From positions 1-60,658 of the forward strand of contig CAZPIN010000144.1 in the NCBI GenBank assembly GCA_964586735.1: 60,658 nucleotides of DNA, written 5' to 3'. The notes beneath the pieces were generated by a model. It saw only the letters and a list, made by a program, of their open reading frames with translations, was not told the DNA's origin and did no database searches. Origin of the DNA: an uncultured Rhodobacterales bacterium (GTDB taxonomy: Bacteria; Pseudomonadota; Alphaproteobacteria; Rhodobacterales; CAZPXZ01). A program made the translations under genes and the position numbers. Each line of letters opens with the position of its first letter. The stretch's first letter is position 1. Below are positions 1-60,658 of this stretch, one piece after another.

Positions 1-1486
1 TGCGCGACGCCTCCGGCGACGGACCGGCTGCGCGCCGGTCAAGCCCGCTGCGCAGGATCGATTCCGCCGACGAAACCTTCGGGCTGCCGATCGACAGTGC
101 CCGCGCAGGCCGCGTCAAGCCTCTCCCGCCCGTAGGCACCCTCAAGCAGCAGAAGCCTGCGGCACGAGCGCAGGGCCTGCTCCGTGCCCGCACCGTCGCC
201 CAGCAGCGCCGCCGCCAGCGCCGCCGCTCCCTCGCCGACCGTCCCCGCTTCCCGCCGAAGCCGCTCGGCGGTCATTTCCCGGCGGCGGGCGTGCCTCGGC
301 GTCATGTGCTCCTTCTGCGTCGACCATCCGCCCTCCGCAAGCCGGACGTGCGACGCGACGCGGCTGCCGTCGTGCACCACCTCCACCGTCCGCGCGCCCA
401 GCGCCACCCACACCCGCTTTCCGACCAGGCCGGACGGCACCGAATAGCGGCCGCCGCCGGCCGGGACGTGGTAGTACCGGTCTACCTTGCGCGACTTCCA
501 CCGCACAAACTCCCAGGGATGCGCCGGAAGCGGGCGCAGCGCCGGAAGGTCAAGCCGCTCGAACAGGTCGCGGCGGCTGGCGCCGAGGTGCCTCGAATGC
601 CTCCGGTTGAGCCTGTCCAGCAGCGGGCGCATCGCCTGGTTGACCTCGGCGAGGCTGAAAAACCGCCGATGCTGCAGCCGGGCCAGAACCCGGCACTCCA
701 CCTGCTGCACCGCGTTTTCCACCTTCGCTTTGTCCTGCGGCTTCTTTGGGCGGGCCGGAGACGCCGCCGTGCCGTAATGGAGAACCAGGTCAGCGAACGA
801 GGGATTGAGTTTCGGATTCGTTAGGCTCGATCTGGCGACCCCGGACTTCAGATTGTCCAGGACGATCATTTCCGGCACACCCCCGTAGAACAACAGCGCC
901 CGGACATGGCTGCCCGTCCAGTCCTCGATCTTCTGGCTCTCCGTCACCTCCGCTTAGATGCAGCCCGAAGCCCCCATTGCCGCCACGAATACCTGCGTCT
1001 GGCTGACCTCGCCAGTCTCGGGGCAGTGGATGGGCACCGTCATGCCGACGTAGTCCACCTCGAGCCGCGCGCCCGCTACATGCTGCTGCTGCATGACAGG
1101 CTCGGCGTGGATCTCCCAGTCCCTGTAGAGATCGCAGAAGCGGCTGTAACTGTATCCCTGGCAGCCGCAGCCCAACTGGCACTCCTCCCACAGCAGCGAG
1201 AGCGTCACGCCCTTCCTGCGAAGCTCCCGGTGCACCTTCCGCCAGTCGGGGACCGGGATGGCGCTCCGCCTCTTCTCCTCGTCGTGGGGAAACAGGAGCC
1301 TTTCCAGCTCCCGGTCCCCCAGGCTTTCAGCTGCCGTCCAGTCCACGCCGGCGGCGTCCGCCTTCGCCAAGTAATTCCACCTGAGTTGATGGGCAGGACC
1401 AGGCTATGCGCAGCCCTTCGCCCTAAAAAAACCTGCGACCGCAGTCGCAGGACCTCGCGAATCCTTCGCATTGGCAACCTCTTCAT
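1..1486 (-). pseudogene. istA: IS21-family transposase IstA, disrupted
   Basis: N-terminus MKRLPMRRIREVLRLR; PDWRKVHRELRRKGVTLSLLWEE; YSYSRFC; EVDYVG; VPEMIVLDNLKSGV; KPQDKAKVENAV. Frameshift(s) around 1370-1420, in-frame TAA at 954-956, and a further frameshift near 100 (the other frame reads RALSIGSPKVSSAESILRSGLD). Confidence 0.85.
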
Positions 1487-1674
1487 GGGTCTGCCCTCCC
1501 ACTGCCTCAAGGAAGCGGCAGGGTAGATGGTGTCGGGTTGCCCTGGAGCGGTCTGTCAACGAAGAATCCGGGGAACCAGATGCTCCGTTATTGGTGACCA
1601 AGTACCTTCGGAATCGGTGACCTAGAGTCGTCGTGATGGGAACCAAGTACCCACGTCATTTGCAACAATCCGCA
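1..1674 (-). mobile_element. Decayed IS21-family insertion sequence (left part; continues beyond window start)
   Basis: Broken IstA transposase. Upstream on the minus strand is a TGCGGATT start at 1674, with short repeated motifs (GGTCACC twice, GGTACTTGGT twice, GGTCACCGATTCCG) resembling IS21-family subterminal repeats. The end position is approximate. Confidence 0.7.
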
Positions 1675-1748
1675 TATGCAGGACATGCTCCAACGCACTT
1701 GCCAGTATCGGCAACAGCAACCTAGATGGCTGCCAGCACCTACCTGCC

Positions 1749-3041
1749 CTATCCGGCAACTTTTTTGGCGACGGATGCCAGTACCCGCTCGTAGCCCGTG
1801 ACGCATCGCTCGACCGAAAACTCCTGCGCGCGCTGCCGCAGTACGTCCCTGGGAGGAGGATTGCGGATAGCCTGTTCCAGCGCGTCTGCCATGGCCTCAT
1901 GGTTCCCCACCGGAACCAAGGCACCGTAGCGACCATTCTCCAGAATCTCCTGCGGTCCGCCAATGTCGGTACTAACGCAGGGACAGCCACAGGCGAGCGC
2001 CTCCAGAAGCACCATCCCCAATCCTTCGAACTCCGATGACAGCCCCATTACTGACGAATGGCGCATGTACTGAAAAGGGTTGCCCGAAAAGCCCGGATTG
2101 TCGAAGTCTTCCGATATGCCCAGCTGAAGAGACAGGTTCTTTAGACACTTTTCCTTTGGTCCTCTGCCCAATATTAACAAGTGACATTTTATGCGCTTAC
2201 GCAGCAGGCAGAATGCACGCATCAATGTCGGCCAATCCTTTTGCGGGACCAGTCTGCCAACGCCAAGCACAACAGGAACGCCTGATTCCCTGAACCACTT
2301 GTGGTCCGGCCTTTCCCTCGACAGTAATTCAACGCTGCCTGCATGTACGCCATTGTGAACAACCTCAATTTGCGAATGTGGAATCATTGTGTGACGCTCT
2401 ACTGCCTTCTTTACCGCTCTGGAAACAACGATGACTTTCTGCGCATGGCGCAGCATGCTCCAGTACTGCCGCTGTCTTCGCGGAAATTGCATTTCCCGCC
2501 CGATATTGTGAACAACGGGAATCACCGGAACTGGCTGAACGGCCATGCTTGATGCCAGCTGCGCTATCATTGTCGAGTGTTGCATATGCGGTACGACAAA
2601 ATTGGGTTTTGATAGATTAATATAGTGCGTTAACCAAATCGCACTGCGGATTCGCTTGATTGACGGTAGTATGCCAATGCGCCAATTCAAAAACTTTGCC
2701 GCCTGTATATATACGGCAAAAAATGTTTTGAGTGTGCTATTTTGCATTCTTCTGGTAGCCACCTCCCTTGGATCATTCAGTACCAGCAAACGCAACCTTT
2801 CTGGCACTTCATTAGGGTAGTCAACGCCTTTGCCAAGCACAATCATGTCGACATGATGACCGCGTTCAAGCAGTCCTCCCGCGATACTCAATGCAACGCG
2901 CTCCGCCCCCCCATTACGCAAATGAGGAATCACCATTGCAATTCTTGACTGTGGCAGAGGCATAGTGCCTGACGGGCTGTTTAGAGAATCAACGTGAAGA
3001 TCGAGGTCCTCATCATTGATGCCGGTACAAGACATGTCCAT
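1749..3041 (-). CDS. Glycosyltransferase family 4 (GT-B)
   Basis: GGAERVA, VGRLVPQKD, SSEFEGLGMVLLEALACGCPCVSTD; GAGGGAG upstream of the ATG. Confidence 0.88.
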   Translation of the reverse strand: MDMSCTGINDEDLDLHVDSLNSPSGTMPLPQSRIAMVIPHLRNGGAERVALSIAGGLLERGHHVDMIVLGKGVDYPNEVPERLRLLVLNDPREVATRRMQNSTLKTFFAVYIQAAKFLNWRIGILPSIKRIRSAIWLTHYINLSKPNFVVPHMQHSTMIAQLASSMAVQPVPVIPVVHNIGREMQFPRRQRQYWSMLRHAQKVIVVSRAVKKAVERHTMIPHSQIEVVHNGVHAGSVELLSRERPDHKWFRESGVPVVLGVGRLVPQKDWPTLMRAFCLLRKRIKCHLLILGRGPKEKCLKNLSLQLGISEDFDNPGFSGNPFQYMRHSSVMGLSSEFEGLGMVLLEALACGCPCVSTDIGGPQEILENGRYGALVPVGNHEAMADALEQAIRNPPPRDVLRQRAQEFSVERCVTGYERVLASVAKKVAG

Positions 3042-3202
3042 ATCTCCCTCATGCTCGACGAATCAGTGACAAAATGGGCGGCACTCTGGGCAAAAGCGTT
3101 GCATCATCGCTGGTTTACGACTGTAACGGTTGCCTCGAGTAAATCCGAATCGCTTGATGCCGGCATTCGCACGGCCGTGCGGGCCTAGGCTAAAGCGGAT
3201 TT

Positions 3203-3985
3203 TCACTTTTCACTTCCCGCTATTTTGTATCTGGCCACAATACGTGAGAACGCCATTCGCATCCGTACGTCTGCCCTGAGCTTCGCCAGGGTACGCCGCC
3301 ATGCGGAATACTTGGGATAGCGAAAAGTTGGCCCGGCTTCGTGGTTTTTGCTATAATTGTCCACAGAAATTTGAGATGCTAATGAAGTGTCTTTATGCGC
3401 GACCGGTGGACAGGCAACGCCAACCGTCAGCCCATTCTCCCAGTATCTTGTAATGAAGTGATCCATTTGCCATTTCAATTTTGGAAAAGATTCCACAAGG
3501 TGACGAGCGGCACTTTTCCGAATAACATACGCGTCGCTGCCGTTGTCATATCCATTGATTATACCAACTGAAAATGACGGGGATATATCCGCCAGTTTGT
3601 GAAACCTCCTTCGTCTCTTGTACCAACTGAGCTTCACTATATCAAAACCGTGCATATCGCGTGACAGTGCATTCAGCACCTGTGTAATCCCGGCATTTAA
3701 TCTTGCATCATCTTCATATACCGCAAGCATAGAGTCACCACTACAGGCAAACTCCTTAAGGACGGCCATTTGCGTAAGCCAATTTGCTATCGAGCCAGGG
3801 AGGGGAAAGTACCTCGCTTCTCGTTGTAAAGCACAGTAGTCAACTAGTGACTTTTGTTCATCTGACAGTGTCGCGCCGTCTATCGCATCGTAAAACTGAA
3901 AAGGCAACTGAAGGCGATTGAATTCCTTCTCAATCAACGCTCTGCGTTTTGTGGCAGATGGCAGACTGATAACTATGTTCCGCAC
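3203..3985 (-). CDS. Glycosyltransferase family 25 (LPS/LOS beta-glycosyltransferase)
   Basis: VISLPSATKRR, FYDAIDG, AVYEDDA, AYVIRKSAARHL; GTG start chosen at 3985. Confidence 0.85.
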   Translation of the reverse strand: MRNIVISLPSATKRRALIEKEFNRLQLPFQFYDAIDGATLSDEQKSLVDYCALQREARYFPLPGSIANWLTQMAVLKEFACSGDSMLAVYEDDARLNAGITQVLNALSRDMHGFDIVKLSWYKRRRRFHKLADISPSFSVGIINGYDNGSDAYVIRKSAARHLVESFPKLKWQMDHFITRYWENGLTVGVACPPVAHKDTSLASQISVDNYSKNHEAGPTFRYPKYSAWRRTLAKLRADVRMRMAFSRIVARYKIAGSEK

Positions 3986-4173
3986 AATACGATCCCCGCA
4001 CGCGTGTAGCAAAATTGCGAAACCGGGCACAGCTGTCGCTTGCCCGGCATTTCGCGTACCTGCTGCCAAGTCGCCACACGCCGATCAATTTCGCGTTTCA
4101 TACTTCCAGCGGACCTCAGGACCTTAGCAGACCGACGATAAGCGCACTCGATCCCTGCTGCACGCAAAGGCGA

Positions 4174-6156
4174 TCAGGAGTCCCGCGCTACAGCAGATTC
4201 GGTTTCCTCCGTTTCTCCGACAGCATCGTCAGATTCGGTGGCTGCGCCAGACTGGTCCGCCTCAGCAGACTCGCTCTCGCTAGCCTCTGCTTCAGCCGCC
4301 GCGGTTTCCGGATTCGGCTCGGCGTCAACCTCGGCCTGAGACGTGTTTTCTTCGCTGGCGGATTCGCTGCTCTCCGATGCAGCCTCTTCCGAGACTTCCG
4401 TTGGTGAATCAGCTACCTCCGAGCCTTCACCGCCCTCATCCTGACTACGCCGCTGCAGCGCAGGGGCCAGTATCTCGCCAAGCCGCGCGCCTGACGCGGC
4501 GGACCCATACTGCCGCTTCGCCTCCTCTTCAATCGCCAGTTCATGGGCCTTGATGGAAAGGCCCAAACGGCGTGAGGAGCGGTCAATGTTGGTCACCCGC
4601 GCCTCCACCTTCTGGTCGAGGGCAAACCTGTCCGGTTTCTGCTCGGACCGCTCCCGTGAGAGATCCGCGCTGCGGATGAAGCACGTCAGACCATCGACAT
4701 CCACCTCGATGCCCTTGGCCTCTATGCTGGTGACGCTGCCAACCACCACCGACCCCTTCTTGAGGCCGCGGGTCGCCTCGGCGAACGGGTCCCCGCCAAC
4801 CTGCTTGATGCCCAAGGAGATACGCTCCTTTTCGGCATCCGCGTCCAGCACCACCGCCTTGACGATGTCTCCCTTCTTGTACTTCTTGACCTCCTCCTCG
4901 CCAGGGGTTTCCCAAGACAGCTCGGTCAGATGCACCATGCCGTCGATGCCGCCTTCCAGCCCGACAAATAGCCCAAACTCGGTGATGGAGCGAATCGGCC
5001 CCTCAACGACGCTACCGGCCGAATTTTCCTCGGCGAAGACCTCCCACGGATTGGGCAGGCACTGCTTGAGACCCAGCGAAATCCGTCGGCTGTCTCCGTC
5101 CGTGTTGAGCACCATCACCTCCACCTCCTGCGAGCTGGAGACGATCTTTCCCGGCGGTACGTTCTTCTTGGTCCACGACATCTCGGTAACGTGGATCAGG
5201 CCCTCAACCCCCGGCTCGAGTTCCACGAAGGCGCCGAAGTCAGTGATGTTGGCCACCCGCCCCTTGAGCTTCATGCCGGACGGGTACTTCTCGGCCACGC
5301 CATCCCACGGATCAGGCAGCAGCTGCTTCATGCCAAGGCTGATTCGCTGGCTCTCGCGGTTAACCTTGATCACCTGCACCTGCACGGGGTCGCCCACAGA
5401 TACCACCTCCGAGGGATGGTGCACCCGCCGCCAGGCCATGTCGGTGACGTGGAGCAGTCCATCGATGCCTCCCAAGTCGACGAAAGCGCCAAACTCGACG
5501 ATGTTCTTGACCACCCCCTCGATGATTTCACCCCGGTTGAGGTTCTCGAGCACCTTGGTGCGCTCTGCCGCTGAGGACTCCTCAAGCACGGCGCGGCGGG
5601 ACACCACGATGTTTCCACGCCGCCGGTCCATCTTGACGATCTGAAACGGCTGCGGCGTGTTCATCAGGGAAGCGATGTTGTGCACCGGGCGAATGTCCAC
5701 CTGGCTGCCCGGGAGGAAAGCCGTGGCACCGTCAAGATCGACGGAAAAGCCTCCCTTGACCCGCCCGACGATCAGCCCCTCGACATGTTCCTGCTTGGCG
5801 TTGGCCTTTTCGAGCCGGTCCCAGGCCGCCTCCCTGTTGGCCTTCTCCCGCGACAGCACGGCCTCGCCCTTGGAGTTTTCGATCCTGTCGAGATAGACGT
5901 CCACCGTCTCGCCGACCTTGACGTCGATCTCGCGGCCAGGGCGGGCGAACTCCTTGAGGTCCACCCTGCCTTCGGTCTTGAACCCCACGTCAATGACCGC
6001 CTGGTTGTTCTCGATTCCAATCACCTGGCCCTGGACCACCGTGCCTTCCTGAGGCATCTTGCCGTCGAGGCTGTCGTTCAGCATTGCCTCGAACTCCGCC
6101 ACCGACGGAGCCGACATCTTGGCAGTCGCAGTGACGCTCACCGTTTCCGTTTCCAT
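4174..6156 (-). CDS. rpsA: 30S ribosomal protein S1 with acidic C-terminal tail
   Basis: Repeated S1 domains (DVGFKTEGRV, FGAFVDLGGIDGLLHVTDM, FGAFVELEPGVEGLIHV); GGGAGG RBS. Confidence 0.97.
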   Translation of the reverse strand: METETVSVTATAKMSAPSVAEFEAMLNDSLDGKMPQEGTVVQGQVIGIENNQAVIDVGFKTEGRVDLKEFARPGREIDVKVGETVDVYLDRIENSKGEAVLSREKANREAAWDRLEKANAKQEHVEGLIVGRVKGGFSVDLDGATAFLPGSQVDIRPVHNIASLMNTPQPFQIVKMDRRRGNIVVSRRAVLEESSAAERTKVLENLNRGEIIEGVVKNIVEFGAFVDLGGIDGLLHVTDMAWRRVHHPSEVVSVGDPVQVQVIKVNRESQRISLGMKQLLPDPWDGVAEKYPSGMKLKGRVANITDFGAFVELEPGVEGLIHVTEMSWTKKNVPPGKIVSSSQEVEVMVLNTDGDSRRISLGLKQCLPNPWEVFAEENSAGSVVEGPIRSITEFGLFVGLEGGIDGMVHLTELSWETPGEEEVKKYKKGDIVKAVVLDADAEKERISLGIKQVGGDPFAEATRGLKKGSVVVGSVTSIEAKGIEVDVDGLTCFIRSADLSRERSEQKPDRFALDQKVEARVTNIDRSSRRLGLSIKAHELAIEEEAKRQYGSAASGARLGEILAPALQRRSQDEGGEGSEVADSPTEVSEEAASESSESASEENTSQAEVDAEPNPETAAAEAEASESESAEADQSGAATESDDAVGETEETESAVARDS

Positions 6157-6197
6157 ACAGCAATATCCTCCCAGGGGCGCTCGGCCCGGTTTCGGTT

Positions 6198-6860
6198 TCA
6201 TAGGGAATGCGGACCGCGGTCGACGTCAAGGCACTCCGCGATCAAGGCCGCCACTCGGTCGACCGCCTCCTCTATACCCAATTTTGTCGTGTCAAGCAAG
6301 TGGGCGTCTTCGGCGCGCAGCATCGGCGCCAGCTCGCGCCCGCTGTCCTGCTCGTCCCGTTTGGCCATCGCAGCCTGCACCTGCGCGGGATCGGCGGCCA
6401 CGCCGCGCCGCTCCAGCTCGCCCATGCGCCGCCGCGCCCTCTCCTCCAGGTCGGCGGTGACGTACACCTTCACGTCGGCATCCGGGCAGACCACCGTACC
6501 AATGTCGCGCCCGTCGAGTACAGCCCCAGCGGCTCCGCCGGGCGGATTGCTGGCAAACTCCCTCTGCTTGACGAGAGCCTCCTCCCGCACCTCCGGCCAT
6601 GCCGCCACGGCCGAGACGAGGCTGTCCACCTCCGGAGTCCGCAGCCCGGACGCCCCGTCGAGCGCGTCCGGCGCCAGCCCGCTGGCATACCCCTTTGCCG
6701 CGGCGCGCTCGTGGCGGCCACCATGCTCGTCGATCAGGTGGCGCGCCACCGCCCGGTACAGAAGGCCGGTATCCAGATGGGCATAGCCGTAGCGCTGCGC
6801 CAGACGCCTGGCGATGGTACCCTTGCCGGAGGCGGCGGGGCCGTCCAACGCGACAATCAC
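6198..6860 (-). CDS. cmk: Cytidylate kinase
   Basis: ALDGPAASGKGT, LDTGLLYRA, LDGRDIGTVVCPDA; position between aroA and rpsA. Confidence 0.96.
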   Translation of the reverse strand: MIVALDGPAASGKGTIARRLAQRYGYAHLDTGLLYRAVARHLIDEHGGRHERAAAKGYASGLAPDALDGASGLRTPEVDSLVSAVAAWPEVREEALVKQREFASNPPGGAAGAVLDGRDIGTVVCPDADVKVYVTADLEERARRRMGELERRGVAADPAQVQAAMAKRDEQDSGRELAPMLRAEDAHLLDTTKLGIEEAVDRVAALIAECLDVDRGPHSL

Positions 6861-8203
6861 GTGCCGTCTTCCACGATGTCGGCGCCAAGGCCGCGCATGA
6901 GGTCCAGATAGCCCGGAAAGCTGGTGGCGATGGGCCGTCCGTCATCGACCTTGATCGCCTGCCGCGCGCCAAGGCCCAGCGCCACCCAGGCCATGGCCAA
7001 ACGATGGTCGCCAGCGGCGGACAGGTCGACGCCGCCGTCGACGCCGCCGCCGCGCATCGCCATCCAGTCGTCGCCTGTCTCCACAAGTACGCCGGCGGCC
7101 TCCAGCCCCGCCGCCACCGCGGCGATTCGGTCCGACTCCTTGGCCCGCAGTTCGCCCACGCCCTCCATGCGCGTTTCGCCCTCGGCGAAGGCCGCCACTA
7201 CCGCCAGAGCCGGATACTCGTCGATCATCGAGGGAGCGCGCTCCGCCGGTACGGTTACGCCCTTGAGCGTACCGTGGCGCAGGGTCAGGTCGGCAACCGG
7301 CTCGCCTCCCTCCTCCCGCGCGCTGGAGAAGGTGGCGTCGGCGCCCATCTCGGCGATCGTCTGCAGGAAACCCGTGCGCGTGGGATTGACGCAGACCCCC
7401 GGCATGCGCACCTCCGATCCCTCCACCGCCATCACGGCCGCCGCCACCAGCGCGGCCGAGGACGGGTCCGACGGCACCTTGACGTCAAGCGGCGCGAGGT
7501 CGACGCCGCCCGTCAGCAGATGCTCGGCGCCACCGTCGTCCGTCTCCAGCGTGCCGATTCGCGCACCCATCTGCCGCAGCATACGCTCGGTGTGGTCGCG
7601 GGAGAGGCGCGGCTCCACCACGCGGGTCTCGGCCTCGCAGTGCAGGCCGGCCAGCAGAATCGCCGACTTCACCTGCGCCGAGGCCATGGGCATCGTCCAG
7701 TCCAGCGGCAGCACCCGCCGGGCGCCGCGCACGGTGGCCGGCAGCAGGCCGCCTTCGCGGCACTCGATGGCCGCGCCCATGTCGCGCAGCGGCGCAAACA
7801 CCCTCTCCATCGGCCGCCGCCGCAGGCTGGCGTCGCCGGTGAGCGTCGCGGTGATGGGATTGGCGGCGATGACGCCCGCCAGCAGCCGCGCCGCGGTGCC
7901 GGCGTTGCCGCAGTCGATTTGGGATTCGGGCTCCGCCAGCGCGCCGAGACCGCCGCCATCGATTTCCCAGACTCCGTCGTTGCCGCGCTGCGCCGGTACG
8001 CCCAGGGCGCGCACCGCATTGATAGTGGCAAGCACGTCCTCGCCTTCGAGCAGGCCCTCGATTCGGGAGCGGCCCTCGGCCAGCGCGGCCAGCAGCGCCG
8101 CCCGGTGCGAAATCGACTTGTCGCCCGGCACGCTTGCCGTCCCCTTAAAGGGCGACTTGGCCGGATGCACCGTCAGCGGCGCGGGGGTGGGGGATATGGT
8201 CAT
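6857..8203 (-). CDS. aroA: 3-phosphoshikimate 1-carboxyvinyltransferase (EPSP synthase)
   Basis: PGDKSISHRA, GNAGTAARL, ASAQVKSA, ELRAKESDR, DHRLAMA. Confidence 0.97.
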   Translation of the reverse strand: MTISPTPAPLTVHPAKSPFKGTASVPGDKSISHRAALLAALAEGRSRIEGLLEGEDVLATINAVRALGVPAQRGNDGVWEIDGGGLGALAEPESQIDCGNAGTAARLLAGVIAANPITATLTGDASLRRRPMERVFAPLRDMGAAIECREGGLLPATVRGARRVLPLDWTMPMASAQVKSAILLAGLHCEAETRVVEPRLSRDHTERMLRQMGARIGTLETDDGGAEHLLTGGVDLAPLDVKVPSDPSSAALVAAAVMAVEGSEVRMPGVCVNPTRTGFLQTIAEMGADATFSSAREEGGEPVADLTLRHGTLKGVTVPAERAPSMIDEYPALAVVAAFAEGETRMEGVGELRAKESDRIAAVAAGLEAAGVLVETGDDWMAMRGGGVDGGVDLSAAGDHRLAMAWVALGLGARQAIKVDDGRPIATSFPGYLDLMRGLGADIVEDGT

Positions 8204-8901
8204 GTCCGCTCGAAGGTCAGGTAGGTGGGAGTACGCCCCTCGGCCAGGGCCTTGGATTCGTAGCGGGTGCCGGGCCAGTCAGACCAGACCCGCCGCCAGT
8301 CGTCGGCCCGCCGGGCGGTCCAGACAAACGCCGGATGGGCCAGCAGCGCCCTGAGCGCATGGCGCACCATAACCGGCATGTCGCTGGCCACGCGCAGCTC
8401 GCCCCCCGCCGCCATCACCCGCGCCAGCGCGTCGAGAGTTTCCGCCGAGACGATTCGCCTTGCGGCGTGGCGGCGCTTGGGCCAGGGGTCCGGGTAGAGC
8501 ACGAACGCCCGCTCCACCGCCCCGTCCGGCATGGCGTCCAGCAGGTCGCGACCGTCGCCGGCATGGACGCGGAGGTTGGCCGGTCCGTCGTCGCCGAGCG
8601 CCTTGAGCAGCGCCGCCACCCCGGCGGTGTAGGTTTCGGCGCCCAGCATGAGGACGTCGGGATGGGCTTGCGCCTGCGCCAGCAGATGCTCGCCATTGCC
8701 AAAACCGATCTCCAGCCAGCAGGCGCGGCGGCCGTCCTGCAGCGATCGGATGTCGAGCGTCCCGCGGCCGCCTCCCGCGGCCGCCTCGACTCCTTCCAGC
8801 GCCCGGCCGGGTAGCAGCCGCTCCAGAGCCCGCCGCCTGCCCGGGCGCAGCGCCCGCCTTCGCCCCCGGCCATAGAGATTGCGGCGGGGCGCGGATGCCA
8901 T
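8200..8901 (-). CDS. trmB: tRNA (guanine-N7)-methyltransferase
   Basis: LEIGFGNGEHL, YPDPWPKRRHAARR, TRYESKA. Confidence 0.95.
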   Translation of the reverse strand: MASAPRRNLYGRGRRRALRPGRRRALERLLPGRALEGVEAAAGGGRGTLDIRSLQDGRRACWLEIGFGNGEHLLAQAQAHPDVLMLGAETYTAGVAALLKALGDDGPANLRVHAGDGRDLLDAMPDGAVERAFVLYPDPWPKRRHAARRIVSAETLDALARVMAAGGELRVASDMPVMVRHALRALLAHPAFVWTARRADDWRRVWSDWPGTRYESKALAEGRTPTYLTFERT

Positions 8902-8908
8902 GGCAGCG

Positions 8909-10069
8909 CTAGACCTCGCCGGGCAGGCGATCGCGTAACTCGTCGGCAAGGTCGGTGCGCTCCCATGAAAACCCCCCGTCGCTTTCGGGGGCGCGGCCGA
9001 AATGGCCGTAGGCGGCGGTGCGGCGGTAGACCGGGCGCAGCAGGTCGAGATGGTCGCGGATGCCCGACGGCGTCAGGTCCATAACGCCGCGCAGCGCCTT
9101 GGCGATGTCGGCCTCGCTTCGCGTGCCGGTGTCATGGGTGTCCACCATCACCCCCTGCGGCTCGGCGACGCCGATGGCATAGGCGATCTGGATGGTGCAG
9201 CGGCGGGCGAGTCCGGCGGCGACGACGTTCTTGGCGAGGTAGCGGGCGGCGTAGGCGGCCGAGCGGTCCACCTTGGTGGGATCCTTGCCCGAGAAGGCGC
9301 CGCCGCCATGGGGCGCGGCCCCGCCGTAGGTGTCGACGATGATCTTGCGCCCGGTCAGGCCGGCGTCGCAGTCCGGCCCGCCCTTGACAAAACTGCCGCT
9401 GGGATTGACGTGCCATACGGTCTTCTCGTCGACCCAGCCGTCGGGCAGCACCTCCAGCGCCACGGGCTCGAGCAGCGCCCGCACGCCGTCCTCCGCCTCC
9501 ATATCCTCGGCATGCTGATGCGACAGGACGATGACCTTCACCCGCTTCGGCCTGCCGTCCTCATAGGCCACCGTGAGCTGGACCTTGCCGTCGGGGCCGA
9601 TCTCCGCCAGCGTGCCTTGGCGGCGGTGCTCGCTGATGGTGCGCAGGATGGCATGGGAGTACTGAATCGGCGCCGGCATGAGGTCGTCCGTCTCGTCCAC
9701 CGCGTAGCCGAACATCAGCCCCTGGTCGCCCGCGCCGCCGTCGTCGACGCCGCTGGAAATCTCGAGCGACTGGGGATTGACCCGGTCGAGCACCTCGAGC
9801 CTGTTCCAGTGGAAACCGTCCTGCTCGTAACCGATGTCGCGCACCACCGAGCGGACGATGTCCTCGACCTCGTCCTTCAGATGGCCGGGGCCGCGCACCT
9901 CGCCGGCCACGACCACCAGATTGGTGGTCGCCAGGCACTCGCAGCCGGCGCGGGCGGCGGGGTCCTCCGCCAGATAGCGGTCAAGCAGCGCGTCCGACAG
10001 CTGGTCGCAGATCTTGTCGGGGTGTCCCTCCGAAACCGATTCGGAGGTGAAGTCGAAGTCGCGAATCAC
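8909..10069 (-). CDS. metK: S-adenosylmethionine synthase
   Basis: [49 protein letters not shown]. Confidence 0.98.
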
Positions 10070-10180
10070 GGGCGGCGTACTCCCATCAATACGGCTGGAA
10101 AGGATGCTGGGCGGCGGCGGCCTAAACGGCCGCGCGCGCCTGTCGGCAAGAATATGCGATTCGCGCCGCCTGCCAAATTG

Positions 10181-10816
10181 TCAGAGGTAGCTGCGCATCA
10201 GCCCGGTCAGGCGGCCCTGGATTTCGATCCTTGACGGGTGGAAGCTGAAGTCGTCGAAGTCGGGGTTCTCCGCCCGCAGCACGATGCTGTCGCCCTCAAC
10301 GTCGAAGCGCTTGAGGGTCGTCTCCTCGCCGTCCACCAGGGCGACGGCGATCTCGCCGATCTCCACCTTGGACTGGCTGCGCACCACCACCACGTCGCCG
10401 TCGAGGATGCCGGCGCCAATCATCGATTCGCCGCGCACCTCCAGCGCGAAGTGGTCGCCGCTGCGGCGCACATGCGTACTGGGCACGTTGACGTAGCGGT
10501 GCGAGTCCTCCCACACCACCACCGGCTCGCCGGCCGCCACGTATCCCAGCAGCGGCAGCTCGACGACGGGCAGGTTAGGCGGGGCGCCCGGCGTGCGCGG
10601 GTCCAGAACCGAGTGGAGCACCTCGATGGCGCGCGACCGGTTGGGCAGGCGGTGGATGTAGCCGCGGTCTTCAAGAGCGCGGATCATGCGATGCACGCTC
10701 GCCTTGGAGGACATGTGCAGCTTCTTGCCGATCTCCTCGTAGGTCGGCGCGTAGCCGTTGTCGCGCAGGCCCCGCTCGATGACTCCCATCATGCGCTTCT
10801 GCTTTGGCGTCAGCAT
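10181..10816 (-). CDS. lexA: SOS repressor LexA
   Basis: MLTPKQ wHTH, SKASVHR, VAAGEP cleavage site, GESM serine, TLKR lysine. Confidence 0.95.
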   Translation of the reverse strand: MLTPKQKRMMGVIERGLRDNGYAPTYEEIGKKLHMSSKASVHRMIRALEDRGYIHRLPNRSRAIEVLHSVLDPRTPGAPPNLPVVELPLLGYVAAGEPVVVWEDSHRYVNVPSTHVRRSGDHFALEVRGESMIGAGILDGDVVVVRSQSKVEIGEIAVALVDGEETTLKRFDVEGDSIVLRAENPDFDDFSFHPSRIEIQGRLTGLMRSYL

Positions 10817-10821
10817 TGCGT

Positions 10822-10847
10822 GTTCCCCTTCTGTTCGCGTTTGGTTC
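10822..10847. promoter_or_regulatory. Tandem alphaproteobacterial SOS boxes (GTTC-N7-GTTC-N7-GTTC)
   Basis: GTTC at 10822, 10833 and 10844 (11-bp period) immediately upstream of the lexA start. Confidence 0.88.
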
Positions 10848-10975
10848 GGGTTTTGTTGTTGCTTTATACCCGATTCGTTCGCGTGCTTCAAGCGGCCATG
10901 CCCGTTTCCTCAGGTCGCCCTCCTATCTTGCCCGCCCCGCGGAAAAACGCAAATTCCCTTCCGCGGCTCCCGCCG

Positions 10976-11983
10976 TCAGGCGGCCAGCGCGGCGGCCCGC
11001 GCCAGAGTCTCATCGTCGGCGTTGCCGCCCGACGCCACCGCCACGACCGGCCCCTCGCCACCGCGCATCGCCGCCGCCAGGGCCACCGCCCCGCCCGGCT
11101 CCAGCGCGATTCGCAGATGCCGCCACGCCAGCGCCATGGCCTTCAGCGCCGACTCGTCGTCCACCGCCAGCCCCTCCCCGAAGCGGTCCGCCCCGGCGGC
11201 CCAGGTGATTCGCCCCGGCATGTCCGCCAGCAGCGCGTCGCAGATGGATCCCGCCTGGCGGTCGTTGGACAGCCGCCGCCCCGCCGCCAGCGACCGGGCC
11301 CAGTCGTCGAAGCCCTCGGGCTCCACGGTCCGTACTTTCATGGCGGACGCCTCCGTCTCGAGGGCGATGGCGACGCCCGAGGCCAGGCCGCCGCCGGAGC
11401 AGGGCACCAGCACCTCGGCCTCCTCCACCCCCGCCGCCCGCGCCTGGCGGGCAATCTCGAGGCCGACGGTACCCTGGCCGGCGATCACCAGCGGGTCGTC
11501 GTAGGGCCGCACCAGATGGCGGGGCTGCCGCTCGAGCTCGCGCCGCGCCACCTCGTCGCGCGATTCGCTGGCCCGGTCATACGCCACGATCTCGGCGCCG
11601 TAGGCGCGGACACCCGCCTGCTTGGGGGCCGGCGCGTCGCTCGGCATGACGATGGTCGCGCCGTAGCCCAGCAGCCGCGCCGCGCGGGCGACGCCCTGGG
11701 CGTGGTTGCCCGAGGAGATGGCCAGCAGGCCGCCGCGGGCCCGCTCGGCGGAGACCGCCCGGATGTGGTTCCAGGCGCCGCGGAACTTGAACGAGCCGCA
11801 GTGCTGGAGGCACTCGGCCTTCACCAGAACGCGGCGGCCAGCCTCCTGATTGAGCAGGTCCGATTCGAGGAGAGGCGTTTCGACGGCGACGCCCGCCAGC
11901 CTGCGGGCCGCCTCCAGCACCTGCGCGAAGCCGGGCGGAGGGGCAGCCTCCTCGTCCGCGCCGGCCGCCTCGCCTGCGCTCAT
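10976..11983 (-). CDS. PLP-dependent threonine/serine dehydratase family protein
   Basis: KAECLQHCGSFKFRGA, SSGNHAQGVA, IAGQGTVGLEI, SGGGL, SGGNAD. Confidence 0.92.
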   Translation of the reverse strand: MSAGEAAGADEEAAPPPGFAQVLEAARRLAGVAVETPLLESDLLNQEAGRRVLVKAECLQHCGSFKFRGAWNHIRAVSAERARGGLLAISSGNHAQGVARAARLLGYGATIVMPSDAPAPKQAGVRAYGAEIVAYDRASESRDEVARRELERQPRHLVRPYDDPLVIAGQGTVGLEIARQARAAGVEEAEVLVPCSGGGLASGVAIALETEASAMKVRTVEPEGFDDWARSLAAGRRLSNDRQAGSICDALLADMPGRITWAAGADRFGEGLAVDDESALKAMALAWRHLRIALEPGGAVALAAAMRGGEGPVVAVASGGNADDETLARAAALAA

Positions 11984-12201
11984 GCGAGTGCCGCCATGAT
12001 TCGCTCCGGCAGATGCCCAAGCCCGACTGGCGCAGTCTCGACCTGCAGCGATAGGCGCGGCGCCAGCCCGGTGTCAGGCGTACCCGCGCAGATGCTGAAG
12101 ACGCGTACCTTGGCCGCCATGGCGTGGTATGCCGAGGAGCCCGCCCCGGCATGTGCAGGGTTGCCTTGTCCGGGCGGAATCAGGTTGTCCCGATCCATCA
12201 T
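11980..12201 (-). other. Small chimeric/remnant ORF (Rpn-cassette-like start plus possible HAD-hydrolase tail)
   Basis: Strong RBS GAGGTGGAGG; EVEAMMDRDN resembles EMEAVMHIDN of the neighbouring cassette; stop overlaps the dehydratase start (ATGA). Confidence 0.35.
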
Positions 12202-12348
12202 GGCCTCCACCTCAGTGAAACCGCATCGCCCACGTGAAGCGACCACGCGGCTGCCCATCGGTCGGGCTGCGGTTGGGGCAGGATTCTAGCGGCAGGCATC
12301 GCTTGGCTGCTTCGCCGCCATCCTCCGGCGCGACGACCTGACCGGTAC

Positions 12349-12771
12349 TCAATGGGCGGTTGAAGCGCTTCCGTCGACTTCGTCAAATACCTCATCGAGG
12401 CTTGTAGCCTTGTGTACCCGGTGCAGCCAGCCGTCAAGTTCATTAGGCGAGGCAAAGCGCACAGTCTCCAGCCTGTCTTCAGGCACGCTACCGAACTTGC
12501 TCCGCGCCACCGTCAACAAGGCCTCGGCCTTTCCCTTGGCGTTGCCTTCAGCCCTGCCTAGACTCCACCCCTTGTCCAAAGCCTCTGTCATGCTGTATTG
12601 CAGGCTCTCGACCATACGCTCGTCTAGGACCACGGCCATTCGTTCGGTTATTATCTTAGACATAGCCTTGGACAAGCCCTCGGCAACCTCCGTAGCCAAG
12701 TTTCTGGCGATGCTCTCTGCCATCCCCTTAATCCAGCCCTTTGCTATTATCGGTTCGTTATCTATGTGCAT
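12349..12771 (-). CDS. Stand-alone Rpn C-terminal-domain protein (RpnS-like cassette 2)
   Basis: GRAEGNAKGKAEALL..RSKFGSVP..AS..ELDGWLHRV..ATSLDEVF; GGAGG RBS; nucleotide homology to 12855-13165. Confidence 0.75.
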   Translation of the reverse strand: MHIDNEPIIAKGWIKGMAESIARNLATEVAEGLSKAMSKIITERMAVVLDERMVESLQYSMTEALDKGWSLGRAEGNAKGKAEALLTVARSKFGSVPEDRLETVRFASPNELDGWLHRVHKATSLDEVFDEVDGSASTAH

Positions 12772-12854
12772 AACCGCCTCCATCTCATTTGGCTCCGCCA
12801 CGCTCGCCATTGCCGCCAGACAGCAGCGAATGGTTGAACGATTCGCTAGCCCGG

Positions 12855-13124
12855 CTACCTGACCGGCACTCCATTGATCGCGGTACCGCTGCCCTCGCCG
12901 CCGTCGAACACAGAATCGAGGTCGGGCGCGGTATACAGACGATCAAGCCAGTCATCGAGCTGATCCTGCGACGCGCTGCGCGCCTGTTCTGCCCGATGGT
13001 CCGGGACGATCTGAAATCGCCGCTCGGCTGCCCGCAGAAACATCTCGCTTCTACCCTCGGCCAATCCCTCGGCCAATCCTTCGGCCCGGCCATCGGCCCG
13101 AAGCATCTCGTCCGCCATGTCCAT
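12855..13124 (-). CDS. Rpn C-terminal small protein (RpnS-like cassette 1, internal start)
   Basis: RBS GAGGTGGAGG then ATG; DGRAEGLAEGLAEGRSE..ERRF..AS..QLDDWLDRL..APDLDSVF. Confidence 0.7.
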   Translation of the reverse strand: MDMADEMLRADGRAEGLAEGLAEGRSEMFLRAAERRFQIVPDHRAEQARSASQDQLDDWLDRLYTAPDLDSVFDGGEGSGTAINGVPVR

Positions 13125-13918
13125 AACCACCTCCACCTCTTCCGGTTCCGCACCCTCGCCATCGCCTCCCTGATCTGAGCGCGTGACACGCCCAGTTCGA
13201 CGGTGAGAGTCCATAGAGCATACTGCTTCTGATCCTTCGTGCAACCATTCAGCCCTTCTGCCAGATAGTCCATCTCCTCTTTGGTGGGCTCCGGCCCATA
13301 CGGACCGAACTTCTGCAGCAGCACCCCCATTCCCGCCCCCGGATCCTTGGAGAGATTCTCCAGGCGAACCTTCGTAAAGTCGTAAATGACGACCCCCGAC
13401 ACCGTCAGCGTGACCGCCCTTTCCTCGACTGACAGATTCGCCAGCTCGGCCAGGTCCGGCGGGCAGTCCCCCGACGCCCTCCCGTTCATGGCGACTACGG
13501 CGTTGACGATTGGCATTTCACCCCCGGCCGTCACTCCACTCTCAACCAGCTGGCGGGTTAGGCGGATTGCGGAGCTGATCACCTGAAGCTGGGAAAACTT
13601 CGTCTTGTCCGACTTGTGCTCCAGAACATTGAGCACGGACCGCCCATCGCAATGCTGCGCCAGCAGGCCCCCGTCGGCCTCGTCGACGAGGCCGTCTCCG
13701 CCCTCGACGCGGGTAGGGAGCAGCTGGAGATCAAAGTCCGGGTCGAGCTTGTCGTAGACGACCGGATCCAGAGTGAGGCGCATGACCTCCTCCTGGCACT
13801 TCGGGAAGACGAGCATCCAGCGTACGTTGGAATCGTACGGATGGGCTCTGCGGTCCGGGGAATCCGTTCCTTCCGGCTCCGGGGGCGCGCGGTCTGACTC
13901 GCTGGTACTGCTGGTCAT
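12855..13918 (-). pseudogene. Rpn/YhgA-like recombination-promoting nuclease (PD-(D/E)XK fold), frameshifted near 13151
   Basis: HPYDS, EADGGL, VLEHKS, LQVISS, MPIVNAVVAMNG. The C-terminal domain lies in another frame, and alignment with cassette 2 shows one G missing. Confidence 0.72.
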
Positions 13919-14362
13919 GGGAGTGTCTCCTATGTCTGCGGACTGGCGCCTGCGTCGCCGCGCTGCGGGTCATCCCGCCACAGCGGCAAGGGGCGCATCT
14001 GCGGGCCATAGACATGACAAGCAACTTGGATGTCAAATTAGAGGGAATTTCTAGCCGGTACTATTAAAGTGATTTCATGGTCAAGCCTTGTGACGCAACG
14101 CGTTAGAGGCGACAAATTGCCGTCCCGCGGGTGGTCGTGTTTTGCGCCGGGTCGGCGCACTGTCGGCTGCGCGGCGTCCATGCGGCACCCGCGGCATGAG
14201 AACCGCACGGTTTCCGTGACCGATTCGCACGGTCTGCCCGCCCGCCGTCGGTTCGCTCGTGGCGGCCTGCAGCCAGCGCGTACCACGGCCGTCAGGCGCG
14301 CGCAAGTCCGCCGGGCGGATGAGAGGCGGTCACTCCGATTCGCCCACTGCCGGGCCGGACTC

Positions 14363-16846
14363 CTAACCGTCAGCCCGCAGGGCGGCGTGCTTGGGGTCGT
14401 AGGGCGACTCGGCCACCACCTCCGCCTGCCACAGCCGGTCCAGCATCTTGACCTGCACCGCCGTGCCGGGGTCCGCCTGGTCCAGCGCCACGTAGCCGAT
14501 GCCGATCTGCCGACGGAAGTGCACCGACCAGCCGCCCGAAGTCAGCCTGCCGATTCGCCGGCTGCCGTCCGCGTCGTAGAGAGCCTCGCGGCCCCATGGG
14601 TCCGCGTCGTCGGGACCGTCGATCAGCACCGTGACGCAGCGCGACCGCAGGCCGGTGTCGACCATCGCCTTCTTGCCGCGGAATTCCTTGGACAGGTCGA
14701 CGAAGCGGTCGAGGCCGCCCTCCAGCGGCGTGGCGTCGCGGCCCAGATCCGAGCCGAAGGCGCGGTAGGACTTCTCCTGGCGCAGCCAGTTCTGCGCCCG
14801 CGCCCCGCACAGTCTCAGCCCCACCTCCTGGCCGGCCTCCCACAGCAGGTCGAACAGGTAGTTCTGCATCTCCATGGGATGGTGCAGCTCCCAGCCGAGC
14901 TCGCCGGCGTAGGACACCCGCACCGCCCGCACCGGGCACATGCCGATCTCGATTCGCCTGGCCGACAGCCAGGGAAACGCGGCGTTGGTGAACTCCTTCC
15001 CGGCGTCCGGCGCGTGCACCACGCGGCGAAGCAGGTCCCGCGAGCGGGGCCCGGCGACGGCGAACACCCCCCATCGCGAGGTCTCGTCCTCGACGCTGAT
15101 TCGCCCGAAGCGCTCCTCGCCGCGCGCCGCCTCCTTGAGCAGATAGTCGTGGTCGTACGCCTGGGCCGCGCCCGCCGTGACCAGATAGAAGTCGTCCTCC
15201 GCCAGGCGCAGTACGGTGTACTCGGTGCGCACCGTACCGGCGTCGGTCAGGCCGTAGGTCAGGCCGATTCGCCCCGGCGAGGGCAGGCGGTTGCAGGTCA
15301 GCCAGTCGAGGAAGGCCGCCGCCCCCGGCCCGTGGACGCGGTGCTTGGCGAAGGCCGTGGCGTCGAACATCCCCAGCCCGTCGCGCACCGCCTCGGCCTC
15401 GGCGCGGGCGTACTCCCACCATCCGCCGCGGCGGAAGGAGCGGGAGGCGCGGTCGTCGTACGCCTCCCCGACCGGCGCGAAGTAGTTGGGCCGCTCCCAG
15501 CCGTTGACCTGCCCGAACACCGCCCCGCGCTCCTTCATCCTGTCGTAGCAGGGCGCGGTGCGCAGCGGGCGGCATGCCTCGCGCTCCTCGTCGGGATGGT
15601 GCAGGACGTAGACGTGGGCGTACGCCTCCTCGTTCTTGGCGCGGGCGTAGGCGCGGGTCATCCAGTCGCCGTAGCGGCGCGGGTCAAGGGACCACATGTC
15701 GATCTCGGCCTCGCCCTCGGCCATCATCTGCGCCAGGTAGAGGCCGGCGCCGCCGGCGGCGGTAATGCCGAAGGAGAAGCCCTCGGCCAGCCAGAAGTTC
15801 TCCACCCCCGGCGCCGGGCCCACCAGCGGATTGCCGTCGGGGGTGTAGCAGATGGGGCCGTTGAACACCTCCTTGACGCCGCCCTCCTCGAAGCACGGCA
15901 CGCGGTGGATGCCCGACATCAGCTCCTCCTCGATCCGCTCGAGGTCGGCGGGCAGCAGGTCGGCGAGAAAATTCTCCGGCACGCCCCACACGCCCCAGGC
16001 CGGCGCCGTCTGCTCGTAGGGTCCTAGAATCCATCCCTTGCGCTCCTCCCGCACGTACCAGTGCGCGTCGGCGTCGCGCAACACCGGATGCTCGGCGTTG
16101 CCGGCGTCGCGCCACTCCCGCAGGGACTCGCTTTCGCCTGTCACTACGTACTGGTGCTCGACGGGTATCGCCGGCACCAGCGCGCCGACGCCGGCGGCCG
16201 TCGCCTGGGCGTGGTTGCCGCTGGCCGCCACCACATGCTCGGCGGCGATCTCGAACGTCTCGCCGCTTTCGCGGTCCGCGCCCGTCACCTTCCACTCGCC
16301 CGAGGCGGTGCGGACGAAGCCGCTCACATGCTTCTTGCGGTGGATGCGGACTCCCCGCTGGCGGGCGGCGCGGGCCATGGCCTGGGTGACGTCGGCCGGG
16401 TTGATGTAGCCGTCGGTGGGATGGAACAACGCTCCGGCGAGGTCACCATGGCGCACCAGCGGCCAGCGCTCGCCGATGTCCCTGGCCGACAGCCACTCGT
16501 AGGGAACGCCCGCCGTCTCGGCCGTGCTGGCGTAGAGCATGTACTCGTCCATGCGCTCCCGGGTCTGCGCCATGCGCAGGTTGCCCACCCGCGAGAAGCC
16601 TGGGTCCAGCCCCGACTCCTCGCCGACCTCCTCGTAGAAACGCAGCGAGTACGCGTGGATGTGGCTGACCGCGTAGGACATGTTGAACAGCGGCAGCAGT
16701 CCCGCCGCGTGCCAGGTGGATCCCGACGTCAGCTCGTCGCGCTCCAGAAGGGTGATCTCCTCCCATCCCTGGCGCGCCAGGTGATAGGCGATCGAGCAGC
16801 CGACGGCTCCGCCGCCGACCACTACAGCCCGTGCGGTGCTTTCCAT
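14363..16846 (-). CDS. Dimethylglycine/sarcosine dehydrogenase-like FAD oxidoreductase with GcvT domain
   Basis: VVGGGAVG, LTSGSTWHAAG, NGPICYTPDGNP, GWERPNYF, VSYAGELGWELH. Confidence 0.93.
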   Translation of the reverse strand: MESTARAVVVGGGAVGCSIAYHLARQGWEEITLLERDELTSGSTWHAAGLLPLFNMSYAVSHIHAYSLRFYEEVGEESGLDPGFSRVGNLRMAQTRERMDEYMLYASTAETAGVPYEWLSARDIGERWPLVRHGDLAGALFHPTDGYINPADVTQAMARAARQRGVRIHRKKHVSGFVRTASGEWKVTGADRESGETFEIAAEHVVAASGNHAQATAAGVGALVPAIPVEHQYVVTGESESLREWRDAGNAEHPVLRDADAHWYVREERKGWILGPYEQTAPAWGVWGVPENFLADLLPADLERIEEELMSGIHRVPCFEEGGVKEVFNGPICYTPDGNPLVGPAPGVENFWLAEGFSFGITAAGGAGLYLAQMMAEGEAEIDMWSLDPRRYGDWMTRAYARAKNEEAYAHVYVLHHPDEEREACRPLRTAPCYDRMKERGAVFGQVNGWERPNYFAPVGEAYDDRASRSFRRGGWWEYARAEAEAVRDGLGMFDATAFAKHRVHGPGAAAFLDWLTCNRLPSPGRIGLTYGLTDAGTVRTEYTVLRLAEDDFYLVTAGAAQAYDHDYLLKEAARGEERFGRISVEDETSRWGVFAVAGPRSRDLLRRVVHAPDAGKEFTNAAFPWLSARRIEIGMCPVRAVRVSYAGELGWELHHPMEMQNYLFDLLWEAGQEVGLRLCGARAQNWLRQEKSYRAFGSDLGRDATPLEGGLDRFVDLSKEFRGKKAMVDTGLRSRCVTVLIDGPDDADPWGREALYDADGSRRIGRLTSGGWSVHFRRQIGIGYVALDQADPGTAVQVKMLDRLWQAEVVAESPYDPKHAALRADG

Positions 16847-16947
16847 GTTGATGCCTCCTCCGTGTCCGCGCCCCTTGTCCTACCGCGGCGGCGGCGCGTC
16901 AAGCGGGGATGCTATGCTGCGCCGGCCGCAGCAGGAAGGGACGCGCC

Positions 16948-17361
16948 ATGCGCTACTGGCTACTCAAGTCCGAACCCGGCACGTGGTCCTGGGACGATCA
17001 GGTCGCCGAGGGCGCGGCCGAATGGGACGGCGTGCGCAACTACCAGGCCCGCAACAACATGCGCGCCATGCGCCTGGGCGACCGGGCGTTCTTCTACCAC
17101 TCCGTCAAGGAGAAGCGAATCGTCGGCGTGGTGGAGGTTGCCGCCGAGGCCCATCCCGACTCCACCGACGGCAGCGGCGTCTGGGAATGCGTGGACGTCC
17201 GCGCCGTGGGGCCGTTTCCCAAGCCGGTCGAGCTGGCGGCGATTCGCGCCGAGCCGCGGCTGTCGGACATGGCGCTGGTCGGCAACTCGCGGCTGTCGGT
17301 GCAGCCGGTCACGGCGGCGCAGTGGCGTATCGTCTGCCGCCTCGGCGGCTTCAGGGGATAG
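16948..17361 (+). CDS. EVE domain protein
   Basis: YWLLKSEP, WDGVRNYQARN, FFYHS, SRLSVQPV. Confidence 0.95.
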   Translation: MRYWLLKSEPGTWSWDDQVAEGAAEWDGVRNYQARNNMRAMRLGDRAFFYHSVKEKRIVGVVEVAAEAHPDSTDGSGVWECVDVRAVGPFPKPVELAAIRAEPRLSDMALVGNSRLSVQPVTAAQWRIVCRLGGFRG

Positions 17362-17370
17362 AAGGCGGCC

Positions 17371-18267
17371 TCAGGAGGTTTCCGCGCGAGGCTTAGATTC
17401 GCCGCGCAGGTTGAGCCAGTTTCCCAGGCAGATCAGCGCCGCTCCCAGACCCACCCAGACTGCCAGGGTTTCGCCGTAGAGCAGCGCGCCCGCCACCGCG
17501 ATCAGCGGCAGGCGCGCGAAGTCCATGGGGGCCACCGCCGACGCCTGCGCCAGCTTGAGAGCCCGGCCAAGGCAAAAGTGGGCCGTCAGTCCGCCCGCCG
17601 ACGTCACCGCCAGCCAAGGCAGCGTGGTCGAGTCCGGCATCACCCAGTCGCCGCCCATGGTCAGCAGGCCAAGGGGCATCTGCAGCAGCGACATGTAGAA
17701 CAGGAACACCACCACCGGCATGCTGCCGATGACCCGCTTGGTGGTGACGAAGGCGATGGCGAAGCCGATGGCCGCCATCAGCGCCACCGCCATGCCGTAG
17801 CCGAAGCCGCCGATGTCCGGGCTGAGGATGGTCAGGATGCCGGCAAAGCCGAGAAAGATGCCGAACACCCGGCGGGGCCCGAGCCGCTCGCCCAGAAACA
17901 GCGCCGCCAGAATCGACGCCCAGATGGGCATGGTGAACTCGAAGGCGAACACCGTCGCCAGCGGAAGCAGGGTCAGCGCCGTGAACCAGCACCAGGTGGC
18001 GCCGAAGTGGGTGATGTTGCGCAGGACCACCACCTTGAATCCAAAGCGGCCGATTCGCATCCCCCTGCCGCCCATCGTCGCCAGCAGCGCGCCGGTAACC
18101 GCCAGCCCGAACAGGCTGCGCACCAGAAGGATCTGGGGCACGCCGATCTGCCCGCCCAGCTCGCGGCCCGCGATCGCCATCGCCACGAAGGACGTCAGGC
18201 TGCCCGACACCCAGCAGGCGGCCCGGAATTTGGGCGGCAGAGATTTGACGGCTGGAAATCTCATCAT
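17371..18267 (-). CDS. DMT/EamA family transporter
   Basis: About 10 hydrophobic segments, FTMPIW..LFLGER, ASAVAPMDF..YGE. Confidence 0.9.
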   Translation of the reverse strand: MMRFPAVKSLPPKFRAACWVSGSLTSFVAMAIAGRELGGQIGVPQILLVRSLFGLAVTGALLATMGGRGMRIGRFGFKVVVLRNITHFGATWCWFTALTLLPLATVFAFEFTMPIWASILAALFLGERLGPRRVFGIFLGFAGILTILSPDIGGFGYGMAVALMAAIGFAIAFVTTKRVIGSMPVVVFLFYMSLLQMPLGLLTMGGDWVMPDSTTLPWLAVTSAGGLTAHFCLGRALKLAQASAVAPMDFARLPLIAVAGALLYGETLAVWVGLGAALICLGNWLNLRGESKPRAETS

Positions 18268-18401
18268 GCGACCCGATAAATTCTGGGCGGGCTGGCGGAA
18301 AGCCTAGTCCGCCGTCCGCCTCCGTACATGATGGCGCCATTTGCCACCGCCCGCCCGCTGGTTTAAACCCTCGCCGTGAAACGCGGCGAAGGAGCAGACG
18401 C

Positions 18402-19085
18402 ATGGTTGAAGCAAAGCGACATCCAGGCCTCGACGGCGTGCTGGAGCGCATCCGCGCGGCCGAGCGCGAATCGGAGCGGGAGTCCGGGTCGGTACGGCTG
18501 GTGGCCGTCTCCAAGCAGCAGCCGGAGGACCGGGTGCAGGCGGCACTCGACGCCGGCCAGCGGGTGTTCGGCGAAAACCGCGTGCAGGAAGCACGGCAGC
18601 GCTGGGAAAGCCGGCGGGCCGCATGGCCGAACCTCGAGCTGCATCTCGTCGGCCCGCTTCAGGGCAACAAGGCAAGGCAGGCGGTGGAGTTGTTTGACTG
18701 TATCCAGTCGCTTGACCGCCCGAAACTCGCGGCGCGAATCGCCGACGCCATGGGCGAGACCGGCCGGATGCCGCGGCTGTTCGTGCAGGTCAACACCGGC
18801 GGCGAGCCGCAGAAATCCGGTGTGCTGCCGGAGGAGGCTGAAGCCTTCATCGACGCCTGCCGCGGCGAATACAAACTTGCGATCGACGGCCTGATGGCCA
18901 TCCCGCCCGTCGACGAGGAACCCTCGCCGCACTTTGGACTGCTTGCCCAGATCGCCCGCCGCAGCGGCGTCGAATGCCTGAGCATGGGCATGAGCGGAGA
19001 CTTTGAATGCGCCATCGCGTTTGGCGCGACGCATGTGCGAGTCGGCTCGGCGGTGTTCGGGCAGCGGCCAGGCGGCGCTGTTTGA
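18402..19085 (+). CDS. yggS: YggS-family pyridoxal phosphate homeostasis protein
   Basis: LVAVSK, FGENRVQE, GPLQGNK, LSMGMSGDF, VRVGSAVFG. Confidence 0.96.
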   Translation: MVEAKRHPGLDGVLERIRAAERESERESGSVRLVAVSKQQPEDRVQAALDAGQRVFGENRVQEARQRWESRRAAWPNLELHLVGPLQGNKARQAVELFDCIQSLDRPKLAARIADAMGETGRMPRLFVQVNTGGEPQKSGVLPEEAEAFIDACRGEYKLAIDGLMAIPPVDEEPSPHFGLLAQIARRSGVECLSMGMSGDFECAIAFGATHVRVGSAVFGQRPGGAV

Positions 19086-19124
19086 AGCCGCTCCATAAGC
19101 GGCAAAATCGCCGCTGGAATTAAT

Positions 19125-19167
19125 CCCCCCGCCGCAGGACGCGTTGGACGCATCGGGCGGCGGGGGG
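19125..19167. terminator. GC-rich inverted repeat downstream of yggS
   Basis: CCCCCCGCCGC ... GCGGCGGGGGG 11-bp stem; no clear U-tract. Confidence 0.45.
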
Positions 19168-19228
19168 TGCGCGAAACGCAACCCGCTCCATCAGGAGCGA
19201 ATTGCGCCGCGTTTGTTTGATACAGTTT

Positions 19229-19266
19229 AATTCAATTGGAGGCCGCTTCCGGACTCCAATTGAATT
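19229..19266. repeat. AT-rich 13-bp perfect inverted repeat between convergent genes
   Basis: AATTCAATTGGAG (19229-19241) / CTCCAATTGAATT (19254-19266). Confidence 0.85.
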
Positions 19267-19309
19267 GCCGCCGGCACGAGCGTACCGGCGGCTGTCCAGC
19301 CGGGCTGGA

Positions 19310-19954
19310 CTACTTCGCCTTCCAGCCGGACGCGTCGTTCACCACGAGGCCCTTGCGCTTGAGCATGGACAGCGTGGTGCTTGCGGTGGTGCGCTTGACT
19401 GGAATCTTGTAGCGGGCCCTGGCGGCCTCCACAACCTGCGGCGCGGACATTCCCGAGTCCTTCGACAGGACGGAAACCAGCGCGTCCTGCACCGTCACGC
19501 CCGACCTCTTTCTAGGCGATGCGCTCTTGGCTTTGGCCGCTGAAGGCGGCCTTCCCGGCTTCCTGCCCGGCTTGGCTGCGGCCGTTCTGCTCCCCGCTGG
19601 CCTTCCGCGCTTCTTGGCGGTCGCTGACGGCGGCCTTCCCGGCTTCCTGCCAGGTTTGCGTCCCGGCTTGCGGCCAGGCTTGGCTGCGGCCGTTTTACTC
19701 CCCGCTGGCCTTCCGCGCTTGTTGGCGGCTGCAGCGGGCCTTCCGCGCTTCTTGGCTGCCGCGGCGGGCCTGCCGCGCGGCTTTACGCCACCGAGCAGGG
19801 ACCGGAGGGTAGCCTCAAAATCGCTCAACGCGCTTTCGGCTTTCGCGAGGTCCGCGTTGGCGCGGTCCGCAACTTTCTGCTTGGCTGCCACCGCCTTCGT
19901 CAGCGCGTCGCGCTGCTTACTTAGCTGGGTGGCTGGATTGGCTGTTCTTGCCAT
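19310..19954 (-). CDS. Basic DNA-binding protein: N-terminal coiled coil, multiple AT-hooks, C-terminal winged-helix-like domain
   Basis: 4x RGRP plus KPGRK/PGRPP repeats; GGAG RBS and good promoter upstream; tail TTASTTLSMLKRKGLVVNDASGWK. Confidence 0.8.
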   Translation of the reverse strand: MARTANPATQLSKQRDALTKAVAAKQKVADRANADLAKAESALSDFEATLRSLLGGVKPRGRPAAAAKKRGRPAAAANKRGRPAGSKTAAAKPGRKPGRKPGRKPGRPPSATAKKRGRPAGSRTAAAKPGRKPGRPPSAAKAKSASPRKRSGVTVQDALVSVLSKDSGMSAPQVVEAARARYKIPVKRTTASTTLSMLKRKGLVVNDASGWKAK

Positions 19955-20009
19955 AAATTTTACTCCAAATGGTTCCGCGCGCTGACGCGACGCGATTGAC
20001 GTTGGGGAT

Positions 20010-20038
20010 ATTATTTAGGACCTCTGCGCGAATGTCAA
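20010..20038 (-). promoter_or_regulatory. Sigma70-type promoter for the AT-hook gene
   Basis: TTGACA-17 nt-AATAAT on the minus strand. Confidence 0.65.
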
Positions 20039-20042
20039 TAGG

Positions 20043-20606
20043 TCAATTTGCGTTTTGCAAATTTCGCCCGCAGCGGCGCCCGCCTCGCATGCCGCCGGGA
20101 TTCACGATAACCCGCGTTCGCCGCTCCCAGCGCCCGAGCATCCACAGCAGGTCAGGCTTGCGAAACGCGACGCACCCCGCCGTTGGACGGCCAAGCCGGT
20201 CGGCGACATGCAGGAATACCGCGCTGCCACGACCGGCTATGGCAGGACCGAAATTGTAATCGAGCGGCGCCACGAGATCGTAGAGGCCCGACGCGAGCCA
20301 CATGGATTCGCATCCATGGGAATGCGGACGGCGCACTGGCTGGTTGTAGCGTTCGTCCTCCGGATCGTCCGACCATCCGTCGCTCCGGCGCAGCGGCAGC
20401 GCGTCCAGACGCGTTGCGGGCCTGCAAATGCGGTCAGGCCGATACAGCACGAACATCGCGGAATAAACGCCCGCCGGCGTGGCGCCATCGCCCTCGACCT
20501 TGTCCGCGCGAATGCCGCCTCTGCCAATTCGGCACGGCATCATGCGCCCGCGGAACCGCGCCCGTCCGCCCGCCACCACAAGATCGCATGCCCGCGGCGC
20601 GGTCAT
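20043..20606 (-). CDS. L,D-transpeptidase (YkuD) family protein
   Basis: KVEGDGATPAG, WSDDP, GSAVFLH..PTAGCVA. Confidence 0.92.
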   Translation of the reverse strand: MTAPRACDLVVAGGRARFRGRMMPCRIGRGGIRADKVEGDGATPAGVYSAMFVLYRPDRICRPATRLDALPLRRSDGWSDDPEDERYNQPVRRPHSHGCESMWLASGLYDLVAPLDYNFGPAIAGRGSAVFLHVADRLGRPTAGCVAFRKPDLLWMLGRWERRTRVIVNPGGMRGGRRCGRNLQNAN

Positions 20607-21694
20607 TGTTCGCTATGGCGCCGAGCCTTGGCGTCAAGATAGGCGGCGCTGTGGGGATTGCCTTCGACGTCGAGCGGAATGCATTCGGCGACTTCCACTC
20701 CTGCCCGCTCGAGCGCCCGCGCCTTCTCCGGATTGCTGGTCAGCAGCCGTATGGACGCGTGGCCAAGGCTGCGCAGGATGGCGGCGGCAATTGCGAAATC
20801 GCGATGGTCCTCGGCAAATCCCATCCGGCGATTCGCCTCATACGTGTCGTAACCGAGGTCCTGCAGCTGGTATGCCCGCATCTTGTTGGCGAGGCCAATT
20901 CCCCGTCCCTCCTGCTGCAGCACCACCAGCACGCCGGCGCCGAGCCTGGCCATTTCCGCCAGCGCCGCCGCAAGCTGCTCGCCGCAGTCGCAGCGAAGCG
21001 AGCCGAGCAGATCGCCCGTCATGCATGATGAATGCACCCGCGCCAATGGCGGCTCGCCCTGCCGAGGAGCGCCGACAACAAGCGCCAGATGCTCGTCTCC
21101 AGAATCGGGGTCGCGATACATGTAGGCCGATGAATCGGGCGCTCCCCGCACCGGCAGTTTTGCCCGCGCCGTCAGCTCCGGCGTCCCGGGCTTCATTTCC
21201 GCCGCCTCGCAGGCGGTGCAGTCCCGCATCCACTCCGGCGCCGGCAGCGCTGGCCGAACGATCACCGCGGCGGGCAGCAGGCTCGACTCTCGCACCAATT
21301 GAATCGCATACCGCGCGCCCTGCGCGTCGCTGCCGCGCAGCGATTCAAACGGCCCCTTGAGAGGCTCCGCCAGATCGCGGGACGGGTCCGCCATCGCCCG
21401 CAGCCGCCTGGCGTCAACGTCGGCGCCAATCGGCACCAGCGCGACGTCGCCGTCATACACCCGCACGCTCAGCGTCTCGGCGCGATGCCGTGAAATGGCC
21501 AGAGCCACATCGCCCTCTGCCGTCTCGCGCAGCACCTGCAGCCAGCGGTCCTCGGCAACGGACGCCGCCAGCGCCAGCAGTCCGCCACCGCCACCGGGCG
21601 CGGTAATCAGCACGGGCAAGCCGAGACGCAGGTCGGCGCGGGCGCGGGCGCGCAGGTCGACTGGGTTAAACGGCGTTACGGAACGCATGGACAT
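20603..21694 (-). CDS. ribA: GTP cyclohydrolase II
   Basis: RVHSSCMTGDLLGSLRCDCGEQL, QEGRGIGLANK, LLTSNPEK. Confidence 0.94.
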   Translation of the reverse strand: MSMRSVTPFNPVDLRARARADLRLGLPVLITAPGGGGGLLALAASVAEDRWLQVLRETAEGDVALAISRHRAETLSVRVYDGDVALVPIGADVDARRLRAMADPSRDLAEPLKGPFESLRGSDAQGARYAIQLVRESSLLPAAVIVRPALPAPEWMRDCTACEAAEMKPGTPELTARAKLPVRGAPDSSAYMYRDPDSGDEHLALVVGAPRQGEPPLARVHSSCMTGDLLGSLRCDCGEQLAAALAEMARLGAGVLVVLQQEGRGIGLANKMRAYQLQDLGYDTYEANRRMGFAEDHRDFAIAAAILRSLGHASIRLLTSNPEKARALERAGVEVAECIPLDVEGNPHSAAYLDAKARRHSEQ

Positions 21695-21769
21695 TGGCTT
21701 TCCACAAAGTTGACGGCGGCACTATACAATTGACGACCGCGGTCAACGTTTCCCCAGCGGATATAGGGA

Positions 21770-22375
21770 ATGCAGCATCGAATCGCCGTACGGATCAAGG
21801 ACGACCTGCTGCGCAGGGCGCTGGTCGAGCAAATTGACGACACGGCGGACCTGGAGACGGACGGCGACGGCATGGCAAGGCCGCCGGACCTGGTGGTCTC
21901 GGACTCTCCCGTCGACGCGGGCTGCGCAAGCCTGATTCTCGGCGCGCCTCCGGCCTCGCCGCGGGACGGCGAAGAATACATCCAGCTGCCTGTGCGCCTG
22001 TCCAGCCTTCTGGCCCGCATCCGCGAACGTCTGCGCAAAAAGTCCAAGACTGCCGACTATCAAATCGGCGCCGCCCTGCTCATTCCTTCGCAGCGCACTT
22101 TGCTTGACGCGGACGGGCAGGCGTACGTACTGACAGCCAAGCAGAGCGACATGCTTGCCTGCCTGTGCGAATCGGATGGCCGCCGCGTCTCCCGTGCCAA
22201 TTTGCTTATTTCCATCTGGAACTACCCGCCCGACAGAAAGACGCACACGGTCGAAACCCACGCGTCGCAGCTGCGGACGATACTTCGGCGAGCGGACGCT
22301 GGGGTGCATCTGGAATACGAGAACGGCTCCTACCGCCTGGCGCCCATCCAGGATTCCGGCGAGGACTCCTCCTAA
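21770..22375 (+). CDS. OmpR-type winged-helix regulator with a degenerate receiver domain
   Basis: LTAKQSDML, VSRANLLISIWNY, THTVETHASQLR. Confidence 0.85.
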   Translation: MQHRIAVRIKDDLLRRALVEQIDDTADLETDGDGMARPPDLVVSDSPVDAGCASLILGAPPASPRDGEEYIQLPVRLSSLLARIRERLRKKSKTADYQIGAALLIPSQRTLLDADGQAYVLTAKQSDMLACLCESDGRRVSRANLLISIWNYPPDRKTHTVETHASQLRTILRRADAGVHLEYENGSYRLAPIQDSGEDSS

Positions 22376-22396
22376 GGGCAGCAGCGCCGAGGCGGA

Positions 22397-25300
22397 CTAC
22401 ATTCCCGCGCCCTGGCCGGATGCCGCCTGCCCTTCGTCCGACAGCGGATGCTCCAGCCGGTCGACCATCTCGCGCGGACAGACCTGCCAGAACCTTGTCC
22501 TCTCGCGGTCCCAGTCCAGCAGCAGGTGGCGGGCAAGCGGCGAGTCCGTGGCCTGGGCGTGCTCGACGACGAGCATCCTGAGCCGCTCCTCCCAGTGGGC
22601 GGAGGCGAGACGCATGGCCAACGCCGTCTCATCGTTGAGGTGGTCGAGAAACGAATCGCCGCGGTCGTATACGTAGGCCATGCCACCGGTCATGCCGGCC
22701 GCAAAATTGTCTCCCACTGCGCCAAGCAGCACGGCGACGCCGCCGGTCATGTACTCGCAGCCGTTGGCGCCGCATCCCTCGACGACAGCCTCGGCACCGG
22801 AGTTGCGCACCGCGAACCGCTCTCCCGCCTGGCCGCTGGCGTACAGCCTCCCGCCCGTGGCGCCGTACAGTACGGTGTTGCCGATGATGGCGTTGTGGTG
22901 GTTGACGAGGTCGCTGCCCAGAGGCGGGCGCACCACCAGCGTGCCGCCGGACAGCCCCTTGCCGACGTAGTCGTTGGCGTCGCCCATCACCTCGATTCGC
23001 AGCCCGCGGGCGGCGAAGGCGCCGAGCGACTGCCCGGCCGACCCCTCCAGGCGAAGCGTCAGGTGTCCATCCCGCAGCGGCGTGTCGGTTTTGCGGACGA
23101 TGCGGGATGACACGCGGGCGCCAATGGCCCGCTGGGTGTTGCGCACCGTGTAGGAGAGCTCCATCCGCTTGCCCTCCTGGAAAAACGGCGCGGCGTCGCG
23201 GATGATGTCGGCGTCGAGGGTGTCGGGCACCTCCGTCCGTCCGGTAAAGCGCGACCGCCGCAGCACCGCATCCTCCGGCACCTCCACCTGGGAGAGCAGC
23301 GGACTGAGATCGAGATCGTCGAGATGGTCCGCGCCCCTGCTGACCTGGGCCAGCAGATCGGTGCGGCCGACAATCTCGTCGATGGAGCGCGCGCCGATTT
23401 GGGCGAGGATTTCGCGCACCTCGCCGGCCAGCAGGGTGAACAGCGACACCACCTTGTCGGGGCTGCCGGTGAACTTCTCCCGCAGGCTTGGGTTTTGGGT
23501 GCAGACGCCCACCGGGCATGTGTTGGAGTGGCACTGGCGCACCATGATGCATCCCATCGACACCAGGGCGGCCGTGCCCACGCCGTATTCCTCGGCCCCC
23601 ATCATCGCCGCCATCACCACGTCCCGCCCGGTGCGAATCGATCCGTCGGTGCGCAGCGTCACCCGCTCGCGCAGGCCGTTGAGGGTCAGCACCTGGTGGG
23701 CCTCGGTCAGGCCCATTTCCCAGGGCAGGCCGGCGTACTTGATGGAGGTCTGCGGCGAAGCGCCGGTGCCGCCGTTGTGGCCGGAGATCAGGATGACGTC
23801 GGCCTTGGCCTTGGCAACGCCGGCGGCGATGGTGCCGACGCCGGTCGACGCCACCAGCTTGACGGTGACCCGCGCCTCGGGATTGGCCTGCTTGAGGTCG
23901 TAGATCAGCTGGGCGAGATCCTCGATGGAGTAGATGTCGTGGTGCGGCGGCGGCGAGATCAGGGTGACGCCGGGCGTGGCGTGGCGCAGCCGGGCGATGG
24001 TCTCGGTGACCTTGAAGCCGGGCAGCTGGCCGCCCTCGCCGGGCTTGGCGCCCTGGGCGATCTTGATCTCCAGCTCCTCGCAGGCGTTGAGGTACTCGAT
24101 GGTGACGCCGAAGCGCCCGGACGCCACCTGCTTGATCTTGGCGGCGCGGTTCTCGCCGTCGGGCGCCGGCTTCGACTGCTCCGGATCCTCGCCGCCCTCG
24201 CCCGAGTCGGAGCGGGCGCCGATTCGGTTCATGGCGATGTTGAGCGTCTCGTGGGCCTCGGGGCTCAGCGCCCCCAGCGACATGCCCGGGGTGACGAAGC
24301 GGCGGCGAATCGACGTGACCGACTCGACCTTCTCGATGGACACGGGCCCCTGCCGCGGGCGGAAGTCGAGCAGGTCGCGCAGGTTGATCGGCGGGCGGTC
24401 GTCCAGGGACCGGGAGTACTGCCGCCACAGGTCCTTGCTTTCCTTGGCGCACGCCTCCTGCATCAGGTGCATGTTGCGGGCGTCCCAGGCATGCGTTTCG
24501 CCGCGGGTGCGCGCCGTGTAGATGCCGCCGATAGGCAGCGGCACCACGTCGCCCTGAAACGCCCGATCATGGGCGCCGATGACGCCGCGCTCGATGCCGG
24601 CGAGGCCGATGCCGGAGATCCGGCTCACCACGCCGGGGAAGTACTCCGCCACCAGCGCCCGCGACAGGCCGACGGCCTCGAAGTTGCAGCCGCCGCGGTA
24701 GGAGGAAATCACCGCGATGCCCATCTTGGAGATGATCTTCAGCAGCCCCTGCTCCACCGCCTCACGGTAGCGCTCCAGGCAGTCGCGCAGCGACCGCTTG
24801 CCAAACAGCCCGCGCCGATGGCGGTCGGCGATGCTTTCCTGGGCGAGATAGGCGTTGACGGTGGTGGCGCCGCAGCCGATCAGCACCGCGAAATAGTGCG
24901 GGTCGAAGCACTCGGCGGAGCGCACCGACAGGGAGCAGAACGTCCGCAGCCCCTTCTTGACCAGCCAGCTGTGCACCGCGCTGGTGGCGAGGATCATCGG
25001 CACGGCCACGCGCTCGGCGGACTGGCCCTCGTCGCTCAGGACGATGTTGCTGACGCCGGAGCAGACCGCCTCTTCGGCGTCGCGGCGCAGAGACTCGAGG
25101 GCTCCGCGCAGCGGCTCGGCGCCTGCCGCCGGGTCGAACACGCAGTCCAGCATGCGGCTGTCCTCGCCGAAGTGCTCCTGAATCGCCCTGAACTGCCCGC
25201 TGAGCAGCACCGGACTGTCGATCAGCAGGTTTTCAGACTGCGACCTGCCCTCGTCGAGCACGTTCTTGAGATTGCCGAAGCGGGTGGCGAGACTCATCAC

Positions 25301-26926
25301 GCGGTGCTCGCGCAGCGGATCGATGGGCGGATTGGTGACCTGCGAGAAGTTCTGCCGGAAGTAGTGGCTGAGCGGCCGGTAGCGCTCCGACAGCACCGCC
25401 AATGGCGCGTCGTCGCCCATCGACCCCACCGCCTCCTTGGCCCCCTCGACCATCGGGTGGATGATCGCCTCCAGGTCCTCAATCGAGTAGCCGGCGGCAG
25501 CCTGGCGGCGGCGCAGCTCGGCGGAGTCGTAGGCCATCTTCTCGGCGGCGGAGCGGATGCGCGGCCCCAGATCGACGATGCTGCGGGTCCACTCCTCGTA
25601 CGGATGCGCCGCCGCCAGCGCGTCCTTGATCTCCTCGTCGTGCAGCAGCTTGCCGCGCTCCAAATTGACCCCCAGCATCTGGCCGGGGCCAAGGCGGCCC
25701 TTTTCGGTCACGCTGCCGGCGGGCAGCGCCACCATGCCGGTCTCGGACCCGGCCACCACCAGGCCGTCGCTGGTCACCGCGTAGCGCATCGGCCGCAGAC
25801 CGTTGCGGTCCATGCCAGCGATCACCCACGCGCCGTCCGTGGCCACCAGGGCCGCCGGGCCGTCCCAGGGCTCCATGATGGCGCTGGCGTAGCGGTAGAG
25901 CTGGCGCCAGGAATCGGGCATGGCCGTGGCGCGCTTGGACGACGCCTCCGGCACGAGGACTGTCTTGGCCATCGGCGCGTCGCGGCCGGCGCGCACGAAC
26001 ACCTCGAACACCGCGTCCAGCGCGCCCGAATCGGAGGCGCCGTCCGGGATGATCGGCTTGATGTCTTTGGCCTGCCTGCCGAACGCCTCGTGGGCAAGCC
26101 GGATCTCGTGCGACCGCATCCAGCTGGCGTTGCCGCGCAGCGTGTTGATCTCGCCGTTGTGGGCGATGGTGCGGAACGGCTGGGCAAGCCACCACTGCGG
26201 AAACGTGTTGGTGGAGTACCGCTGGTGATAGAGGATGTAGGCGGACTGGAATCTCGAATCCTGAAGGTCCGGATAGAAGGAGGCGACCTGCTCGGCGAGC
26301 ATCATGCCCTTGTACACCAGCGACCGGCACGACAGGGAGCAGACGTAGAAGCCCGACACCCGCGCCTGCACGGCCCGCCGCTCGATGCGCCGCCGGGCGA
26401 TGTACAGCTCGCGCTCGTACTCCTCGTCCGAAACGTCCCGGGGATTGGCGATCATGATCTGGGCGATCTCGGGGCGGCCGGCGTTTGCCGTGGCGCCCAG
26501 CACCGACACGTCCACCGGCACATGCCGCCAGCCGTAGAGAAAGTAGCCGGCGGCGACCAGCTCCGACTCGACGATGGTGCGGCAGGTCTCCTGGGCGGCA
26601 AGGTCGGTGCGGGGCAGGAAGAGATGGCCGACGGCAAGCCTGCCCGCGTTGGGCTCGTGGCCAGTCTTGCGAATCTCGTCGTCGAAGAACGCCGGCGGTA
26701 TCTGCAGCAGCACCCCCGCGCCGTCGCCGGTCTTGCCGTCGGCGGCGACCGCGCCGCGGTGCCAGACGTTGCCCAGCGCCTCGATTCCCTTTTCCACCAC
26801 CTCCCGGCGCGGTGCGCCGTCGATGGCGGCGACGAAGCCCACGCCGCAGCTGTCCCGCTCGGTGTCGGGCAGGTACATGCCCTCGGCTGCCAGCCGCCGC
26901 GCGGCGGCGTATCTCGATTCGTCCAT
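22397..26926 (-). CDS. gltB: Glutamate synthase large subunit
   Basis: DSCGVGF, HRGAVAADGKTGDGAG, HQRYSTNT, KIAQGAKPGEGGQLPG, CHSNTCPVGVCTQ; start at the ATG after GGAGGG. Confidence 0.97.
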   Translation of the reverse strand: MDESRYAAARRLAAEGMYLPDTERDSCGVGFVAAIDGAPRREVVEKGIEALGNVWHRGAVAADGKTGDGAGVLLQIPPAFFDDEIRKTGHEPNAGRLAVGHLFLPRTDLAAQETCRTIVESELVAAGYFLYGWRHVPVDVSVLGATANAGRPEIAQIMIANPRDVSDEEYERELYIARRRIERRAVQARVSGFYVCSLSCRSLVYKGMMLAEQVASFYPDLQDSRFQSAYILYHQRYSTNTFPQWWLAQPFRTIAHNGEINTLRGNASWMRSHEIRLAHEAFGRQAKDIKPIIPDGASDSGALDAVFEVFVRAGRDAPMAKTVLVPEASSKRATAMPDSWRQLYRYASAIMEPWDGPAALVATDGAWVIAGMDRNGLRPMRYAVTSDGLVVAGSETGMVALPAGSVTEKGRLGPGQMLGVNLERGKLLHDEEIKDALAAAHPYEEWTRSIVDLGPRIRSAAEKMAYDSAELRRRQAAAGYSIEDLEAIIHPMVEGAKEAVGSMGDDAPLAVLSERYRPLSHYFRQNFSQVTNPPIDPLREHRVMSLATRFGNLKNVLDEGRSQSENLLIDSPVLLSGQFRAIQEHFGEDSRMLDCVFDPAAGAEPLRGALESLRRDAEEAVCSGVSNIVLSDEGQSAERVAVPMILATSAVHSWLVKKGLRTFCSLSVRSAECFDPHYFAVLIGCGATTVNAYLAQESIADRHRRGLFGKRSLRDCLERYREAVEQGLLKIISKMGIAVISSYRGGCNFEAVGLSRALVAEYFPGVVSRISGIGLAGIERGVIGAHDRAFQGDVVPLPIGGIYTARTRGETHAWDARNMHLMQEACAKESKDLWRQYSRSLDDRPPINLRDLLDFRPRQGPVSIEKVESVTSIRRRFVTPGMSLGALSPEAHETLNIAMNRIGARSDSGEGGEDPEQSKPAPDGENRAAKIKQVASGRFGVTIEYLNACEELEIKIAQGAKPGEGGQLPGFKVTETIARLRHATPGVTLISPPPHHDIYSIEDLAQLIYDLKQANPEARVTVKLVASTGVGTIAAGVAKAKADVILISGHNGGTGASPQTSIKYAGLPWEMGLTEAHQVLTLNGLRERVTLRTDGSIRTGRDVVMAAMMGAEEYGVGTAALVSMGCIMVRQCHSNTCPVGVCTQNPSLREKFTGSPDKVVSLFTLLAGEVREILAQIGARSIDEIVGRTDLLAQVSRGADHLDDLDLSPLLSQVEVPEDAVLRRSRFTGRTEVPDTLDADIIRDAAPFFQEGKRMELSYTVRNTQRAIGARVSSRIVRKTDTPLRDGHLTLRLEGSAGQSLGAFAARGLRIEVMGDANDYVGKGLSGGTLVVRPPLGSDLVNHHNAIIGNTVLYGATGGRLYASGQAGERFAVRNSGAEAVVEGCGANGCEYMTGGVAVLLGAVGDNFAAGMTGGMAYVYDRGDSFLDHLNDETALAMRLASAHWEERLRMLVVEHAQATDSPLARHLLLDWDRERTRFWQVCPREMVDRLEHPLSDEGQAASGQGAGM

Positions 26927-26940
26927 GATGATTCCCTCCG

Positions 26941-28340
26941 TCATGCCGCCAGCGGCACCGCCGCGACGCTCTCCGATTTGGCGTCCAGCTTGCGGTGAAT
27001 CGCCGCCGCCGCCGCCCTGCCGTCGTGAATGGCCCAGACCACCAGCGACGCGCCGCGCACGATGTCGCCCGCACCGTCCCCCAGTTGGTGATCTCGGGCG
27101 AACTGTCCCCCCAAAGACGCTCGGCGTCCTCGGGGTCGAATCCAAGCGCCTTGATCACCAGTCCGGCGTCAAGGTCGAAGTCGGATCCCTCCACTTCCTC
27201 TGGCGCGCGGCGGCCTGTCAGGTCCGGCGCTCCCAGCCGCATGCGCCGTGCGCGGATGCCGCGCACCGCGCCCTCTCCATGAAACGCCTTCGGCGCCGAC
27301 AGCCACTCGAAGCGGACGCCCTCTTCCTCGGCGTGCGCCACTTCCCGGCGCGAGCCCGGCATGTTGCCGCGGTCCCGGCGGTAGAGGCAGCGCACCGAGG
27401 CAGCCCCCTGCCGCACCGCGGTGCGTACGCAGTCCATCGCCGTGTCGCCGCCGCCAACCACCACGATATCGCGGCCCGCCGCGTTGAGAACGCCGCTGTC
27501 AAACGTCTCGACCGAATCGCCGAGGCCCTTGCGGTTGGAGGCGACCAGATAGTCGAGCGCCTGCACGATCCCCTCCTGGCCGGATCCCGGTCCGCCCAGA
27601 TCGCGCGGCTTGTACACGCCGCAGGCCAGCAGCACGGCGTCGTGCCGCTGCCGAAGCTGGCCCAGCGAAACGTCGCTGCCGACATCGCAGCCCAGGTGGA
27701 AGGCGACGCCGCCCTCCTCGATCTGGCGAATCCGCCTCAGCACGGTCCGCTTGTCCAGCTTGAAGTTGGGGATGCCGTAGATGAGAAGGCCGCCGGCGCG
27801 GTCGTGCCGGTCGTAGACGGTGACCTGATAGCCCCGTCGACGCAGCCAGTCGGCAGCCGCCAGGCCCGCTGGTCCCGCGCCGACAACGCCCACCGATTCG
27901 GCGCGCTCCGACGGCGGCGCGATGGGGGCTACCCATCCCTCCTCCCAGGCGCGCTCGGTGATGTACCGCTCCACCGCGCCGATGGTGACGGTGCCGTGCC
28001 CGGCCTGCTCGATGACGCAGTTGCCCTCGCAAAGGCGGTCCTGCGGGCAGATGCGGCCGCAGATTTCCGGGAAGGTGTTGGTCGCCTGGCTCAGCTCGTA
28101 AGCCTCATCGAGGCGGCCCTCGGCGGTCAGCTTCAGCCAGTCGGGGATGTTGTTGTGGAGAGGACAGTGAGCCTGGCAGGCCGGCACGCCGCACTGCGAA
28201 CAGCGCGAAGCCTGCTCCGCGGCCAGCCGGGCTGCATACTCGCGGTAGATCTCGTCGAAGTCGTCGCTGCGCTCCTTGGCAATGCGCTTTTCAGGCATTG
28301 TTCCGGCCAAATCGACGAAGGCTAGCATCTGGTTAGCCAT
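26941..28340 (-). pseudogene. gltD: Glutamate synthase small subunit with internal deletion/frameshift near 27070
   Basis: RCSQCGVP, CGRICPQDRLCEG, GAGPAGL, GGGDTAMDC. The C-terminal AGDIVRGASLVVWAIHDGR..* lies in another frame and ends at 26941. Confidence 0.88.
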
Positions 28341-28383
28341 GCATTTCCGTCCTATCTAGAGTGTAGACCATGCTCTTCACAGA

Positions 28384-28412
28384 AAGATAGCGCGGCAAAA
28401 CCGCAGAGTCAA
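28384..28412 (-). promoter_or_regulatory. Sigma70-type promoter for gltDB
   Basis: TTGACT-17 nt-TATCTT on the minus strand. Confidence 0.55.
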
Positions 28413-29415
28413 CCCCTATTGCGGCAGTATTGCTGCACTATCAGCCTAGCGGCGCAGTTTGCGCCTTGCAATCGGCCATCGGCGGCAGACGAAATAGTAC
28501 ACTTTGCGAATCCATTAGGCTGCAAGGCTTACGAGCGGAGCGGAGCTGGGAAATGCCGTCTGCTGCCAGCCGCACACGGGAAGCGTTGCCTCAGACGAAC
28601 AAGCCACGCACGCCGTCCGATGGCTGCTCACACTTCAGATGTGGCGGGCGACGTGCACTCCTGCGCTGGCACCCCAGCGAGCTCCTGGTCCTACTGGTGA
28701 CTCTACCGGATGCCCCAAGCTGGTTCGACCCGCCCAAGATCCGCTTCGATGGGCGATTGGCGCTGCTGGATTGACCGTAGCCAGCCTCCCACCCGAATAT
28801 CGATTCTCATGGCCGTAGATCAGCCAGCCCTGAACACTGGAAGCCCGTCGGCAGCAGGCCACGCGCAGAGCTGCCTCTCTGCGGGAAGGCGGCTGCATAG
28901 CCGAAAATACTACCTGTTCCGAGCAGAGCCGGATTGCACAGCGGCCATAGAACTTGCAACGGCATCTCCAACAGCCTTATCTCGGCTGCCTGCTTCATGG
29001 CCTTCACTATGGACAGAAATACGTCAGCGCCGTGCCTGAAATGAGAGCCTGCCCGAGACGATCAGGCTACCAGCACACAGTCAGCACGATGAGATGCGAG
29101 ACCCAGGGGACTTCATCCTCCATTGCTCTGGCAGTCCCTTGACACCGTCGGAGCTCTCTGCATCATGCGTGCCAGTCTGAGAAGCCCACGTTGGCAGATG
29201 GCGATGCCGCACGAGGAGACTTGCAATTTGGAGCGTCTGCTGCGCGTCAGTAGTCACCTGCCGCTTCGCGAGACGCAGCGGCTGCCTGGCTCCATGAAGG
29301 CACGTGCTTGATGGCATATGCGTTCTACTCATGTCTCACGGCTAGCTATGTATCTGTGAACATGGCGCGAACCCCAAACTCGCCAGTCTTCTGACTGCCT
29401 GGAACAGAGGTTGAA

Positions 29416-30321
29416 ATGGTTTTAAAACACGTTCTTCCCAAAACAAACTGGGGTGACAAGGTAGCGGTCCTGTCAAGTTTCGTCTGGCGAAACAAGCGCT
29501 TGCCGCGTGCAAACGGGGGATATCTTGACGAAAGCTACAAGATGGTCGTTTCAGACACGCTGCTTGATCCGTTGCGGCAGGTTTGCAGCGACAAGGAGCT
29601 CGCGAAGATGTTTATTCAGGCGATGGCTGGGCAGGAGTGCACTCCAAAGACGTACAGCGTACTTCGCAATTGCTCGGAGATCGATGCATATATCCCTGAC
29701 GTAGTTCCCTGCGTCATTAAGCCAACGCACTCCTGCAGGAAGGTTTATTTTCATGAAAAAGCTGGCGAGGAGCTGCCGAAGAAGATGCTGAAGTCATGGC
29801 TTGCCAAGAACAAGTACCTTGGCACAAGAGAAAGAAACTATAAGTACTTGCAGTCCAAAATTATCGTTGAAGAGATGCTTGTTTCTGGTACAGGCGCGCC
29901 ACTGCAGGATTTCAAGGTGCTTTGCATACATGGAGAACCAGTATTTATCCACGTCGACAATAATCGATGGAGCAGTCACACCCGATTGTATTATACGGTA
30001 GACTGGAAGCCGCTGGATATCAGCTGGGTGCAGGCAAAGGGAATTGGACAAGAATCCCGCCCTGAGCAATTGGAAGAGATGCTGGAGATGTCCAGGACTC
30101 TATCGTCACCCTTTGGCCGCGGAGTTGTGAGAGTTGACTTTTACATCGCGGACACAGGATTGAAGGTAGGCGAATTGACGTTCTTTCCAGGAGGCGGAAA
30201 GCATCCGATACAGCCAATTTCGGCGGATAATCTTTTGGGTACCATGTTAAGAGCTGAAAGAGAAGATATACCAATGCTGCGCAATACGCTATGGGAAAGG
30301 CACGGGGGATATGAAAAATGA
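29416..30321 (+). CDS. TupA-like ATP-grasp protein (surface polymer modification)
   Basis: CSDKELAK, VIKPTHSC, RERNYKY..KIIVEEML, DFKVLCIHG, VRVDFY, GELTFFPGGG. Confidence 0.85.
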   Translation: MVLKHVLPKTNWGDKVAVLSSFVWRNKRLPRANGGYLDESYKMVVSDTLLDPLRQVCSDKELAKMFIQAMAGQECTPKTYSVLRNCSEIDAYIPDVVPCVIKPTHSCRKVYFHEKAGEELPKKMLKSWLAKNKYLGTRERNYKYLQSKIIVEEMLVSGTGAPLQDFKVLCIHGEPVFIHVDNNRWSSHTRLYYTVDWKPLDISWVQAKGIGQESRPEQLEEMLEMSRTLSSPFGRGVVRVDFYIADTGLKVGELTFFPGGGKHPIQPISADNLLGTMLRAEREDIPMLRNTLWERHGGYEK

Positions 30322-30431
30322 GGACGGGTTCCACACAGCCTTGCCTGCTCCAAAATTTCAGCTGCCGTGCTCGACTGCCTGTCAGTAGAAGCTAGTAATT
30401 TCCCGATTGAAAGGGCTTTGCCAGTCTACCT

Positions 30432-31178
30432 TCAGCGGCCTAGCCTTAATCGGCTTCGAAACGCAGATCTCCGGGCGCAATGCTCGCGCACCAAACTGAC
30501 CGCTCGGCGGGCGGCGCTCAATGCAGTATGCCTGCGCCTTTGCTTTGGGATTTCCCCGATAATGGACTTCTGCGGAGAATTCGGCAGCAGTACTACAGGA
30601 GGGTTGAGCGTGTAGGTGATCAGATTGTTGCTCCAGTACGCGTGCATTTCATGATCAATGTTCTGGGTGATTCTAGCATGGCGGTTCAAAAAGCATTCCG
30701 CCGAGCGTCTCTTAATCACGTAGGCCAAAGTTCCCTGATCGCTGTATTTTATGATGCCCAACCAGTGGCTTGGAGTTAGTTGCTTTATCGGAGTATAGCG
30801 CTGTTCCGACTTGAATCTGTGCAAAAACACAATATCGAACTCAACGTCTGTTGCCTCGATTTCTGCCAGCACATGCTTGACATCCGGATCTAGCACGATG
30901 TCATCCTCAAATACTGCGGCCATATTATCACCGGAACGAATAAGTCTATGCATTGCCTCGCGGTGGCTAAGCCAGCAGCCTATCGCTCCTGGGCGCATTG
31001 GCCGCTTTCCCTGGCGGTCGCGCACTCTACGGTCCACGATCGCGTAGTCCTCCTCCTTTAGCAGCTTCCAGTCAAAGCCGCTTAGCATCTCAAACTCCAG
31101 CCCCCTGTCGGCAAATGCCTTCGTTACCGCATGGCGCCGCCCTGCTGCCCGCTCCAGGTTGATAACATAGTGCTTCAT
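30432..31178 (-). CDS. Glycosyltransferase family 25
   Basis: YVINLERAAGRR, GAIGCWLSH, VFEDD, GTLAYVI; GAGGAG RBS. Confidence 0.88.
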   Translation of the reverse strand: MKHYVINLERAAGRRHAVTKAFADRGLEFEMLSGFDWKLLKEEDYAIVDRRVRDRQGKRPMRPGAIGCWLSHREAMHRLIRSGDNMAAVFEDDIVLDPDVKHVLAEIEATDVEFDIVFLHRFKSEQRYTPIKQLTPSHWLGIIKYSDQGTLAYVIKRRSAECFLNRHARITQNIDHEMHAYWSNNLITYTLNPPVVLLPNSPQKSIIGEIPKQRRRHTALSAARRAVSLVREHCARRSAFRSRLRLGR

Positions 31179-31562
31179 TGCGTATGCTCCTCGGTCTGTC
31201 TTGAAACACGCCATTGAGGTGAAGCGGTCAGATAGTCGCCCTTTGGGCAAGCTGCGATTGGGCCAGACAGCGGCAGCAACCACCAAAACAGCACAGGAGA
31301 ATTGCAGTGCCCCATAGAATGGGGCAGCCGCCGCCTGACCCGCCACAACCACTACCAGACTTCAGCACGCATGGCAAGTTGCCTGCCACGTCACGCTATC
31401 GCGGGACAGCTTGGCACCAGCGTGCGTTCGGCTGGGAGGTCATAGGGCAGCGGTCTGAAAGGCATCAAGCCGACACCGCATCTGGCGGAAAAGCATCAGC
31501 ATCGAAGCAAGGTGGTTCAGGGGGCACCCGCCCGTCACGAGTCCCTGCAATACAGCCGGGCA

Positions 31563-31613
31563 AGCCTGAGTCCTTGCGATTCACTCCAGCAGAATCGTGA
31601 CTCGACTCAGGCT
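31563..31613 (+). repeat. Intergenic long hairpin
   Basis: AGCCTGAGTC/GACTCAGGCT outer stem plus TTGCGATTC/GAATCGTGA inner stem (G-U pairs on the + strand). Confidence 0.6.
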
Positions 31614-31723
31614 GTGGGCTTGACCCTCTTTGGCGGCCGGGATACGCTGGCGTCTGGGAGGCGGCCTCGTTGACTCCCCGCCAGGCGGATTTCACTGCGG
31701 GCCGCAAAGCACGGAGAACGGCT

Positions 31724-32686
31724 ATGAAAACGGTTGCTGTAATTGGAGGTTCTGGTTTCATCGGCAGGCGGCTGACAGCACATCTGGCGAAGCAAGGCTA
31801 CAGAGTGCGCGTCGGTTGCCGGCACCCCAGCGCTGTCGGTTCCGTACGGGTAGCCGGCGCCGTCGGGCAGGTGGAGCCAGTCTTTTGCAACGTACTGGCT
31901 CCCGAGACGCTGTACAGTCTTCTCGACGGCTGCCAGTTCGCCGTCAACCTGGTCGGCCTGCTGTATGAGCACGGCTCCCAGAAGTTCACTGCCGTGCACC
32001 ATCATGGTGCGCATTCCGTCGCGCGTATCTCTGCTAAGCTCAAGCTCGACCAGCTTGTCCATGTTTCTGCAATTGGAGCGGACGTGGACTCAATATCTCG
32101 CTACGCCAGCACCAAGGGACTTGGCGAGGAGGCCGTGCGGAGCGCGTTTCCCAATGCGGCCATCTTGCGGCCATCGATCGTGTTTGGCGAAGGCGACCAG
32201 TTCTTCACGCGCTTTGCGAAACTGTCCCAGATGCTCCCCATTCTACCGATTGTAGGAGCGGACACCAAATTTCAGCCCATCTACGTAGACGATTTGTGCC
32301 AAGCCATTTTAGCAGTACTGACGAAGACGCCAGATGGGGGGCTATACGAGCTTGGCGGCGCCAAGGTCTATTCGTTTCAGGAACTCATGGGCTTGATGCT
32401 TCGCCACCTGTCAAGAAACAGGCTGATCGTGCCAATTCCCTTTCCTGCCGCGCAGATACTGGGCAGGCTGGCACAGCTAGTTCCAGTGCCGCCTCTTACC
32501 TATGACCAGGTGCTGCTTCTCGAATCTGACGCCATTGTATCGCAAGACGCCCGGACCTTGGAAGATCTGGGCATACGGCCCACTCCGGTTGAAAGCGTCA
32601 TTGAGCGGTGCGTCTCGCATATGCGCGCTGGCGGCCAGTATGCGTCCATTCGCGAGGAGCTCCAGTTGGACAACCAAGCAGCGTAG
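31724..32686 (+). CDS. Complex I NDUFA9-family NAD(P)-dependent oxidoreductase
   Basis: GGSGFIGR, VNLVGLL, VSAIGAD, LRPSIVFG, FQPIYVDD. Confidence 0.93.
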   Translation: MKTVAVIGGSGFIGRRLTAHLAKQGYRVRVGCRHPSAVGSVRVAGAVGQVEPVFCNVLAPETLYSLLDGCQFAVNLVGLLYEHGSQKFTAVHHHGAHSVARISAKLKLDQLVHVSAIGADVDSISRYASTKGLGEEAVRSAFPNAAILRPSIVFGEGDQFFTRFAKLSQMLPILPIVGADTKFQPIYVDDLCQAILAVLTKTPDGGLYELGGAKVYSFQELMGLMLRHLSRNRLIVPIPFPAAQILGRLAQLVPVPPLTYDQVLLLESDAIVSQDARTLEDLGIRPTPVESVIERCVSHMRAGGQYASIREELQLDNQAA

Positions 32687-32753
32687 CCTGCTGCCACCAG
32701 CGGAACTGACGGTTTGACTTCGAAGCAATGCGCTCTAGCGGGCGCATGCAGAC

Positions 32754-33569
32754 TTATGCAATGTCAAAAAAGAGTGCGGCAAGTATCGCAGTCCCGAGCA
32801 ATATTCGGTATACGACAAAAATGGTTAGCGTGTATCGGCTGGTAAACCATAGCATTGCGCGAATTGTCGCAAGGGCAACCGTCAAGGACAGCAGGAAAGC
32901 GATTGCAGCCGATATCGTCAGGGCCGCATCGCCGCTGCGAATGATCTCATATGCACTCAAAGCAAAGGCGGCACCAACGGCCGGTATGGCCAGCAGAAAG
33001 GAAAAAGTCGCCGCGTCCTGGCCGCGTATCCCCAGAAATCGAGCGGCGGTAATCGTGATTCCCGCCCGGCTCACGCCTGGTATCAGCGCGAATACCTGCG
33101 CACAGCCAACAACAATGGCATCCATCGCGGTAACGCCTTTGATGGTGCGGTGGTGCGCCCCCATACGGTCTCCAACAAACAGCAGCAGCCCGAAGACGAT
33201 TGTCATCCATGCTATGGATGTTGGGGATCTCAGCAACTCCGCCCAGCCAAAGTACCAAAGCGCCGCCCCCACTATCACTACAGGTATGGTTGCAAGAATC
33301 AGTACCCAGAACAGTCTCCTGTCTCCTCTTTCGCTGCCCAGGCTGTCTCTGCGAACCACCGACACGCACATTCTATACAGCAGGCTTCGAAAGTAGAGCA
33401 CAACCGCCAGCAGCGTTCCTCCATGCACCGCAACGTCGATCAGCAGGCCCTGATCGCTCTTTCCCATAACGGCGGGAAGCAGCGCCAGATGCGCAGAAGA
33501 GCTAACCGGCAGAAACTCAGTTATTCCCTGCACCAGCGCCAGGATTACAAGGTGTTCCGTACTAATCAT
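32754..33569 (-). CDS. uppP: Undecaprenyl-diphosphate phosphatase
   Basis: QGITEFLPVSSSAH, ALIPGVSRAG, FSFLLAIP, FVVYR. Confidence 0.96.
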   Translation of the reverse strand: MISTEHLVILALVQGITEFLPVSSSAHLALLPAVMGKSDQGLLIDVAVHGGTLLAVVLYFRSLLYRMCVSVVRRDSLGSERGDRRLFWVLILATIPVVIVGAALWYFGWAELLRSPTSIAWMTIVFGLLLFVGDRMGAHHRTIKGVTAMDAIVVGCAQVFALIPGVSRAGITITAARFLGIRGQDAATFSFLLAIPAVGAAFALSAYEIIRSGDAALTISAAIAFLLSLTVALATIRAMLWFTSRYTLTIFVVYRILLGTAILAALFFDIA

Positions 33570-33609
33570 GAAACGTCACCAGAGTATTTGGATAGTCCGT
33601 CAGACCATG

Positions 33610-34389
33610 TCATGCCGACGCTCTGGCCGGCTGAAAGGGTTCGGGCTTCCAGTACTTCGCAATCCACGTCGTGGGCCGTACGCGTCTGTGCACCCTGCCG
33701 GTAGTGTGGCCAGCCAGAGCTTCATGGGGATTGGGCCTGCCATGAAAAACTACGATATGGGCGCCATGAGGTTCCGTAGGTTCCCGCAGCAAATTGGCCG
33801 GAAACAGCGGGATGCAATGCCGCTTAAAACTTACGATCCAGTCCGAAGGCCACCAGCAGTGCCCATCGAGGCGTTCACTGACAAACCTCTGCTCGTTCCT
33901 GTAGTTTGCAAGCGCCGCCTCCCTCGACTTGGCAAACTCGTCATAGATGTATCCCAGGCTGTTCGCCTCGAACCGGAATACGGACGTGTTTGCAATTCTT
34001 GGCTTTCCGGCATGCCGCAGGCGCTGGTAGGACTGCTCCCAGTCTTTGATGAAGCAGTTTCGTCCCTGCTGATATGTCAGCAATTCCGCAATAGGCTTCC
34101 GGATCACGATGTCGAGGTCAAGAAAAAGGCACTGCCCCTGCATATTTGCCAGCCCCGATTTGAGCACGCCAATTTTGGGCCACGCGCCGCGTACGAACGC
34201 GCGCTCGGGAAACTCCAGGTCGGGCATCTCGCAGCTTTCTATTTCTGGCAGCAGCCCCGACGGGTCGTCGGTGAAGCACAGAAAGCGAAACGGCTGGTCA
34301 AGGCTGCTCGCCACTGACGCATACAGCCTGTTCACGTAGCCGGAGGTGTAGCGGGTACCCCACTTCATCGAAAGTACGTTGAGCGTCAT
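33610..34389 (-). CDS. Putative GT-A glycosyltransferase (MKWG family)
   Basis: MKWGTRY..YVNRLY, FLCFTDD, LFLDLDIVI, VFHGRPNP. Confidence 0.8.
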   Translation of the reverse strand: MTLNVLSMKWGTRYTSGYVNRLYASVASSLDQPFRFLCFTDDPSGLLPEIESCEMPDLEFPERAFVRGAWPKIGVLKSGLANMQGQCLFLDLDIVIRKPIAELLTYQQGRNCFIKDWEQSYQRLRHAGKPRIANTSVFRFEANSLGYIYDEFAKSREAALANYRNEQRFVSERLDGHCWWPSDWIVSFKRHCIPLFPANLLREPTEPHGAHIVVFHGRPNPHEALAGHTTGRVHRRVRPTTWIAKYWKPEPFQPARASA

Positions 34390-35738
34390 TCTGCTTTCCC
34401 TCCTTCAACCGGTGCGCTCCCGCAGCACCAGTACTCCAGTCCCGCCTGCTTCATTGCATGCGGATTGTACAGGTTTCGCATGTCCACAATAACCCTTCCC
34501 GCCATGGCCTTCCTGTACTCTTCAGGCGATATGCCCCTAAACTCCCGCCATTCGGTTAGAATTAGCACAGCTTCAGATCCGGCAATCGCCTCCGTGGCCG
34601 AGCTGGCAAACGCGACCCGTTCGAATTCCGGCATACCACCCGCGTTGTTCATTCCCACTGGGTCGTAGGCAACAACGTTGACTCCCATCGCCACCAGACT
34701 TGGAACGGCCACGAGGCTGGCAGCCTCCCGCATATCGTCGGTATCGGGTTTGTATGTCAGTCCGAGCACCGCAATGCGCTTATTGGCGATATCACCCCCA
34801 AACGCAGATTCTACCCTGTCTGCAATAGCCTCTCTTCGCCTTTGGTTTGAGTCGATTGCAGCGCTTACAATGGCGGCTGGCGCACCCGCATCATTCGCCA
34901 TGTGCTTCAGGGCAACGGTGTCCTTTGGCAGGCAGCTGCCGCCGTATCCGGGTCCTGGATGCAGAAACAGCGGGCCTATCCGCCGGTCCATTCCCAGAAT
35001 TTTCGTTACCGCCGTAATGTCGGTTCCCATCGCTTCGCACAGGTCGGCAATCTCATTGACATACGTTATTTTCATCGCCAGAAACGAATTGGTCACATAT
35101 TTCGCCAGCTCGGATGTTTCGCGGTTCGCAATCACAATGGGCACCTCGCGCAGACTCAGCGTCTGATAGAGTCTGCAGAGCACGTCCTTCGCATGATCGG
35201 AATTCACGCCCAGCACCACGCGGTCCGGCTTCATGAAATCTTCGATCGCCGTCCCCTCTCGAAGAAACTCCGGATTGGAGGCGACGTCGAAGTGCTTGCC
35301 TGGCTCCATGTCCGGCCGCTCCTCTGCGATGATCTCTTCCACCATCCGCGCGGTGCTCACGGGTACCGTGGACTTCATGGCCACGACGGTTCGCTGCTTC
35401 AGCGTCAAGGCTTGCGCGATCTGCCTGGATACGGTTTTCACATCCGACAAGTCCGGCATGCCGTCCCGCCTCCCCATGGGCGTTCCAACTGCAATAAACA
35501 CGACGTCCGCATTGCCGACGGAGGTTTCCATGCTCTCCTCGAATGCAAGCCGCCCGGCCTCTACATTCCGTTTCACAAGACTGGCAATGCCCGGCTCGTG
35601 AAACGGGATGCGGCCGTTTCGCAACTCCGTAAGCCGCTCTCCGTTCGCCTCAACGCAGACCACATCCGCACCGAAGTCTGAGAGGCACGAAGCGGACACA
35701 AGGCCCACGTAGCCCGCGCCAACTACCACTACTCGCAT
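34386..35738 (-). CDS. ugd: UDP-glucose 6-dehydrogenase
   Basis: GAGYVGL, KSTVP, SNPEFLREG, GPGYGGSCLPKD, KPDTDDMRE. Confidence 0.95.
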   Translation of the reverse strand: MRVVVVGAGYVGLVSASCLSDFGADVVCVEANGERLTELRNGRIPFHEPGIASLVKRNVEAGRLAFEESMETSVGNADVVFIAVGTPMGRRDGMPDLSDVKTVSRQIAQALTLKQRTVVAMKSTVPVSTARMVEEIIAEERPDMEPGKHFDVASNPEFLREGTAIEDFMKPDRVVLGVNSDHAKDVLCRLYQTLSLREVPIVIANRETSELAKYVTNSFLAMKITYVNEIADLCEAMGTDITAVTKILGMDRRIGPLFLHPGPGYGGSCLPKDTVALKHMANDAGAPAAIVSAAIDSNQRRREAIADRVESAFGGDIANKRIAVLGLTYKPDTDDMREAASLVAVPSLVAMGVNVVAYDPVGMNNAGGMPEFERVAFASSATEAIAGSEAVLILTEWREFRGISPEEYRKAMAGRVIVDMRNLYNPHAMKQAGLEYWCCGSAPVEGGKAE

Positions 35739-36332
35739 GCTTCACGCTCCATTCGCTCGCCTGATACGCGCCGAATTGTATTGAGATTCAGCCATTTGAG
35801 AGTCCATCATGGCTGCCCTCCATCATGTATGCAAACCATCCGTTCCGAGGTACAGTTCGCCGACTCCCGCCATAACGGCGGCAACCCGACGCGGCTGTGA
35901 TTCAGTGGCTGGAAGCACCCGCGCCACGACGGCGGCACCCCACTTGACCTTCTGATTCGCCACCCTCTTGACGGGACAGGACGCGTACTGCCGCCTTGCC
36001 TGACGCTTAGGCAGAGTATACACAATCAAGCCCTCGGCGGCGGCGGGCAAGACTGGGGCACTCTACGCACTCTACATGGAGCCCAGCTCCCTGCATGCAC
36101 TCTCGCGCACCGCCGCAGCTCGGCTGCGGTGGACGCCGTTCCGGGATATACGGAAACGGCATCGCCGCCTTGGCGGCTCCTTGACTCCGCCCAGGCGCTG
36201 CTGCACCATACGGTTTGCTCATAGGCGAGAGTCAAGGCCGGAGTGCGCTGCGCCGCGTGCGACCAGTTGCCGCGATACATCCGGCAACTTCCGCTGAAAT
36301 GATCGCCATTCAGCAGATTGCGAGTGAAACAG

Positions 36333-37130
36333 ATGCAGATTGCTGTGATCAGCCTGCCCGCGGCTACGGAGCGCCGAGCGGCCATGGCCCGGGAGTTCCA
36401 GCGCCTTGGTCTCGAATTCCGCTTTGCTGATGCCATTGACGGCTCCTCCCTAACCAGCGAGCAGCTGGCCAGGGTGGACTTCGGCACGAGGCGGAAAATG
36501 GGGCTGTACCCGCAGGCAACTGGGTCTATCGCCAATTGGCTGACGCAAATGGGCGTTTTCCGCGAGTTCGCCAACGGGGACGGAGGTACGCTCGCCGTGT
36601 TCGAGGACGACGCCAGGCTGGACGACCGTTTGCCGGCAGTGTTTGACGCGCTGGACAGGGACATGCGCGGCTTTGATATCGTGAAGCTCAACCGTCGGCA
36701 GACATACAAGAGGTTCGACCGCTGCGTCGAGCTGGTGGACGGAGTGTCGATTGGCCATGTTCGCTATTCCGACCTCGGCAACGAGGGATTCGTCATCTCC
36801 CGCGAGGCAGCGCGGCACCTAACGGCCACGTTTCCCAGAATGGTCAGGGAGATAGACCAGGTCGTTCCCCGGTTCTGGGAAAACGGCCTTCGCGTCGGGT
36901 ACGTGGACCCTCCTCTCGTTCATCTGGACACCACGCTGTATTCGCAGATAGAAAACACGCGTACCCGGTCCCGCAGGCAGCATGGCGAAGAAGTGCCCGC
37001 TTACCTGCGGCTGTGGCGACGGCTGGCGACCTCGCTGCCGGCCAGCTACCGCCGGCGGCGCATCTATGGAAAGATGCTCAAAGGCGAGTGGGGACTGGCG
37101 GTTTCCGCCGATTCTCCTCGGAATACGTAG
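36333..37130 (+). CDS. Glycosyltransferase family 25
   Basis: VISLPAATERR, FADAIDG, GSIANWLTQM (shared with the 3203-3985 gene), VFEDDA, RFWENGL. Confidence 0.87.
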   Translation: MQIAVISLPAATERRAAMAREFQRLGLEFRFADAIDGSSLTSEQLARVDFGTRRKMGLYPQATGSIANWLTQMGVFREFANGDGGTLAVFEDDARLDDRLPAVFDALDRDMRGFDIVKLNRRQTYKRFDRCVELVDGVSIGHVRYSDLGNEGFVISREAARHLTATFPRMVREIDQVVPRFWENGLRVGYVDPPLVHLDTTLYSQIENTRTRSRRQHGEEVPAYLRLWRRLATSLPASYRRRRIYGKMLKGEWGLAVSADSPRNT

Positions 37131-37152
37131 CGGTTGTGCGCCGCAGCAAAAT

Positions 37153-37181
37153 TTGACATGCCGCGCCGCCGCGCCTAGATT
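37153..37181 (+). promoter_or_regulatory. Sigma70-type promoter for tRNA-Leu
   Basis: TTGACA-17 nt-TAGATT. Confidence 0.65.
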
Positions 37182-37211
37182 GGCCTTGGCAGCCAGCCGT
37201 TGGCGCTGCGT

Positions 37212-37298
37212 GCCCAGGTGGCGGAATTGGTAGACGCGCTAGCTTCAGGTGCTAGTGACCGCAAGGTCGTGGAAGTTCGAGTCTTCTCCTGGGCACCA
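37212..37298 (+). tRNA. tRNA-Leu (anticodon CAG)
   Basis: GCCCAGG/CCTGGGC acceptor stem, GGAATTGGTAGAC D-loop, CTAGC-TTCAGGT-GCTAG anticodon arm, long variable arm, GTTCGAGT, encoded CCA. Confidence 0.97.
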
Positions 37299-37332
37299 CC
37301 CACCCGCAGTTCAAGACAGAGTCCCGTTCCGC

Positions 37333-37950
37333 ATGGAAGCTCGCGTTCATGAAGGCGACCTGCCGAATTCCTTTCGCGCAGGCGACAGCATCGCCATCGA
37401 CTGCGAGGCCATGGGCCTCCGCCACGGCCGGGACCGGCTTTGCCTCGTGCAGCTTTCCGTGGGAGACGGATCGGTGGATCTGGTGCGGGTGCCGCCCAAG
37501 TCTCCCGATTCCCCCAACCTCACCCGCATCCTCGCCGACGCCGGCGTCGAGAAAATCTTCCACTTCGCGCGCTTCGACATCGCCGCTCTGATGAACGCCT
37601 ACGGCGTCATGGCCCAGCCCGTCTACTGCACGCGCACGGCCTCGATTTTCGCCCGCACCTTCGCCAACCGGCACTCTCTCAAGGACCTCTGCAAGGAGCT
37701 GCTGGGCATCAAGATCGACAAGGAGGAGCAGCAGTCCGACTGGGGCAGCCCCAGCCTTACCAAAGAGCAGATTCAGTATGCGGCCAACGACGTCCTGTAC
37801 CTCCACCGGCTTCGCGATGTCCTCACCGAGATGCTGGAGCGTGAGGGCCGTCTCGATATCGCCCGGGGCTGTTTCGAGTTTCTCCCCTGGAGGGCCAGGA
37901 TCGACCTGGCCGGCTGGCATGATGTCGATGTCTTCGCGCACAACAGCTGA
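37333..37950 (+). CDS. rnd: Ribonuclease D-like 3'-5' exonuclease
   Basis: IAIDCE, DRLCLVQL, FHFARFD, QQSDW, YAANDV. Confidence 0.92.
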   Translation: MEARVHEGDLPNSFRAGDSIAIDCEAMGLRHGRDRLCLVQLSVGDGSVDLVRVPPKSPDSPNLTRILADAGVEKIFHFARFDIAALMNAYGVMAQPVYCTRTASIFARTFANRHSLKDLCKELLGIKIDKEEQQSDWGSPSLTKEQIQYAANDVLYLHRLRDVLTEMLEREGRLDIARGCFEFLPWRARIDLAGWHDVDVFAHNS

Positions 37951-37957
37951 CCGGGCC

Positions 37958-38938
37958 GTGAACCAAGCTTCCCATTCGGCCGACATCGACGAGGCACGAC
38001 GGGTCATCCGGGCCGAAGCCCGCGCCCTTGAGGCCCTCGCGGACAGCCTCGGCCAGGCGTTCCTTGGCGCGGTCGACGCCGTGCTCAGCGCCAAAGGACG
38101 GGTCATCGTCTCGGGCATGGGCAAGTCCGGACACGTCGGCCGCAAGATCGCCGCCACGCTGGCTTCGACCGGCACGCCCGCCCAGTTCGTCCATCCGGCT
38201 GAGGCCAGCCACGGAGACCTGGGCATGCTCACTGGCGAGGATGTCGCTCTGGTGCTGTCCAATTCCGGCGAAACCCCCGAGCTTGCCGACCTTGTCTCCT
38301 ACACCCGGCGGCAATCCATACCCCTGATTGGGGTCGCTGCGGCGGCGGACAGCTCGCTGCTGAAGGTTGCCGATATCGCCCTGCTTCTGCCAGCTGCCGA
38401 AGAAGCCTGCCCGCTGGGACTCGCTCCCACGACCTCGACAACCGCCACCATGGCCCTCGGAGACGCTCTGGCGGTCGCCGTCATGCAGCGGCGGGATTTC
38501 ACGCCAGCGCATTTTCGCATGCTGCATCCAGGCGGCCAGCTTGGCTCCAAGCTCCTTCAGGTGCGCGACCTGATGCACGACGCGGCGTCCCTGCCGCTGG
38601 TGTCGCCCGACGCGTCTATGGCCGACGCCCTGCTGGAAATGAGCGCCAAGGGTTTTGGCGTCGTCGGCGTGGTCGATGGAAACGGACGTCTTGCTGGGGT
38701 AATCTCGGACGGCGACCTGCGGCGCAGCATGGACGGACTGCTCGACCGAACGGCCAAAGAGGTCGCGACAGGCCAGCCGAAGGTGACGCGGCCAGAGGCG
38801 CTGGTGGAGGAGGCGGTCAAGTACATGAATGACAGCATGGTGCTGGTACTGTTCGTCGTGGAGCGGCCCGGGGACGGTCCGTCGAAGCCCGTCGGCCTGC
38901 TCCACATCCACGACTGCCTGCGGGCTGGCCTTGGCTGA
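37958..38938 (+). CDS. kdsD: KpsF/GutQ arabinose-5-phosphate isomerase
   Basis: GMGKSGHVG, HPAEASHGDLG, APTTSTT, HPGGQLG, CBS domains. Confidence 0.94.
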   Translation: MNQASHSADIDEARRVIRAEARALEALADSLGQAFLGAVDAVLSAKGRVIVSGMGKSGHVGRKIAATLASTGTPAQFVHPAEASHGDLGMLTGEDVALVLSNSGETPELADLVSYTRRQSIPLIGVAAAADSSLLKVADIALLLPAAEEACPLGLAPTTSTTATMALGDALAVAVMQRRDFTPAHFRMLHPGGQLGSKLLQVRDLMHDAASLPLVSPDASMADALLEMSAKGFGVVGVVDGNGRLAGVISDGDLRRSMDGLLDRTAKEVATGQPKVTRPEALVEEAVKYMNDSMVLVLFVVERPGDGPSKPVGLLHIHDCLRAGLG

Positions 38939-39539
38939 CCGCGCCGACAGCAAGCCCAAGGTGCGGCATCCCTTTCGACGCCAGGTCGCGGGCCTGTTCG
39001 CCGCGGCTGCCGCCGTTGTGCTCTTTCTTGTGGCCGCCAGCTATTTCGGCCTCGGCGACGACGAAACTCCCGTTTCGGATATCGAGCAGTCTGGCGACCA
39101 CCTGATCGAGAACCCCCGCTACGTGGCGCAAAGCGACGACGGACGGGCGGTCGTCATCTCGGCGGACTGGGCGACGCCCGTCGAACATGACGAAAGCCGC
39201 TTCCAGCTCAGCAACGTGTCGGCCAGAACCCGTCTGCTGGGGATTGACGAAATCAGCATCACGGCTGAAAGTGGCGTTTACCACACGGAACAGAGAACCG
39301 TGGATCTGTCTGGCGGCGTGGTCCTGCAGGACAGCGCGGGACAGCGGATCAGCACCGACGGCATCACCATCGACGCCAAGTCGCTGACCCTGCGCGCGGA
39401 ATCCGGAGTACGGGTAGAAATGAGCGGCTTGGACATCGAGGCGGGCGACCTGCTTCTCCTCACTGGCGAAGCTGACAGGCGCGGCGTCTTCTCGGGCGGG
39501 GTGCGCGCCCGGTACAGTCCCGCATTGGCGAGCAACTGA
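38931..39539 (+). CDS. lptC: LPS export protein LptC (start uncertain)
   Basis: N-terminal TM, IENPRY, beta-jellyroll-like body, position kdsD-lptC-lptA-lptB. Confidence 0.8.
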   Translation: MADRADSKPKVRHPFRRQVAGLFAAAAAVVLFLVAASYFGLGDDETPVSDIEQSGDHLIENPRYVAQSDDGRAVVISADWATPVEHDESRFQLSNVSARTRLLGIDEISITAESGVYHTEQRTVDLSGGVVLQDSAGQRISTDGITIDAKSLTLRAESGVRVEMSGLDIEAGDLLLLTGEADRRGVFSGGVRARYSPALASN

Positions 39540-40051
39540 TGGCTTCCCGCGCCAGACCGTGGTTTCTGGGCCTGGCCCTGTCTCTGGCCACCATGCAGGC
39601 GCAGGCCCAGAGCCTTGGCGCGTCCAGCCTGCAGGTAGATCCAGCCCAGCCCGTAACCATCACTTCCGACTCGCTGGAGATCATTGAGCGCGATAACCTC
39701 GCGCTGTTCAGCGGAGACGTGGCGCTTGTCCAGGGCGACCTGAAGATCAGCGCCCCGACCGTGAGGGTCGTCTACGGGGCGTCGGACGGTACCGCCGCAA
39801 GCCGCCAGATCGAAACGGTGGAGGCACCCGACGGCGCGACGATCGCCAGCGGCGGACAGACCGTCGAGGGAGGCCGTCTCGTCTATCGCCTGAGCAGCCG
39901 CATGGTGGAGATCACCGGCGGCGTGGAAATCGAACAGGACGGCAGCGCGCTGCTGGCGGAGCAGCTGGTGCTGGACATTGACGCCGGCACGGTAGTAATG
40001 CGCGGCGGCGAGGGGGGCCAGGTGCGGGCCGTGCTGGGCCAGGGAAATTGA
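39539..40051 (+). CDS. lptA: LPS export periplasmic protein LptA
   Basis: Signal peptide, QPVTITSDSL, ALFSGDV..QGDLKI. Confidence 0.88.
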   Translation: MASRARPWFLGLALSLATMQAQAQSLGASSLQVDPAQPVTITSDSLEIIERDNLALFSGDVALVQGDLKISAPTVRVVYGASDGTAASRQIETVEAPDGATIASGGQTVEGGRLVYRLSSRMVEITGGVEIEQDGSALLAEQLVLDIDAGTVVMRGGEGGQVRAVLGQGN

Positions 40052-40884
40052 CAGTGGCCGGCGCGCCGCTTCCGGAGCCCTCTCTTGGCAAGCCGCCGCC
40101 GGCGCGGTCGTTCGTGCCGGAAATCGTGCCGCCCGCCAGCGGGGCGGCGGTGGACGTCTCCACGCATGCGCTCCGGGCGGATAACCTCCGCAAGTCGTTT
40201 CGCCGCAGGCCCGTCGTGCGCGGCGTGTCCGTAACGCTGCCGCGGGGCAAGGCGGTCGGCCTGCTTGGCCCCAACGGCGCGGGCAAAACCACCACCTTCA
40301 ACCTCATCGCCGGCCTGCTGCCGCTCGACGGCGGCCGGATCATGCTCAACGATACGGACGTGTCGGCACTGCCCATGTACCGCCGGGCGCGGCTGGGACT
40401 GGGCTACCTGCCCCAGGAGTCGTCGATCTTCCGCGGCCTCTCCGCCGAGGACAACATCCGCGCCATCCTCGAAATTACCGAGCGTGACCACCACCGGCGC
40501 GCCCAGATGCTCGACGAGCTGCTGGCGGAATTCTCGCTGACGCATCTGCGGCGGGCGGATTCGACGACGCTGTCCGGCGGAGAGCGGCGGCGGCTGGAAA
40601 TCGCGCGAAGCCTGGCGAGCCGGCCGGAGTTTCTGCTGCTCGACGAGCCCTTCGCCGGCGTCGACCCGAAATCAGTGAATGACATGCGGGATCTGGTCGC
40701 GCATCTGAAGGACCGCGGAATCGGCGTGCTGATCACCGACCACAACGCCCGCGACACGCTCAACATCGTCGACTGGGTCTACGTCATCACCGAGGGGGAA
40801 GTGCTCACGGAAGGCACGCCCGAGCAGGTCTCCTCCCACCCCGACGTCAAGCGGCTGTATCTGGGCGAGGGCTTCCTGCTGTAG
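40048..40884 (+). CDS. lptB: LPS export ABC ATPase
   Basis: GPNGAGKTT, GYLPQESSIFR, LSGGERRR, LLDEPFAGVDP, ITDHN, YLGE. Confidence 0.96.
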   Translation: MTVAGAPLPEPSLGKPPPARSFVPEIVPPASGAAVDVSTHALRADNLRKSFRRRPVVRGVSVTLPRGKAVGLLGPNGAGKTTTFNLIAGLLPLDGGRIMLNDTDVSALPMYRRARLGLGYLPQESSIFRGLSAEDNIRAILEITERDHHRRAQMLDELLAEFSLTHLRRADSTTLSGGERRRLEIARSLASRPEFLLLDEPFAGVDPKSVNDMRDLVAHLKDRGIGVLITDHNARDTLNIVDWVYVITEGEVLTEGTPEQVSSHPDVKRLYLGEGFLL

Positions 40885-40901
40885 CGCCGGCGGAGCCGCC
40901 C

Positions 40902-41651
40902 CTAGATGCAGCGGCCGCCGTCCACCTCTAGGGCGACTCCAGTGACGAACGCCGCGTCGTCGGAGGCCAGATAGGCCGCGGCCGCCGCCGTGTCCTCGAC
41001 CCGGCCCATCCGCCCCATCGGTATCGTGGCGACGAACCGCTCCCGGTTCTCCGGAGTGTCCGGGGCTCCCATGAACTTCTCCATCATGGGCGTCTCGGCC
41101 ATCACCGGGCACAGGGCGTTGACGCGGATTCCGTCGGGTGCCAGCTCCGCCGCCATGGACTTGGTCAGGGTGATTACCGCTCCCTTGCTGCCGTTGTACC
41201 AGGTGAGTCCCGGCCTCGGCCGCAGCCCGGCGGTGGAGGCAGTGTTGATGATGGCTCCGCCGCCGCCCGCCCGCATCACGGGCACCGCCTCCAGCGCGCT
41301 CAGATAGATCGACTTGACGTTGACGGCGTAGACCCGGTCGAAGGTCTCCTCGTCCACCTCCAGCATGGGCTGGTTGACGTGGGTGGTACCGGCGTTGTTG
41401 ACCAGAATGTCGAGGCCGCCGCACTGCTCCGTCGCCGTCCGCACCATCGCCGCCGCGTCCGCCCGCCGGGTCACGTCGGCGGCCACCGCCAGAGCCCGCT
41501 CGCCCAGCCGCTTCGCCTGCTCCTTGGCGCCATCGCCGTTGACGTCGGCCAGCACCACCCGCGCTCCCTCCGCGTAGAAGCGGGCAGCGATCGCCGCGCC
41601 AAAACCCGACGCCGCGCCGGTCACCACGGCCACCTTGCCTTCAAGCCTCAT
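40902..41651 (-). CDS. Short-chain dehydrogenase/reductase
   Basis: TGAASGFG, NNAG, YNGSK, GIRVNALCP. Confidence 0.93.
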   Translation of the reverse strand: MRLEGKVAVVTGAASGFGAAIAARFYAEGARVVLADVNGDGAKEQAKRLGERALAVAADVTRRADAAAMVRTATEQCGGLDILVNNAGTTHVNQPMLEVDEETFDRVYAVNVKSIYLSALEAVPVMRAGGGGAIINTASTAGLRPRPGLTWYNGSKGAVITLTKSMAAELAPDGIRVNALCPVMAETPMMEKFMGAPDTPENRERFVATIPMGRMGRVEDTAAAAAYLASDDAAFVTGVALEVDGGRCI

Positions 41652-41684
41652 GCCCTGTCTCCCCGCCGGCCGCCCCGCGCCGCG

Positions 41685-42281
41685 CTACAGAATCTCGAAG
41701 TGGGCCTCCGTCGGCGCGCCGGCCACGCCGTTGATGGGCAGGATGTCCTGCGGGCAGGCGGACATGGCCACCACGCAGTCCATCTCGGCGCGCAGCTCAA
41801 CGTAGTCTCCGGGCTTGGTGGTCGGCGGGTCGAAACTCAGGCCGCCCTCCGCCGTCCAGGGGATGTTCATGAACAGGTTCAGCGGCGGCGGCGTATGGGT
41901 CGCCTTGAGGCCCAGCGCATCGAGACCGCTGGCGAGGTTGTCGGCGCAGTTGTCGTGGTAACCGTCGACGCCCAGCAGGTGGTAGCGCCACTGGTCGCAG
42001 GCGGCCATCAGCGTGTCATGCGCTCCCGCCGAGGTGTCCTCGACAAGCGACAGAATCGGCCGGCGGCGGCATGTCACCAGCGAATCGCCAACCTTCGGCG
42101 CTATGCGCAGGTTGTAGGCGCGGGTGGCGTCCATCGCCATGTACTCCGCCATGTCCTCGGCGTTGAACGCCCAGGTGTCCACCACCTGCTCGCCATGGGT
42201 GTTGACGATGCGTATCCGCCGCCCCTTGGCCAGGCGAGCGGCGCGGCCCTGCCGCGCCGGTATGGTCTGCAGTCCCTCCAT
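41685..42281 (-). CDS. Urea-carboxylase-associated (DUF1989) family protein
   Basis: GEQVVDTWAF, HDTLMAAC, NCADNL, PLNLFMN, SACPQD. Confidence 0.88.
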   Translation of the reverse strand: MEGLQTIPARQGRAARLAKGRRIRIVNTHGEQVVDTWAFNAEDMAEYMAMDATRAYNLRIAPKVGDSLVTCRRRPILSLVEDTSAGAHDTLMAACDQWRYHLLGVDGYHDNCADNLASGLDALGLKATHTPPPLNLFMNIPWTAEGGLSFDPPTTKPGDYVELRAEMDCVVAMSACPQDILPINGVAGAPTEAHFEIL

Positions 42282-42361
42282 CGAATCCTCCCTGCCTCTT
42301 CCCTGTTTGCCGCCGCCATGCCACTCTGCCGCATGAAGCGCGGTTTGGGAAGGATAGCGCC

Positions 42362-43375
42362 ATGATCGACGCGGCCCTCATCCAGGACGCGGCCAAGCGC
42401 GTGGCCCGGGCCGGACTCGCCACCCCGGTGGCGCATTCGCCCAGCCTGTCCGGCACCGCCGGCGCCAGCGTACATCTCAAACTCGAGTGCCAACAGCCCA
42501 CCGGCTCCTTCAAGGTGCGCGGCGCCCTCAACTTCATGGAGCGGCTGTCGCCCGAGGAGCGCGGACGGGGCGTGGTCTGCTGCTCCACCGGCAACCACGG
42601 CAGGGCCGCCGCCCACATGGCGCAGGCCGCCTCCACCGAGGCCACCATCTGCCTGTCCAGCCGGGTGCCCGCCCACAAGGTCGAGGCGCTGCGGGCCGCG
42701 CCCGCCGCCCGCGTGGTTATCGCCGGTAACACGCAGGACGAGGCCCAGGAGGAGGTTGACCGTTTGGTCGCCGCCGAGGGCCTGGTCGAGGCGCCGCCGT
42801 TCGACCACCCCGACATCATCGCTGGCCAGGGCACGGTGGCCGTCGAGTTGCTGGAGGCGCTGCCGGACCTCGACCTGATCCTGACGCCCCTCTCCGGCGG
42901 CGGTCTCGCGGCCGGCATCGCCGCCGCCGTCAAGGCCCTGCGTCCAGACATGCGCGTGGTGGGCGTCAGCATGGAACGGGGCGCGGCGATGGCCGAAAGC
43001 ATCCGCGCCGGACATCTGGTGCCAGTCGAGGAGTATGCCACGCTCGCCGACGCCCTTGGCGGCGGACTGGGCGACTGCCTGTGGACCTGGCCGCTCTGCC
43101 GCGACCTGCTCGACGGGGTGGCGCTGGTCTCCGAGGCCGACATTTACCGTGCCATCCGGCATCTGTGGAAGAAGGACGGCGTGGTCGCCGAAGGAGCCGC
43201 CGCCGTGGGAGCCGCTGCGCTGCTGGCGGGAAAGGTGGAGGTCCGCGGTCCGGTTGCGGTGGTGGTGAGCGGCGGCAACATCGACCCCGACATCCACGCT
43301 CGAATCGCCGACGGGCTTCCCGTGCGGCTGGGGCCAGAAGGCGGCGAGGTCGAGATACGCGCCGATGGTCCCTGA
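42362..43375 (+). CDS. PLP-dependent dehydratase, EutB-like
   Basis: KLECQQPTGSFKVRGA, STGNHGRA, GNTQDEAQEEVDRLV, TLADALGGG. Confidence 0.85.
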   Translation: MIDAALIQDAAKRVARAGLATPVAHSPSLSGTAGASVHLKLECQQPTGSFKVRGALNFMERLSPEERGRGVVCCSTGNHGRAAAHMAQAASTEATICLSSRVPAHKVEALRAAPAARVVIAGNTQDEAQEEVDRLVAAEGLVEAPPFDHPDIIAGQGTVAVELLEALPDLDLILTPLSGGGLAAGIAAAVKALRPDMRVVGVSMERGAAMAESIRAGHLVPVEEYATLADALGGGLGDCLWTWPLCRDLLDGVALVSEADIYRAIRHLWKKDGVVAEGAAAVGAAALLAGKVEVRGPVAVVVSGGNIDPDIHARIADGLPVRLGPEGGEVEIRADGP

Positions 43376-43396
43376 GGGGGCGCTGCGGGTCCGTCC

Positions 43397-43735
43397 CTAG
43401 TCGCCGGGCCCCGGCTTGTCGGTGAAATACTTGTCGTACTTGCCCTCCTCGCCGTCGTGCTTGGGGGCGTCGGGCATCGGATCCTTCTTCATGGTGATGT
43501 TGGGCCAGGCTTCGGCAAACTTGGTGTTGATCTCCAGCCACTGCTCCAAACCTGGCTCGGTGTCCGGGCGAATCGCGTCCACCGGGCATTCGGGCTCGCA
43601 CACTCCGCAGTCGATGCACTCGTCGGGGTGGATGACCAGCATGTTCTCGCCCTCGTAGAAACAGTCTACGGGGCATACTTCTACGCAGTCGGTATGCTTG
43701 CACAAGATGCAGTTGTCGGTGACGATGTAGGTCAT
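43397..43735 (-). CDS. fdxA: 7Fe ferredoxin
   Basis: [41 protein letters not shown]. Confidence 0.96.
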
Positions 43736-43828
43736 GCGGTACCCGGCCGCCCGGTGATTCGGGCTGCTTGATGCTTGCTGCCTGCGGCCCCGCGGGGCCT
43801 GCCCCCTCCATTTAGAGTCCGGCGCCTG

Positions 43829-44899
43829 ATGATGCAAGCTAGCCCGTCTTCGCAGGACCCCCCGGCACCGCCGCTGCTGCGGGCGCTGGCCGGTCGCCGC
43901 GTCGATCCGCCGCCGCTTTGGCTGATGCGCCAGGCCGGACGCTACCTGCCGGAGTACCGCCGCCTGCGGGCCCGGGCCGGCAGCTTTCTCGACCTATGCT
44001 TTTCCCCGGACCTGGCCGCCGAAGTCACCCTGCAGCCGGTGCGCCGCTTTGGCATGGACGCCGCCATCGTTTTCGCCGACATCCTCCTCGTGCCCCTCGC
44101 CCTGGGGCAGCGGCTGGAGTTCGTCGAGGGCGAGGGACCGCGCCTCGACGCGCCGGACGACCCCGCCGACCTCTGCCGCCTCCCGTCGCCGGCCTTCGAC
44201 GAAACCCTCGCCCCGGTGGCCCAGACGCTGGCGCGGGCGCGCGCCGCGCTTGATTCGGACAGCGCGCTGGTGGGTTTCGCCGGGGCGCCGTGGACGGTGG
44301 CGACGTACATGGTCGCCGGGCGCGGCGACCGGGAGCCGGCCCTGGCCTGGCTGGCCAGGGATCCCGCCGGCTACGGGGCGCTTTCCGACATCCTTGTCGA
44401 TTCCACCGTCCGCTACCTCTCCAGCCAGGTCGATGCGGGCGCCCAGGCGCTGCAGCTGTTTGACAGCTGGGCGGGGGCGCTGCCGCCAGAAACCGTCCGC
44501 GCCGCCTGCATCGAGCCCGCCGCCGCCATCGTCGCCGGGATACGCCGGCGCCACCCGGACGTCCCCGTCATCGGCTTTCCCCGCGGCCTGGCCGCCGAGG
44601 ACTGCGCGGCCTACGCCCGCGAGACGGGCGTCGACGCCATCGCCCTCGACCAGTACCAGGACGCCGCGGCCATGCACGCTCTGCTGCCCGCCGGTCTCCC
44701 CGTCCAAGGCAACCTTGACCCGGCGCTGCTGGAGGGCGAGGGGGAGGGACTCGAGAAGAGCGCGGCGCGAATCGTCGAAGCCTTCCACGCCCGCCCGCAT
44801 GTCTTCAACCTGGGCCACGGCATCCGTCCGGCCGCCCGGCCCGAAAACGTCCAGCGGCTGGTCGCCGCCGTACGCGCCGGCAGGGAGTCCACGCCATGA
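43829..44899 (+). CDS. hemE: Uroporphyrinogen decarboxylase
   Basis: [37 protein letters not shown]. Confidence 0.96.
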
Positions 44900-45339
44900 C
44901 CCCGTTCCTGCTTGAAGCCTATCCCTGGGTGAAAAGCCTGCACATCGTCGCCGTCATCTCATGGATGGCGGGACTGCTCTATCTGCCGCGGCTGTTCGTC
45001 TACCACGTCGGCGCCGAACCGGCCGTGGCGCGGACGCTGGAGGTCATGGAGCAACGTCTTCTGCGGGCCATCATGGCCCCGGCGATGCTGGCGGTCTGGG
45101 CGCTGGGCATCCTGCTGGCCTTCACGCCGGGCGCCGTCGACTGGAGCGCGGGCTGGTTTCACGCCAAGCTGCTGCTGGTGATGCTGCTCACCGTCTTCCA
45201 CATGCTGTGCGCGCGCTGGCGGAAGGACCTTCTAGCGCCGGACCATCGCCGGACGCAGCGCTTCTACCGAATCGCCAACGAAGTCCCCACCGTACTGATG
45301 GTCGCCATCGTCCTGCTGGTGGTGGCGAAGCCGTTCTAG
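44896..45339 (+). CDS. hemJ: Protoporphyrinogen oxidase HemJ
   Basis: HIVAVISWMAGLLYLPRLFVYH, RIANEVPT..KPF. Confidence 0.96.
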   Translation: MTPFLLEAYPWVKSLHIVAVISWMAGLLYLPRLFVYHVGAEPAVARTLEVMEQRLLRAIMAPAMLAVWALGILLAFTPGAVDWSAGWFHAKLLLVMLLTVFHMLCARWRKDLLAPDHRRTQRFYRIANEVPTVLMVAIVLLVVAKPF

Positions 45340-45341
45340 CC

Positions 45342-46625
45342 TCAGGCATTCATCGACTTGAAAAACTCGTCGTTGTTCTTGGTCTTCTTGATCTTGGGAA
45401 TCAGGAACTCGATGGCGTCCACGGTGGTCATCGGATTGAGGATGCGCCGCAGGACGAACATCTTGGTGAGATTGTCCTTGTCCACCAGCAGCTCCTCCTT
45501 GCGGGTGCCCGAGCGGAGTATGTCGATGGCGGGGAAGACCCGCTTGTCGGCCACCTTGCGGTCCAGAATGATCTCCGAGTTGCCGGTTCCCTTGAACTCC
45601 TCGAAGATCACCTCGTCCATCCGCGAGCCGGTGTCGATCAGCGCGGTGGCGATGATGGTCAGCGAACCGCCTTCCTCGATGTTGCGCGCCGGCCCGAAAA
45701 ACCGCGTCGGCCGCTGCAGGGCGTTGGCGTCGACGCCGCCCGTCAGCACCTTGCCGGAGCTTGGCACCACCGTGTTGTAGGCCCGGCCCAGCCTGGTGAT
45801 CGAGTCGAGCAGGATCACCACGTCGCGGCCGTGCTCGGTGAGCCGCTTGGCCTTTTCGATCACCACCTCGGCAATCTGCACGTGGCGCGCCGCCGGCTCG
45901 TCGAACGTCGAGCTGATCACCTCGCCCTGCACGGAGCGTTGCATGTCGGTGACTTCCTCGGGCCGCTCGTCGATCAGCAGCACGATCAGCGCGCATTCGG
46001 GGTGGTTAGCTGTGATGGAGTGGGCGATGTTCTGCAGCAGCACCGTCTTGCCGGTGCGGGGCGGGGCCACGATCAGCCCTCTCTGCCCCTTTCCAAGTGG
46101 AGCCACCAGATCGATGACGCGGGCGCTCAGGTCCGTGCTGCCCGGGTCCTCGAACTCCATGCGCAGCTGGGCGTCGGGATACAGCGGCGTGAGATTGTCA
46201 AAGTGCACCCGCTGCCGCAGGCTCTCCGGGTCGTCGTCGTTGACCGTGTTGGCCTTGAGCAGCGCGAAGTAGCGCTCGCCCTCCTTGGGCGCCCGTATCT
46301 GGCCGTCGACGGCGTCGCCCGTACGCAGCCCGAAGCGGCGGATGTGGGATGGGCTGACGTAGATGTCGTCCGGGCCGGCGAGGTAGTTGGACTCCTTCGA
46401 GCGCAGGAACCCGAAGCCGTCCTGAAGCACGTCCAGCGTGCCGCCGCCGCTGATCTCGACGCCCCGCTCGGCGAGGGTCTTGAGAATGGCGAACATCATG
46501 TCCTGCTTGCGCATAAGGCCGGCGTTCTCGACCTCGAGATCCTCGGCCGCGTGCAGCAGTTCGGCGGCAGATTTCCGCTTGAGTTCCTCCAAGCGGATTT
46601 CCTTGGCCTCTAGCAATGAATCCAT
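45342..46625 (-). CDS. rho: Transcription termination factor Rho
   Basis: [43 protein letters not shown]. Confidence 0.98.
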
Positions 46626-46727
46626 TGGTGATTCCCAGTACGGAGGTCCAGAGCGGACAGCCGAGAATGGAAAGGAAGGGTGGAACGAGTCCGTGGGCGG
46701 CGCGCGCGGCGCCGCCTTGACGATGTC

Positions 46728-46756
46728 AATATATGCCAGACGCGTCCATTTGTAAA
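46728..46756 (-). promoter_or_regulatory. Sigma70-type promoter for rho
   Basis: TTTACA-17 nt-TATATT on the minus strand. Confidence 0.6.
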
Positions 46757-46776
46757 GCCGTCAGCCTTCGATGGCG

Positions 46777-47757
46777 TCAAGGCGCCAGGACAAGAGAGCC
46801 CTTCGTGGTGCGGGATTCGAGAAGCTCGTGCGCTGCCCGGGCCTCGGCAAGGGGCATCGGCTCCTGGCGGCGGATGCGAATCGTCCCGCCCTGCACCAGC
46901 CCCAGGAACTCGCCGGATGCCGCCAGCAGCCGCTCCCTCGTGGGAATGAACGCCGCAAGGGTCGGGCGGGTAACCATCAGCGACCCCTTCTGGGCCAGCA
47001 CCCCCAGGCTGAACGGCGGCACGGCGCCCGACGCGTTGCCGAAGCTGACCATCAGCCCCCTCGGCGCAAGGCAGCCGAGCGAGCGCTCGAAGGTCGAGGC
47101 GCCGACCGAGTCAAACACCACCGGCACGCCCTTGCCGTCGGTAATCTCGCGCACCCGCGCCACCAGGTCCTCCTGGTCGTAGAGCACCGTGTGGGTGCAG
47201 CCATGCTGGCGGGCGATTTCGGCCTTCTCCTCCGAGCCGACCGTGCCGATGACCGTGGCGCCCAGCTCCCGCAGCCACTGCATGGCGATCAGGCCGACGC
47301 CGCCGGCCGCGGCGTGAAACACCACGGTCTCGTCCGCCGCCACCGGATGGATCTGCCGAATCAGGTACTGCACCGTCAGCCCCTTCAGCAGGCACGCCGC
47401 CGCGTCGGCCTCGGAGACGTCGTCCGGCAGGGGCACCAGCGAATCGGCCTTGACCGCATGCGCGTCGGCGTAGGCGCCAATCGGGCCCGAGCAGTAGGCG
47501 ACGCGGTCGCCCTCCTTCACCGCCTCGACGCCCTCGCCCACCGCCTCCACCCGGCCGGCAGCCTCCAGTCCCAGGCCGCTGGGAAGCTCCACCGGATACA
47601 GTCCCGTGCGGTGATAGGTGTCGATAAAGTTGACGCCGATGGCGGCGTGGCGCACCACCGCCTGGCCGGGGCCCGGCGCGGGGTCGTCCTTCTCGGCCAG
47701 GCGGATCACCTCCGGGCCTCCAAAGCTGTCAAACTGAACGGTGCGGCAGGTGCCCAT
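46777..47757 (-). CDS. qor: NADPH:quinone oxidoreductase (zeta-crystallin family)
   Basis: GVNFIDTYHRTGLY, HAAAGGVG, SFGNASG, KGSLMVTRP; AAGGAGG RBS. Confidence 0.93.
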   Translation of the reverse strand: MGTCRTVQFDSFGGPEVIRLAEKDDPAPGPGQAVVRHAAIGVNFIDTYHRTGLYPVELPSGLGLEAAGRVEAVGEGVEAVKEGDRVAYCSGPIGAYADAHAVKADSLVPLPDDVSEADAAACLLKGLTVQYLIRQIHPVAADETVVFHAAAGGVGLIAMQWLRELGATVIGTVGSEEKAEIARQHGCTHTVLYDQEDLVARVREITDGKGVPVVFDSVGASTFERSLGCLAPRGLMVSFGNASGAVPPFSLGVLAQKGSLMVTRPTLAAFIPTRERLLAASGEFLGLVQGGTIRIRRQEPMPLAEARAAHELLESRTTKGSLVLAP

Positions 47758-47831
47758 GGCGGTCGCCTCCTTGTGGTCGTGGCGGGTACGTCCCGGCAAT
47801 GGTATCGACTTGCCGGGACGGGAGAACGGGA

Positions 47832-49169
47832 ATGGCCAGACGCGCAGGCGAACGACCGGAAACCATTTTCGCCCGGGCGTCGGGCCAGGGCAAATCGGGC
47901 GTCGCGGTTTACCGCGTGTCGGGCCCCGACGCGCTGGAGGGACTGCGCCTGCTGACGGCGTCGGACCTGCCTCCGCCGCGGCGCATCGCCCGCCGCGACC
48001 TGAAGGACCCCGCCAGCGGAGACATCATCGACCAGGCGATGGTGGCGGTGTTTCCGGCGCCGAACAGTTTCACGGGCGAGGACGTAGTCGAGCTGCACGC
48101 GCACGGAAGCCTCGGCGTCGAGCGGCGCCTTGTCACGACTCTGTCGAGCCTGCCCGGCCACCGCCTTGCCGAAGCCGGAGAATTCACCCGCCGGGCGTTT
48201 GAGAAGGGCCGCCTTGACCTCAACCAGGTGGAGGGGCTGGCGGACCTGATCGACGCCGAATCCGACGCCCAGCGCCGCCTGGCCCTGCGCAGCCTCGCCG
48301 GCGAGGCGACCGACGCCGCCGTCGCCTGGCGCGAGGAGATGCTGACCGCCCTTGCCCTGGTGGAGGCGGCGGTGGATTTTGCCGACGAAGGCGAGGACAC
48401 GGCAGGCTACAGGGCAGGGACCGTTGGACCGCTGGGCGGCGTGGCGGAGGCAATTCGGCGTGAAATCGCCGGCAGCGGCGCAACCGAACGGCTGCGCGGC
48501 GGTCTCGAGGTGGCCGTAGTCGGCCCGACAAACTCCGGCAAGTCACTGCTGGTCAACCAGCTGGCCGGACGGGACATGGCCCTGTCCACTCCGGTGCCAG
48601 GCACGACTCGCGACATCATCGAAGCCCACCTCGAAATTGGCGGACTCCCCGTCACCGTGCTGGACACCGCCGGCCTGCGCGACACCAACGACCCGGTGGA
48701 GAAGGCCGGTCTGGAGAAGGCGCACTGGCGGGCGCGGCATGCCGACCTCCGGGTGCACGTGACCGCGCCCGACGTCGAGACTGGCGACGCCATGCCATGG
48801 AGCGAAGGCGACATCGCCGTACACAACAAGAGCGACCTTGGCAGCTACCGCCCAAAGGATGGAGCCATCGCGGTATCGGCGAAAACCGGCGACGGACTGG
48901 ACGCGCTGGTGGCCGCCATCGGCGAGCGTCTGGCCTGGGTGGGCGAAACGGCGTCGCCGATAGTGGCCAGCGAGCGCCGTCGGACCGCACTTGGCGTCTG
49001 CGCCGAAGAGCTGAGCAGCGTCCTTGCCCTCCTGAACGAAGACGGCGCGGCCGAGATTGTCGCCGAGCATCTGCGCCGGGCGCTGCGCGAGCTGGAGCGG
49101 TACGCCGGGCGCGTCGACGCGGAGGATGTGCTGGATGTGATCTTTTCGCGGTTTTGCCTGGGCAAGTAG
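47832..49169 (+). CDS. mnmE: tRNA modification GTPase
   Basis: PNSFTGED, GEFTRRAF, GPTNSGKS, GTTRD, DTAG, FSRFCLGK. Confidence 0.97.
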   Translation: MARRAGERPETIFARASGQGKSGVAVYRVSGPDALEGLRLLTASDLPPPRRIARRDLKDPASGDIIDQAMVAVFPAPNSFTGEDVVELHAHGSLGVERRLVTTLSSLPGHRLAEAGEFTRRAFEKGRLDLNQVEGLADLIDAESDAQRRLALRSLAGEATDAAVAWREEMLTALALVEAAVDFADEGEDTAGYRAGTVGPLGGVAEAIRREIAGSGATERLRGGLEVAVVGPTNSGKSLLVNQLAGRDMALSTPVPGTTRDIIEAHLEIGGLPVTVLDTAGLRDTNDPVEKAGLEKAHWRARHADLRVHVTAPDVETGDAMPWSEGDIAVHNKSDLGSYRPKDGAIAVSAKTGDGLDALVAAIGERLAWVGETASPIVASERRRTALGVCAEELSSVLALLNEDGAAEIVAEHLRRALRELERYAGRVDAEDVLDVIFSRFCLGK

Positions 49170-49288
49170 ATTGGACATTGAGGTCTCCCGCAGCGTGGAC
49201 CGGACGGCGTAGCCCGCAATCCGGTATGGTGCCGCGGCTCGTGCCGGAGATGCTGGCAAGCGTCGCGTCTCGAACGGTGGAGGAAAAA

Positions 49289-50074
49289 GTGATTGATCGG
49301 GCGACCCTTGCACGTGTAGACCGGACCACCACAAGCGGTCGAACCCGGCCTGTAGTGGCTCAGTGCTCTTCGGTAGACGGTGATGTCGAAATCGTCCTGA
49401 AACCCTCGAAGGGCTGCGAACTTGGCGAGGCAAGCCTTGCACGCGAAGCAGTCGCCGCGCTTCTGGCCAGCGACTTGGGACAGCCGGCACCTCAGCCATG
49501 GCTGGTGGATATGCCGGAAGAAGCCATTGCCGCCGTACAGGATCCTCAGATTGCCGATCGACTTCGATGCAGCAGCAAGGTGGCATTTGGCAGCACCTTC
49601 CAAACGGGATTCGGAATCTGGCAACCTGACCAGCAGATCACCGAGTCGATGATGCCGCTGGCCGCCGAAATCCTGCTGTTTGATGCGATCATTCAGAATC
49701 CAGATCGGCGCGTGGGCAACCCAAACTGCTTGCTCATGAACGATGAACTGAGAATTATTGATCACGAGATGGCATTTTCGCACCATCAGGTGATATTATG
49801 GAAGCCCCCATGGATACCAGAAGGACTGAAACACATCGGAAACCCCGGCTTTCACGTCTTTGTTGGCCATCTCAAGGGGGTTCGCATCGACTTCAGCCAA
49901 GCCAAAGACCGATGGGAGAGCTTGACAGACTCCCGCCTTCAGGAGTATAAGGAAGCTGTCCCGGACGAATGGTCGGCGGCTGGCAGCGATGTTGACGCCG
50001 CTGTTGCCTTAATCGCCGAGGCAAGAGACAACATTGACTCCTGTATCGGAGAGCTGCGGGGGATACTGAAATGA
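49289..50074 (+). CDS. HipA-like (PI3/4-kinase fold) kinase
   Basis: SGRTRP, VLK, LAREAVAALLA..LG, FDAIIQNPDRR..NPNCL, IIDHEMAF; GGAGG RBS before the GTG. Confidence 0.85.
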   Translation: MIDRATLARVDRTTTSGRTRPVVAQCSSVDGDVEIVLKPSKGCELGEASLAREAVAALLASDLGQPAPQPWLVDMPEEAIAAVQDPQIADRLRCSSKVAFGSTFQTGFGIWQPDQQITESMMPLAAEILLFDAIIQNPDRRVGNPNCLLMNDELRIIDHEMAFSHHQVILWKPPWIPEGLKHIGNPGFHVFVGHLKGVRIDFSQAKDRWESLTDSRLQEYKEAVPDEWSAAGSDVDAAVALIAEARDNIDSCIGELRGILK

Positions 50075-50901
50075 GCAACCAAGAACCCTACTCCTACGTA
50101 GTGCTTCGCTACGTCCACGATGTTCTGCGGGGGGAGTTCATGAACGCAGGCATCGTCATGTTTGCTCCCGCCAGCAGAAGAGTCCTGGCGAAATTCAACC
50201 CCGTAGCCAAGAGATTCAAGCAGGTATTTCCTGACCTCAAGATTCGCGCTTACACGAGCGCCATTGACAATATGACTCGGGGCATGCAGCGAGTCGCGCA
50301 AGAGATCAGGGAGAACGAAGGAGGCCAAGATTGCAAGACAGCCCTGGATTGCGCAGTACGCGTGCTGCCAATGGATGACAGCGCGCTGCAGTGGTCACAT
50401 GTTGGGTATGGCATTACCCCGAATGTGGAGCAGACCCTCGACCAACTCTACGGCCGTTTTGTCGCCCAGTGCGACAAGCAGGAGAAGAAACGGCAAATCA
50501 GCGACACCAGCGTCTGGCAGGGCGTCGCGGGCGAAATCAGGAAGCAAAAGGTGAAGATTGACCTGAAACCGGTTTGCATTAAGGGACATGCAGACGAAGT
50601 AGAGTTTCGCCGCGCTTGGAAAAATGGCAGCTGGCAGGCGTACGAGCCCCTGTCCTTCGACCTGTCCGCCGATGGCATCAAGGACAAGGCACGGAAGGTG
50701 CTTGGCCAGCTGACGGCCGTAAAGGATGGAGCGAAGGAAGACGTGCACGTGCACTTCATCGTGGGGAAACCTCAGACGAAGTCCTTGATCGGCGTGTACG
50801 AGAATGCCTTGGATATCCTCGATCATGTACCGTTTGAGCACGACATATACGAGGAAAGCCAGTTGGACAAAGTCGTTCAAACCATGAAGGTAGCGGACTG
50901 A
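50071..50901 (+). CDS. DUF3037-type protein, copy 1
   Basis: YSYVVLRYVHDVLRGEFMNAGIV N-terminal signature; ATGA overlap with the kinase. Confidence 0.82.
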   Translation: MSNQEPYSYVVLRYVHDVLRGEFMNAGIVMFAPASRRVLAKFNPVAKRFKQVFPDLKIRAYTSAIDNMTRGMQRVAQEIRENEGGQDCKTALDCAVRVLPMDDSALQWSHVGYGITPNVEQTLDQLYGRFVAQCDKQEKKRQISDTSVWQGVAGEIRKQKVKIDLKPVCIKGHADEVEFRRAWKNGSWQAYEPLSFDLSADGIKDKARKVLGQLTAVKDGAKEDVHVHFIVGKPQTKSLIGVYENALDILDHVPFEHDIYEESQLDKVVQTMKVAD

Positions 50902-50944
50902 CCCCGGCTGCATGCCGGGACAGCTCATCGCTAGAAACTGGTTC

Positions 50945-51211
50945 TAACCCACTTGGAACCAGGGCGGCTGGAGAATCGCAGCGTCTCTGGGAGGCACAGC
51001 AGTGTACTGGGACAGTTTTGGCGTGGATATATGCTTTTCCTGGGACCGGGAGCACTGGCAGCGCTTGACAGGCACCCGCGTACTAGAGTATACGAAGGCA
51101 GTACCGCCTGAATGGGTCGATGCTGGCGGCAGCGTGGATGCGGCAATCAGCATGATTCGCGGGGCCGACCTGGGTCGACACCTGTATCGAGGAGCTGCGG
51201 AGGATACTGAC
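50945..51211 (+). pseudogene. Remnant of a second kinase C-terminus
   Basis: FSWDREHWQRLTGTRVLEYTKAVPPEWVDAGGSVDAAISMI aligns to FSQAKDRWESLTDSRLQEYKEAVPDEWSAAGSDVDAAVALI. Confidence 0.8.
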
Positions 51212-52069
51212 ATGGGCAACCAGGAACAGTACAGCTTTGTGACGCTTCGCTATGTCCACAATATTGTGCTTGAAGAGTTCATGAACGTCGGAGTGGTCAT
51301 GTATGTGCCAGGCACCGGCAGAATGCTTTCGAAGGCCAACCCTGACCCTGAGAGAATCAAAGGAGCGTTTCCTGACCTTAAGGGCAAGTCCTTCAGAAAC
51401 AGGATAACTTCAATCACGCAGGGCATGAAGAGCATCGAGCAGGAAATTAATGCTGTCGGCAAAGGACACGACTGCAATACCGCCCTAGACTGCGCGCAGC
51501 TTGTAATTCCCGCGGATGACAGTGCGCTCCAATGGTCTCATATAGGATATGGCTGGACGCCAAATGTTGACAAAACCTTTGCTTCCATTTACAACCATCT
51601 GGTAACCCGATATGACCGCCTTGGGCAATTCCATATCAGCGACATTGACATCTGGCGGAAGGTCACAAGTGCTATCAAACGGCGCGAAATTAAAGTCAAG
51701 TTCCAGTCGATTCAAATTACCGGGCGAACGGACAAGGTTAAATTTCTCCATGCCCTGAATAGCAACTGCTGGCATATATACGAACCCCTCTCCTTCGACC
51801 TGCCCGCCGAATGTATCAAGGACAAAGCGCGGAGAGTGCTTGGCCAGCTGACGGCCGTAAAGGAAGGAGCAACAGAAGACGTACACGTACATTTCATCGT
51901 GGGACGGCCTCAGAAGAAGTCCTTGATGGGCGTGTACACGGAAGCCTTGAGTATCCTCGACCTTGTGCCGTTCAAACACGACATCTACGAGGATAGCAAC
52001 GCGGACAAAGTCGTTCAGACCATGAAGACTATCGACTGGCTACCGCGGCCGCCGCCCACAGGCGACTGA
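51212..52069 (+). CDS. DUF3037-type protein, copy 2
   Basis: YSFVTLRYVHNIVLEEFMNVGVV; colinear paralog of 50071-50901; GGAGG RBS. Confidence 0.82.
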   Translation: MGNQEQYSFVTLRYVHNIVLEEFMNVGVVMYVPGTGRMLSKANPDPERIKGAFPDLKGKSFRNRITSITQGMKSIEQEINAVGKGHDCNTALDCAQLVIPADDSALQWSHIGYGWTPNVDKTFASIYNHLVTRYDRLGQFHISDIDIWRKVTSAIKRREIKVKFQSIQITGRTDKVKFLHALNSNCWHIYEPLSFDLPAECIKDKARRVLGQLTAVKEGATEDVHVHFIVGRPQKKSLMGVYTEALSILDLVPFKHDIYEDSNADKVVQTMKTIDWLPRPPPTGD

Positions 52070-52083
52070 AACAGCGACTGTTT

Positions 52084-53265
52084 CTATTCCAGCACCCCCG
52101 CCAGCCGATCCCGGCGCGCCCTGACCGCCGCCATCGTCGCTTCTATGGCAGCCATGGCGAACAGCAGCGCCAGCAGCGCCGCCGTACCTATTTCGACGAT
52201 CATCCAGCCAGCGACCAGGGGAAACCCGAAGATTCCAATGAAGTACGTGAGGGCGAACAGCTGCAGGGTCTGCGGCACCAGGGATGTATCCGCGTCACGG
52301 GCCGCCATGGCCGCCAGAATCGGATAGGACGCTCCATAGCCGATGCCAAAGCCAACCGCGACGATCCAGTAGAGCGGAACGCTGCTGCCGGAGTAGACGA
52401 ATAGCAGAATGCCGCCCGCCATGAGGTACTGAAGCACCGCAATCGTCAGGTAGGGATTCTTGCCTCCCTTGAACTTGGCTAGCAGCACGCGGAAGATCAC
52501 CACGGTTACCGTGTAGATGAGGAAATACTCAGCGTAGGCCAGGCCGCGCTCGTCGGCGAACACCGTCTGGAAGCTGTTCATGCTGGCGAAAATGCTCGCT
52601 CCGATGCAGACCATGATGACGGACAGCAGGGCCCGCGAGCGAAGCACTTCGCCGATATTGGCCAGCGTGAGCCGGGATTTTGCTTCGGGACCCGGGTTCA
52701 GGGCGTGCTCTCGCACCGGACGAATAAGCGAGAAGAAGATCAGGGCGGCGGCCACGCAGATCACGGCCATCACGAAAAACGACTGGGCCACCGTGCCGCC
52801 GGCGTCCTCGATCATCGACGCCATCACCGGCGACAGGCCGAAGCCGGCCATAAGAAACACCGAGTTGAGGGCGAAGTAGCGTACCGTCTCGTCGGGCTTG
52901 ACCAGCCTGGTAAGCACGACCGGGGCAAGCGCGTAGGTGAGTCCCCATCCGCCTCCGATCAGAATGCTGGCGGCCACCAGCAGGGTGCCCACGGACGTCG
53001 ACAGGCCGTAGAGCACCATAGCCGCGGCGATCGACAGGCAGGCAAGGCCAAGTGTCGCCACACGTCCGAACCTGTCGGTCAGATGCCCCGAATAGTACAC
53101 CGTAATCAGTGTAGATATGGCCGTGATCAGCAGCATGGCGCCAACGACCTTCTCGTTGGCGCCGAAGGTGTCGAACAGGCGGGGCAGCAGGAATGTCAGT
53201 CCGTACGCGCCTCCCTGCAGGAAAACCGCTATCAGAAACAGGGCAAAGGTTGCTGGCCGCGACAC
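52084..53265 (-). CDS. MFS transporter
   Basis: About 12 TM segments, SGHLTDRFGR motif A. Confidence 0.9.
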   Translation of the reverse strand: MSRPATFALFLIAVFLQGGAYGLTFLLPRLFDTFGANEKVVGAMLLITAISTLITVYYSGHLTDRFGRVATLGLACLSIAAAMVLYGLSTSVGTLLVAASILIGGGWGLTYALAPVVLTRLVKPDETVRYFALNSVFLMAGFGLSPVMASMIEDAGGTVAQSFFVMAVICVAAALIFFSLIRPVREHALNPGPEAKSRLTLANIGEVLRSRALLSVIMVCIGASIFASMNSFQTVFADERGLAYAEYFLIYTVTVVIFRVLLAKFKGGKNPYLTIAVLQYLMAGGILLFVYSGSSVPLYWIVAVGFGIGYGASYPILAAMAARDADTSLVPQTLQLFALTYFIGIFGFPLVAGWMIVEIGTAALLALLFAMAAIEATMAAVRARRDRLAGVLE

Positions 53266-53945
53266 TATTTGCCCTCCTCGTCCAGACGGAAGTCGCGCAC
53301 GTGCTTGGGCACAGGGACTCCTTCGAAGTTGCGCGGGTCCGCGACAGGCTTGCCAACCGTCATGCGCACGGGAATGACTCCCGCCCAGATCGGCAGCTGG
53401 TAGTCCTCCTCGTCGTCCACGGGCGGACCGGTGCGAATTTTTGCCGAGGCTTCGTCAATCGACATTCCCATGACCGTCGTGGCCTTGAGCTCCTTCTTGG
53501 TAACGGCCCGCAGAACGTCCCACCGGCCTGGAAACAGCCCCTCGACCATCTCCCGCATGCGGGCCTCCCTGTCCTCCAGGTCCTCGACCTTGTGCGCCGT
53601 GCCCAGCAGCATCGCCGAGCGGTAATTGGTCGAGTGGTGGAATCCTGACCGCGCCATGACGAACCCGTCCAGGGCATAAACCGTCAGGCACACCTTGGCC
53701 GAGTCGACAGTGCGCAGCATTCTGCTTGCCGACGACCCATGCCAGTAGACGTGGTCTCCCTCGCGCCACTGCAGGGTGGGCGTCACGTACGGCTGGCCGT
53801 CGAAGACGTAGCCTACGCTGCACACTGGCATTGCGTCGAGGATGCGATCAAGGCTTTCGCGGTCATACTTGCCGCGTTTGTGAAGCCGCCTCAGGCGGAC
53901 CCGGTCCGACCGCGGCTTCGGAGCGCCTGTGGAAGCGCGCGCCAT
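53265..53945 (-). CDS. Pyridoxamine 5'-phosphate oxidase-like flavin-binding protein (start uncertain)
   Basis: RGKYDR, YWHGSSASRML, DGFVMARSGFHHSTNYRS, SAKIRTGPP, WAGVIP. Confidence 0.88.
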   Translation of the reverse strand: MARASTGAPKPRSDRVRLRRLHKRGKYDRESLDRILDAMPVCSVGYVFDGQPYVTPTLQWREGDHVYWHGSSASRMLRTVDSAKVCLTVYALDGFVMARSGFHHSTNYRSAMLLGTAHKVEDLEDREARMREMVEGLFPGRWDVLRAVTKKELKATTVMGMSIDEASAKIRTGPPVDDEEDYQLPIWAGVIPVRMTVGKPVADPRNFEGVPVPKHVRDFRLDEEGK

Positions 53946-54317
53946 TGCCGTAACTCCATAGTTCGCGGACACTCTGCTCCGCATAGAGGCACCGACGTCG
54001 TTGAGCGTCTGCGCCGACGGCATCATAGCAAAATTCCTCCGTCGTTTGAACCTCCTGTCAAGTGCCACGTCTGTCGTCCGAGCAGGTCGCCGTGGCAACT
54101 GTCCATCTTGGCGAATCGCCCCAACAGAACGTGCACCATCCGGTCGCCCAGCGCCCTTTGCGAGCCGCGAATTGCCCGGTTCGCCGCGCCCCGCGCGCAG
54201 CAAAGCCGCCTTGACGGACGGTCCTCGATTCCTCGTGGCAGAGTGTCCGCCGCCGCCTGTCGCCATGAGCCAGTACAAGACCCGCGCGGCGGGCTTGTCC
54301 CAGCGTCACCCCGCAAT

Positions 54318-54636
54318 TGTTTCATATGAAACATTCGCCCATGACCGGCCTTCCGGCGGATGCTTCCGGCAATGTTTCATATGAAACAATTGCGACACGC
54401 CAGCGGCGGCAAAGCTGGACTGCGGATTGCAATGTTTCATATGAAACATCTTTTTCGCCTGGGCGACGCGGCCCCCTCTCCGCTTCATGCCGGCCGCCGA
54501 GCCTGGCAGCGGCCGGGCATGGCGGAATCAGCGCGGGCACCTGCATGCTCCCTCCGTCAATGTTTCATATGAAACAATTGCGGCACGCCAGCAGCGCCAA
54601 TGCGGGATTGCGGATGGCGATGTTTCATATGAAACA
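54318..54636. promoter_or_regulatory. Cluster of five parS centromere sites (TGTTTCATATGAAACA)
   Basis: Identical 16-bp palindromes at 54318, 54373, 54433, 54561 and 54621, upstream of mnmG-parA-parB; 14/16 match to TGTTTCACGTGAAACA. Confidence 0.92.
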
Positions 54637-54670
54637 CTGCCCATTGTCCCCCGGCAGTCTCCGCTGGCCA

Positions 54671-54699
54671 TTGACCATCCCTTCCGAAATGGCCATATT
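54671..54699 (+). promoter_or_regulatory. Sigma70-type promoter for mnmG-parAB
   Basis: TTGACC-17 nt-CATATT. Confidence 0.55.
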
Positions 54700-54725
54700 C
54701 CCTTCCGCCGACAGGAGACGCCGCA

Positions 54726-56675
54726 ATGGCCCGCAGAAACCGCCAAATCGCTGATTTCGACGTACTCGTAGTGGGCGGCGGCCACGCGGGATGCGAGGCG
54801 GCGCTCGCCGCGGCGAGAGCTGGCGCCAGCACGGTTCTAGCTACGCACCGTCGCGACCGGATCGGCGAAATGTCCTGCAATCCCGCCATGGGCGGCGTTG
54901 GCAAGGGCAACCTGATTCGCGAAATCGACGCTCTCGACGGCGCCATGGGACGCGTCGCGGACCGGGCTGGCATCCAGTTCCGCCTGCTCAACCGCACCCG
55001 CGGGCCAGCGGTTCAGGGACCGCGGGCGCAGTGCGACCGTGCCCTTTACCGCCTGCGTATGCAAAGAACCGTAGCTGCTCAGGCAAACCTCGACGTCGTC
55101 GAAGGAGAAGTCGCCGACTTCCTGATCGAAAGCGGCCGCGCCGCCGGAGTCGCGCTGGCCGACGGCAGCTGCATCCGCGCCCGCGCGGTCATTCTGACCA
55201 CCGGCACCTTTCTGCGTGGCCAAATCCACATTGGCCGTAAGGTTTCCGAGGGAGGGCGCATTGGCGACCCCGCCGCGCGCCGCCTTGCCGAGCGCATGGA
55301 ATCGCTTGGATTCGCCTTTGGCCGCCTCAAGACCGGCACTCCGCCGCGCCTCGACGGCAACACCATCGACTGGGACGCGCTGCAGCCCCAGCCAGGCGAC
55401 GACGTCCCCGAAATGCTGTCGTTCCTCTCCACCGGCCCAGAAGCTAGGCAGGTTTGCTGCGCCATTACGCAGACCGACTCCGCCACCCACGAAATCGTCC
55501 GCCGACATCTGCCCGAGTCCGCCATGTACGGCGGAAGAATCCACGGTCCTGGCCCCAGATACTGTCCTTCTATCGAGGACAAGATCGTACGCTTTCCCGA
55601 CCGCGACACCCACCAGATCTTTCTCGAGCCCGAAGGGCTGGACGATTCGACTGTGTACCCCAATGGAATCTCAACGTCTTTGGGTGAAGAGGCCCAGCGC
55701 GACATGGTGCGGTCCATCCGCGGCCTGGAGCGCGCCACGATTTTCCGTCCTGGTTACGCCATCGAGTACGACTTCGTCGACCCCCGCAGCCTTGACGCGA
55801 CTCTTGCCTGCCAGGCAGTTCCCGGCCTGTATCTCGCAGGCCAGATCAACGGCACGACGGGCTACGAGGAAGCTGCAGCCCAGGGCCTAGTCGCGGGACT
55901 CAACGCCGCCCTGCAATGCCGCGGCGACGCTCCCTTTACCGTGGACCGCGCCACTGGCTATATCGGCGTCCTTGTGGACGATCTGATCACCAAGGGCGTC
56001 AGCGAGCCGTACCGGATGTTCACCTCGCGGGCGGAGTACCGCCTCTCGCTGCGAGCCGACAACGCCGACCTGCGCCTTACCGAGCGCGGCCTGGCCATCG
56101 GCTGCGTTGGAGAAACGCGCCGCAGGATGTTCGAAGAAAAGATGGAAGCGCTGGCCCGGGCCCGCGACCTCACCTCCGGCCTCTGCCTGCCCGGCGGCAG
56201 CGCGGCCCGTCTTGGACTCTCTCCAAGACGCGATGGCCAACCGAGGACTTTTAGCGAACTCCTCGGCATGCCGGGCGTTGCGCGCCGCGATCTTGAGGTG
56301 CTCTGGCCCGATCTTGCCTCCATACCCGGCCCGATCTGGTCCATCGTCAAGAACGACTGCCTGTACGCCGGCGTCATGCCGCGCCAGCAGGCGGACATCG
56401 AGGCGTACCGCCGCCAGAGGAGCACGCCAATTCACGAAAGCATCCGCTACGAGGGACTGTCCGGCCTGTCCTCGGAGCTGCGCGAAAAGCTTGATAGAGC
56501 GCGCCCCGCAAACATAGCCCAAGCCGAGCGCATCGAGGGCATGACGCCATCGGCGCTGCTGCGCGTACTGGTGGAATGCCGTCGACTCGATGCGGCCGGC
56601 TCCAGCCTTTCGACGCCGGTAGCGCCGGAGAGCCGTCGGGCAGCGGCACCGGTTTCGGAGCGTCGGGCACCGTGA
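54726..56675 (+). CDS. mnmG: tRNA uridine-5-carboxymethylaminomethyl synthesis enzyme MnmG (GidA)
   Basis: [67 protein letters not shown]. Confidence 0.98.
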
Positions 56676-57463
56676 ATCTGATCGCCGTCGCCAACCAGAA
56701 GGGCGGGGTTGGCAAGACCACCACTACCGTCAACCTGGCGGCCGCCTTCGCCGAGATGGGCATGCGCGTGCTTGTCATCGACCTCGACCCCCAAGGCAAC
56801 GCAAGCACGGCGCTGGGAATCGGCGAGGCCGACCGGGAGCGCACCAGCTACGATCTGCTTCAGGGAGACATGTCCGCCAGCCAAGCAGCCGTACCGTCAG
56901 CGGTGTTCGGACTGGACGTCGTACCCGCCACCGTCGACCTGGCGGGTGTGGAGCTGGAGATCGCTTCGGCGGAGCGCCGCTCCTACCGTCTCCGTGACTC
57001 TCTCGACGGGCAGACACACAGCCGCTACGGAATCGCGCTGGTGGACTGTCCGCCCAGTCTCAACCTGCTCGTCATCAACGCCTTGGCCGCGGCCACGCAT
57101 GTGCTGGTTCCATTGCAGTGCGAATTCTACGCGCTTCAGGGCGTAACCCGCTTGCTGAAAACTCTGGAAATGGCTCGTTTTACGTTTAATTCTAAACTGA
57201 AATTGGCCGGTATCGTTCTGACTATGGCGGATAGCCGCACGAAACTGTCCGATCAGGTGGAGCAGGATGCACGCGAAAATCTGGGCAGAGATCTGCTGCA
57301 TACGGTCATTCCGCGCAATGTGCGCCTGTCCGAAGCGCCTTCGCATGGCCTTCCCGTCATCCAGTACGACAGAAATTGCCCGGGCAGCAGGGCGTATCTG
57401 GACCTGGCGCGCGAACTGAGCGTCAAGACGGACCTGTCCACGCGGCCCCCGAAGGCAAATTAG
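56672..57463 (+). CDS. parA: Chromosome partitioning ATPase ParA
   Basis: [48 protein letters not shown]. Confidence 0.97.
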
Positions 57464-57474
57464 GAGAAACGGCC

Positions 57475-58383
57475 ATGTCAACGGCCAAGAAGAAGCGGCC
57501 TCTCGGCAAGGGCCTTGCTACCCTGTTCAAAGAGTCCGGGACGTCGGCTGGCGTGCCGCCGGGTGCTGAAGAGGCGTCTGGTCCAGAGTATTCTGGCGAC
57601 GGGACGCCGCGGGACCTGCCCGTCAGCGCGATGCTGCCCAATCCCAGTCAGCCACGCAGCCGATTCGACGACGCGGCGCTCAAGGACCTCGCCGCCTCCA
57701 TAGCCGACAGCGGAGTCATCCAGCCCGTTCTCGTCCGCCCCGCCGGGAGCGGCATGTACGAAATCGTCGCCGGCGAGCGGCGATGGCGGGCCGCGCAGCT
57801 GGCGGGCGTCGCGCGCCTGCCCGTGGTTGTGCGCGACCTTGACGACGCGCAGGCCCTGCAGAACGCGCTGGTCGAAAACCTCCAGCGGGTCGACCTCAAC
57901 GCGATCGAGGAAGCGAAAGGCTACGAGCAGCTGCAGCACAGTCTGGGATGTACCCAGGACGCTCTGGCCAAGCGAGTCGGCAAAAGCCGACCGCACGTGG
58001 CCAACTCCATGCGCCTGCTCAAGCTTCCCGACGAGGTGCTCAAGCTGGTCGAGGAGGGAGACCTGACCGCCGGACAGGTGCGCCCGCTTGTCGGGCATCC
58101 GCAGGCGCGGTCGCTTGCGCTTCGCATTCGCCGCCAGGGCCTGTCGTCGCAGCAGGCTGAGCAGCTGGCGGGCGGAAGCAAGATCAAGCTGAAGGGGCCG
58201 CAGACGGTGGATGGCAGGGAGGGCCGCGACCCCGACATTGTCGCCATCGAGGATTCTCTCTCAGCAGCCCTCGGCGCGGTCGTGCGGGTATCGGACAAGG
58301 GAGCGAAAGGGGAGATCCGCATTCGCTACGACAATCTCGAGGAGTTCGACCGCCTCAACGGCCTTCTGTCGAAACTTCTGTAG
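57475..58383 (+). CDS. parB: Chromosome partitioning protein ParB
   Basis: LGKGL, NPSQPR, GERRWRA, ENLQRVDL, GKSRPHVAN; AGGAG RBS. Confidence 0.97.
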   Translation: MSTAKKKRPLGKGLATLFKESGTSAGVPPGAEEASGPEYSGDGTPRDLPVSAMLPNPSQPRSRFDDAALKDLAASIADSGVIQPVLVRPAGSGMYEIVAGERRWRAAQLAGVARLPVVVRDLDDAQALQNALVENLQRVDLNAIEEAKGYEQLQHSLGCTQDALAKRVGKSRPHVANSMRLLKLPDEVLKLVEEGDLTAGQVRPLVGHPQARSLALRIRRQGLSSQQAEQLAGGSKIKLKGPQTVDGREGRDPDIVAIEDSLSAALGAVVRVSDKGAKGEIRIRYDNLEEFDRLNGLLSKLL

Positions 58384-58393
58384 CGCCGTCCCC

Positions 58394-59434
58394 TTAGCCT
58401 CCATGCCTAGAGACTCCGCTGCGCGGCGCCCAGGAAGCCACCTTCAGCAGCATGCGCTCGCCCAATACCAACGGCGGTAAGGTGGAGCCTCCCCGCAGTC
58501 CGGCGTCAATCTCCAGCAGAAAGGCGATCGCCTCCTCAAGCCGCTCCGTCCGCCAGCGGCGGGCGTCGCGCACCACCGCCGGGCGCCGCAGCGGATGCAG
58601 CCTGCGGCCGCGCGCCACATACTCGATGTCCTTGGCGGAACGGGCGCGGGCAGTCACCATCCGCACCTGCACGAAGTGCCGCAGCACCGCGCCTACTAGG
58701 CCGGTAGGCGTGGCGCCCCGGCCAGTCTGCCGCCGCCAGCATGCCGCCACCTTGGCATACTGCTGCGTCGCCACCGCGTCCACGAGCTCGTCGGCGTCGT
58801 CGAGACCGGTTGCCGGCGCGCAGGCGTCGATGTCCTCGACCGTCAGCTCCTCGCTGCGGCCCTGTTGGTACAGCTCCAGCTTCTCCAGCAGAAGGCTGAA
58901 CGTCCCCCAGTCCAGCTCGCGCGACAGGCTGGCAAGCATCGCCGACGCATCCGGATGGGGCGCGGGCAGCGACGCCTTGACGAAACGCTGGCGGATGTCG
59001 CTGGCCTCCCACTTGGGAGCCGCCACCGGCAGGGCCACCGCTTTCCGCGCCTTTTCATACAGCTGGCGCAGCGTGGAAGCCGGGCGCAGATCGCCGGCGG
59101 TCACCAGCAGAAACGAGTCCTCCGCCTTGGCGTCCTTCAGGGCTTCGCTGATTCCATTGGCGTGGCGGTCCGTGGCGCCATCCAGCACCGCCACCTGGCT
59201 GGCGCCGAATATGTCCCGCTGGGTCAGCTCGCTGCGAATCGCATCCGGGGTTCGGGCGGCGGTGGTGGCGTCGACAACGGCAAGGCCAGCTTCCTCCCCG
59301 CCAGAAAGCCCGCCGATCAGGGTTCTGCGGCAGTGCCGCACCAGCACGGGGTCCGCGCCATACACCAGCGCCGAGACAAGCCCGGTGTCGGGGTTCTGCA
59401 CAAACCTCCAGGCGGATTCGGGCGTGTGCTTCAT
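58394..59434 (-). CDS. holA: DNA polymerase III delta subunit
   Basis: LVYGAD, AGDLRPASTLR, LEKLELY; leuS-lptE-holA context. Confidence 0.85.
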   Translation of the reverse strand: MKHTPESAWRFVQNPDTGLVSALVYGADPVLVRHCRRTLIGGLSGGEEAGLAVVDATTAARTPDAIRSELTQRDIFGASQVAVLDGATDRHANGISEALKDAKAEDSFLLVTAGDLRPASTLRQLYEKARKAVALPVAAPKWEASDIRQRFVKASLPAPHPDASAMLASLSRELDWGTFSLLLEKLELYQQGRSEELTVEDIDACAPATGLDDADELVDAVATQQYAKVAACWRRQTGRGATPTGLVGAVLRHFVQVRMVTARARSAKDIEYVARGRRLHPLRRPAVVRDARRWRTERLEEAIAFLLEIDAGLRGGSTLPPLVLGERMLLKVASWAPRSGVSRHGG

Positions 59435-59934
59435 GCCGACTCCTCGCCCTGCAGCGCCAGCTGCAGATGGATGTCCCGCAGGATACGCACCGCCGCCTCG
59501 CTGGCGGCGATGCTGGTGCGGTCGCGCTCGGAGGCAAAGGCGGCGAACGGCGATTCGGTCGTGTTGACCGATGTCGACACCTCGATGAGATTGGCGGCGA
59601 GCACCTCTCCGGTGGCGGAGCGGCGCAGCTCGTAGTCCGCCGCCACCTTCAGCACGTAGCGCAGCACCTCGGCATCCTCGCCAAACACCACCGCCCGCGT
59701 GCTGGTACTGACCTCCACTTCCAGGGCAAGGTCCGAATCGCCGCCGGGCCGGCCCAGCTGCCGGCGCAGCTCACGCACCAGCTCCCGGCCGGCGCGTCCA
59801 TCGACTCTCTCCACCCGCACGCGGCCTTCCAGCGACGACCGGCCGCCGCCGTGCAGAGGGCGAAATCCGCAGGCCGCAGCCAGCAGCCCACCGCCAACAG
59901 CGGCCAGAAATCCCCGCCGGTCAGACCACCACAT
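59431..59934 (-). CDS. lptE: LPS assembly lipoprotein LptE
   Basis: MWWSDRR..LAAACGFRPL lipobox; context. Confidence 0.9.
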   Translation of the reverse strand: MWWSDRRGFLAAVGGGLLAAACGFRPLHGGGRSSLEGRVRVERVDGRAGRELVRELRRQLGRPGGDSDLALEVEVSTSTRAVVFGEDAEVLRYVLKVAADYELRRSATGEVLAANLIEVSTSVNTTESPFAAFASERDRTSIAASEAAVRILRDIHLQLALQGEESA

Positions 59935-60658
59935 TGACGATACGCCCGGGCACCACCACCACCCGCTTGGGCTCGCGCCCGGCCAGATGTTTCCGCACCG
60001 CCTCGTCGGCCAGGGCCAGCGCGCGAATCTCGTCCTCGCCCTGGCCCTCGCGCAGGGACAGTTCGCTGCGCCGGCGGCCGTTGACCTGAATGGGCACCAC
60101 GGTCTCCTCCGCCCGCGCCAGCCGGGGGTCGTAGTCCGGCCATGACGCCTCGGCCACCAGCCCCTCGCAGCCCAGCGCCTCCCACGCCTCCTCCGCCAGA
60201 TGCGGGGTCATCGGCGCAATCAGCCGCAGCATCGCCAGTACCGCCTCGCGCCGCAAGGCGAGATCCTCCCCGGACGCCGGGCGAAAGCGGGCGATGCCCT
60301 CCGCCAGCTCGTGAATGCGGGCGATGGCGGTGTTGAAGCGAAACTTCTCGATGTCCTCGCCAACCCGCCGCACGGCGCCATGCACCAGCCGCCGCATGGC
60401 CTCGGCGCCGCCGTCCGCGCCATCCCGCGCCTCGGGCTCCTCCGTCGCGATCCGCCAGACCTTGCGCAAAAACCGCCCCGCCGCCTCCAAGCCCGCCGCG
60501 CTCCAGGCGATATCGTGGCCCGGCGGCGTGTCCGACAGCATGAACCAGCGCGCCGTGTCGGCGCCGTGCCGCTCGACGATCTGCCCCGGGTCGACCACGT
60601 TGCTGCGCGACTTCGACATCTTGGTGGCCGGGCCAATTTCCACCTCGTCGCCGCCGTC
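59921..60658 (-). CDS. leuS: Leucine--tRNA ligase (3' part; truncated by the window end)
   Basis: KMSKS, GADTARWF, FNTAIA, PMTPHLAEE, IQVNG, VPGRIVNVV. Confidence 0.97.
   Translation of the reverse strand, partial: DGGDEVEIGPATKMSKSRSNVVDPGQIVERHGADTARWFMLSDTPPGHDIAWSAAGLEAAGRFLRKVWRIATEEPEARDGADGGAEAMRRLVHGAVRRVGEDIEKFRFNTAIARIHELAEGIARFRPASGEDLALRREAVLAMLRLIAPMTPHLAEEAWEALGCEGLVAEASWPDYDPRLARAEETVVPIQVNGRRRSELSLREGQGEDEIRALALADEAVRKHLAGREPKRVVVVPGRIVNVVV

Follow-up and report, generated by a model that had tools for sequence, protein, structure and literature searches.

Between mnmE and mnmG lies a low-GC insert that carries a kinase gene (A1), a DUF3037 gene (B1), the remnant of a second kinase gene (A2) and a second DUF3037 gene (B2) (Table 1). 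GC content is 0.49–0.57 across 49400–52000 against 0.70 in mnmE, and the insertion site, a variable one, lies close to the parS cluster in the window, the whole 60,658-nt contig of an uncultured Rhodobacterales bacterium that was analysed. An earlier note on this DNA had described a lower-GC cassette with an intact kinase, a first DUF3037 copy coupled to it through an ATGA, a decayed kinase C-terminus, an intact second copy and no HipB-like HTH gene; each of these items, their order and the coupling is present in the sequence. PDC-M66B, the PADLOC profile matched by both DUF3037 proteins, is carried by none of five genomes of the same genus, and in four of these five the mnmE-mnmG gap measures 0.2–6.8 kb and holds unrelated cargo. 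The cassette is therefore a foreign insert at a variable spot.

Table 1. Features of the mnmE-mnmG insert (positions in the window)
Feature	Coordinates	Strand	Evidence
A1, intact HipA_2-type kinase, 261 aa, presumed toxin/effector	49289..50074	+	Pfam, PADLOC, alignment, fold
B1, DUF3037 partner, 276 aa, presumed neutraliser	50071..50901	+	PF11236, PDC-M66B, AF2
Strain-variable segment: end of B1, spacer, remnant, nearly all of B2	50889..52044	+	X4 and X5 contigs
Spacer, 49 nt, B1 to kinase remnant; holds the deletion junction	50902..50950	+	Kinase profile, sequence
A2 remnant, roughly the C-terminal third of a second kinase, frameshifted, stop lost	50951..51211	+	Kinase profile
Longest ORF, 355 aa (gene-caller P0003), remnant read into B2	51002..52069	+	ORF list
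B2, intact second DUF3037 gene, 285 aa, orphaned	51212..52069	+	PDC-M66B, alignment, tree

No tRNA gene occurs in 40000–60658, and within the window no further defence or mobile-element gene adjoins the insert. No ORF lies in the 119-nt gap that separates mnmE from the kinase gene (49170–49288), and no product has a Pfam HTH match. Scanning 48900–52400 for promoter-like sites on the + strand and for terminator-like sites returned neither, fewer than in shuffled sequence, a result that says nothing about a host with a promoter repertoire unlike that of E. coli. A search of NCBIfam with the three proteins gave no family at E ≤ 0.1. Across the host genome (247 contigs) there is a single kinase match and two B matches.

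A1 is predicted to be a competent kinase. Its frame runs from GTG 49289 to TGA 50074 behind a GGAGG at 49279–49283, and its product matches both Pfam HipA_2 (PF20613, E 1.5e-20) and PADLOC PDC-M66A (E 4e-67, 224 bits, profile positions 17–269 of 270). In a 49-sequence alignment all 41 invariant columns are retained, including those of K38, D139, N146 and D158; the kept residues comprise K38, the QNPDRR..NPN loop (136–146) and D158-H159-E160. The AF2 model (pLDDT 92.4, pTM 0.90) matches PI4KIIalpha (Z 14.9), CtkA (Z 12.8), HipA 5k98 (Z 12.5, rmsd 3.8, 202 residues aligned), S. oneidensis HipA (Z 12.4) and HipT (Z 10.6), so that the modelled fold is HipA/CtkA/PI4K-like. Our prediction of kinase competence follows from this fold together with the complete set of invariant columns.

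B1 is joined to the kinase through a 4-nt overlap of stop and start on the same strand (ATGA, 50071–50074). Its residues 9–131 match DUF3037 (PF11236, E 1.6e-16), and PDC-M66B covers nearly the whole protein (E 3.3e-72, profile positions 3–272 of 281). The AF2 model (pLDDT 91.2) has two domains. The C-terminal one (142–276) bears only moderate likeness to restriction-endonuclease-like folds (BstEII, Z 8.1 with 128 residues aligned; BsoBI, Z 7.5; Bax1, Z 7.4; Cdn1, Z 7.2–7.6), and the same lists contain GTPases and flavodoxin-like folds at Z 6–7. Foldseek returned no PDB entry for B1 at E 0.001 or better, the best being Can2 (E 2.5e-3), and neither this half nor the matching part of B2 matches anything in Pfam, even with E values as high as 10 allowed. 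Predicting an A1 + B1 complex from alignment inputs, without controls, gave ipSAE 0.00 in two runs, which is evidence neither way.

Downstream of B1, the second kinase survives only as a fragment. The stretch 50951–51166 corresponds to positions 176–247 of the 263 in our own kinase profile (E 5e-8), the profile finds nothing 5' of 50951 in the spacer, and, relative to A1, the reading frame changes at a 2-nt gap near 51166. Profile positions 1–175, about the first 170 residues, are gone, and with them the ATP-binding lysine, the catalytic loop and the Mg-binding aspartate, leaving a remnant devoid of catalytic residues. Because its in-frame part still shows omega 0.26 against A1, most of the divergence between the two kinases predates the truncation.

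B2, by comparison with B1, is whole yet shows signs of relaxed constraint at the sequence level. It has its own ATG (51212) and a GGAGG at 51199–51203, gains 10 residues through a TGA-to-TGG change at the B1 stop position, matches PDC-M66B (E 1.7e-61) and retains all 26 invariant columns of the family; omega against B1 is 0.28. Amino acid identity is 55% to B1 and 67% to the homologue P0002. At the AWKNG motif, found in 108 of the 120 listed homologues, B2 reads ALNSN and is the sole listed homologue with more than one change. Its tip branch, at 0.47 versus 0.14, is roughly threefold the length of that of its sister P0002 in a quick tree whose B2+P0002 pairing has an SH-aLRT of 93, under the tool's 95 mark. 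B2 is dispensable in related strains and probably drifting.

The longest open frame through this region reads the remnant into B2, and its 355-aa product is, judging from homologues, probably not the real protein. It adds 70 N-terminal residues in frame with B2, 15 of them read outside the kinase frame. A GGAGG at 50990–50994 lies 7 nt 5' of its GTG at 51002. No fused kinase-DUF3037 protein of at least 484 aa occurs among 1243 candidate B1 relatives, although this counts as weak evidence; the 120 homologues listed all measure 275–295 aa. The fusion form entertained in the earlier note thus keeps its open frame and ribosome-binding motif and lacks a counterpart among these relatives.

Most related loci are built around an intact kinase-partner pair. 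We compared 80 loci picked by similarity to B, a choice under which cases of an intact kinase with a broken B could not appear: 67 have an intact kinase directly upstream of a DUF3037 gene, and all 67 carry the ATGA at the junction. Elsewhere IS elements break up the kinase beside an intact B (L024, L077), or the kinase is fragmented (L029) or absent within 4 kb upstream (L063); several of the split kinases come from MAGs, in which sequencing errors are possible. One locus, L091, follows its kinase-B pair with a second DUF3037 gene that is itself split into two frames. The A-B-remnant-B arrangement recurs in none of the 80 other loci. Named homologues are mostly Alphaproteobacteria.

Comparison between strains reveals that the downstream half of the cassette comes and goes. 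Of five sequencing runs found for the locus, none was listed as RNA. In runs X4 and X5, from two other sponge-metagenome studies, one 653-nt contig each (depth 100–128) joins 50888 to 52045, skipping 1156 nt and carrying 12 other letters between. X4 also has a contig of A2/B2 type that is roughly 85% alike. These strains keep A1-B1, over which the listed contig pieces are about 87–96% identical. The segment holding the remnant and B2 is therefore dispensable in these strains. B1 and B2 share a 3' repeat of 300 nt (77% identity, spacing 1138), their dS falls to about 0.5 over the last 90 codons and is saturated mid-gene, and in the single form a B1-type body leads into the flanking sequence found downstream of B2. 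The tandem thus appears to have collapsed to a single module in related strains by recombination between the B1 and B2 3' ends, a direction (collapse instead of gain) argued from parsimony alone.

We consider it extremely unlikely that the tandem is a MAG assembly artefact in which two strain variants were stitched together. Such an error might be expected of a genome in 247 contigs with a single-module variant present in other samples. Against it, a 1547-nt contig from X2 covers 49696–51242, and with it the end of B1, the remnant and the start of B2, with 0 differences, and X3 contigs covering 50647–51023 and 51032–52152 agree; X2 and X3 share a study with the likely source sample, making their independence partial. 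The copies are, moreover, just 72–77% identical in DNA, which makes a mis-join unlikely.

A1-B1 belongs to a family that has already been described. By its profile matches the pair is a member of the two-gene HipA-like kinase / DUF3037 family called PDC-M66 by PADLOC; the HMM and PADLOC searches that the earlier note had asked for matched PDC-M66A and PDC-M66B near full length. That note had also named a match to an already characterised system as grounds against its proposal of an anti-phage or toxin-antitoxin module, and PDC-M66, with its published tested relatives, is such a match: the kind of module is supported, its novelty is not. The relatives that have been tested come from distant hosts, Sphingobacterium and E. 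coli.

Two published systems frame what such a pair may do. At the Retron-Sda1 locus of Sphingobacterium daejeonense, as reported there, a HipA-like/DUF3037 pair is called PDC-M66 by PADLOC, defence against phage Bas51 was lost when the kinase was deleted, and deletion of the DUF3037 gene was toxic (PMC12548924). Order, strand and coupling in that pair are the same as in A1-B1. Unlike the Sda1 pair, A1-B1 has no retron beside it and is instead followed by a truncated second module; the host phylum differs, and the likeness is drawn through PADLOC profiles and architecture, not direct sequence alignment. DS-6, or HipAD, is an E. coli prophage system from the DefensePredictor work, whose authors hypothesise a toxin-antitoxin-like system; its DS-6A catalytic mutant lost defence, and DS-6B is described as DUF3037 + DUF1829 (PMC13092281, which cites Brenes & Laub 2025 for HipAD). 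It resembles A1-B1 in pairing a HipA-family kinase with a DUF3037-bearing partner in the absence of HipB, and where its defence needs the kinase catalytic residue, A1 has the catalytic residues by sequence. The C-terminal halves of B1 and B2, however, give no Pfam match to DUF1829, and tblastn with B1 against 50,697 phage records found no match. On these grounds A1-B1 is, by sequence, a different and distant subfamily, and the C-terminal half of B may work differently from that of DS-6B.

The classical HipBA and HipBST modules are more remote. They share with A1-B1 the kinase fold and, as predicted here, a scheme in which a partner encoded alongside keeps a toxic kinase in check. HipBA has an upstream HipB HTH antitoxin that the A1 locus lacks, and HipA combines N-terminal domains (Couple_hipA / HipA_N) with HipA_C, whereas the 261-aa A1 shows HipA_2 only. 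The partner lies upstream in HipBA and HipBST; A1's is encoded downstream and is unrelated to HipB or HipS.

The reading that we consider likely, from sequence and from analogy with the tested relatives, is that A1-B1 is a working HipA_2/DUF3037 anti-phage module followed by the wreck of a long-diverged A2-B2 module, with B2 left as an orphan. A1 would be a growth-arresting toxin whose activity gives defence, as in those relatives, and B1, made by coupled translation, would restrain it until infection frees the kinase. Phosphorylation of an essential target would then presumably lead to abortive infection or a halt in growth. A deletion would have cut A2 down to its last third and spared its partner, after which the tandem would have resolved to a single module in related strains through the similar 3' ends. 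Toxin-antitoxin pairs usually decay in this manner: the toxin can be lost safely, and the antidote cannot go first.

Other readings give B2 a job. It might work as a second antidote to A1, or modulate it, in a one-kinase, two-partner system, where it would cross-neutralise A1, raise the firing threshold or act as an anti-addiction factor against incoming A2-type modules. We think this unlikely, although B2 is unbroken, starts from an ATG preceded by a GGAGG, keeps every invariant column and has an omega of 0.28 against B1, and the absence of any terminator-like site between B1 and B2 makes co-transcription possible. The last 90 codons of the two genes are also far more alike than the rest, as if kept compatible (dS about 0.5, and 73–83% amino acid identity in three of the final four 30-residue windows), and L091 offers a second DUF3037 gene behind a kinase-B pair. 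Yet B2 alone has lost AWKNG and sits on a long branch, relatives that keep A1-B1 lack the segment, the extra gene of L091 is split, the arrangement is missing from the 80 other loci, and the omega mostly reflects divergence older than the truncation. Less probable again is a role for B as an enzyme or DNA sensor alongside the kinase, with the retained B2 or the 355-aa form as a second, differently triggered sensor feeding the single kinase. That role is suggested by the many invariant polar residues of the N-terminal domain (R13, Y14, H16, E22, N25, R48, D102) together with the restriction-endonuclease-like C-terminal domain and its invariant D175, D197 and K206; E192 there is near-invariant, and these residues are candidates for the D...(D/E)xK catalytic set of the PD-(D/E)xK nuclease superfamily.

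The expansion to two specificities put forward in the earlier note, possibly with the remnant-B2 fusion as a new functional form, we regard as very improbable. Two partners diverged to 55% identity do stand behind one kinase, and the fused frame is open and preceded by a GGAGG. But the remnant has no catalytic residues, 15 of the 70 added residues leave the kinase frame, the listed homologues show no fused length (the search for longer fusions weighing little), and related strains dispense with the segment. Two specificities are unsupported because only one kinase can be active: the second lacks its first 170 or so residues, its partner shows signs of relaxed constraint, and relatives do without both.

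Beyond annotation the locus offers little; it is tidy but ordinary. With it, a PDC-M66/HipAD-type kinase defence module is recorded from a sponge-associated alphaproteobacterium, in the variable stretch between mnmE and mnmG close to the parS cluster. A2-B2 is a clear natural example of module decay in which the kinase is lost and the partner kept, and the strain comparison provides an example of tandem copies collapsing between strains. Published work casts the kinase as the harmful member of the pair and the DUF3037 protein as its protective counterpart, and the decay pattern supports that view independently of the experiments. As an orphan, B2 is a ready-made test case for partner specificity in the PDC-M66/HipAD-type family.

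The gap between mnmE and mnmG probably houses one working PDC-M66/HipAD-type module, the kinase A1 with its DUF3037 partner B1, followed by a decaying orphan partner, B2. The GC profile reads 0.49–0.57 in this stretch against 0.70 in mnmE. The cassette is as the earlier note described it in every detail: low GC, a kinase coupled through ATGA to the first DUF3037 copy, a kinase remnant (A2) and an intact second copy. The claimed lack of a HipB-like gene is also upheld, as ORF and Pfam searches found no HTH gene among the cassette products and ORFs. In a DNA alignment with the intact kinase, the A2 remnant has a 2-nt gap near 51166 that shifts its frame, and its old overlapping stop has been lost. 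Because of this shift, an ORF from GTG 51002 continues into B2, the in-frame run that the note ascribed to a small indel; the gene caller's version (P0003) is this 355-aa reading. For the kinase, the gene caller chose a start 21 codons before GTG 49289 (49226–49288), which gives 282 aa (P0121). To judge from sequence, the product is more likely the shorter form, since homologues measure 262–263 aa and a GGAGG precedes the GTG.

Features of the cassette and its flanks in the window
Feature	Coordinates	Strand	Remarks
mnmE	47799-49169		MnmE domains found
A1 kinase, 261 aa	GTG 49289 to TGA 50074	+	GGAGG at 49279-49283
B1, DUF3037, 276 aa	ATG 50071 to 50901	+	start overlaps A1 stop as ATGA
Spacer, 49 nt			between B1 and second-kinase piece
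A2, second-kinase remnant	50951-51166	+	matched by kinase profile, positions 176-247 of 263
B2, DUF3037, 285 aa	ATG 51212 to 52069	+	GGAGG at 51199-51203
MFS transporter	52084-53265	-	shares mnmE-mnmG gap
Pyridox_ox_2 protein	53265-54278	-	shares mnmE-mnmG gap
mnmG	54726-56675		

An assembly artefact was considered for the tandem and rejected: a 1547-nt contig of a second sample, drawn from the same study, covers 49696–51242 with no differences. Contigs from a third sample cover 50647–52152.

A1 and B1 belong to families with demonstrated phage defence. A1 matches Pfam HipA_2 (E 1.5e-20) and PADLOC PDC-M66A (E 4e-67, profile positions 17–269 of 270), and B1 and B2 both match Pfam DUF3037 and PADLOC PDC-M66B (E 3.3e-72 and 1.7e-61); NCBIfam held no model for any of the three. 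The pair, which the earlier note put forward as a candidate defence or toxin-antitoxin module, thus matches at family level an already characterised system, by these profiles and by two papers. According to PMC12548924, the HipA-like/DUF3037 pair beside Retron-Sda1 is PDC-M66 in PADLOC and protects E. coli from phage Bas51 without retron parts; removing the kinase ends this protection, and removing the DUF3037 gene is toxic. PMC13092281 describes DS-6, renamed HipAD, a HipA-related kinase with a DUF3037+DUF1829 partner, whose phage protection is lost on change of a catalytic residue. Its authors hypothesise toxin-antitoxin-like action and credit independent discovery to Brenes & Laub 2025.

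A1 has its catalytic residues intact. Of the columns that are invariant across a 49-sequence alignment it keeps all 41, among them K38, the DHE motif and the QNPDRR..NPN loop. Its confident predicted structure (pLDDT 92.4, pTM 0.90) resembles PI4KIIalpha (Z 14.9), actin-fragmin kinase (Z 13.4), CtkA (Z 12.8), HipA (Z 12.5, rmsd 3.8, 202 aligned) and HipT (Z 10.6); as modelled, A1 belongs to the atypical HipA/PI4K-like kinase group. The B1 prediction (pLDDT 91.2) has two confident domains. Unlike the DS-6/HipAD partner with its DUF1829, the C-terminal domain of B1 (142–276) matches no Pfam family at thresholds up to E 10. It moderately resembles restriction-endonuclease-like nuclease domains (BstEII Z 8.1, BsoBI Z 7.5, Bax1 Z 7.4, Cdn1 Z 7.2–7.6), with GTPase/flavodoxin folds scoring nearly as high.

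The coupled pair is the usual form among relatives. A large protein collection holds 129 homologues of B1 and 285 of the kinase; those with names are mostly alphaproteobacterial and labelled "DUF3037 domain-containing protein" and "HipA family kinase". A one-genome-per-species scan yielded 276 relatives of B, and we surveyed the best 80 of these loci. In 67 of the 80 the DUF3037 gene is immediately preceded by an intact kinase, always with an ATGA junction (67/67); none has the kinase-B-remnant-B form. Ten have a partial, split or displaced kinase, in a survey selected by similarity to B where broken-B cases could not appear. IS elements sit inside the kinase of L024 (2788–3510) and L077 (2300–3726) and between kinase and partner in L072 (2325–4001), the DUF3037 gene being whole in each; from their N-terminal sequences we take these elements to be IS3-like, IS256-like and a 409-aa transposase. 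The kinase is in fragments in L029 and frameshifted in L032, L064 and L081, where MAG errors may be responsible. One locus is cut by a contig end, and two (L063, L088) showed no HipA_2-type kinase. L088 (926–4864) shows that a DUF3037 partner need not go with a HipA_2 kinase: behind the gene for a type I R-M specificity subunit come a 299-aa HipA_C-type kinase and a 248-aa Couple_hipA/HIRAN protein, and after these the DUF3037 gene. A Rhodanobacter MAG (L091:2041–5736) carries a kinase-B pair after an HsdS-like gene, with a second, distant DUF3037 gene behind it that is itself split over two frames.

The surrounding gap is a generally variable spot and no defence island. Four genomes of the same genus have mnmE-mnmG gaps of about 0.2, 1.5, 1.9 and 6.8 kb, without homologues of the kinase, B, MFS or Pyridox_ox_2 genes; their cargo comprises a glycosyltransferase, an LPG-synthase-like membrane protein (LPG_synthase_TM), an amine oxidase, Meth_synt_2 and ORFs without a Pfam family. 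PDC-M66B had no match in five other genomes of the genus, one only 67% complete. The genome to which the window belongs (3.4 Mb in 247 contigs) has only two B matches, B1 and B2, and one kinase match. The MFS and Pyridox_ox_2 genes are intermediate in GC (0.60–0.64), the MFS and B2 stops converge 14 nt apart, and no tRNA lies near the cassette. Five copies of a 16-nt palindrome, TGTTTCATATGAAACA, occur at 54318–54636, within the 450 nt upstream of mnmG, including two 84-nt units, 89% alike, with two copies each; we take it to be parS-like, with a centre differing from canonical parS.

The two modules diverged long before A2 decayed. B1 and B2 share 55% protein identity, and a metagenomic protein, P0002, lies closer to B2 (67%) than to B1 (62%). 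The stop of B2 is altered, TGG in place of TGA, so that the protein runs on for 10 residues. The three proteins group together (SH-aLRT 99) when 59 are placed in a quick maximum-likelihood tree, with B2 and P0002 as sisters (SH-aLRT 93; tips 0.47 and 0.14). Given these identities and placements, the sequences mark A1-B1 and A2-B2 as old paralogues or separate acquisitions, not a recent duplication. The in-frame part of A2 agrees: against A1 it gives omega 0.26 and dS 1.8, so most of this divergence built up while A2 was still under selection. Truncation of A2 appears comparatively recent.

Close relatives do without the remnant and most of B2. The stretch occurs in sponge metagenomes, and a run from each of two further studies (X4, X5) has contig pieces over A1-B1 that, as listed, match the window at about 87–96% identity, at depth 100–230. 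One 653-nt contig in each joins 50888 to 52045, skipping 1156 nt with 12 other letters between; in these strains the kinase is followed by a B1-type gene and then directly by the flank that lies behind B2 in the window, and the spacer, remnant and body of B2 are missing. Because the skipped length approximates the spacing (1138–1141) of a direct repeat at the 3' ends of the B genes, and the breakpoints match in position within the near-identical last 22 nt of B1 and B2, the simplest account would be that the B 3' ends recombined and the tandem collapsed; the reverse direction is possible. In both cases, close relatives with A1-B1 can do without the remnant and B2. There is a hint of complete A2/B2-type modules in the X4 community: one contig (depth 73) is about 85% like 51175–51378, around the start of B2, and the part of it that does not align, before 51038, looks like further kinase sequence.

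The main rival holds that B2 still acts as a second antidote, which we consider unlikely. B2 keeps all 26 family-invariant columns and shows omega 0.28 against B1, with dS saturated mid-gene and about 0.5 in the last 90 codons, matching a 300-nt 3' direct repeat of 77% identity shared by both genes. Yet the AWKNG motif, present in 108 of 120 homologues and altered at one position in 11, reads ALNSN in B2 alone, with four of five positions changed. The B2 tip is long, and strains retaining A1-B1 lack the segment.

For the favoured single working module, published relatives suggest how it would operate. A1 would be the toxin, a kinase that confers defence through its activity, and B1, made by coupled translation, would restrain it until infection. 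This kind of module is already known from those relatives; A2 decay and the apparent tandem collapse are a neat illustration rather than a discovery.
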